NCBI GenBank assembly: GCA_031961525.1
Contig: JAVRLI010000003.1
Coordinates: forward strand, 1 to 33,759
Direction of reading: 5' to 3'
Length of the DNA: 33,759 bases
Source of the DNA: Thermoplasmatota archaeon
GTDB lineage: Archaea > Thermoplasmatota > Thermoplasmata > Thermoplasmatales > ARK-15
Shown: in pieces, positions 1 through 33,759 of the stretch
Layout of the letters: every line of letters begins with the position of its first letter
How positions within the stretch are numbered: the first letter of the stretch is position 1
The notes under the pieces: model-generated
Database searches by the model: none
What the model was told of the DNA's origin: nothing
Seen by the model: the letters and a program-made list of their open reading frames with translations, nothing else
Made by a program: the position numbers and the translations under genes

Positions 1-249
1 GATACATCGTACTAAAGGAGAACATAGAAAAAGAATGAAAAAGCATTTGCCTGAAGAATATAATAGAAGACCTAAAGTGGAAACAGTGCATTCAGTAATT
101 AAAAGAAAAAGTGGATCATTTGTGAGGTCAAGAATTCCAGAACTATCTGAAAAGGAAATTGCAATGAAAATAATAGCATACAATATAAGGAGGATAGTAG
201 TCCTAAATGATTCTGGAATTATTTTTATTGTAGAGGTTTTCTACAGAGC
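1..249 (+). mobile_element. Right-hand part of an IS5-family insertion sequence; probable right terminal inverted repeat GAGGTTTTCTACAGAGC (~233-249)
   Basis: Transposase C-terminus followed by TTTCTACAGAGC, encoding the 'FYRA' end typical of archaeal IS5-type elements. The left end is outside the window, so the IR pair cannot be confirmed. Confidence 0.7.
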
Positions 250-328
250 TTTTTTGAAAAATTATTCAATTTTCCCATTCTTTTCCAATTTAAGAAATAT
301 TAATATAATGGTGGAAAATGTAGTTTAA
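2..328 (+). CDS. IS5/IS4-type DDE transposase, C-terminal fragment (5' truncated by window)
   Basis: Frame is open from nt 2 (IHRTKGEHRKRMKKHLPEEYNRRPKVETVHSVIKRK). It has the Y-x2-R-x3-E-x6-K (YREK) motif and a 'KEIAMKIIAYNIRR' helix. Confidence 0.85.
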   Translation: MHRTKGEHRKRMKKHLPEEYNRRPKVETVHSVIKRKSGSFVRSRIPELSEKEIAMKIIAYNIRRIVVLNDSGIIFIVEVFYRAFLKNYSIFPFFSNLRNINIMVENVV

Positions 329-352
329 TTCATCGGTGAGGTGAAAGGTTCA

Positions 353-1201
353 ATGGCTGAAAAGATTTCACAGATAATGACAAAGAACCCGATAGTTCTG
401 AAGGCTCCTGCATCAAGGAATGAGGCATTAAAGATTATGGTGAAGAATAACATAACAGGTCTTCCTGTTGTTGATGAAAACAAAAAATATTTAGGCCTGA
501 TAACAAGAAGGGATATATTTGAACATCCTGGTGAGGATCAGGTAGCTTTAATAATGAGAGAAAATGCACCCTATGTTTCTCCCGATTCCCCCATTGAGGA
601 AGCTGCAAAAATTATGATTGAAACGCAGAGGAGGCATGTGGCTGTTGTTGATAACCATGGACATGTTGTTGGCATAGTAACACCCTACGATTATCTAAAG
701 GTTATTTATAGCAGAAAGATTGAGGAGCCAGTTGAAAAGTTCATAAAGAAACCATGCATACTTGTTCATAAATCAACACCCCTCAAGGTTGTTTTCAGGA
801 TGATAACGTTAACAAAGATTAATGCATTTCCTGTTGTGGATGATGACGCAAACCTTGTTGGTGTTATAACAGACAGGGATATATTCGAGAACACAAAGGT
901 TGAAATGAGTGAGGAGGTAAGCCAGCTGGGCATCGGTGAGGATGAGGATGCCTGGACATGGGAAGGTTTAAGAAATATATTAAAAATACTTTATGTTGAA
1001 GAAAGGCTTGAGGTACCGAAGATACCTGTTTCTGAATCAATGGTGAAAAATCCCGTGAGCGTTTTGAACAAACTACCACTTTACAAGGCTGTAAAAATCA
1101 TGCTGGATAACAACTTCTCCCAGCTTCCAGTAAGGGATTCACTCGATAACCTTGTCGCCATGCTTTATGATCTTGACCTGATGGAAATATTCAGAAAGTG
1201 A
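353..1201 (+). CDS. Four-CBS-domain (two Bateman module) protein
   Basis: Repeated CBS motifs (GLPVVD..GLITRRD; VAVVD..GIVTPYD; AFPVVD..GVITDRD; QLPVRD..MLYDLD). ATG 353 is preferred over GTG 341 because GAGGTGA at 338-344 is an RBS. Confidence 0.9.
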   Translation: MAEKISQIMTKNPIVLKAPASRNEALKIMVKNNITGLPVVDENKKYLGLITRRDIFEHPGEDQVALIMRENAPYVSPDSPIEEAAKIMIETQRRHVAVVDNHGHVVGIVTPYDYLKVIYSRKIEEPVEKFIKKPCILVHKSTPLKVVFRMITLTKINAFPVVDDDANLVGVITDRDIFENTKVEMSEEVSQLGIGEDEDAWTWEGLRNILKILYVEERLEVPKIPVSESMVKNPVSVLNKLPLYKAVKIMLDNNFSQLPVRDSLDNLVAMLYDLDLMEIFRK

Positions 1202-1204
1202 TAG

Positions 1205-2869
1205 ATGATGGGGGCACAGGAAGTAATTGAAATTTCAAAAAGGAGAGGCATTTTCTGGCCTTCATTTGAGATATATGGTGGTCTTTCGGGCTTTTATGAT
1301 TATGGGCCCATAGGTTCATTGATAAAGGATAACATAATCTCTGTATGGAAAAATATTTTTATAAACATTGAGGGCATGGCACCAATAGATTCACCCAATA
1401 TCACAATATCAAACGTTTTTGAGGCATCCGGTCATACAAAGGTTTTTTCGGATTACATTACCTACTGTAAAAACTGTGGTGAAGCATACAGGGTTGATGA
1501 ATTGATAAAAAAGAAAATGCCAGACTTTGAGTTCAAATCATACGAGGATATGGTAAAAAAAATGAGGGATCTTGACCTTAAATGCGAAAAATGCGGCGGT
1601 GAACTAACAGATCCTGAAAGTTTCAATCTAATGTTTTCAACAAAGGTTGGTCCGGGTAATGGAAAGTTATCATATTTAAGACCTGAAACGGCACAGGGAA
1701 TATTCGTTAACTTCCTTAACTACTTCAGGTATTTCAGGGAATCATTGCCATTCGGTGTTGTACAGGTGGGAAAGGGGTTCAGAAATGAAATCGCTCCGAG
1801 GCAGGGTTTAATAAGGCTCAGGGAATTCAATATGGCTGAGGCGGAAGTATTTTTCAATCCAAACAACATTCAATGGCCTGAAAACATAAAAAATGCTATG
1901 GATCTTGAGGTAAAACTTTTACCAAACACAGGTAATGAAGTATTTATAAAATTAAGGGATGCATTAAAAAATGGTATAATTAAACAGCAGCCGATAGCAT
2001 ATTTCATAGGGTTATCCTATCTTTTCCTTAAAAATATAGGTGTTGATGAGAAAAGAATAAGGTTCAGGCAGCACCATAAGGAAGAGCTGGCACATTACTC
2101 AAACGATTGCTGGGACTGTGAGATAAACATCTCCTATGGATGGATTGAGGTAATAGGGATAGCTGACAGGAACCAGTACGATCTTAAAATGCATTCAAAA
2201 TATTCCGGGGAGAACATGGATGTAAAGGTTCAGGGAGAGAAAAGGATTGTTAAAAAGAAGGTGTATGAGCCAAATGAGGAGTATTTTAAAAATCTTTTTG
2301 CTGAAAAATGGAAAATGGCCATGGAAACAATGAAAAAAATGGAAATAGAGGAAAATCCTGTAGTATTTGGTAAAAAAATTCCAACAAATGCTTACAGTAT
2401 TAAGGAAATAGAAATAACTGTTGATTACGAAAAGGTTTTACCATGGGTAATTGAACCATCATTCGGTATAGACAGGATATTCTTTTCACTTCTTGAACAT
2501 AATCTATACAAAAGAAAGGAAAATAATTACAATGTTCTGAGGTTAAAACCACACATTGCACCATTCAAGGTTGCAGTCTTTCCTTTAATGGTAAAAGATA
2601 ACCTTGATTCAGTTGCCCATGATATTTATGAAAATTTAAAGAATAATGGTATTACCTGTTACTATGATGATTCAGGATCAATAGGTAAAAGGTATGCAAG
2701 GGCCGATGAAATTGGTGTTCCATATTGCATAACAGTGGATTATCAAACACTTAAGGATAAAACTGTAACGATTAGAGAAAGGGATTCAACAAATCAGGAA
2801 AGGATTCATATAGATGATATATTAAAGAAAATAAGAGGAATGATTGATGAATGCAGCAGGTTAATATAG
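1205..2869 (+). CDS. glyS: Glycine--tRNA ligase (alpha2, eukaryote/archaea type)
   Basis: IYGGLSGFYDYGP, LRPETAQGIF, GKGFRNEIAPRQGLIRLREF, VIEPSFGIDR and anticodon-domain SIGKRYARADEIGVPYCITVD motifs. Confidence 0.97.
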   Translation: MMGAQEVIEISKRRGIFWPSFEIYGGLSGFYDYGPIGSLIKDNIISVWKNIFINIEGMAPIDSPNITISNVFEASGHTKVFSDYITYCKNCGEAYRVDELIKKKMPDFEFKSYEDMVKKMRDLDLKCEKCGGELTDPESFNLMFSTKVGPGNGKLSYLRPETAQGIFVNFLNYFRYFRESLPFGVVQVGKGFRNEIAPRQGLIRLREFNMAEAEVFFNPNNIQWPENIKNAMDLEVKLLPNTGNEVFIKLRDALKNGIIKQQPIAYFIGLSYLFLKNIGVDEKRIRFRQHHKEELAHYSNDCWDCEINISYGWIEVIGIADRNQYDLKMHSKYSGENMDVKVQGEKRIVKKKVYEPNEEYFKNLFAEKWKMAMETMKKMEIEENPVVFGKKIPTNAYSIKEIEITVDYEKVLPWVIEPSFGIDRIFFSLLEHNLYKRKENNYNVLRLKPHIAPFKVAVFPLMVKDNLDSVAHDIYENLKNNGITCYYDDSGSIGKRYARADEIGVPYCITVDYQTLKDKTVTIRERDSTNQERIHIDDILKKIRGMIDECSRLI

Positions 2870-3633
2870 AATATGAGAGGATCCTCTACAACCTACTGAT
2901 GAACAACATACCAAGGATAAGGGAGAAGAGGGTATCTTTATTGCTTTCCGGAGGTCTTGACAGCACAATTGTTCTATCAATAATTAAGGATTTTTACGAT
3001 ATTCATGCATACACTGTTGGTCTTCCAGGATCGAAGGATGTTATGAATGCCAGAGCTGTTGTGAATTATTATTCACTTGATTATGAAATAGATCATGAGA
3101 TCATAGAACTTGACGAGGATCTTGTTCTTCTTGCCATGAGGGATATTCTTAAAATATTTAAGGATTTAACTATTGTTGAACTATCATTCGAAATACCATT
3201 TTACCTTGGAACAATATTTTCTCTGGAAAAGAACATTTTTACAGGACAGGGATCGGATGAACTCTTCCTTGGATATAAAAAATATTTCAACGATCCTGAA
3301 CAGAACAAAAGGGATCTTGCCACACTGCTTGGTAGAACATTACCAAGGGAAAGGAACATTGCTGAAAATGCTGGAAAGGATCTTCACACACCATTCATCA
3401 GCGGTGAGATTATAGATTTTGCCCTATCAATACCCTTGAGGGAAAAGATAAATGAAAACAGAAACAAGATCATTGTGAGAAAGCTTGGATCCATTCTTGG
3501 TCTGCCATCATTTGTTATAAATGGTGAGAAAAAGGCAATGCAGTATGGATCGGGTACAATGAAAGTTTTAAGAGAAATTGCCAAAAAAAGGAACATAAAG
3601 GTACATGAGCTGAAAAATTATATAAAATTGTGA
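2851..3633 (+). CDS. Stand-alone asparagine synthetase C-terminal (ATP pyrophosphatase) domain protein
   Basis: PP-loop LLSGGLDS, TGQGSDELFLGY and KKAMQYGSG; no N-terminal Cys glutaminase domain. Confidence 0.88.
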   Translation: MQQVNIEYERILYNLLMNNIPRIREKRVSLLLSGGLDSTIVLSIIKDFYDIHAYTVGLPGSKDVMNARAVVNYYSLDYEIDHEIIELDEDLVLLAMRDILKIFKDLTIVELSFEIPFYLGTIFSLEKNIFTGQGSDELFLGYKKYFNDPEQNKRDLATLLGRTLPRERNIAENAGKDLHTPFISGEIIDFALSIPLREKINENRNKIIVRKLGSILGLPSFVINGEKKAMQYGSGTMKVLREIAKKRNIKVHELKNYIKL

Positions 3634-3675
3634 ATTAACGATAGTGTTAAATCGATTTTTTCCATACTGTTTTTT

Positions 3676-5178
3676 ATGGTTACAATAGATGGAAATAATC
3701 TTACAGTTGAAGGTGTAATAAGGGTTGCAAGGGAAAATGAAAAGGTTTCCATTGATGAAAAAGCAATGAAGAAAATGGAAAAAAACAGATTTGATCTTGA
3801 AAATATAATGAAGGATGGAAAAACTGTATATGGTGTTAATACAGGTTTTGGCGATCTTGTTAACGTAAAAATAGATGAAAAATCACTATATGATTTACAG
3901 AGAAATCTGATAAGATCACATTCATCAGGTGTTGGTGATTTATTACAGAAGGATGTTGTAAGGGCTGCCATGCTCGTAAGGGCAAATACCTTGCTTAAAG
4001 GTTATTCTGGTGTTAGAAGTGAGGTTGTGGATCTTCTTGTTGAAATGCTGAATAGAGATATAGTACCTGTTGTACCATCAAGGGGCAGTGTGGGTGCAAG
4101 CGGTGATCTTGCTCCACTTGCACATGTTGCACTTGCAATGATGGGCGAGGGTGATGTAATTTACAACGGTGAAATAAGAAATGCTGGAAAAGTTTTCAAT
4201 GAACTGAACATAAAACCACTGGATCCAAAGGAAAAGGAAGGTGTTGCATTAATAAACGGAACATCATTCATGTCAGCAATGGGTGTTATTTCCATTCATG
4301 AGTTCAAAAAAATATTAAAGAATGCAATTGTTGCATTTTCACTTTCGCTTGAAGCTTTATCCGGAACGGATGATGCATACAGGGAGGAAATTTTAGGCCT
4401 AAGACCACATCCGGGTCAGATAAGAATTGGGAGGGCAATAAGAAAAATAATAGAGGGAAGTGAAATTATAAAAAATTCAAAAAGGATCCAGGATGCCTAT
4501 TCCCTTCGATGCACACCCCAGGTTCTCGGTCCTGCACTTGAAACATACTATTTTGCAAAAGAAATAATTGAAAGGGAAATAAATTCAGTCACGGACAATC
4601 CTGTGGTAATTGACAGGGCATATTCAGGTGGAAACTTTCATGGTGAATATATTGCATTTGCTTTGGATTTTCTGGCAATAGCACTTTCAGAAATTGGAAA
4701 CATTTCAGAGAGAAGAAGTTTCAGAATGCTTGATTCAAAGCTGAGCGGTCTTCCTCCATTTCTTGCAAAGGATCCAGGATTGAATTCAGGTCTTATGATC
4801 GCACAGTACACAGCTGCAAGTCTTGTTTCAGAGAATAAAATATTGAGCCATCCAGCATCAGTCGATTCAATACCAACAAGTGCTGATCAGGAGGACCATG
4901 TGAGCATGGGTATGACATCAGCATTGAAGATAATGAACATAATAAGGAATGTTAAATACATAATTTCCATAGAATACCTTATTTCAACACAGGCACTTGA
5001 GTTCAGGAAATATGAAATGGGAAGGGGAACGAAAATGGCATATGAAGAAATTAGAAAGAAGGTAAAAGCCTACGAAATGGATAGACCACCATACAGGGAT
5101 ATTGAAACTATATACAGCATGATAGAAAATGATGAAATAATAAGTAAAATTGAAAAGGAATTCGGTAATATATTATAA
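3676..5178 (+). CDS. hutH: Histidine ammonia-lyase
   Basis: VYGVNTGFG, MIO-forming GASGDLAPL, QDAYSLRC, GGNFHG, QEDHVSM; LIRSH specificity motif of His-type enzymes. Confidence 0.95.
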   Translation: MVTIDGNNLTVEGVIRVARENEKVSIDEKAMKKMEKNRFDLENIMKDGKTVYGVNTGFGDLVNVKIDEKSLYDLQRNLIRSHSSGVGDLLQKDVVRAAMLVRANTLLKGYSGVRSEVVDLLVEMLNRDIVPVVPSRGSVGASGDLAPLAHVALAMMGEGDVIYNGEIRNAGKVFNELNIKPLDPKEKEGVALINGTSFMSAMGVISIHEFKKILKNAIVAFSLSLEALSGTDDAYREEILGLRPHPGQIRIGRAIRKIIEGSEIIKNSKRIQDAYSLRCTPQVLGPALETYYFAKEIIEREINSVTDNPVVIDRAYSGGNFHGEYIAFALDFLAIALSEIGNISERRSFRMLDSKLSGLPPFLAKDPGLNSGLMIAQYTAASLVSENKILSHPASVDSIPTSADQEDHVSMGMTSALKIMNIIRNVKYIISIEYLISTQALEFRKYEMGRGTKMAYEEIRKKVKAYEMDRPPYRDIETIYSMIENDEIISKIEKEFGNIL

Positions 5179-5850
5179 ATCACTCAGCCTTAAAATTATT
5201 GATTTTTCATCCATATTTGTTATAACAAGAGGAATATTCTCAAGTTCAGCAAGCTTGATGCTCAGTTCATCCACGTTTTCAGGTTTAACAAAAACAACCA
5301 TTGCAGGCTTCAACGGATGTGCCCTTATTGCAACGAGAGGAGATCTACCAAATTTTACACCTGTAAAAATAAGTGCCCTTTCATTACTCCATCCATAAAA
5401 TTTGAAGAAATCCTGTGAACTGAATTCAAGTATTGCCTTGATGCTATCTATCATGGTATAACCATATATGTTCCTTTCAAGTGAAACATCTTTTGCAAGG
5501 TTTGTTCCATCAATTAAAGATATAATTTCACTGGCCTTTGCGGATCTTCTGAATTCTCTAATTGATATTATTGCATCCGATCCATAACCGGGTGAATATT
5601 TTTTAACAATTTTTCCACCCTTTGATAGATCAATTGTTATTAATGCCTTAACAATTTTTTTTATTGTTACAATACCAGGTGATTTTCTCCTTCCTGATTC
5701 ATAATCACTTATAACCGATGGTGAAATTTTAAGGAACTTTGAAAGTTCCTGCTGTGTTATACCAAACATTTCCCTCCATTTTCTCAGTGTTGCACCGGGA
5801 TTTTCGGAAATTACAATTTCTCCTGCAATTTTTTCCTCAAGTTCAAGCAT
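5173..5850 (-). CDS. Archaeal XRE-family HTH transcriptional regulator (COG1709-like) with C-terminal alpha/beta domain
   Basis: LRKWREMFGITQQELSKFLKISPSVISDYESGRRKSPG HTH and ERALIFTGVKFGRSPLVAIR motif. Confidence 0.85.
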   Translation of the reverse strand: MLELEEKIAGEIVISENPGATLRKWREMFGITQQELSKFLKISPSVISDYESGRRKSPGIVTIKKIVKALITIDLSKGGKIVKKYSPGYGSDAIISIREFRRSAKASEIISLIDGTNLAKDVSLERNIYGYTMIDSIKAILEFSSQDFFKFYGWSNERALIFTGVKFGRSPLVAIRAHPLKPAMVVFVKPENVDELSIKLAELENIPLVITNMDEKSIILRLSDL

Positions 5851-5948
5851 GGTTTTGCATAAACTTTCAAAAAAATAAACTTTTCTTAAAACAATGGAAA
5901 AGTTTATAGAATAAAAAAAGAATTTCTATCAATTGAGGTGATGTTAAT

Positions 5949-6677
5949 TTGGTAAATTCAGAAGAATCGATTCTTGAACAGGTGGAAAAATACCTGAAAA
6001 AGGTGAGGACACAGGCGGAGGAAGTAAAAAAGAAGGAACAGGAAATTCTTGAAAGGGATAAAAGGCTTGCTGAATGGGAGTCAAAGCTGAAGAGTACTGA
6101 AAGTCAATTGAAGGAAAAGGAGAATTATCTTGTCGGCAAGGAGCATGAGCTTGAGGAAAAATTAAAGAACCTCGAAAAATTGAATGAGGAATTCAAAAAA
6201 AGTATGTGGGAGATAGAAAAAAACAGGAATGATCTGATCAAGACAATGGATAATCTGAAAAAGTATGAGGAAAAATTAAATTCATTCATAGGAACAATGG
6301 AAAACTATTCAAAGATTCTTGAAGAAAATGAGAGTAAAATAAAGGATCTTCTTAATGACTATGAAACAAGGAAAAAGCAAACGGATGATTTTTCAAAATC
6401 CATTCAATCATTCCTCAAAGAATTTTCACAGCTCAGGGATGAGGTAAGTGAAACACTCAAGGGCATTGAGGGAATAAAAGCACCTGAAATAAAGGTGGAG
6501 GGTGAAAAGATAGAGAAGATGGAGGTGAAGATACCTGAAAAACCGCAGGAGGAGGAATTGATACCCTGTCCAAACTGTGGAACCTTAATATCAAAGGATG
6601 CGATAATGTGCTATGCCTGTGGATATGTTCTACATCCAGAGTTGCTGGAGGAAAAAAAGGAATCAAAGGAATCATGA
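5949..6677 (+). CDS. Long coiled-coil protein with C-terminal zinc ribbon
   Basis: About 170 aa of E/K/L heptad-rich sequence, then CPNC-x10-CYAC. TTG start with GAGGTGA RBS immediately upstream. Confidence 0.8.
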   Translation: MVNSEESILEQVEKYLKKVRTQAEEVKKKEQEILERDKRLAEWESKLKSTESQLKEKENYLVGKEHELEEKLKNLEKLNEEFKKSMWEIEKNRNDLIKTMDNLKKYEEKLNSFIGTMENYSKILEENESKIKDLLNDYETRKKQTDDFSKSIQSFLKEFSQLRDEVSETLKGIEGIKAPEIKVEGEKIEKMEVKIPEKPQEEELIPCPNCGTLISKDAIMCYACGYVLHPELLEEKKESKES

Positions 6678-7985
6678 AACCTGTTTTCCCACACTTTCAT
6701 CAACGCACTGGATAAAATCCTTTACCTTTTCCCCAGGAATATTTGCGCCGGCAGCTATGTTATGACCCCCTCCGAATCCTCCCACCTTTTCAGAACAATT
6801 TTTTAATATTGCCCCGATGTTCAATCCCCTTGATACCATGTATCTTGTTGTTCTAGCCGATACCCTTACCTCGGAATTTTTAACATGTAAGGCAAGAACC
6901 GGTCTTTTTTTATCAAAAACATAGCTGCTCATGATTCCAGATACTGCCCCGGCCATTGAATCGCCCTCAACATAAAAATAAACAATGTTTTTCAAATCCT
7001 TTCTTTCTGAAATTGCACTGTAAACTTCATTTATTACATTATTTCTGTATTTTTTAAAAGTTTCAAGAACTTCATCCCTTTTTTCATTATCACCGGAAAG
7101 GAAAAGGAATGCAAGACCCTGTTTGTCCATTCTTGCACATGCATTAACTATGTTTGATAAATTTCTGTCGTAAAGGCCAAAATCCCTCAAAAATATCTTT
7201 TCTGTCACAATATCCCTAACATATTCAGGATCAATGTTCAATTTAAGCAACCTCAACGTTAAAAGTGAAACAAGCCTTACCTTTTCATCATCCTTTAAAT
7301 CAATGAATCTCATCTCACCATTTATGTTTGCATCCCTGAGGAATTTTTCAACATTTTCCTCTTTACCCGTAAGATCCATAAAAAATGGTTCAATACTGTT
7401 AACGATCATATCCTTTACATTATGACCATCCATCTTAAGGTCTGAGATTTTATCAGAATTTTTTAGAATGTTTTCATAAATGATTTTGTTTAAACCCGTG
7501 TATCCTCCAATATCCTGTTTGTCCCCAATTACACCTGCGAGGTATATGGGATAAAGTGAAACATTTTTTTCATCAATGTAAATTGAAAGCAGATATGAAA
7601 GTGTTGCGCCGCATGCATCCCTAGATCCATCCATTCCACAGATATGGGGATTGATATGAATAATGTTCCCCTCCCCAACAACAGGATGGTGATCAAGAAC
7701 AATCACATTTTTGTATGAAGATAAAAGATCAATCAATGATGAACCCATATCAGCAAGAACATAACACTGATAATTTTGATCCATCATATTTTTTATATTT
7801 TCTCTTGAAAGATCCTTCACAAAAGATACATGGAATTTTTTTCCTCTCATCGCTTTATAAATTAATGCAGCACTTGAAATGCCATCAGCATCGTAGTGTG
7901 CCAGTACCCTTATTTCCTCACAACCCTTTAACTTTTCTGAAGCATTCCTGAAAACTTTATCCAGACATTCTGGAATTTCCAGCAT
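6672..7985 (-). CDS. DHH/DHHA1 RecJ-like nuclease, probable GAN (archaeal Cdc45/RecJ orthologue)
   Basis: HYDADG, DMGS, LDHH and GGFGGGHNIAAG motifs are intact. It lies directly downstream of rps15, the conserved GAN position in Euryarchaeota. ATG 7985 is preferred over TTG 8009. Confidence 0.88.
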   Translation of the reverse strand: MLEIPECLDKVFRNASEKLKGCEEIRVLAHYDADGISSAALIYKAMRGKKFHVSFVKDLSRENIKNMMDQNYQCYVLADMGSSLIDLLSSYKNVIVLDHHPVVGEGNIIHINPHICGMDGSRDACGATLSYLLSIYIDEKNVSLYPIYLAGVIGDKQDIGGYTGLNKIIYENILKNSDKISDLKMDGHNVKDMIVNSIEPFFMDLTGKEENVEKFLRDANINGEMRFIDLKDDEKVRLVSLLTLRLLKLNIDPEYVRDIVTEKIFLRDFGLYDRNLSNIVNACARMDKQGLAFLFLSGDNEKRDEVLETFKKYRNNVINEVYSAISERKDLKNIVYFYVEGDSMAGAVSGIMSSYVFDKKRPVLALHVKNSEVRVSARTTRYMVSRGLNIGAILKNCSEKVGGFGGGHNIAAGANIPGEKVKDFIQCVDESVGKQVS

Positions 7986-7986
7986 A

Positions 7987-8430
7987 TCACTTTGATAATA
8001 GTTCAGCACTTTCGGGTGAATATTTCCAGTCCTTTGGCAATCTTCCTATCCTTTTATAGTACCTTACAAGGCTGTTGATTTTTGATTCAACCACCTGTAA
8101 ACCCCTCTTATTTGAAAGATCCTTTGGGTGTTTTTCAAGATGCTTTGTTAAATTTACAGCTTTTTTAATTAAAAAAAGAAGATCATCTGGTATTTTTGGT
8201 TCAAGTCCATGGTCCCTGGCGATCTTCAGCATTTTCTTTCCTGTCACATACTTTATTTTTGGAATTCCATAAACGTCCCTGAGAATAACACCTGCATGGC
8301 TGAGGCTATAACCCTGTCTAAGCAGTTCAATTACCTTATCTTCCGCATCCTTACCCTTAAGCCTTACCCATTCAAGTTTTTCCCTGCTTGATGTTTTTGA
8401 AGTTGATTTATCCGAAACAATTTTTGGCAT
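7987..8430 (-). CDS. rps15: 30S ribosomal protein S15 (uS15)
   Basis: GVILRDVYGIP, IPDDLLFLIKKAVNLTKHLEKHPKD, ESKINSLVRYYKR, LPKDWKY. AGGTG RBS 7 nt before ATG 8430. Confidence 0.93.
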   Translation of the reverse strand: MPKIVSDKSTSKTSSREKLEWVRLKGKDAEDKVIELLRQGYSLSHAGVILRDVYGIPKIKYVTGKKMLKIARDHGLEPKIPDDLLFLIKKAVNLTKHLEKHPKDLSNKRGLQVVESKINSLVRYYKRIGRLPKDWKYSPESAELLSK

Positions 8431-8557
8431 ACTCAAACACCTTGAAGTATTATACCTAAAATTCAGATCATATTTAAGTTTTTTTGATGAATTATTTTAT
8501 AAAAATAAACCAAAATGGAATGGAAAAATTTAACTATTCTCCATGAATTGTTAAATC

Positions 8558-9274
8558 ATGGACTATACACCATTCATTCTCTATTCATCCATAATAATCG
8601 TTATATTCATTTTTGTAATGTACATTCTAAACATTATGAAAAAAAGGAATGTAAGGATTGAAAAACATATGGAGGATGATGCCTATAACAGTATGGAAAT
8701 GGCAAGATCCATAGCTGTTATTCTTGAAAGAAAGGGTTATTCCACCGGAGATGCATATGAAAGGATTGAGGAGGCTGAAAGGCTTTACAGAGAAGGAAAA
8801 TATGCCGAATCAATTGAAAAAAGCAGGGAGGCAAAGGAAATATTGCATAAATCAATGAATGAAAAAAGGGATGATTCAAATTACATTGAAACAAAAAAGA
8901 TTAACCTTCCTGATGAAAATTATCTTCCGGCAAAATTTTACCTTGAAAAGGTCCATGACCTTTATGAGAAGTCAGAGAATGAAAGTTTTAAAATAAAGTC
9001 ATCTATATTTATCAAAAGTGCCGAGATAAGTTTTAAGAATGGTGATTACAGGAACTCTTTGAAGGATTCACTGAGGGCCGAAAAGATACTGAATGGAATT
9101 GATGTAAATGTATTAAAGTGTCCCAACTGCAATGCTGATGTGAAAGAAAATGATGTTTACTGTCCTAACTGCGGATTTTTGTTGAAAAATAAATGTCCAA
9201 AATGTGGTGCGGAAATTAAACAGGGAGATAAATTTTGTAGAAATTGTGGCTTTGAATTAATGGTGAAAATATGA
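8558..9274 (+). CDS. Membrane-anchored protein with helical region and C-terminal double zinc ribbon
   Basis: N-terminal hydrophobic helix; four CxxC motifs (CPNC, CPNC, CPKC, CRNC) at the C-terminus. Confidence 0.82.
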   Translation: MDYTPFILYSSIIIVIFIFVMYILNIMKKRNVRIEKHMEDDAYNSMEMARSIAVILERKGYSTGDAYERIEEAERLYREGKYAESIEKSREAKEILHKSMNEKRDDSNYIETKKINLPDENYLPAKFYLEKVHDLYEKSENESFKIKSSIFIKSAEISFKNGDYRNSLKDSLRAEKILNGIDVNVLKCPNCNADVKENDVYCPNCGFLLKNKCPKCGAEIKQGDKFCRNCGFELMVKI

Positions 9275-9612
9275 ACAGGATATATTTTTCAATAGGTATT
9301 ATTTTCCTTTTCCTTTCACTTATTTTTGTTGCTGTTGGTATATGGAAGGGTTACCTTAAATTCATATGGGCAATTGTTCCTATTATTGTGGGTACAGGTA
9401 TTTTTTCAGCAATAATTTTCATAACACTTGTTCTTGGCATGATATTTCTCTTCTTTTCATTAAGTGAAGGTGCACAGGAATCAAACTTTGAATACGGTGG
9501 TGCAATAGTCATAGGACCATTTCCAATAGTGTTTGGATCATCCAGATGGATGATAATCGTTTCATTAATTTTACTCATAATCTTTATTTTCCTTCTCATT
9601 CTTTTTTTATGA
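9271..9612 (+). CDS. DUF131 (TIGR00304-like) membrane protein
   Basis: Three hydrophobic segments and GGAIVIGPFPIVFGSS motif; ATGA overlap with upstream gene. Confidence 0.82.
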   Translation: MNRIYFSIGIIFLFLSLIFVAVGIWKGYLKFIWAIVPIIVGTGIFSAIIFITLVLGMIFLFFSLSEGAQESNFEYGGAIVIGPFPIVFGSSRWMIIVSLILLIIFIFLLILFL

Positions 9613-10231
9613 TACCATTCCTGTAAACTGGTAAAATTGGCATTGAATTTAATGACAGAGCAAAATGAATATCGTTCTCAAATCCCATTCTCCTTAGCCT
9701 TTCAGCACTTTTAGATTTAATTATTTTCTCTTTCAAATTTTCAAAATCAATAAAGACCCCCAGTTTTTTCCCCTTTATATAAGAGGCACAGTAAAAATCC
9801 TCAATGGAAAAAATGTCCTTTCTGTTTGCACAGACAAGATCAGCATCATATCCTATATTATTCGCTATTAAATCGGCATTAAGGAAACTGGCAATATAAA
9901 CAACAGGTGATTTTATTTTTTTTAGAACCCTTGTACCGTTTGTTGAAACAAAAATAACATTCTTTCCATTTAATTCAGCATTCATCAATTCATTAGGCGA
10001 GTTATTGTAATGGAAACCATCTATTTTTATACCATCCCTTTCACCAATCAATATGTAATCCTTTTTTTGGGAATAAATCTTCCATGCCTCATTCTCATTT
10101 TTTGCTGGTATTATTTCATTAACACCTTTTTTAAACATTACAACAATACTTGTTGTTGCCCTGAAAACATCGATCAAAACAGCCTCTTTTGATATAATTG
10201 ATTCAGCCTTGAATCCATTTATTATTCTCAT
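9596..10231 (-). CDS. comB: 2-phosphosulfolactate phosphatase family protein
   Basis: IDVFRATTSI, GERDG, NNSP, STNGT, ASFLNA and EDFYCA motifs. Confidence 0.85.
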   Translation of the reverse strand: MRIINGFKAESIISKEAVLIDVFRATTSIVVMFKKGVNEIIPAKNENEAWKIYSQKKDYILIGERDGIKIDGFHYNNSPNELMNAELNGKNVIFVSTNGTRVLKKIKSPVVYIASFLNADLIANNIGYDADLVCANRKDIFSIEDFYCASYIKGKKLGVFIDFENLKEKIIKSKSAERLRRMGFENDIHFALSLNSMPILPVYRNGIIKKE

Positions 10232-10587
10232 ATTACCTCCACATTAATTTCATTCCCGTTCCTGTCATAACATTTGAAATTTTCAGGTTTAAAGGGATAA
10301 CCGACTATGATGTGAATTTTACCTGTTTTTGAAAAGAGATCAAGATCCTCAGGACTCGGATAAAGTATACCTGAAGGATGTGAATGGACAGTTCCAACAA
10401 TTGAAAAATCTATAGGTTTCATGTAAAGCTGATAGACAGCGCTTCTCTTTCCTGATATTGTTCCAGGTAACATAAGTATTTCATAAATTATGTCACCCTC
10501 AGCCCTTAAAAATGCAGCAAATTCATTTGGATATGTATCCCTTGCACTTTCCATAATCATCCTTAAAAGTTCACCCTTAATTTTCAT
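10228..10587 (-). CDS. JAB/MPN+ (JAMM) metalloprotease
   Basis: PNEF glutamate and HSHPSG..PSPED zinc-binding motif. Confidence 0.9.
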   Translation of the reverse strand: MKIKGELLRMIMESARDTYPNEFAAFLRAEGDIIYEILMLPGTISGKRSAVYQLYMKPIDFSIVGTVHSHPSGILYPSPEDLDLFSKTGKIHIIVGYPFKPENFKCYDRNGNEINVEVI

Positions 10588-11387
10588 ATGAGTTTCTCTC
10601 TCAATTTTTCATAAAAATTCAGATTAAACCTGATGAATGTTGCCTGGTGTTCACTTTCTGATAGTTTTATTACATCCTTCTGCGTTATTTTTTTATTAAC
10701 CTGTCCATCAAGAACAAGAACACTTGATCTTTTTGGATCAAGCAAATGTATTTCAAGGTTTGAAGAGCTTGGTATAACATGTGATCTTATTCCAAGTTTA
10801 AAGGGTGCAATGTAGGTAATAACGAATGCATCAATCCTTGGATCAACGATCGGTCCTCCAGTACTTAGAGCATAGGATGTTGATCCTGTTGCAGTTGCAA
10901 CAATAAGGCCATCGGCTCTAAGGTCCTCAAGCAATTGATTGTCAATATAAATTGCATAAGTTCTCAGTTTTGCAATTTCAGATGTGTGTATAACAACTTC
11001 ATTTGTACAATCGGGTAATCTTTTATCGTTAAGAATAACCTTTAATTTTTTCCTTTTATCAAGGTAATAGTTACCTGAAATAAGCCTATCAAGCGATGAT
11101 TCAAGATCAACGGGCACAATCTCCGTAAGAAAACCCAGTTTTCCAAGATTTAATGGAAATATTGGTTTATTCGTGTTCTGCAATGTTTTAAGTACAGTTC
11201 CATCACCGCCCACAGTAATAACAATATCCACATCCATGTTTTTTAAATCAACACCATCCATTCCTATTTTCTTTGCAGTTGATTTTTCAAGAACAACATC
11301 ATGATCCTTTGAGAGATAATCATAAACAACCTTAACAACCTTAAGGGATCTTTTTACCTCAGGATTACCAACAAGACCAAATTTCAT
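10584..11387 (-). CDS. nadK: NAD(+) kinase
   Basis: GGDGTVL, GKLGFL, NE, DGLIVATATGSTSYALSTGGP motifs. Confidence 0.95.
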   Translation of the reverse strand: MKFGLVGNPEVKRSLKVVKVVYDYLSKDHDVVLEKSTAKKIGMDGVDLKNMDVDIVITVGGDGTVLKTLQNTNKPIFPLNLGKLGFLTEIVPVDLESSLDRLISGNYYLDKRKKLKVILNDKRLPDCTNEVVIHTSEIAKLRTYAIYIDNQLLEDLRADGLIVATATGSTSYALSTGGPIVDPRIDAFVITYIAPFKLGIRSHVIPSSSNLEIHLLDPKRSSVLVLDGQVNKKITQKDVIKLSESEHQATFIRFNLNFYEKLREKLI

Positions 11388-11390
11388 CTT

Positions 11391-12167
11391 TCACACCCCG
11401 TAGGGATTGTTTTCCTTATTACCTATGGCAATGACATTTTTTCTTTCAAGAAGATTCAGGTTCATGTTTAAAGGTTTCATTGTTCCAAGATCAAAAACCT
11501 CACCTCCAGCCTCCCTTACAATGAAAGAGCTTGCTGCAATATCTACGATCCTCAAAACACCTTTCCTTGAATAATCATAAACAAAAACATCCGCAATACC
11601 CTCCGCAACAAGGAGCATTTCAAGGGATGCACAGCCCATGGACCTTACTCTTCTTGAATTTTTTATGAGACTGAATACCCTTTCATTCACATTTTTTCCC
11701 AGACTTATCACGGACAGTTTTTCACCATCACCCTTTTTTGTATGTATCCTTCTGTTCTCAAAATATGCACCATTACCCCTTTCCGCCCAGTATGATTTTC
11801 CTGAAACAAGGTTCATTACAAGTGCATATTTTGTTGAAAACATATCCTTTTCCATCACCGCCATCGATATGGAATAGAAGGGTATGTTTCTTTCGGCATT
11901 AAATGAACCATCAAGTGGATCAAGAACAAGCGTAAGTGTCTTATTCCTGTCCCAGTAACCGTATTCTTCACTTAGAACGTTGAATGGAAGATCCTTTTCC
12001 TTCACAATACTGAAAACTTCATTTTCAGCAACAAGGTCTATGTTTGATGTTGGTGTCCCGTCCGCACCTATCTTTATGACCTTACCGGCCTCATCAAATT
12101 TTTTTTCAAGGTAATCATCAACCTTTTCCTTCACGGATTTTCCAATTTCTCTCAGCTCATGGATCAT
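11391..12167 (-). CDS. Inositol monophosphatase/FBPase (FIG) family phosphatase, possibly NADP phosphatase
   Basis: GADGTPT..ID, LSEE, DPLDGSFN, RSMGCASLE, DIAAS..IVREAGG. TTTTTATA box ~23 nt upstream suggests a leaderless transcript. Confidence 0.9.
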   Translation of the reverse strand: MIHELREIGKSVKEKVDDYLEKKFDEAGKVIKIGADGTPTSNIDLVAENEVFSIVKEKDLPFNVLSEEYGYWDRNKTLTLVLDPLDGSFNAERNIPFYSISMAVMEKDMFSTKYALVMNLVSGKSYWAERGNGAYFENRRIHTKKGDGEKLSVISLGKNVNERVFSLIKNSRRVRSMGCASLEMLLVAEGIADVFVYDYSRKGVLRIVDIAASSFIVREAGGEVFDLGTMKPLNMNLNLLERKNVIAIGNKENNPYGV

Positions 12168-12200
12168 TATGCTTGTTATGAAGTATCCGTATAAAAATTT

Positions 12201-14147
12201 TCACGAATATTTTATTATCAAACTTCTTATAATATCTGCAACATCATCACACATATCTGTTATTTTTTCACAGCTCTCATATATTTCCTTGAATTTAATG
12301 AGTGCATTTGTATCATTTTTCTTAACAATTTCCCTTAAAACGTTATCAACTATATCATCCGCATAGTTCTCAAGTTTGTGTATATCCTCGCATCTTTCAA
12401 GTATATCACCGTATTCACCAAGCCTTATTGCAAGAATTTCGTTCAAAGCATCATAAAGTTGGCTCACGGCCTTCAGGTTTATTTCAGCAAGGGCAACAAG
12501 CTCTGATGTACTTTCTTTTATTCCATATATGATTATTTTTTTGCTTGCCGCTTCTATTGCATCAATTATGTTATCCAGGCCCTTTATTATTGAAACGAGA
12601 TCCAGTGTATCAATTGGTGATGGAAATTTTCTGTTCAATTTTGAAAAAATATCCGAAACTATTTTATCGTTAAGATGCTCCAGCTCCTTTATATATTTCT
12701 GTTTTTCTTCCCTATTATCGAACTCTATTACCATTTCATAGAATGCTGTTGCAGCACTTTTGACGTTTGTACCCAGTTGCTTTATGTAGTTTGAAAATTC
12801 CCTGAATACCGTTGATGCCTCTTCAAGTGATAGTGCTCTTGTTTCCTCACCAAGTAAAATTGTTACAGTAAGGCCTGCAAAGGCTGCAAGGGAAACAAAG
12901 AATAATGTTATACTCAAGCCGAAAAGAGACTGTAGTAAAGGTAATAAAAATACACCTGTTATTGCACCGAGCCTGCTTATTGCAGCAGATGATCCCTGTG
13001 CCGTTGCCCTGAGCCTTGTTGGGAAAAGTTCTGTTGCAATAACCCAGGTTGTTGTATTCGGTCCGGAATTTTCACTCAGCTGGAATATAGCGAAAAGAAG
13101 AATGAGGATCAATGGCTCAACAGGATTTATAAGACCCAGGATCAAAAGTGAAAGTCCCATTCCCAAAAATCCTAATATCTGCAATTTCAACCTTCCAACC
13201 CTGTCTATGAGAAGAATTGCAATAATAAAACCTATAACGCCGAAAAGATCAAGTATTGCTGTACCAAGAATTGCATCAATATCCGTTTTAAAGCCCATGA
13301 CTCTAAGTATTGTTGGCTGAAAAATGCCTATACCATAAACAGCAATATCCATGAAAAACCATGGTATCCAGGCAAAAAGTGTTCTCCTGATGTAAATTGG
13401 GCTTAGCAAATCCTTTATCCTTGTTTTTTCTCTTTTTACCTTCAATATTTTATTCTCATCCACATTTGCATTGAGTGATTTAAGAACATTTATGGCCTCC
13501 TTAATCTTACCCTGTGAAATAAGCCATCTTGGCGATTCAGGCATTTTTGTTCTAAGCAAAATTACAACAATTGCGGGAATGACGCCAGATAACAGCATGT
13601 ATCTCCAGGAATCCGGACCCAGTTGGGCAAGAATATAACCAACAATTGCTGCGGTAAAGGCTCCTATACCCCAGAATGTGAATGTTGAGGAAATGAATTT
13701 ACCCCTTTTACTTGCGGGTGCAAATTCGGATATGTATGTTGAACTTATTGGATAATCTGCACCTATTCCTATACCAAGCAAAAACCTGAATAGTATCAGT
13801 TCCCATATGTTCTGTGATAAGGCGGAAATTCCGGCAAAGACAACAAAAAATATCAGATCAATAACATACATGGTTTTTCTGCCCATTCTGTCAGTGTAAT
13901 GGCCAAGGGTGAGCGCACCAACAAACATTCCCATTAAAGCTGAGGATGCAACAAGGCCGAGGGCTATTGATTGTTCCAATGGTGGAAGTGTGTATACCCA
14001 TAAAGGCTTAACAAACAATAAAACAACACTGATTATGAAAAGATCATAACCGTCAAGAAAAACACCTGCGGCTGAAAGTAAAAGCATTTTATAATGGAAT
14101 ATGGAAACTTCCATTTTATCAATGGCTGATTCAATGGATTCTACCAT
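12201..14147 (-). CDS. Pho84/PHS-like MFS transporter fused to a C-terminal DUF47 (PhoU-like) domain
   Basis: MFS motifs FLDGYDL, DRMGRK, GIGIGADYP, WFFMDIAVYG, GPNTTT..ELFPTRLRAT. After ETRALSLEE comes a ~200-aa DUF47 (IKELEH..D, PID..D, LDNIIDAIE, LENYADD, IKFKEIYE..E...D.CDDVA). ATG 14147 sits ~24 nt after a TATA-like TTTTTAAC. Confidence 0.88.
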   Translation of the reverse strand: MVESIESAIDKMEVSIFHYKMLLLSAAGVFLDGYDLFIISVVLLFVKPLWVYTLPPLEQSIALGLVASSALMGMFVGALTLGHYTDRMGRKTMYVIDLIFFVVFAGISALSQNIWELILFRFLLGIGIGADYPISSTYISEFAPASKRGKFISSTFTFWGIGAFTAAIVGYILAQLGPDSWRYMLLSGVIPAIVVILLRTKMPESPRWLISQGKIKEAINVLKSLNANVDENKILKVKREKTRIKDLLSPIYIRRTLFAWIPWFFMDIAVYGIGIFQPTILRVMGFKTDIDAILGTAILDLFGVIGFIIAILLIDRVGRLKLQILGFLGMGLSLLILGLINPVEPLILILLFAIFQLSENSGPNTTTWVIATELFPTRLRATAQGSSAAISRLGAITGVFLLPLLQSLFGLSITLFFVSLAAFAGLTVTILLGEETRALSLEEASTVFREFSNYIKQLGTNVKSAATAFYEMVIEFDNREEKQKYIKELEHLNDKIVSDIFSKLNRKFPSPIDTLDLVSIIKGLDNIIDAIEAASKKIIIYGIKESTSELVALAEINLKAVSQLYDALNEILAIRLGEYGDILERCEDIHKLENYADDIVDNVLREIVKKNDTNALIKFKEIYESCEKITDMCDDVADIIRSLIIKYS

Positions 14148-14238
14148 GTTTATTGGAAATGAAACATTAGTTAAAAACATTTTGAAATTTTTTTGTAAAA
14201 ACGATACATTTTAATATTCAATGTAATTTCTAATTTCC

Positions 14239-14466
14239 ATGGATCAACCAGTTAAACCATTACAGATACTTCAAAATTCACTGAACAAAAATGTTCTCGT
14301 TTGCGTTAAGGGGAATAAGGAATATAGAGGCATACTTACAGGTTATGATCAGCATATGAATCTTGTTTTGAAAAATGCTGAGGAATTTTCCGATAATCAA
14401 TCAAGGGGAACATACCCGGTTGTTGTTGTTAGAGGAGATAATGTAATTTACATTTCTCCATCATAA
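14239..14466 (+). CDS. Sm-like archaeal protein (SmAP/Lsm)
   Basis: Sm1 GILTGYDQHMNLVL and Sm2 VVVRGDNVIYISP; upstream of rpl37e as usual. Confidence 0.95.
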   Translation: MDQPVKPLQILQNSLNKNVLVCVKGNKEYRGILTGYDQHMNLVLKNAEEFSDNQSRGTYPVVVVRGDNVIYISPS

Positions 14467-14478
14467 GAGGTGTTTTAA

Positions 14479-14643
14479 ATGGGATCTGGTACACCAGCAA
14501 TGGGTAAAAAGAGCAAAAATAAAACGCACATTGTATGCAGGAGATGCGGTCATAGAACCTATAATGTTAGGGAGAAGAGGTGTTCACACTGTGGTTTCCC
14601 AGCACCCAGGCTACGTCACTATTCCTGGGCGAAAAAGAAATGA
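14479..14643 (+). CDS. rpl37e: 50S ribosomal protein L37e (54 aa; not in ORF track)
   Basis: Manual translation MGSGTPAMGKKSKNKTHIVCRRCGHRTYNVREKRCSHCGFPAPRLRHYSWAKKK*; C4 zinc finger; GAGGTG RBS upstream. Confidence 0.96.
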   Translation: MGSGTPAMGKKSKNKTHIVCRRCGHRTYNVREKRCSHCGFPAPRLRHYSWAKKK

Positions 14644-16030
14644 GCATTGTGGTGTTGTTGGATTCAAGGTAAGGGGAAACTCAGCACCATACATTTATTA
14701 TTCCTTAAGATCACTTCAGCACAGGGGACAGGAATCTGCAGGAATAGCTGCATACGATGGTAAAATAATAAATATAAGGGGAATGGGTCTTGTACATGAG
14801 GTTTTTAACGTTGATTATTTGAAAAAATTGTCTGCAAGGGTTGGTATAGGCCATGTTAGATATTCAACTGCAGGTGCATCAACAATAAACAATGCTCAGC
14901 CAATACTTATTCATACAATTGTTGGTGATATGGCAATAGCACATAATGGTGAAATAGCAAATGCGCAGGAATTGAAGAATAATCTTGCCTTACAGGGTAT
15001 ATCCTTCACAACGGATTCAGATAGTGAGGTCTTCCTTAATTTAATAGCCTATCACATAAGCAGATCTGGCGATATAATTGAAGGTATAAAGAAATCCATG
15101 CAGATGGCAAAGGGATCCTATTCAATTGTTCTCCTTATTAACGATAGACTTTTTGCCATCAGGGATCCGCTTGCAATCAGGCCACTTGTTTTGGGAAAGG
15201 TTGATGATGGATATGGTGTTGCATCAGAATCCGTTGCCTTTGATACTGTTGGTGGTGAGATAATAAGGGATGTTACACCTGGTGAAATTGTTGAAATAAC
15301 GGAAAATGGATTGAGGGAACATTATGTTATGAATACTGAGGAACATACAGCACACTGTATGTTTGAGTATGTTTATTTTGCAAGGGCGGATAGTATAATA
15401 GATGGTAAAAATATTTATGATGTTAGAATAAAACTTGGTAGGATACTTGCGAGGGAAAGTCCTGTTGATGCTGACATTGTTGTACCTGTCCCGGATTCAG
15501 GAAGGACACATGCCTTCGGTTATTCACTTGAATCCGGTATACCTTTCGCTGAAGGTTTGATGAAAAACAGGTATGTTGATAGAACATTCATCATTCCAGA
15601 TCAGAGCGGAAGGATTGAGGAAATAAAATTAAAGCTGAACCCGGTGAAGGATGTTGTTAGAGGTAAAAGGGTTGTTCTTGTCGATGATAGTATAGTGAGA
15701 GGAAACACAATGAAAAAGATTGTAAGACTTTTAAAATCAGCTGGAGCTAGGGAAGTTCATGTAAGGATAGGATCACCACCCATAGTAGCTCCATGCTACC
15801 TTGGTATTGATATGAAAACAAGGAAGGAATTTATTGCAACAGGAAAAAGTGTTGAAGAAATTAGAAATATTATTGGGGCGGATTCACTTGCATATCTTAG
15901 CCTTGATGGTCTTGTTGAGGCAATAGGTTTTCCTAAAGAAGACATATGCCTTGCATGTTTAACAGGTATTTATCCCGTTGAAATACCTGGTGAACTTTTC
16001 ATAAAACAGAAAAAAATAGATCAGTTCTGA
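14591..16030 (+). CDS. purF: Amidophosphoribosyltransferase (Fe-S, propeptide type)
   Basis: Catalytic CG at 14648, LQHRGQESAG, GHVRYST, AHNG, CMFEYVYFAR, VDDSIVRGNT, PCYLGID, CLAC. Start placed at GTG 14591 (GAGGTG RBS 8 nt upstream). Confidence 0.93.
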   Translation: MVSQHPGYVTIPGRKRNEHCGVVGFKVRGNSAPYIYYSLRSLQHRGQESAGIAAYDGKIINIRGMGLVHEVFNVDYLKKLSARVGIGHVRYSTAGASTINNAQPILIHTIVGDMAIAHNGEIANAQELKNNLALQGISFTTDSDSEVFLNLIAYHISRSGDIIEGIKKSMQMAKGSYSIVLLINDRLFAIRDPLAIRPLVLGKVDDGYGVASESVAFDTVGGEIIRDVTPGEIVEITENGLREHYVMNTEEHTAHCMFEYVYFARADSIIDGKNIYDVRIKLGRILARESPVDADIVVPVPDSGRTHAFGYSLESGIPFAEGLMKNRYVDRTFIIPDQSGRIEEIKLKLNPVKDVVRGKRVVLVDDSIVRGNTMKKIVRLLKSAGAREVHVRIGSPPIVAPCYLGIDMKTRKEFIATGKSVEEIRNIIGADSLAYLSLDGLVEAIGFPKEDICLACLTGIYPVEIPGELFIKQKKIDQF

Positions 16031-16830
16031 TCACTATTTCCATATTTATCAATTCTTGCAGCAATCGCGATTCTGTTTGCAAGTCTTCTTGCCATTTTTC
16101 CACTTTCCCTGCTTCCATGAACAAGTGGATGTTTGAATATTATTCCATGCTTTGGCCCAGGTGTTTTCTTTTTTCTTGAAATGTACATGGCCCTTCCTGC
16201 TCCAAGTACCTGTATTCTGCTCCCCGGAAATGATGAAAGATTATCAATGCCATTGGCAAGGTAGATTAACTGGGCACCCAGCAAAGGTCCAGCAACCTTT
16301 GTAAGGTTGGGTGCATTCTTTTTCATAAGATCCTCAATATATGTTTCGGTTTTCTTTTTTAATTCTGATAAATTTTTCAAGCTTTCCACAGCCCTTTTCA
16401 TGATTTCAAAGTTTCCATAATCCATTGACAAGATCTTTTTAATGAATTGATCCTCATCCATTTCATATTTTAAGAAGGGATCTACAAGATCAAATAGATC
16501 GATTATATGCTGCTTTAATTCATTCTCAATCTTTTCAATTGCAATATAGAATTTCACACTTTCCATAACATAGAGATCCCAGGATTTTTTCTCCTCAACC
16601 ATTTTTTTACCAAAAAGAATCAGAGCATCATGTAAAATTTCATTAACATTATCACTTGAAAATTCAATTTCAGGACCGAATTTATGAAAAAAGTCTTCAA
16701 GGAATGAAAAATCCCTTTTTGTTATTTTTAAATACAATTCAGAAAGTTTCTTAGGATCCTCAGGGAAATAGAAAATTTCATTTATTCCATTCTTTGAACC
16801 CTCTGCCCTGTTCCAGTAAATTTTTATCAT
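16021..16830 (-). CDS. Nop5 (Nop56/58) family box C/D sRNP protein, short and divergent
   Basis: Nop domain APNL..VAGPLLGAQLI..A.G...L...PGS.IQVLGA, PKHGIIF.HP, GKMARRLA..IAIAARID. Confidence 0.88.
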   Translation of the reverse strand: MIKIYWNRAEGSKNGINEIFYFPEDPKKLSELYLKITKRDFSFLEDFFHKFGPEIEFSSDNVNEILHDALILFGKKMVEEKKSWDLYVMESVKFYIAIEKIENELKQHIIDLFDLVDPFLKYEMDEDQFIKKILSMDYGNFEIMKRAVESLKNLSELKKKTETYIEDLMKKNAPNLTKVAGPLLGAQLIYLANGIDNLSSFPGSRIQVLGAGRAMYISRKKKTPGPKHGIIFKHPLVHGSRESGKMARRLANRIAIAARIDKYGNSDQN

Positions 16831-16855
16831 AGTTCAACAAATGTACTTTTTATAT

Positions 16856-17737
16856 TTATTTTTTCCACCATGCAGGGTATTTTTCTCTCTCAATAAAAAC
16901 ATGTTCCATTTTTGCGAATGCATCCTTATCAGATTTTTTCTCCATAATTTTTGCAACACCAACAAAAATGTTACTTTCTGAATAGACTGAAGCGTATCTA
17001 TTCTTTTCCACCTTTCCATCAATTTTTTCAATTCCTGCAGAATAAATTGGAGCACCATGTGCAAGGGCGCCCAGACTTGTATCCTTTACAATTATTTTTG
17101 GAAGGAATGAAACAAGATCCTCACCTTTCCTTAAAATTTTTCTGATGTAGGATTCATCACCTTCTTTATAGAATTCATAGGCATCCTTGAGTTCCTGCAA
17201 TGTATGTGATGAATCTTCATGCAAATGTCCAGTCCTTACCCTTCTCAGTTCAAGAAGATTTCCACCAGTACCTATTGCATCACCAAGGTCAACACAGAGC
17301 GTTCTTATATATGTACCCGACTCTGTTGAAACCCTGAAAAGAACATTTCTTTCCTCAATTTCAATAATCTCAAGTGAATAAATTTTCCTTATCCTTGTTT
17401 TTCTTGAAACCGCAGCTCTTACTGGAACGGTCTGATAAATATCACCAACAAATTCCTTAAAAACATTCCTTATCCTTTTTTCATCGGCCTTACCATGAAG
17501 ATAAAGCAATGCCACATATTCTTTATCAAGAAGGTGTAAAAGATTCACTATTTTTGTTGCCCTGTTCAGGGCAACCGGCAGAACACCTGAAACATTTGGA
17601 TCAAGTGTTCCAGCATGCCCTGCCTTTTTCACATTGAGTATTTCCTTTACCCAGGATGAAACCTGATGGCTTGTTGGCCCCTCGGGTTTATCAATCACAA
17701 CAAAACCGAAATCAAGAAGATCCTCTATTTTTTCCAT
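16856..17737 (-). CDS. cbf5: Pseudouridine synthase Cbf5 (TruB family with PUA domain)
   Basis: IDKPEGPTSHQV, catalytic GHAGTLDP, SGTYIRTLCVDLG, ELRRVRTG, C-terminal PUA and YPAWWK. Confidence 0.95.
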   Translation of the reverse strand: MEKIEDLLDFGFVVIDKPEGPTSHQVSSWVKEILNVKKAGHAGTLDPNVSGVLPVALNRATKIVNLLHLLDKEYVALLYLHGKADEKRIRNVFKEFVGDIYQTVPVRAAVSRKTRIRKIYSLEIIEIEERNVLFRVSTESGTYIRTLCVDLGDAIGTGGNLLELRRVRTGHLHEDSSHTLQELKDAYEFYKEGDESYIRKILRKGEDLVSFLPKIIVKDTSLGALAHGAPIYSAGIEKIDGKVEKNRYASVYSESNIFVGVAKIMEKKSDKDAFAKMEHVFIEREKYPAWWKK

Positions 17738-18249
17738 TCCTTCACCCTTTCAATTATATACATTGCTATTTCCTCAGGCTTTTTATCCTCCGTGTTTATC
17801 ACAAGATCGTATATTGAAAGATCCCTGAAATCTATGTTATAATACTTTTTATACCTTAAAATTTCACTCTCCTCCCTCATTCTCAGCATATCCATGCTTA
17901 TATTTTCCCTTTTACCAATCCTTTCCAGTCTTGTATTCTCATCCGCATTTAAAAATACCTTGAATGCCTTTATATCATTAAGGTATGCAAGCCATCCCGC
18001 AAGCCTTGAATCAACAACAACGTTATCCCTTGTTTTCAATATTTCCAGAAGAATTGAATCAAGTTTTTTATCAAATTCTGGATCCTTTTCAGCATATTTG
18101 CTGAATTCCTCAAGGCTCATATTATTTTCCTTTGCCATTTCTCTGAATATATCACCACCTGATACAAGATCATAGTTTAATTTTTTACATAGAATTTTTG
18201 AAACAGTTGTTTTTCCGGATCCTGGAGGGCCGCTTACCGTTATAATCAT
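17725..18249 (-). CDS. cmk: Cytidylate kinase (archaeal type)
   Basis: ITVSGPPGSGKTT P-loop, GDIFREMA, SRLAGW, RYKKYYNID. Confidence 0.93.
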   Translation of the reverse strand: MIITVSGPPGSGKTTVSKILCKKLNYDLVSGGDIFREMAKENNMSLEEFSKYAEKDPEFDKKLDSILLEILKTRDNVVVDSRLAGWLAYLNDIKAFKVFLNADENTRLERIGKRENISMDMLRMREESEILRYKKYYNIDFRDLSIYDLVINTEDKKPEEIAMYIIERVKEWKK

Positions 18250-18875
18250 ATTTTTTCAAGCCTTTTCCTGAATTCATAAAGTCTGAAGATATAGGAAATA
18301 AAATATCCAAGAGAGGCTGTGAAAAAAGAATAAAGAATTATCCAATATGGGAAAAAGGAAATTCCACCTGTAATATCAACATTGGATGCCCAGGGAACAT
18401 TGAAGTATTTAACACTGGCATTTAAAAGGAAATCGTAAAGCCAAGTGAAAATCGCAATGATGAATATGAATGTAACAATCATGGGCTTCATCTGATCCCC
18501 TGATACCTTCATCTGTTCCTGCATTACCTTAGCCTGAATCTTATTGTACTTTTCAATCTTTCCCATGTCCCTCTGTCTGTAGGCTTCCCTGATTTTCTGT
18601 GAAAGGTATTTTGTTTTTTCCTGTATTCTCGCCATCTGGAACCAGTCCATGAAATAGTGCCTTGCATATGTATTTACTATTGTTAATAAAATACCTGTTG
18701 CAATAATTGTTAATATGGGATATTCTCCGTTGAAACCAAAGATTGGATTGAAAATATAACCCATACCTATGGCAAGCGCATTTCTTAAATCTGGAAAGAG
18801 AAAAATGGTCATAACTACCATTATGAAAACGAAGTACAAGCCGGTCATTCCCATGGGGTTTTTTTGGTCAGCCAT
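18246..18875 (-). CDS. DUF106 / EMC3-TMCO1 (Oxa1 superfamily) membrane insertase
   Basis: TM, coiled coil, KPMIVT..TM, WIILY..TM; conserved position after secY-adk. Confidence 0.88.
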   Translation of the reverse strand: MADQKNPMGMTGLYFVFIMVVMTIFLFPDLRNALAIGMGYIFNPIFGFNGEYPILTIIATGILLTIVNTYARHYFMDWFQMARIQEKTKYLSQKIREAYRQRDMGKIEKYNKIQAKVMQEQMKVSGDQMKPMIVTFIFIIAIFTWLYDFLLNASVKYFNVPWASNVDITGGISFFPYWIILYSFFTASLGYFISYIFRLYEFRKRLEKI

Positions 18876-19416
18876 GTTTTATCATGCTCACAAGATCATT
18901 AACAGCCTTATCAACTTTTCCCTCTTCATTTTTAATTATAACAACAGTAGCCCCCGAAAGGACAGAACAGGATGTGGCAAACGATCTGTTGATTTCCTGT
19001 TGAATTCTTATGCTTTCCTGGCTTTCATTGTCCCTTGCCCTTGTTGTATCCCTGCTCCTTCTTGCATAAATATCCTCAGGATTTGCTTCAATTAAAACAA
19101 GCATGGACGGTTTTATTTCCCTCAGAACCCATTCTGGAAGACCGGGTAAATAGCCTGATGGTGTTTTAATGCTCATATGTGTATCAATGATAACATTCTC
19201 CATTTTTCCAATTTCTTCCCCTGCCCTTCTCTGTATTTCCCTCTGTTTTTCTGCAGGAAGTTTTCTTATCTCATCCCTGTTTTTCACACCCATGCCTTTT
19301 GCAATTTCCAACATAACATCTCCATAGTTCACTATTTTCATACCTGTTATTTTCGAAACGCCATCCATAATTGTTGATTTACCAACACCCGGAACACCTG
19401 TAACAACTATCCTCAT
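18868..19416 (-). CDS. adkA: Adenylate kinase (archaeal type)
   Basis: VTGVPGVGKST, RDEIRKL, DTH, GYLPGLP, RR.RD.TR.RD motifs. Confidence 0.95.
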   Translation of the reverse strand: MRIVVTGVPGVGKSTIMDGVSKITGMKIVNYGDVMLEIAKGMGVKNRDEIRKLPAEKQREIQRRAGEEIGKMENVIIDTHMSIKTPSGYLPGLPEWVLREIKPSMLVLIEANPEDIYARRSRDTTRARDNESQESIRIQQEINRSFATSCSVLSGATVVIIKNEEGKVDKAVNDLVSMIKHG

Positions 19417-19419
19417 AAA

Positions 19420-21228
19420 TCATCCCTCAAAAAACTGTCTTATTACAGGATGCATTTCCATAAGCTGCTCCCTTCCCATTGCCTCATAGAACTGTATCAA
19501 TATACCTACTGTAAGCAAAACACCCGTGCCGGTTGTATTACCAACCGTTCCTATCAAACCAGCAAATGCTGCAAGTGCACCAACAGCAGCACCGCTGAAT
19601 ATTGTTATTGGTGGTATGTATTTGCTAAGAACACTCTCAATAACCTTTGGTTCCCTCCTGAAACCAGGTATCTGCATACCGCTGCTTATAATTTGCTTTG
19701 CAACAGCCTGTGCATTCATATTTGTTGTATCTATCCAGAACTTTGCAAAAAGAATGCTCATTCCTATCATAAAGAATGTGTATGCAAGCACATGGATTAT
19801 ATTCTGAAGAACGGTGTGACCAAGCAGGGCGGCACCGTATATAGATGGTTCCATGATTGGTAAAAGCCATTCACCCAGACCATTTATGTTGTTCAGATAG
19901 AATGCAAGTCCCCCTATAGGTGTGGTCTGCTGTATTCCATACATCTGGGCCTGCTGTGGTGTGGGATAAACACCAAGCCAGGGGTTATGGCCAAGAATTG
20001 GAACTTTTGAAAGTGTTGGGTTTGTCCAGAAAATCAAAGTCCACATGGTAACATTGGCAAGCAATGCTGAGGTCAAAATAACAGGTATGTTTGATGCATA
20101 AAGAAGCTTAATTGGATATCTTCCCCTTGCACCCCTTACCCTTTCATGAGCAAGGGGCAATTCAATCTTGGTGCTTTCTGTCCAGGCAACAAGGAAGAAT
20201 ATTATTGTTGTTCCAATAAGTGCTATTATTGGATTTGGCTGACCAAAAATAAGCGTTTCAATCCTTCCATTGTAGAGATCGCTTGCTGAAAAGTGTGAGA
20301 GTAAATATACAGTCTTTGGAATAACACCGCTTGGTGGATTCATCACCGAAAGTGGCTGTCCAGGATGGGGAGGGATCCAGTTTATTGTTCCTGTTATTAA
20401 GGCCTGGGAAACACCTGCAGCTATGAAGAGAGAGATACCTGATCCTATACCCCATTTACTCACGAGTTCATCCATAAGAAAGACAACATATGAACCGAAG
20501 AAAAGCTGTAAAACAATGAATGTCTGTGCAAGGAACATACCATGGCTTGGCCAGATTCCATTTAACATGGAAACAAATGAATTATCCGGTGTTAAATATC
20601 CAAAAACCTGAGGTATGGCCTCAACAAAGATCATGATGATAACAAGAAGCTTCTGCACCCCCTGATACATGGCCCTGTCCTCTTCCTCACCAAGATCCAG
20701 ATTTATTAATTTAGCACCAACAAAAAGCTGCATTATTATGCTCGCCGTAACTATTGGTCCAATACCAAGATGCATGAGTGTTCCTGATGCACCTGCCATT
20801 ATTGCCCTGAAGGATGAAAAAACATCAAGCATTGTGCTCGTGTTAAGTCCATAAATGTATATGTTTGTCATTATGAAATATACAATCAATACAAGACCTG
20901 TCCATAATAGCTTCTCCCTGAACCTCACATGCCTCTGTGGCTTCTTTATTATGGGCAATTTTTCAACAAGAGGCTTTAAACCATAAAGTTTGCTTTTCTT
21001 TTCTCCCTTATATGATGCTATAAGGTAGGATAGATAATATAAAGGACCAACAAGTAATGTAAAGATTAAAGGATCAACCCAGTCCTTTTCAATGTATGAA
21101 AAAAATGATCCAAAATCAAGGATCTTTCCTGCAAGGTAATCAACATAAAAATAAAGTGTAAGGATAAAAATTAAAAGTATTACAATGCCCACTGCCCTGT
21201 TTCTCGGTATTTTTTCCGATTCAGGCAT
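19420..21228 (-). CDS. secY: Protein translocase subunit SecY (Sec61alpha type)
   Basis: EKLLWTG, GTLMHLGIGPIVTASIIMQL, DELVSKWGIGSGISLFIAAGV, YPIKLLYASNIPVIL, MQIPGFR, GTGVLLTVGI. Confidence 0.97.
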   Translation of the reverse strand: MPESEKIPRNRAVGIVILLIFILTLYFYVDYLAGKILDFGSFFSYIEKDWVDPLIFTLLVGPLYYLSYLIASYKGEKKSKLYGLKPLVEKLPIIKKPQRHVRFREKLLWTGLVLIVYFIMTNIYIYGLNTSTMLDVFSSFRAIMAGASGTLMHLGIGPIVTASIIMQLFVGAKLINLDLGEEEDRAMYQGVQKLLVIIMIFVEAIPQVFGYLTPDNSFVSMLNGIWPSHGMFLAQTFIVLQLFFGSYVVFLMDELVSKWGIGSGISLFIAAGVSQALITGTINWIPPHPGQPLSVMNPPSGVIPKTVYLLSHFSASDLYNGRIETLIFGQPNPIIALIGTTIIFFLVAWTESTKIELPLAHERVRGARGRYPIKLLYASNIPVILTSALLANVTMWTLIFWTNPTLSKVPILGHNPWLGVYPTPQQAQMYGIQQTTPIGGLAFYLNNINGLGEWLLPIMEPSIYGAALLGHTVLQNIIHVLAYTFFMIGMSILFAKFWIDTTNMNAQAVAKQIISSGMQIPGFRREPKVIESVLSKYIPPITIFSGAAVGALAAFAGLIGTVGNTTGTGVLLTVGILIQFYEAMGREQLMEMHPVIRQFFEG

Positions 21229-21649
21229 TGAGTTCTACCCCACCACCTTTCTCTTCCAGTTTCCTCCTTGCAATTTTGCTTGCCTTCATCACCCTGATTT
21301 TCATTTTTTCATCCACATCCCCTGTACCAAGTAATTTGGTATATCCTGCGGAGGAAAGATCAACATTCCATACACCATTTTCAAACTTTGCAAATCCAAG
21401 ATCGGCAAATAATTGCAACTTTTCCTGAACATCCCTGAGATTTATTGTTATATCCTCTCTGGAAGGATGATGGCTTGTGAAACCATGCCTTCCCCAGTGT
21501 TCCCTGAAGTATTTGTTTAACCATATCCATTTATGTTTACCAAGACCTGCCAGACCCTTCCCACCTTTAAGGCCATGGCCCCTTCTACCCTTCATGCCAT
21601 GGCCATGCCTTCTGTATCCCCTAAATTTTCTACCTCTGCTGTATGACAT
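21221..21649 (-). CDS. rpl15: 50S ribosomal protein L15 (uL15)
   Basis: GGKGLAGLGKHKW, GRHGF, KLLGTG; operon position. Confidence 0.95.
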   Translation of the reverse strand: MSYSRGRKFRGYRRHGHGMKGRRGHGLKGGKGLAGLGKHKWIWLNKYFREHWGRHGFTSHHPSREDITINLRDVQEKLQLFADLGFAKFENGVWNVDLSSAGYTKLLGTGDVDEKMKIRVMKASKIARRKLEEKGGGVELNA

Positions 21650-21650
21650 T

Positions 21651-22115
21651 TTAAATCACCATCATTCTTCTTATCAACTCATTTATTTCCTTTCCCCTGT
21701 AACCAAGATCACCCATTTCCTTTATGGATCTCTTTGTGTTTTTGTACCCTCCCCTTGGAGGGTTGAGTCTGAAAACAGGCTTTATGTTTGGCAGATCATT
21801 GTAATTTATCTTTTTCTCCATTATTGCGTTAACAAGATCCTCAACACTCTTGAAGTTTATTGATTCAAGGTAACCCTGATCTATTGGCTTATCACCCATA
21901 ATCCTTCCCCTTTTAACTATAAGTTCCTCAAGTGTTTTTTTATCAATTTCTCCCCATGTTATGTAATCCTTTGCCTTTTCAAGCATACCAATGATTGATG
22001 GTGTCTTTGGAAGTATAACAAGATGGTTGACCCTTGTTAACCTTAAGTATTTTAAAGTCTTTTCAACATCACTATTTACACCGGCCCTACCTCTTATCCT
22101 GATCGCCGCCAACAT
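21651..22115 (-). CDS. rpl30: 50S ribosomal protein L30 (uL30)
   Basis: [37 protein letters not shown]; GGAGG RBS supports ATG 22115. Confidence 0.95.
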
Positions 22116-22761
22116 TGAATCCACCTCCCTTGTAAATTGCAAGGTTAACAGTTATCTTTTCATTTAATTTCATAACCGCTGTCTGTTTCAATGCGTTGAA
22201 TGTTGCAATTGCATAATTAACAGTTGTTTTTGTATGTCCGGATGTGAAACCCCATGCATCCTGTATTCCCGCCAGTCTGAGAACATCCTTTGCCACATCT
22301 CCAACCGCAAGACCAACACCGCGTGGTGCAGGTTTTAAAACCACACGGACCGATCCTGATGAACCCTCCACCTTGAATGGAAGTGAATGCGGTCTGTTGC
22401 ATCCGCATTCCCAGGATCCACAGCCCCTTTTTATTTCAATGATATTTAACTTTGCGTTATCAACAGCCTTCTTTATTACAGGTCCAACTTCCTTTCCCTT
22501 TGCCCTTCCTATTCCAACAAAACCATCCCTGTTTCCAACTACAACTGTAACAGAGAACTTTGTCCTTCTTCCAGAATCGGTCATTCTCTGAACCATCTTT
22601 ATATCAACAACCTTTTCCTCAAGGTTGGGTAAAAGCATGTTCACTATTTCAGGTTCCTTCAATGGTAACCTTGTTCTTAATGCTTCTGACATGGATGTTA
22701 TCTTACCTTCAGCAACAAGCTTTCCCAGTTTTGTCCTTGGATACCATGTTTCTTCAGCCAT
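22087..22761 (-). CDS. rps5: 30S ribosomal protein S5 (uS5)
   Basis: [32 protein letters not shown]. Confidence 0.97.
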
Positions 22762-23258
22762 CAGACCACCATCCTTGATTTAATTTCCTCAATTTTATTC
22801 TTAATTTCAGGGTTCAAATGTTCACCATTAATTCTTTCCTGTGATGGAAGAATATCCTCATCATGAGGTATATCTATACCAGCATCAATCATACCCTTCA
22901 GTGCTGCAAATACCCTTCCTCCCTTTGTTGGTGTGTTCCTTCCAATATCCAGGACAGCGTTTTCAATGTTCTCCTTCTTTGCCCTCAATCCAGCAAGGTA
23001 TCCTGTAAGGTAAGCCGCGGGAACAGATTTTGTTGAAAAGTTCCAGCCTAATTTTACAAGTTCCTTTGAGTTTGCCGATGCAACGATCCTGTCACCTGAA
23101 GGATCATAAAGTGCAAACTGAACAATTGTATTCCTTAATGTTTTTCTTACAACTGCCCTTGGAAGCTTTGATTTCAAAAGTTTAAGCCTTTTTCTGTAAT
23201 CGGTTTTATTTTCTCTTCTCCTTCTGAATTTAACTTTATATGTTGGCCCACTTTTCAT
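22761..23258 (-). CDS. rpl18: 50S ribosomal protein L18 (uL18)
   Basis: [34 protein letters not shown]. Confidence 0.97.
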
Positions 23259-23698
23259 TTTGCCTCACTCCCTTTAAGATGGAGCAACAGGTGTGCCCTG
23301 CTCTTGAACATACCTGCCTTTGCATAAAGGTAATATTTCCTGTAAGTTCTTCTGTCAATTTTTCCCTCTTTTTTCAATTTTCTCAGCTCATCCCTCAATG
23401 CCCTTATTGTTTTGATCCATCTTTCCTTTCTTGAAAGCCTTGCATATTTTGTACCCTTCCTTGAACCGGGTCCATTTCTAAGTCCCTTTCTGAGCTGTGC
23501 CTGTCTCTTTTTTATTCTTCCCCTTGAATTACCCTTCTTTGGCAATTTCTTAATCAAACCTCTTTTTATAAGCATTCTAACATCTGCCCTTGTTATTGCC
23601 TCCTCCACCTCTGAAAGTGCCTTTGGATCAATGTATACCCTTGAAATACCGCATTTTAATATATCAGCGGCAAGTCTTTTTTGAAAGGTAAGATCCAT
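23255..23698 (-). CDS. rpl19e: 50S ribosomal protein L19e
   Basis: QKRLAADILKCG, AITRADVR, GPGSRKG, WIKTIRALR. Confidence 0.97.
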   Translation of the reverse strand: MDLTFQKRLAADILKCGISRVYIDPKALSEVEEAITRADVRMLIKRGLIKKLPKKGNSRGRIKKRQAQLRKGLRNGPGSRKGTKYARLSRKERWIKTIRALRDELRKLKKEGKIDRRTYRKYYLYAKAGMFKSRAHLLLHLKGSEAK

Positions 23699-23699
23699 T

Positions 23700-24101
23700 T
23701 CACCTCACCACCTTTGGGTTCAATATTTTGAATCCAAGCTCCATTGCCCTTTTCTCTATGATCTCCCTTTTTCTCATGCCAACGGATGCTCCTATCCTTA
23801 TTGCATCCAGGGATGGATCAAGCTTTTCAAGTTCCTTTTCGTTATGAACAAGAACATCCCTGTAACCTGAAGGATGCAAATATCTTACTGCCCTTGGTCC
23901 CCTGAAACCTGAATCAACAACAGGTGGCCTGTACTTTCTGTGCTCCCTTAACTTTGAATGCTTTCCTTTTGGTTTTCTCCAGGCCTCACCAAGCTTTTTG
24001 TACCTAAACCATTCCTGTCTTCTGAAAAGGGGCCTTCTTCTGGCAATCTCAAGCTTGAGCATGAACAACCTTTTTAGATTTTTATCCATTTTTCTCATCA
24101 T
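23700..24101 (-). CDS. rpl32e: 50S ribosomal protein L32e
   Basis: [26 protein letters not shown]. Confidence 0.96.
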
Positions 24102-24640
24102 TCATCACCCTTACTAACAATGTAAATTCCATCCTGAAATACCCTGGGATCATAATCCTTAATCCTCGTTGCCCTTTCAATGTTTGCGGCGGTCTGACCT
24201 ACATCCTCAATGTTTATTCCTGTAACGGTGACTGTATCTCCCTTTACCTCCACCTTAACATCTCCTTTTATGTATGTTTTCCTGGGAGCTTTTTCTCCCA
24301 TGAAGTTTTCAATAATAACCTCATTTCCCTTAACACTCACCTTCATGGGGAAGTGTGCGTAAACAATTTTAAGTTTATATGTGAATCCCTGGGTTACACC
24401 CCTTATCATATTTTTAACATGAGCCTGCCAGGTTCCGGCAAGTGCGGCATCCTTTTTCTTTGGTAAATCGCATTTTATTGTTATTGTTCTATTTTCAATT
24501 TCCATTTTCACCCTGTCATCCATGAATTCCCTTGTTAATTTTCCCTTCGGTCCCGTAACCTCAAGTATTCCATTTTCGTATTTTACCTGAACATTTTCAG
24601 GGACGTTAACCTTTAAATTTATTATTTCACTTACTGGCAT
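24098..24640 (-). CDS. rpl6: 50S ribosomal protein L6 (uL6)
   Basis: [29 protein letters not shown]. Confidence 0.97.
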
Positions 24641-24652
24641 ATTTTTGCACCT

Positions 24653-25042
24653 TCAATAAACATATGCTATAAGTTTACCTCCAATACCGTTCTTCTTTGC
24701 TTCAGCGTGGGTCATTAGTCCCTTGTTTGTGGATATGATGAGTATACCGAAGTCCTGTGCAGGAAGATACCTTGCCTCATATTTCTCAATATCCTCCCTT
24801 TTAACAGAGAACCTTGGTTTTATTGCACCGCAGCTGTTTATGGATGGCTGTAGCTTAACCCTGAATATTCCACCCCTTCCGTTGTCAATGAACTCAAATT
24901 CCTTCACGTAGTTGTAATCCTGCATGATCTTTAGAACCCTGCCTATGAGCTTTGATGCAGGTTTTATTTCAACATCTATCTTTCCGATGTTTACCGAATT
25001 TTTTATTTTGCTCAATGCATCACTTAATGGATCGTTCTGCAA
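24653..25042 (-). CDS. rps8: 30S ribosomal protein S8 (uS8)
   Basis: [32 protein letters not shown]; TTG start with GAGGTGA RBS. Confidence 0.97.
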
Positions 25043-25053
25043 GTGTGATCACC

Positions 25054-25215
25054 TCACGAATATTTTTTAAATCCAAGTTCTTCAGCAACTTCCCTAAAGC
25101 ATTGCCTGCAAAGGTGCAATCCATATCTCCTAACTATTCCTCTTTTCCTTCCGCACCTATCGCAACCCTGTACCCTTCCATACTTCTTTTTTGGTCTTAA
25201 CTTTGGCTGTGCCAT
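25054..25215 (-). CDS. rps14: 30S ribosomal protein S14 (uS14, Zn type; 53 aa; not in ORF track)
   Basis: Manual translation [53 protein letters not shown]; lies between rpl5 and rps8. Confidence 0.96.
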
Positions 25216-25217
25216 AT

Positions 25218-25745
25218 TTATTTCACCCCAACAATTTCAATGTTGAACCTTTTCTTCATAAATTCCATTGCCTCCTCCCTTGTTACCCTGTGCCTTTTTG
25301 GTATCTGCCTTGTGTTAATTTTTCTATACTTTACCCTGTATCCACCTCTTCTTTTGAATGTAACGCTAATATCCATACCAAAAATACCAATCTCAGGGTC
25401 ATACTTTACACCCTGGAAGCTTGTGTAATCCTTTATACCGAAACTCAATGATCCAGTTTCATCGAATGAGTATTCTGGAAGTTTGTAATTTTTTACCCAC
25501 AAAGCCCTGTTAAGGAAATCCTCAGCCTCCTTTTTTCTCAATGTAACCTTCGTACCTATTGGCTGTCTTTTTCTAATATTGAAATCCCTTATTGTCTGTC
25601 TTGCCTTTGTTTCAATTGGTTTTTTTCCAGTGAGAATTTCAATTACCCTTTCAGCTTTTTTAAGCTTCTCTCCGCCTTCACCAACACCAATGTTGATTAC
25701 AACCTTTTCAACCATAACTTCCCTCATTGGATTATCACTGTTCAT
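25218..25745 (-). CDS. rpl5: 50S ribosomal protein L5 (uL5)
   Basis: [36 protein letters not shown]. Confidence 0.97.
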
Positions 25746-26451
25746 TAAGGTTCACCTCCGGTATCTGTATAAGTGGTTTTGATGATCCAACAACAAATGT
25801 GTTATATTTTGTTGTTTCAAAACCTTCCTTGAATTTAACCATGTTTGGTGTTATGGCATTCACAACCTTGTAATCCTCAATCTTTGCAATCCTTCCAACA
25901 TTCTTTCCGCCTATTATGTATGCATAGTATCCCTCTGAAAATGGAAGATGTTCAAGTATCTGACCTGTTTTAAGATCTATCCTGAGGACATCACCTGTAT
26001 TATATTTTTTCTCATCAACAATTATGTTTCTTCCATCATGAAGTGAAATCTGGAATTTTCCACCCTTAATCGTCTTTATGTTCTCTATCCTTGAAAGTTT
26101 CCAGGTTGCTTCATTTTCACTAATTTCAACAAGTCTTAGCTTACCCTTTTTGTCAAAAAGAACCCTGAAGTGTTTGTTTATGGATGGTATTGATACGACA
26201 TCCATTATTCCAACAGGATACTTATGATCCGTTATTACCTTACCATCCACAAGTACGGTCCTTGATGCAACTATTCTCTTTGCCTCCCTTCCTGTTCCCG
26301 CTAGATTCAAATAATCCCTTAGGATTGTTGCGAGAGCAATGCTTCTATCTTTTGTATGGGGACCGCTTCTTGGTCTGAAAGTGAATTTGTTTTCCTTCCT
26401 GGGTATCTGTACAACCCTACTGAGGTTTAATCTCTTGAGGTGTTTGCTCAA
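25735..26451 (-). CDS. rps4e: 30S ribosomal protein S4e
   Basis: SKHLKRL, GPH, VLVDGKV..D.KYPVGIMDV, LHDGRN. TTG 26451 preferred (AGGTGA RBS). Confidence 0.95.
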   Translation of the reverse strand: MSKHLKRLNLSRVVQIPRKENKFTFRPRSGPHTKDRSIALATILRDYLNLAGTGREAKRIVASRTVLVDGKVITDHKYPVGIMDVVSIPSINKHFRVLFDKKGKLRLVEISENEATWKLSRIENIKTIKGGKFQISLHDGRNIIVDEKKYNTGDVLRIDLKTGQILEHLPFSEGYYAYIIGGKNVGRIAKIEDYKVVNAITPNMVKFKEGFETTKYNTFVVGSSKPLIQIPEVNLNEQ

Positions 26452-26836
26452 CGTTCTCACCTTCCTCTATAACTTTATTCTTTAATTTTGCAATATTCTT
26501 CAACCTTTCATACCTTACCTTATCGGAAAGGTCAAGCTTTGTTATAATAACATTTGATGCGTGGATCCATCTCGGCACCTGTTTCTTATCAGCCTTGCTT
26601 ATTAGAACACCTTCAACACTTATTGCCATTTTTTTAAGATCCACGCTCGATACCTTTCCTTCAGTACCCTTCCATAGACCCCTTATTATTTTCACAGTAT
26701 CACCCTTTCTGACAGGTAATGATCTTATACCATACTTTTCAACAAGTTCATCACTTAAATGTGATGATACCATTTTCCTCCTTTTATGTTTGGGAGCGTT
26801 GTAAATTTCCTTTCTTACCTTTCCTGGTTTAACCAT
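26417..26836 (-). CDS. rpl24: 50S ribosomal protein L24 (uL24)
   Basis: YNAPKHKRRK, RSLPVRKGDTV.IIRG KOW motif, IHASNV.IT.L.L.D; ATG 26836. Confidence 0.95.
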   Translation of the reverse strand: MVKPGKVRKEIYNAPKHKRRKMVSSHLSDELVEKYGIRSLPVRKGDTVKIIRGLWKGTEGKVSSVDLKKMAISVEGVLISKADKKQVPRWIHASNVIITKLDLSDKVRYERLKNIAKLKNKVIEEGENVEQTPQEIKPQ

Positions 26837-26846
26837 CAATACCACC

Positions 26847-27245
26847 TTAAACTATTGAGGAAGCTATTGCAGCTATCCTGGGCCATCTTTCCGCAGCTTC
26901 CCTTGCAACAGGTCCCTTTATTTCAGTTCCCTTTGTTTCCCCTGTCTCCGTTACAATTACAGCAGCATTATCCTCAAACCTTACCATTGTTCCATCCGGT
27001 CTTCTGAACGGCCTTCTCTGTCTTATGATCACTGCCCTCATCACCTTTTTCCTTGTTTCAGGTGTTCCCTTTTTAACACTAACAACAACCATGTCACCAA
27101 CACCCGCTGAAGGCTGTCTCCTCTTCGTGCTATGGTATGCTATAACCGTAATTATTTCAACAACCTTGGCTCCTGTGTTATCTGCACAATCTACTTCAGC
27201 ACCCGTTGGAAGACCTCTTGTCTGCCTGCCGGCAAGACCCTTCAT
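26847..27245 (-). CDS. rpl14: 50S ribosomal protein L14 (uL14)
   Basis: [37 protein letters not shown]. Confidence 0.97.
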
Positions 27246-27583
27246 TTCTTTTCACCTCCAAGGTTTTCAATTGCAACGAATGAAACGGTTTTTGAAAGTG
27301 GTCTGCATTCCATAAACCTTATTCTGTCACCTTCCTTTATTTCGAGGCAATCAGGTGCATGAACATGATACTTGCTCATCCTTTTCTCATACCTTTCATA
27401 CTTTTTGTTGTAATGTAAATAATCCCTTCTAACAACAACAGTTCTCTGCATTTTTGCACTTACAACCACGCCTTCCAGGATCTGCCCCCTTACCTTCAGA
27501 TTTCCATGGAACGGGCAGTTTTTATCGTTGCATTCCTTTTGGGGAGGCTTTACCTCAATACCAATGTTTTTCACATTCATCAC
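27242..27583 (-). CDS. rps17: 30S ribosomal protein S17 (uS17)
   Basis: [27 protein letters not shown]. Confidence 0.97.
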
Positions 27584-27813
27584 CTTCTTGAAATTCTATC
27601 GATGGGCCTGAATTTGATGGTTTTACCATCAATTACCCTGTTATTGATGTATATTTTAACAATATCCTTGGGTATTTTCTTTACACCATTTGATGTTTTT
27701 ACTACAAGCATGTTTTTACTCTCAAGTATTACCCTGCCTGATAAATTTTTCATGTTTGGATTCTTTGATTCAATTATTTTTATATCCTTTCCAATCAAAT
27801 TTATCCAGGTCAT
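27580..27813 (-). CDS. rnp1: Ribonuclease P protein component 1 (Rpp29/Pop4)
   Basis: LIG..I.I..S.NP....SG.VI.ESKNML, IPK, IDG..I..RP.DR; position between rpl29 and rps17. Confidence 0.88.
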   Translation of the reverse strand: MTWINLIGKDIKIIESKNPNMKNLSGRVILESKNMLVVKTSNGVKKIPKDIVKIYINNRVIDGKTIKFRPIDRISRR

Positions 27814-28016
27814 ACCCTTACACCCTTTTCCCTTAGCACTGTCTTTATTCTCGCAATCTGCCTCCTCAATGATTTAATTTTACCTGGATTATGCGGTGCA
27901 CCTCCAAGTGAAGATGATCCCCTTTCAATCAGAAGTTCGTTCTGCATATCCCTCAGTTTTTTTATTATATCCTCATTGCTCATTTCCCTGATCTGTTTCG
28001 CCTTTATCTCCTTCAT
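27810..28016 (-). CDS. rpl29: 50S ribosomal protein L29 (uL29)
   Basis: IREMS, NPGKIKSLRRQIARIKT. Confidence 0.95.
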   Translation of the reverse strand: MKEIKAKQIREMSNEDIIKKLRDMQNELLIERGSSSLGGAPHNPGKIKSLRRQIARIKTVLREKGVRV

Positions 28017-28623
28017 TCTTTATCTCCTCCTTTTTCTCAACTATTGATATTTCATCCGGTAACCTTGCATCCGGAGGTAATATTTTCACAGTTACACCTA
28101 TTATACCAGGTTTTGTTTTGGCAACAGCATAACCTACCCTTACAAGCTCTTTTGGCTTTCCTGAATACTTTATTTTTCCTTCTGTTATCTTTTCCCTTCT
28201 TGCCCTGTCACCGCCAAGCTTTCCGCTTATTATTACCTGTGCTCCCTTTGCACCAGCATCCATTATTCTTCTCAAAGTTGAATGTGCCGCTCTTCTGTAA
28301 TGCCATCCAGCCTCAAGTGCCATGGCAAGTTTCTTCGCCATGATCTGTGCATTCAAACTGGGATTTGGATCATCCCTTACCTCAATCTGCGGATTCTCAA
28401 GCCCGAACTTTGTTACCATTGTATCTGTTAGATCCTTAATCTTCGTTCCCTTCTTACCGATTATCAAACCTGGCTTTTCCACCTGCAGAACAATCCTTGT
28501 TCCCATGGGTGTTCTCTGTATCTCAAGGCCACCAAAACCTGCATTATCCGCAAACTGTTTGATGTATTCCTTAATCAACAACCTTTTAACGTTTTCCTGA
28601 ACGAATTTCTTCTCATCCATCAC
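27973..28623 (-). CDS. rps3: 30S ribosomal protein S3 (uS3)
   Basis: RTPMGT, KPGLIIGKKG KH motif, GAKGAQVIISGKL, PGIIGVTVKI. Confidence 0.97.
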   Translation of the reverse strand: MMDEKKFVQENVKRLLIKEYIKQFADNAGFGGLEIQRTPMGTRIVLQVEKPGLIIGKKGTKIKDLTDTMVTKFGLENPQIEVRDDPNPSLNAQIMAKKLAMALEAGWHYRRAAHSTLRRIMDAGAKGAQVIISGKLGGDRARREKITEGKIKYSGKPKELVRVGYAVAKTKPGIIGVTVKILPPDARLPDEISIVEKKEEIKNEGDKGETDQGNEQ

Positions 28624-29069
28624 TCCTCTACCTCCTTAACTATGATTTCAAAGTGCAGTGTTTCCTTGAAAAATTCAGTTGCCCTTCCCTGTGCCCTGGG
28701 AATGTATTTCTTTATTGTCCTTCCCTTCTTTGCAAGTATTGAGTGTATAACAAGTTTATCAACATCAAGATCCTGATTTTCAGCGTTTGCCTCAACGTTT
28801 TCAAGTAGTTTTAAAAGATACCTTGATACCTTAACTGGATACCTGCCTGGACCAATACCCTTTCTGTGTGAAACGGAATCAAGATGCCTTCTGAACGGTA
28901 CGGCCCTCTTTTTATCTATAACATCCTGAAGGAACTGTTCTGCATCCTTCAGCTTCATTCCGCGCAGTGCCCTGCATACCTCGTATGAATCCTTTATTGA
29001 GACGGGCACATCCACAAGCCTCGCACGGGCGGATCTTTTTGGCATTTCTTTAACAGTATACCTCATCAT
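28620..29069 (-). CDS. rpl22: 50S ribosomal protein L22 (uL22)
   Basis: AVPFRR, HRKG.GPGRYPVK, NVEANAE, PRAQGRA. Confidence 0.97.
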   Translation of the reverse strand: MMRYTVKEMPKRSARARLVDVPVSIKDSYEVCRALRGMKLKDAEQFLQDVIDKKRAVPFRRHLDSVSHRKGIGPGRYPVKVSRYLLKLLENVEANAENQDLDVDKLVIHSILAKKGRTIKKYIPRAQGRATEFFKETLHFEIIVKEVEE

Positions 29070-29075
29070 AATTCA

Positions 29076-29534
29076 TCACTTCAAAGGAACATATTTTGAT
29101 GATCTGGTTGCACCCACACCGGGTGCTGAGTGCTTTACCTCCCTCCTTGTGAGGGCAAATTCACCAAGATAATGACCTATCATTTCAGGTTTTATTTCAA
29201 ACTCAAGGAAATCCTTTCCATTGTGTAACTGTACCCTTTTTCCGATGAACTGCGGTAGTATTACCATATCCCTCACATGCGTTTTAACAACCTCAATTTC
29301 AGGATCCGATAGCTTTTCAAAAACTTTCAGCTGTTCACTGTTCCATCCCCTTTTAAGGGATCTCCTTACCCTTGCCGGCAGGATAGGTATAAGTTCCTCA
29401 AGTTTCATGGCTTTTAATTGGTCAATAGTATATCCTCTGTATGTGAATTCCTTTGCCCTTTCGAGCGCAAGTTTCTGTGATTTTCTCTTTTTCCTTCTCG
29501 CACTTTTTTCTGATGTTACCATACCCTTTGCCAT
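29076..29534 (-). CDS. rps19: 30S ribosomal protein S19 (uS19)
   Basis: FTYRG, KTHVRDM, EMIGHYLGEF, PGVGATRSSKYVPLK. Confidence 0.97.
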   Translation of the reverse strand: MAKGMVTSEKSARRKKRKSQKLALERAKEFTYRGYTIDQLKAMKLEELIPILPARVRRSLKRGWNSEQLKVFEKLSDPEIEVVKTHVRDMVILPQFIGKRVQLHNGKDFLEFEIKPEMIGHYLGEFALTRREVKHSAPGVGATRSSKYVPLK

Positions 29535-29541
29535 TTCACAT

Positions 29542-30240
29542 CTACCTCTTTAACCTCTTCCTCTTGGGACCAATTCTCCCAACCTTTCTTCCCGGCGGTG
29601 TGTTCTTTGAAACTGTACTGGGTCTACCAATATGCTGGTGGTTACCTCCACCATGTGGATGGTTAACAGCATTCATTGCAACACCCCTTACCGTATATGG
29701 CCTTTCAGCCCTGCTCTGCAATGCATGTATCTTGTTTCCAGATTTCAGGAAAGGTTTATCCGGTCTGCCAGAACCTGCAACAATACCCACAACAGCCCTG
29801 CACCTTGGATCAAGGTACTTGAACTGTCCAGATGGGAGCTGTACGGTTGTTTTCTCACCATGTGAAACAACAAGCGCATAGGTTCCGGCAGCCCTAACAA
29901 GCTTTCCACCATCGTATGGTTTAACCTCAATGTTGTGAATTGGTGTTCCCTCTGGTATACTTCCCAAAGGAAGAATGTTTCCCTCCTTTATGGGTGCACT
30001 TGGACCAACTTCAATTGTCTGCCCAACATAAAGACCTGCAGGAGCAAGCATATAATATTCCCTATCAAATTTAACAACCGCAACAGGTGCTGTATGGCTT
30101 GGATCGTTTATTATATCAACAACCACACCCTTTCCTTCATTTATCTTTGGATGAACAATATCTGCATTGTACCTGTGTGATGGGGCCCTGTAAACGGATG
30201 TCCCGGCCCCGCGCCTTCTTGACCTTATTCTCTTTCCCAT
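29542..30240 (-). CDS. rpl2: 50S ribosomal protein L2 (uL2)
   Basis: MGKRI, DGGKLVRAAG, VRGVAMNAVNHPHGGG, PPGRKVG. Confidence 0.97.
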   Translation of the reverse strand: MGKRIRSRRRGAGTSVYRAPSHRYNADIVHPKINEGKGVVVDIINDPSHTAPVAVVKFDREYYMLAPAGLYVGQTIEVGPSAPIKEGNILPLGSIPEGTPIHNIEVKPYDGGKLVRAAGTYALVVSHGEKTTVQLPSGQFKYLDPRCRAVVGIVAGSGRPDKPFLKSGNKIHALQSRAERPYTVRGVAMNAVNHPHGGGNHQHIGRPSTVSKNTPPGRKVGRIGPKRKRLKR

Positions 30241-30251
30241 ATTTCACCACC

Positions 30252-30509
30252 TCAGAACAGACCTATCCTTATTGCAATTTCATCCGCCCTGTATTCTGGT
30301 TTAAGTTTTACAATTGCCTTCTTTCCTTCCTTTCCAATGATCATGTTTACCCTATCAACCTTTACGTTGAAGAGTTTTTCAACAGCCCATTTCACCTGAC
30401 TTTTTGTTGCATCCATATGAACAATGAATGTTAATTTATTTTCTTTCTCAACAAGCATCATGGCCTTTTCAGATGCATATGGCTTTATTATAATATCATA
30501 CTCGTTCAT
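30252..30509 (-). CDS. rpl23: 50S ribosomal protein L23 (uL23)
   Basis: SEKAM...E.ENKLTFIV, KKAIVKL; ATG 30509 overlaps the rpl4 stop (ATGA). Confidence 0.95.
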   Translation of the reverse strand: MNEYDIIIKPYASEKAMMLVEKENKLTFIVHMDATKSQVKWAVEKLFNVKVDRVNMIIGKEGKKAIVKLKPEYRADEIAIRIGLF

Positions 30510-31270
30510 AAAGGCCACCCCTTAAGTTCCTCAAAGGCACCTAAAGAAAATACAGTTAACCTTCCAGGCGTGGCACCAGGGGCGAGTATTTCCGTGTTTA
30601 TTTCCGACGGTGTAATTATGTCAACACCTGGAAGATTTTTGAAAGATTTCATAACCTTTTCCTTGTTTTTAACTACAAGTAAAATGGATCTTGGTGTGTA
30701 ATACTTTCTTCCTCTCATTTTACCTCTTCCTGCCCTTATCTTTGTTCCTTCCTTTGCCCTATTTATGTCATCAATCAATCCAAGCTTTTCAAGAACCTCA
30801 ATTGCATTCTTCACCTTATCAACATTTTCAATTGCATCATCTACTATAACAGGCAATGTAATATCTTCCCTGAACCTGTGCCCCCTCTTCTTCACCATTT
30901 CCTTGTTTGCTGTCTGTGATAGTGCTGATAACTTAGAAAGTAACTTTTCCTTTTTGTTTATCTTTTTGAACCATATTCTGTCAGATGTTGGTGCAAAAAC
31001 GTTTCTACCACCGACCATGTTGTTCAATATTACACCCCTGTCACCATCCGGTCTCCTCGGTACCCTTGCCCTTCCATGGTTTGGTCCCCAGTTATGTCCA
31101 ACCCTCCTCATTCCCGCCAATTTATAGTGACCGTATGGTGTTCTTGAGTTTGACTGCATTGCCCTTACAACCTTTTTAATCAGGTCAGGTCTGAAGGGGA
31201 ATTCAAAAACCCTGGGCAATGTTACCTGATCCTTAACGTTACCATCAAGATCATAAACATTAACTATCAT
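30506..31270 (-). CDS. rpl4: 50S ribosomal protein L4 (uL4)
   Basis: RPDLI, GRARVPR, KINKKEK, IRAGRGKMRGR, LAPG.TPGRLT. Confidence 0.97.
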   Translation of the reverse strand: MIVNVYDLDGNVKDQVTLPRVFEFPFRPDLIKKVVRAMQSNSRTPYGHYKLAGMRRVGHNWGPNHGRARVPRRPDGDRGVILNNMVGGRNVFAPTSDRIWFKKINKKEKLLSKLSALSQTANKEMVKKRGHRFREDITLPVIVDDAIENVDKVKNAIEVLEKLGLIDDINRAKEGTKIRAGRGKMRGRKYYTPRSILLVVKNKEKVMKSFKNLPGVDIITPSEINTEILAPGATPGRLTVFSLGAFEELKGWPL

Positions 31271-31274
31271 TCAC

Positions 31275-32267
31275 TCACACCCCCTGCTTTGATGCCCTTG
31301 AAACATATGTGATCTTTATCTCCTTTTCCTCGGTAGCATATGGCCTAACAGGATCCCTGAACCTTATTATCCTCTTTGTTGGTCCTGGAATTGATCCATG
31401 AACAAGAACATATGGATTCCTGAGTTTTCCATAATGGAGAAAACCACCATCGGGTGTAATATCCTCATCCTTAACATCCACATATTTCAATATCCTTTTG
31501 TTGTATTCTGTTCTCTGCTGGAAACCCAGCTGACCGGCCATCGGAACAGTGTACATGACCCAGTTTGGATGCCATGGTCCAAGCGTACCTATCATTCTTC
31601 TATGCTTTCTATTCTTCCTTGGTAAAAGTTTTACACCAAACCTTTTAACATGACCCTGAAAACCCTTTCCCTTTGTTACAGCAACAACATCAACAAGTTT
31701 TCCTGGTTTTGTGAAATCTGTAAAGTTTAATTCCTTACCAAGTTTATCAAGGGCGTATTTTATTCTTTCCTCAATTGTTCCTCCACCAACCCTGATCTCC
31801 ATTATTTCCGGCTTTTTCTTCGGGACACCGGATACAAGTTTCGGATTTGTGTAAACAATTAACCTTACTTCATCAACAACGCTTTTATCTATAGAATCAA
31901 CCTCGATGTTTTTCTTTGGCAATGAGATCTTTCGGGAAAGTTCCTTGTCAAGGTTGTTTGTCCATATTTCCTTTTCAACCTTCAGACCGTAGGTTGTGTT
32001 TCTGTAGAATCTTACACCCATGACCTTGAGGGGTGGAACCTCAACAACGGTCACAGGTACAGCGATCTCCTGTCCTGCTGTCTCACTTTTTTTCCTGAAA
32101 TCCACCATCATTATGTGAGTCATTCCCACCTTGTATCCGGCAAAACCCTGTATTCTCGGACCATCATCTATCTCAGGCCAGCTTGAAATTTTCGGGACTA
32201 TACTGCTGGCTCTCTTCCTCGGATAATACGCCATAGACCCATGTCTCGAATGATGCGGAGTTGCCAT
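31275..32267 (-). CDS. rpl3: 50S ribosomal protein L3 (uL3)
   Basis: GSMAYYPRKRA, GYKVGMTH, TKGKGFQG, GQLGFQQRTEYNKR, GSIPGPTKR. Confidence 0.97.
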   Translation of the reverse strand: MATPHHSRHGSMAYYPRKRASSIVPKISSWPEIDDGPRIQGFAGYKVGMTHIMMVDFRKKSETAGQEIAVPVTVVEVPPLKVMGVRFYRNTTYGLKVEKEIWTNNLDKELSRKISLPKKNIEVDSIDKSVVDEVRLIVYTNPKLVSGVPKKKPEIMEIRVGGGTIEERIKYALDKLGKELNFTDFTKPGKLVDVVAVTKGKGFQGHVKRFGVKLLPRKNRKHRRMIGTLGPWHPNWVMYTVPMAGQLGFQQRTEYNKRILKYVDVKDEDITPDGGFLHYGKLRNPYVLVHGSIPGPTKRIIRFRDPVRPYATEEKEIKITYVSRASKQGV

Positions 32268-32283
32268 TTTTTCAATCCTCCAT

Positions 32284-32378
32284 TCCCACCCGTGACACCT
32301 TACCCTGGCCCAGAATCATACAATTCGGGCCCGGAGTACGGGAATCCATATGGATTATCCCAAGATGTCTGGGTGAGA
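32284..32378 (-). ncRNA. Structured 5' leader (three-way junction) of the rpl3 operon; candidate cis-regulatory r-leader
   Basis: GC-rich island that folds by hand into nested stems UCUCACCC/GGGUGGGA and GACAUCUU/AAGGUGUC enclosing two hairpins. G-U wobbles favour the minus strand. It ends 2 nt before the GGAGG SD. Confidence 0.7.
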
Positions 32379-32406
32379 GCCTAGGTAAAAACCTTAATGT
32401 GCCCCA

Positions 32407-32416
32407 ATATAAAAAA
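32407..32416 (-). promoter_or_regulatory. Putative TATA box of the ribosomal superoperon (TTTTTTATAT)
   Basis: Archaeal TATA-like box about 25-30 nt upstream of the start of the structured leader. Confidence 0.55.
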
Positions 32417-32754
32417 TTTTACCTTGTTTAATCTTTTTATGGATCCTTGGTAAGCTATTTACTTAGGGAATTTTTTTATTTTATTGTGTACTTAAATATA
32501 ACAAAAGATCACAGGAATATTAACTTATAGAACGGACAATAATTATATCTGAAAGGCTTTTTTCATGATGAGAGAAAAATTTTATAATGAAGGGAATGGG
32601 CTAAATAAAATCAATGCGTGCATTCAGAGAATCTGAATATGAAATTCAGGATAGGTATCCATAACATGTATTACAGCTTTTTATGAAGAAATAAATGTTA
32701 ATTCAAGAAAAAATAATAATATAGATTATTTTTCTTAATTTGAGAGTGCTTAAA

Positions 32755-33759
32755 ATGGAAGAATCAACAATTGAAGAAAAAAATGATAAAATATTTGTTG
32801 TGGGTATTGGTTCTCCAGCATGCGATGTTTTGAATAAACTTTGTAAATTTAAAGATCTGCCTATTGAGAGAATTGCAATGGACGATGATCCAGAAAAATT
32901 GTTAAAAACTAATTCTGATAGAAGAGTTTTTCTTGACTGGGGACCGAGGGGTATGGGTGTATGTTCAAACCCTGTTATTGGAGAGATTGCGGCAAAAAGT
33001 GCTTCTGAAAAAATTGAAAAAGTTCTTTGTGATGCTGAAACAATTATATTTGTGGATCTTCTAGGTGGAAGAATTGGTACGGGTGCCCTGCCCGTAATTG
33101 CTGAAATTGCAAGAAAAAATGGATCCAGAATAATAAGCATTCTCACGTTTCCAGCATCCTTTGAGGGAAAGATCAGGCAAAACAATGCTGTGGAAAGTAT
33201 TTTAAAAATAAGGGATCTTTCAGACATAACATTGATAATTCCACTTGATAGAATAAGTGAAATTCTTGAAGGAAAAACAGGTTTTATTGTCTTCAGGGTT
33301 GCGATAGAGCTTGTAAAAATTGTATCAAGAGAGATGATAAGGTTTCTGGCAAAAAATGAAAACATGGAAATTTTAAATAAATATTCAGGAAAAAGTGAAA
33401 TAGGAACGGTTGGGATAGGTGAAGGAGAAAATGAAAAGGAAATTAAAAAGGCGCTGGAAATGGCATTTTCATCACCCCTTATCATAATTTCATCAGGTAT
33501 TCAAAAAATTCTTTCTGAGGAAAATGTTGATTTTTTTGGAAAACATATGGTTCCGGAAAAAATTGAAACAAGGCTGGCTCTTTTATCAATTATTTCATCG
33601 CATGAAATTGATGATGAATATATGAAAAATGCTGTGGAATTTGTCAGGAAAAGAATTTCCGGGGATGCAGAATTAATTTTTTCAAAATCCATTGACGAAT
33701 CCCTTGAAAATTTCATCCAGGTCCTCTTAATATTCATTGGAATTGACCCCTCTAAAGAA
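32755..33759 (+). CDS. Divergent FtsZ/tubulin-superfamily protein (3' truncated by window; not in ORF track)
   Basis: 335 stop-free codons from ATG 32755. Manual translation shows KIFVVGIG, RGMG..SNP..GE.AA, LGGRIGTGALPVIAEIARK.G, TFPASFEG..R...A, GTVGIGEG, A.SSPL and DAELIF...IDESLE..IQV.LI..G, collinear with FtsZ. Confidence 0.85.
   Translation, partial: MEESTIEEKNDKIFVVGIGSPACDVLNKLCKFKDLPIERIAMDDDPEKLLKTNSDRRVFLDWGPRGMGVCSNPVIGEIAAKSASEKIEKVLCDAETIIFVDLLGGRIGTGALPVIAEIARKNGSRIISILTFPASFEGKIRQNNAVESILKIRDLSDITLIIPLDRISEILEGKTGFIVFRVAIELVKIVSREMIRFLAKNENMEILNKYSGKSEIGTVGIGEGENEKEIKKALEMAFSSPLIIISSGIQKILSEENVDFFGKHMVPEKIETRLALLSIISSHEIDDEYMKNAVEFVRKRISGDAELIFSKSIDESLENFIQVLLIFIGIDPSKE

Follow-up and report, generated by a model that had tools for sequence, protein, structure and literature searches.

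A structured RNA of about 95 nt precedes rpl3, the first gene of the main ribosomal protein operon, in the Thermoplasmatota archaeon analyzed here (the window, that is, the whole stretch of 33,759 nt of contig JAVRLI010000003.1). The element is a real, conserved and covarying structured RNA and not a chance fold, and by its covariance-model matches it is present in most lineages of Thermoplasmatota. On balance we favor the reading that it is a cis-acting RNA and founds a new family of r-protein leaders, through which an r-protein encoded in the operon would exert feedback on the L3-L4-L23-L2-S19-L22-S3... gene row. The leader is probably located at the 5' end of the rpl3 mRNA or close to it, a 5' UTR status that we infer from the sequence. 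The features of the leader and its surroundings are as follows, with the basis of each assignment in brackets.

32279..32383, minus strand: match of the leader covariance models (R1, 114.1 bits; R2, 83.4 bits, E 3.5e-18)
32371..32378, minus strand: 5' strand of helix P1, UCUCACCC (MFE fold; compensatory changes in 68 sequences)
32284..32291, minus strand: 3' strand of helix P1, GGGUGGGA (MFE fold; compensatory changes in 68 sequences)
32362..32369, minus strand: 5' strand of helix P2, GACAUCUU (MFE fold; covariation of the first five pairs)
32294..32301, minus strand: 3' strand of helix P2, AAGGUGUC (MFE fold; covariation of the first five pairs)
32370, minus strand: unpaired A of the P1/P2 internal loop, core CC-A-GAC (invariant in 16 family sequences)
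32292..32293, minus strand: unpaired AC of the P1/P2 internal loop, core GUC-AC-GG (invariant in 16 family sequences; kept in the phylum alignments)
32340..32361, minus strand: hairpin A, GGGA-UA-AUCC-AUAU-GGAU-UCCC, with the conserved bulge GGG..YAAU (MFE fold; covariation)
32302..32337, minus strand: hairpin B with its outer pairs ACUC/GGGU and the bulged U32312 (MFE fold; covariation of the inner pairs)
32331-32307 and 32337-32334 / 32305-32302, minus strand: inner part of hairpin B and its outer ACUC/GGGU extension, respectively (window sequence)
32406..32413, minus strand: TATA-like box TTTATATT, predicted promoter of the rpl3 operon (sequence; recurrent in homologous leaders)
32381..32385, minus strand: predicted transcription start zone (TATA position and archaeal spacing)
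32277..32281, minus strand: Shine-Dalgarno (SD) sequence GGAGG, 2 nt 3' of P1 (sequence)
31275..32267, minus strand: rpl3 (uL3), first gene of the operon, ATG at 32267 (NCBIfam NF003261, 479 bits)

Between positions 32378 and 32284 of the minus strand, P1, P2 and the two hairpins form a three-way junction, which is both the minimum free energy and the centroid structure (-52.4 kcal/mol, ViennaRNA/RNAfold). The same fold had been drawn by hand in the initial annotation, and the coordinates and letters given there for the stems and hairpins all agree with the window. The fold is considerably more stable than those of dinucleotide-shuffled sequences (mean -38.8, sd 3.7, z -3.71; 0 of 200 as low), and the complementary strand has a weaker absolute fold of -43.7 kcal/mol. 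The initial description of a GC-rich element in an AT-rich spacer, ending 2 nt ahead of the GGAGG sequence, was likewise accurate: the G+C fraction is 0.537 for the leader (32284-32378) versus 0.258 for the remaining spacer (32379-32739), and the 3' end of the leader is 16 nt before the rpl3 ATG. On its upstream side the spacer is bordered by a divergent FtsZ-like gene (32740-33759, plus strand). A mobile repeat or multi-copy MITE, considered in the initial annotation as another identity of the element, is ruled out: the leader has one full match, namely itself, in its own genome, where the next-best match is a 15-nt word with an E value of 0.45, and it is therefore not a repeat.

The leader was traced outward from the genus with sequence and covariance searches. 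Three other genomes of the genus carry it upstream of rpl3 at 91-99% identity, and a second genus carries it at 72-79% identity (BLAST). Among the rpl3 loci taken from all 16 genomes of the family, those with upstream DNA all share the core CCAGAC ... GGGAUAA ... UCCCG ... GUCACGG, with the variants GUCAGAC and GUCACGAC in one genus (g3). Of the 151 genomes of the order, 29 were matched, each once, by a covariance model built from 11 sequences and the hand-drawn structure (R1), and in the fetched loci all 32 R1 matches immediately precede rpl3 on its own strand. Further loci were gathered via uL3 alignment, giving 80 named rpl3 loci, 79 of which were scanned with R1 and with a second model, R2, built from 68 matches. 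The closest named relative by uL3 is a MAG titled Aciduliprofundum sp. (76% uL3 identity), and the others bear the titles Thermoplasmata, Thermoplasmatota, Methanomassiliicoccales, Methanomethylophilaceae, Poseidoniia and Marine Group III. R1 matches 45 of these 79 loci and R2 matches 64, all 64 on the uL3 strand and ending before the uL3 match.

Applied to whole genomes, which are related and thus non-independent samples, R2 finds the leader in 104 of 151 genomes of the order sample (f1, 15/15; f5, 19/21; f7, 68/85; f3, 0/26) and in 90 of 151 genomes of the phylum sample, or 64 of the 101 of high quality. All 28 fetched phylum loci have the motif 2-180 nt 5' of rpl3 on the same strand. There is one match per genome with two exceptions: the second match in G002 is partial, lies at a contig end and covers model positions 23-73, and that in G098 is full-length (40.1 bits) and located on another contig. 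Outside Thermoplasmatota, in the phylum holding the Archaeoglobales MAG, R2 matched none of 121 genomes. The family without R2 matches, f3, has a diverged form of the leader in all five genomes examined. In this form P1 and two hairpins are kept, the loop is asymmetric with ..AAC-GG at its end, and P2 is changed (CGUC/GACG); an outer helix reaches into the SD region and pairs part of this region. The conservation in relatives that the initial annotation had asked for is present.

Compensatory changes are already visible in a structure-blind alignment of 16 family sequences (MAFFT and RNAalifold), where both strands of P1 change together to give ACCC/GGGU, GCCC/GGGU, AACC/GGUU or AGUC/GACU. In the alignment of 68 sequences, which was fitted to the model and hence leans towards the structure, and which samples related, non-independent genomes, 87.1% of cells are paired, compared to 66.1 +/- 0.7% with shuffled partners (0 of 500 shuffles reach the observed value) and 30.6-48.4% with partners slid by 1-3 columns. 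The covariation score follows the same order (0.494 versus 0.155 shuffled and 0.054-0.090 slid by 1-3 columns), and 29 of the 32 pairs are changed on both sides, so that the covariation which the initial annotation had asked for is present. For instance, one P1 pair is AU in 33 sequences and GC in 21, and another is AU in 31, GC in 17 and CG in 10; in P2, a G-C pair (55 sequences) is replaced by U-A in 9, and a second one (39) by A-U in 21.

The individual helices differ in how they are kept. P1 and the first five pairs of P2 are paired in 93.5% of cells, these P2 pairs being both conserved and covarying, and the final three pairs of P2 in the window are genus-specific (52.9% paired overall). 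In hairpin A all 8 pairs show double changes (91.7% of cells paired). The 8 modeled inner pairs of hairpin B all covary as well (84.8%); its sequence is variable and the hairpin is kept. Many G-U pairs are found on the rpl3 sense strand, in agreement with the initial annotation, and fix the strand of the RNA. What does not vary are unpaired nucleotides and nucleotides at helix ends: in the internal loop, the A opposite AC together with the C-G and G-C pairs on either side; in hairpin A, the GGG..YAAU bulge; and in hairpin B, a bulged base. The pairs flanking the A/AC loop are kept in 65-68 of the 68 sequences, and one of them turns to U-A in concert in nine. Helices varying around fixed unpaired loops are a typical signature of a recognition site.

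Archaeal promoters have a usual spacing between the TATA box and the transcription start, and by this rule transcription would start near 32385-32381, that is, 3-7 nt before P1. In 61 of the 68 homologous leaders a TATA-like octamer (at most one mismatch to TTTAWATA) precedes the conserved CC anchor by 34-75 nt; in the window this distance is 41 nt. Among the literature matches listed, none stood out as a study of primary transcripts in the phylum. Downstream, the r-protein genes are tightly packed from 32267 to about 16856 in a presumed operon of about 15 kb, with the order L3, L4, L23, L2, S19, L22, S3, L29, RNase P protein 1, S17, L14, L24, S4e, L5, S8, L6, L32e, L19e, L18, S5, L30, SecY, Adk, Cmk and Cbf5 (NCBIfam), uL22 being the product of the sixth gene.

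The position of the leader relative to the SD depends on the lineage. In the order of the window, the SD is either inside the 3' strand of P1 (GGUUGGUGAU... forms) or a few bases 3' of P1, and the start codon follows 15-37 nt past the start of this strand. In the Methanomassiliicoccales-type and several other lineages, the motif is 40-180 nt away from the start codon, with further conserved hairpins between them.

We suggest the following mechanism for the favored reading. The rod formed by P1, the fixed A/AC loop and P2, ending in the three-way junction with its two hairpins, would present an invariant core made up of two sites, the CC-A-GAC / GUC-AC-GG loop and, in hairpin A, the GGG..YAAU bulge. 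An r-protein of the operon, when in excess over rRNA, would bind this core. Since the SD is inside or a few bases from the 3' strand of P1, the bound protein and the stabilized P1 would keep the 30S subunit off rpl3, and the downstream genes would be lowered too, via translational coupling or mRNA decay. The distance of 40-180 nt in some lineages implies that simple steric blocking of the SD is not the universal mechanism; an effect on mRNA decay or processing (compare the methanogen case in PMC5499594) or on transcription (compare E. coli uL4, PMC10931766) is possible by analogy.

Several other explanations of the same structure were weighed against this one. The leader could be a structured 5' UTR that has no specific r-protein ligand and either sets the mRNA half-life or needs an endonuclease cut before rpl3 is translated. 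Such a case has been described for the methanogen Methanolobus psychrophilus, where, according to Qi et al. (2017, PMC5499594), processing in long r-protein 5' UTRs frees the ribosome-binding site and stabilizes the mRNA. By prediction, most of the SD of the window is indeed engaged in pairing (probability of being unpaired 0.01-0.26 for G32281, G32280 and G32278; 0.34-0.85 for A32279 and 0.15-0.86 for G32277, varying with the 5' end), and the outer helix of the f3 form covers the SD region. However, the pairing partner of the window SD lies in codons 3-4 and is not conserved, and a structure for mere stability or masking would require no unpaired nucleotides that are invariant across the phylum, such as those of the A/AC loop and the YAAU bulge. 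We consider this explanation unlikely.

A second explanation, which we regard as more improbable than the first, places the leader at the level of transcription, where the RNA would act on RNA polymerase or an elongation factor and secure or attenuate read-through of the operon of about 15 kb. Bacterial processive antitermination RNAs offer an analogue, as does the attenuation that uL4 brings about through a leader in E. coli, but we know of no RNA acting on polymerase read-through in this way in archaea. The location of the leader at the very 5' end of a long, tightly packed operon would suit such a role, as would the distance between motif and SD in many lineages, which is too great for the SD to be occluded directly, and uL4 of E. 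coli acts on transcription besides translation (PMC10931766). On the other hand, there are no terminator-like sites in 32200-32800 (a count taken from a sigma-70 promoter scan that was otherwise disregarded as inapplicable to archaea) and no oligo-U tract 3' of the motif in the window, and the short distance between SD and P1 within the order of the window speaks for an effect on translation.

Another candidate is a riboswitch, or a different sensor responding to a small molecule or ion and thereby reporting the growth state; what recalls such RNAs is the three-way junction, its conserved unpaired nucleotides and its location in a predicted 5' UTR. Riboswitch classes usually govern several genes of one pathway, whereas this leader is strictly tied to one r-protein operon with one copy per genome. 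In addition, no Rfam riboswitch family matches at E values up to 10, the junction is stable without ligand in the predicted folds, and no conserved alternative fold was seen; the chance of a riboswitch appears very small.

Equally small is that of a two-state switch, a variant raised in the initial annotation, in which the internal segments CUCC, UCCAU and AAUCC would pair with the SD when the protein does not hold the junction. These SD-complementary segments are present in the window as claimed, but the alternative fold is unsupported. The segments lie in hairpins A and B and are not kept outside the family of the window, hairpin A being GGGCAAUGC... in most other lineages, and the junction is the MFE structure for all five 5' ends tried (-53 to -56 kcal/mol); for these two reasons we see no evidence for a two-fold switch. 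Finally, it is hardly credible that the element is no functional RNA but a chance GC-rich palindrome, a mobile repeat, a DNA-level site or a small uORF, since it is single-copy with phylum-wide compensatory changes and strand-specific G-U pairs, and since the 25-codon ORF running through it (ATG 32349, TGA stop 32274-32272) starts at an ATG in the loop of hairpin A that is missing in close relatives, for example in the g4 genus, so that the uORF reading is rejected.

Returning to feedback by an r-protein, several products of the operon are candidate ligands. If the ligand is an r-protein, uL4 is our first guess, and what speaks for it is precedent, namely the S10 leader of E. coli and the L4-Archaeoglobi motif; even so, we put it forward as a possibility of limited weight. 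Somewhat behind it come the remaining r-proteins taken together, then uL3 as a less probable candidate and, a little below uL3, uL22; besides uL4, the ligand may be uL3, uL22, uL23 or uL2. Gene context cannot separate uL4 from uL3 because rpl4 follows rpl3 in 133 of 142 loci (in four more it is offset by 222-261 nt, and five loci are too short); no operon split separating rpl3 from rpl4 was found among the 142 loci.

Leaders bound by r-proteins often, though not always, resemble the rRNA site of the same protein, and the comparison with 23S binding sites proposed in the initial annotation gave no convincing mimicry. With its filters off, R2 produced trivial short hairpin matches to the 23S loci of three genomes (best E 0.48, one antisense). 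The core words CCAGAC and GUCACGG are absent as exact matches from the organism's own 23S, 16S and 5S rRNA, and with one mismatch allowed, GUAACGG turns up in 23S and in the loop of a 16S hairpin, such hits being about as frequent as a rough estimate from base frequencies predicts. By eye, the leader has no likeness to the organism's own 23S domain I region, whose three-way junction we take to be the uL4/uL24 site.

One partial resemblance concerns the long-range helix at the root of 23S domain IV, presumably H61. In this genome the helix reads GGGG-AUAA-UCGA / UUGA-G-UCCC-G (Rfam consensus structure), and its internal loop, at about 1743-1762 of the organism's own 23S and on the partner strand, resembles hairpin A, GGGA-UA-AUCC / GGAU-UCCC-G, on both strands; over six genomes, only YAAU beside a helix is common to the two. 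We treat the likeness as a weak lead to the ligand. In E. coli, placement of H61 depends on uL22 and bL32, according to PMC11723945. The boldest form of the feedback reading would make the leader an ancient, phylum-wide sensor of large-subunit assembly, with hairpin A, by its GGG..YAAU bulge and closing UCCC-G, mimicking the internal loop of the domain IV root helix and uL22 or uL3, as a new autoregulator, gating the 15-kb operon; we think this decidedly unlikely, only slightly less so than the transcriptional explanation.

Very few r-protein leaders have been described in archaea, and for the main L3-L4-L23-L2 operon only the borderline L4-Archaeoglobi motif had been proposed. Against this background the leader is notable for spanning most of a phylum, for covarying cleanly and for standing at the head of the largest r-protein operon. 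With it, the way in which archaea keep r-protein and rRNA synthesis in balance would become open to direct testing, because the phylum appears to include cultured organisms, to judge from complete single-contig genomes among the hits and from relatives titled Aciduliprofundum, Thermoplasmatales and Methanomassiliicoccus. Its small invariant core would also add a new module of RNA-protein recognition, and its natural variants, such as the changed P2 of family f3 and the short and long forms of hairpin A, constitute a series for studying the evolution of the site. The family could enter Rfam and serve genome annotation.

Among known RNA families, none in Rfam 15 matches the whole window at the gathering threshold, and none, leader and riboswitch families included, matches the region 32100-32600 at E values up to 10. 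The Rfam leader families also failed to match the rpl3 loci of 14 Thermoplasmatota-type relatives. The cmscan check suggested in the initial annotation, with the L4-Archaeoglobi family (RF03135) among the models, thus left the window without a match, and the Archaeoglobales control locus was recognized: RF03135 scores 49 bits on this locus (L133), the gathering threshold being 34.5 bits. No description of a Thermoplasmatota rpl3 leader was found in the openly searchable text of the literature on r-protein leaders.

Ribosomal protein operons are commonly autoregulated via structured leaders, and uL4 feeds back on the S10 operon of E. coli in this manner (PMC10931766). The S10 leader described there resembles ours in being a long structured 5' UTR of an operon with L3, L4, L23, L2, S19, L22, S3 and L29. 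It differs in that its site is narrowly distributed (some γ-proteobacteria) and acts with NusA at a terminator (PMC10931766), whereas no terminator-like feature occurs in 32200-32800; moreover, the first gene is that of S10 in E. coli and that of L3 in the window.

In archaea, the uL1 mRNA site of methanococci, the S15-Halobacteria, S15-Methanomicrobia and eL15-Euryarchaeota motifs and the L7Ae kink-turn leader are similar to the rpl3 leader in being structured mRNA sites beside the start of an r-protein gene that are thought or shown to bind that protein (PMC10931766, PMC7247131, PMC5539422 and PMC6298567). They belong to other genes and have other structures, and none was matched by cmscan. 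An L7Ae-type kink-turn, whose consensus is a three-nucleotide bulge followed by tandem sheared G-A pairs, is rejected for the P1/P2 loop, which consists of an A opposite AC between a C-G and a G-C pair, without the G-A tandem. Extending over most of a phylum, the rpl3 leader looks widespread beside three of the four archaeal motifs in Table 1 of PMC7247131, to go by the class-level lineages given there for those three.

The closest counterpart is RF03135, a candidate archaeal leader upstream of rplC-rplD-rplW-rplB in Archaeoglobi (Eckert and Weinberg 2020, PMC7247131). It is graded borderline ('?') by its authors in Table 1, where only four archaeal leaders are listed among 20 new motifs. RF03135 shares with the present leader the association with the operon encoding L3, L4, L23 and L2, and its consensus likewise runs from an outer helix through an internal loop into a second helix, with two hairpins. 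There is also a vague likeness of the first hairpin, which starts with GGGU..AU in RF03135 and with GGGAUAAU here. The cores are unlike, CUGAC..GUCAG with ACGCG in RF03135 as opposed to CC-A-GAC / GUC-AC-GG. RF03135 matches were found in 38 of 41 genomes; in 18 of the 20 loci fetched from these, the match is 351-375 nt 5' of rpl3, and in L133 it is located inside a 261-aa ORF, unlike the leader described here, which occupies a TATA-bearing spacer beside the SD. Neither model crosses over: RF03135 has no match in the 14 Thermoplasmatota-type rpl3 loci at E values up to 1, and R2 has none in the Archaeoglobales control genome. Because the models do not match each other's loci, and because RF03135 lies in an ORF and keeps a fixed spacing to rpl3, homology between the two was rejected as unproven. 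Judged by sequence and structure, the rpl3 leader of Thermoplasmatota is a family separate from RF03135 and better supported, and of the same functional kind.

The architecture of the leader RNA (helices P1 and P2, hairpins A and B) recurs in a divergent form in f3, a family within the order of the window's genome (loci L219-L223). This variant, which is located about 110 nt upstream of rpl3 and is undetected by R2, the covariance model built from 68 matches to the motif, has the same architecture, but its P2 is CGUC/GACG and its loop ACA / CAAC. Its outer helix pairs part of the Shine-Dalgarno (SD) region.

Further elaborations were observed in loci titled Methanomassiliicoccales or Methanomethylophilaceae, where the gap between the motif and the SD is 60-90 nt long and holds additional conserved hairpins, with a GAGAGUG...CUCUC stem placed after a word that resembles GCGUUAGCGAA (loci L149, L145, L127, L134, L117, and L130; also L159, L140, L142, and L123). 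A small additional 5' hairpin precedes P1 in such loci. The additional hairpins may constitute a second leader module.

Within the segment 32281-32253 of the window, the GGAG of the SD is predicted to pair with the CUCC of rpl3 codons 3-4, leaving the AUG in the loop. This CUCC is not conserved in other genera, where the codons at this place differ. A small ORF can also be traced across the element, but its ATG is missing from the sequences of g4, a genus of close relatives:

32349-32272, minus strand: ORF of 25 codons from the hairpin A loop through the element to a TGA stop (32274-32272)

The rpl3 leader and the promoter of a divergent gene share a 472-nt spacer. This neighbor is probably a paralog in the tubulin/FtsZ family:

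32740-33759, plus strand: FtsZ-like gene, 132.6 bits, far under the ftsZ cut-off of 295.2 bits

Three ORFs of the downstream ribosomal protein operon deserve mention:

21221-21649, minus strand: 142-aa ORF between L30 and SecY, the expected place of uL15; no NCBIfam match at 1e-5
19420-21228, minus strand: SecY ORF as mechanically called, 602 aa
18246-18875, minus strand: 209-aa ORF between Adk and Cmk; no NCBIfam match at 1e-5

Since the NCBIfam family match of SecY begins only at residue 84, the real start probably lies further in, or the protein has an N-terminal extension.

Among known leaders, the Rfam L4-Archaeoglobi model RF03135 has matches at a nearly fixed distance, 351-375 nt upstream of rpl3, in 18 of 20 Archaeoglobi loci (L195-L214), and also gives a match in the control genome of Haloferax volcanii. 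In the Archaeoglobales control locus L133, the match (1038-1125) falls within a 261-aa ORF (710-1495). This location, together with the near-constant distance to rpl3, suggests that the conservation captured by RF03135 may be partly protein-coding.
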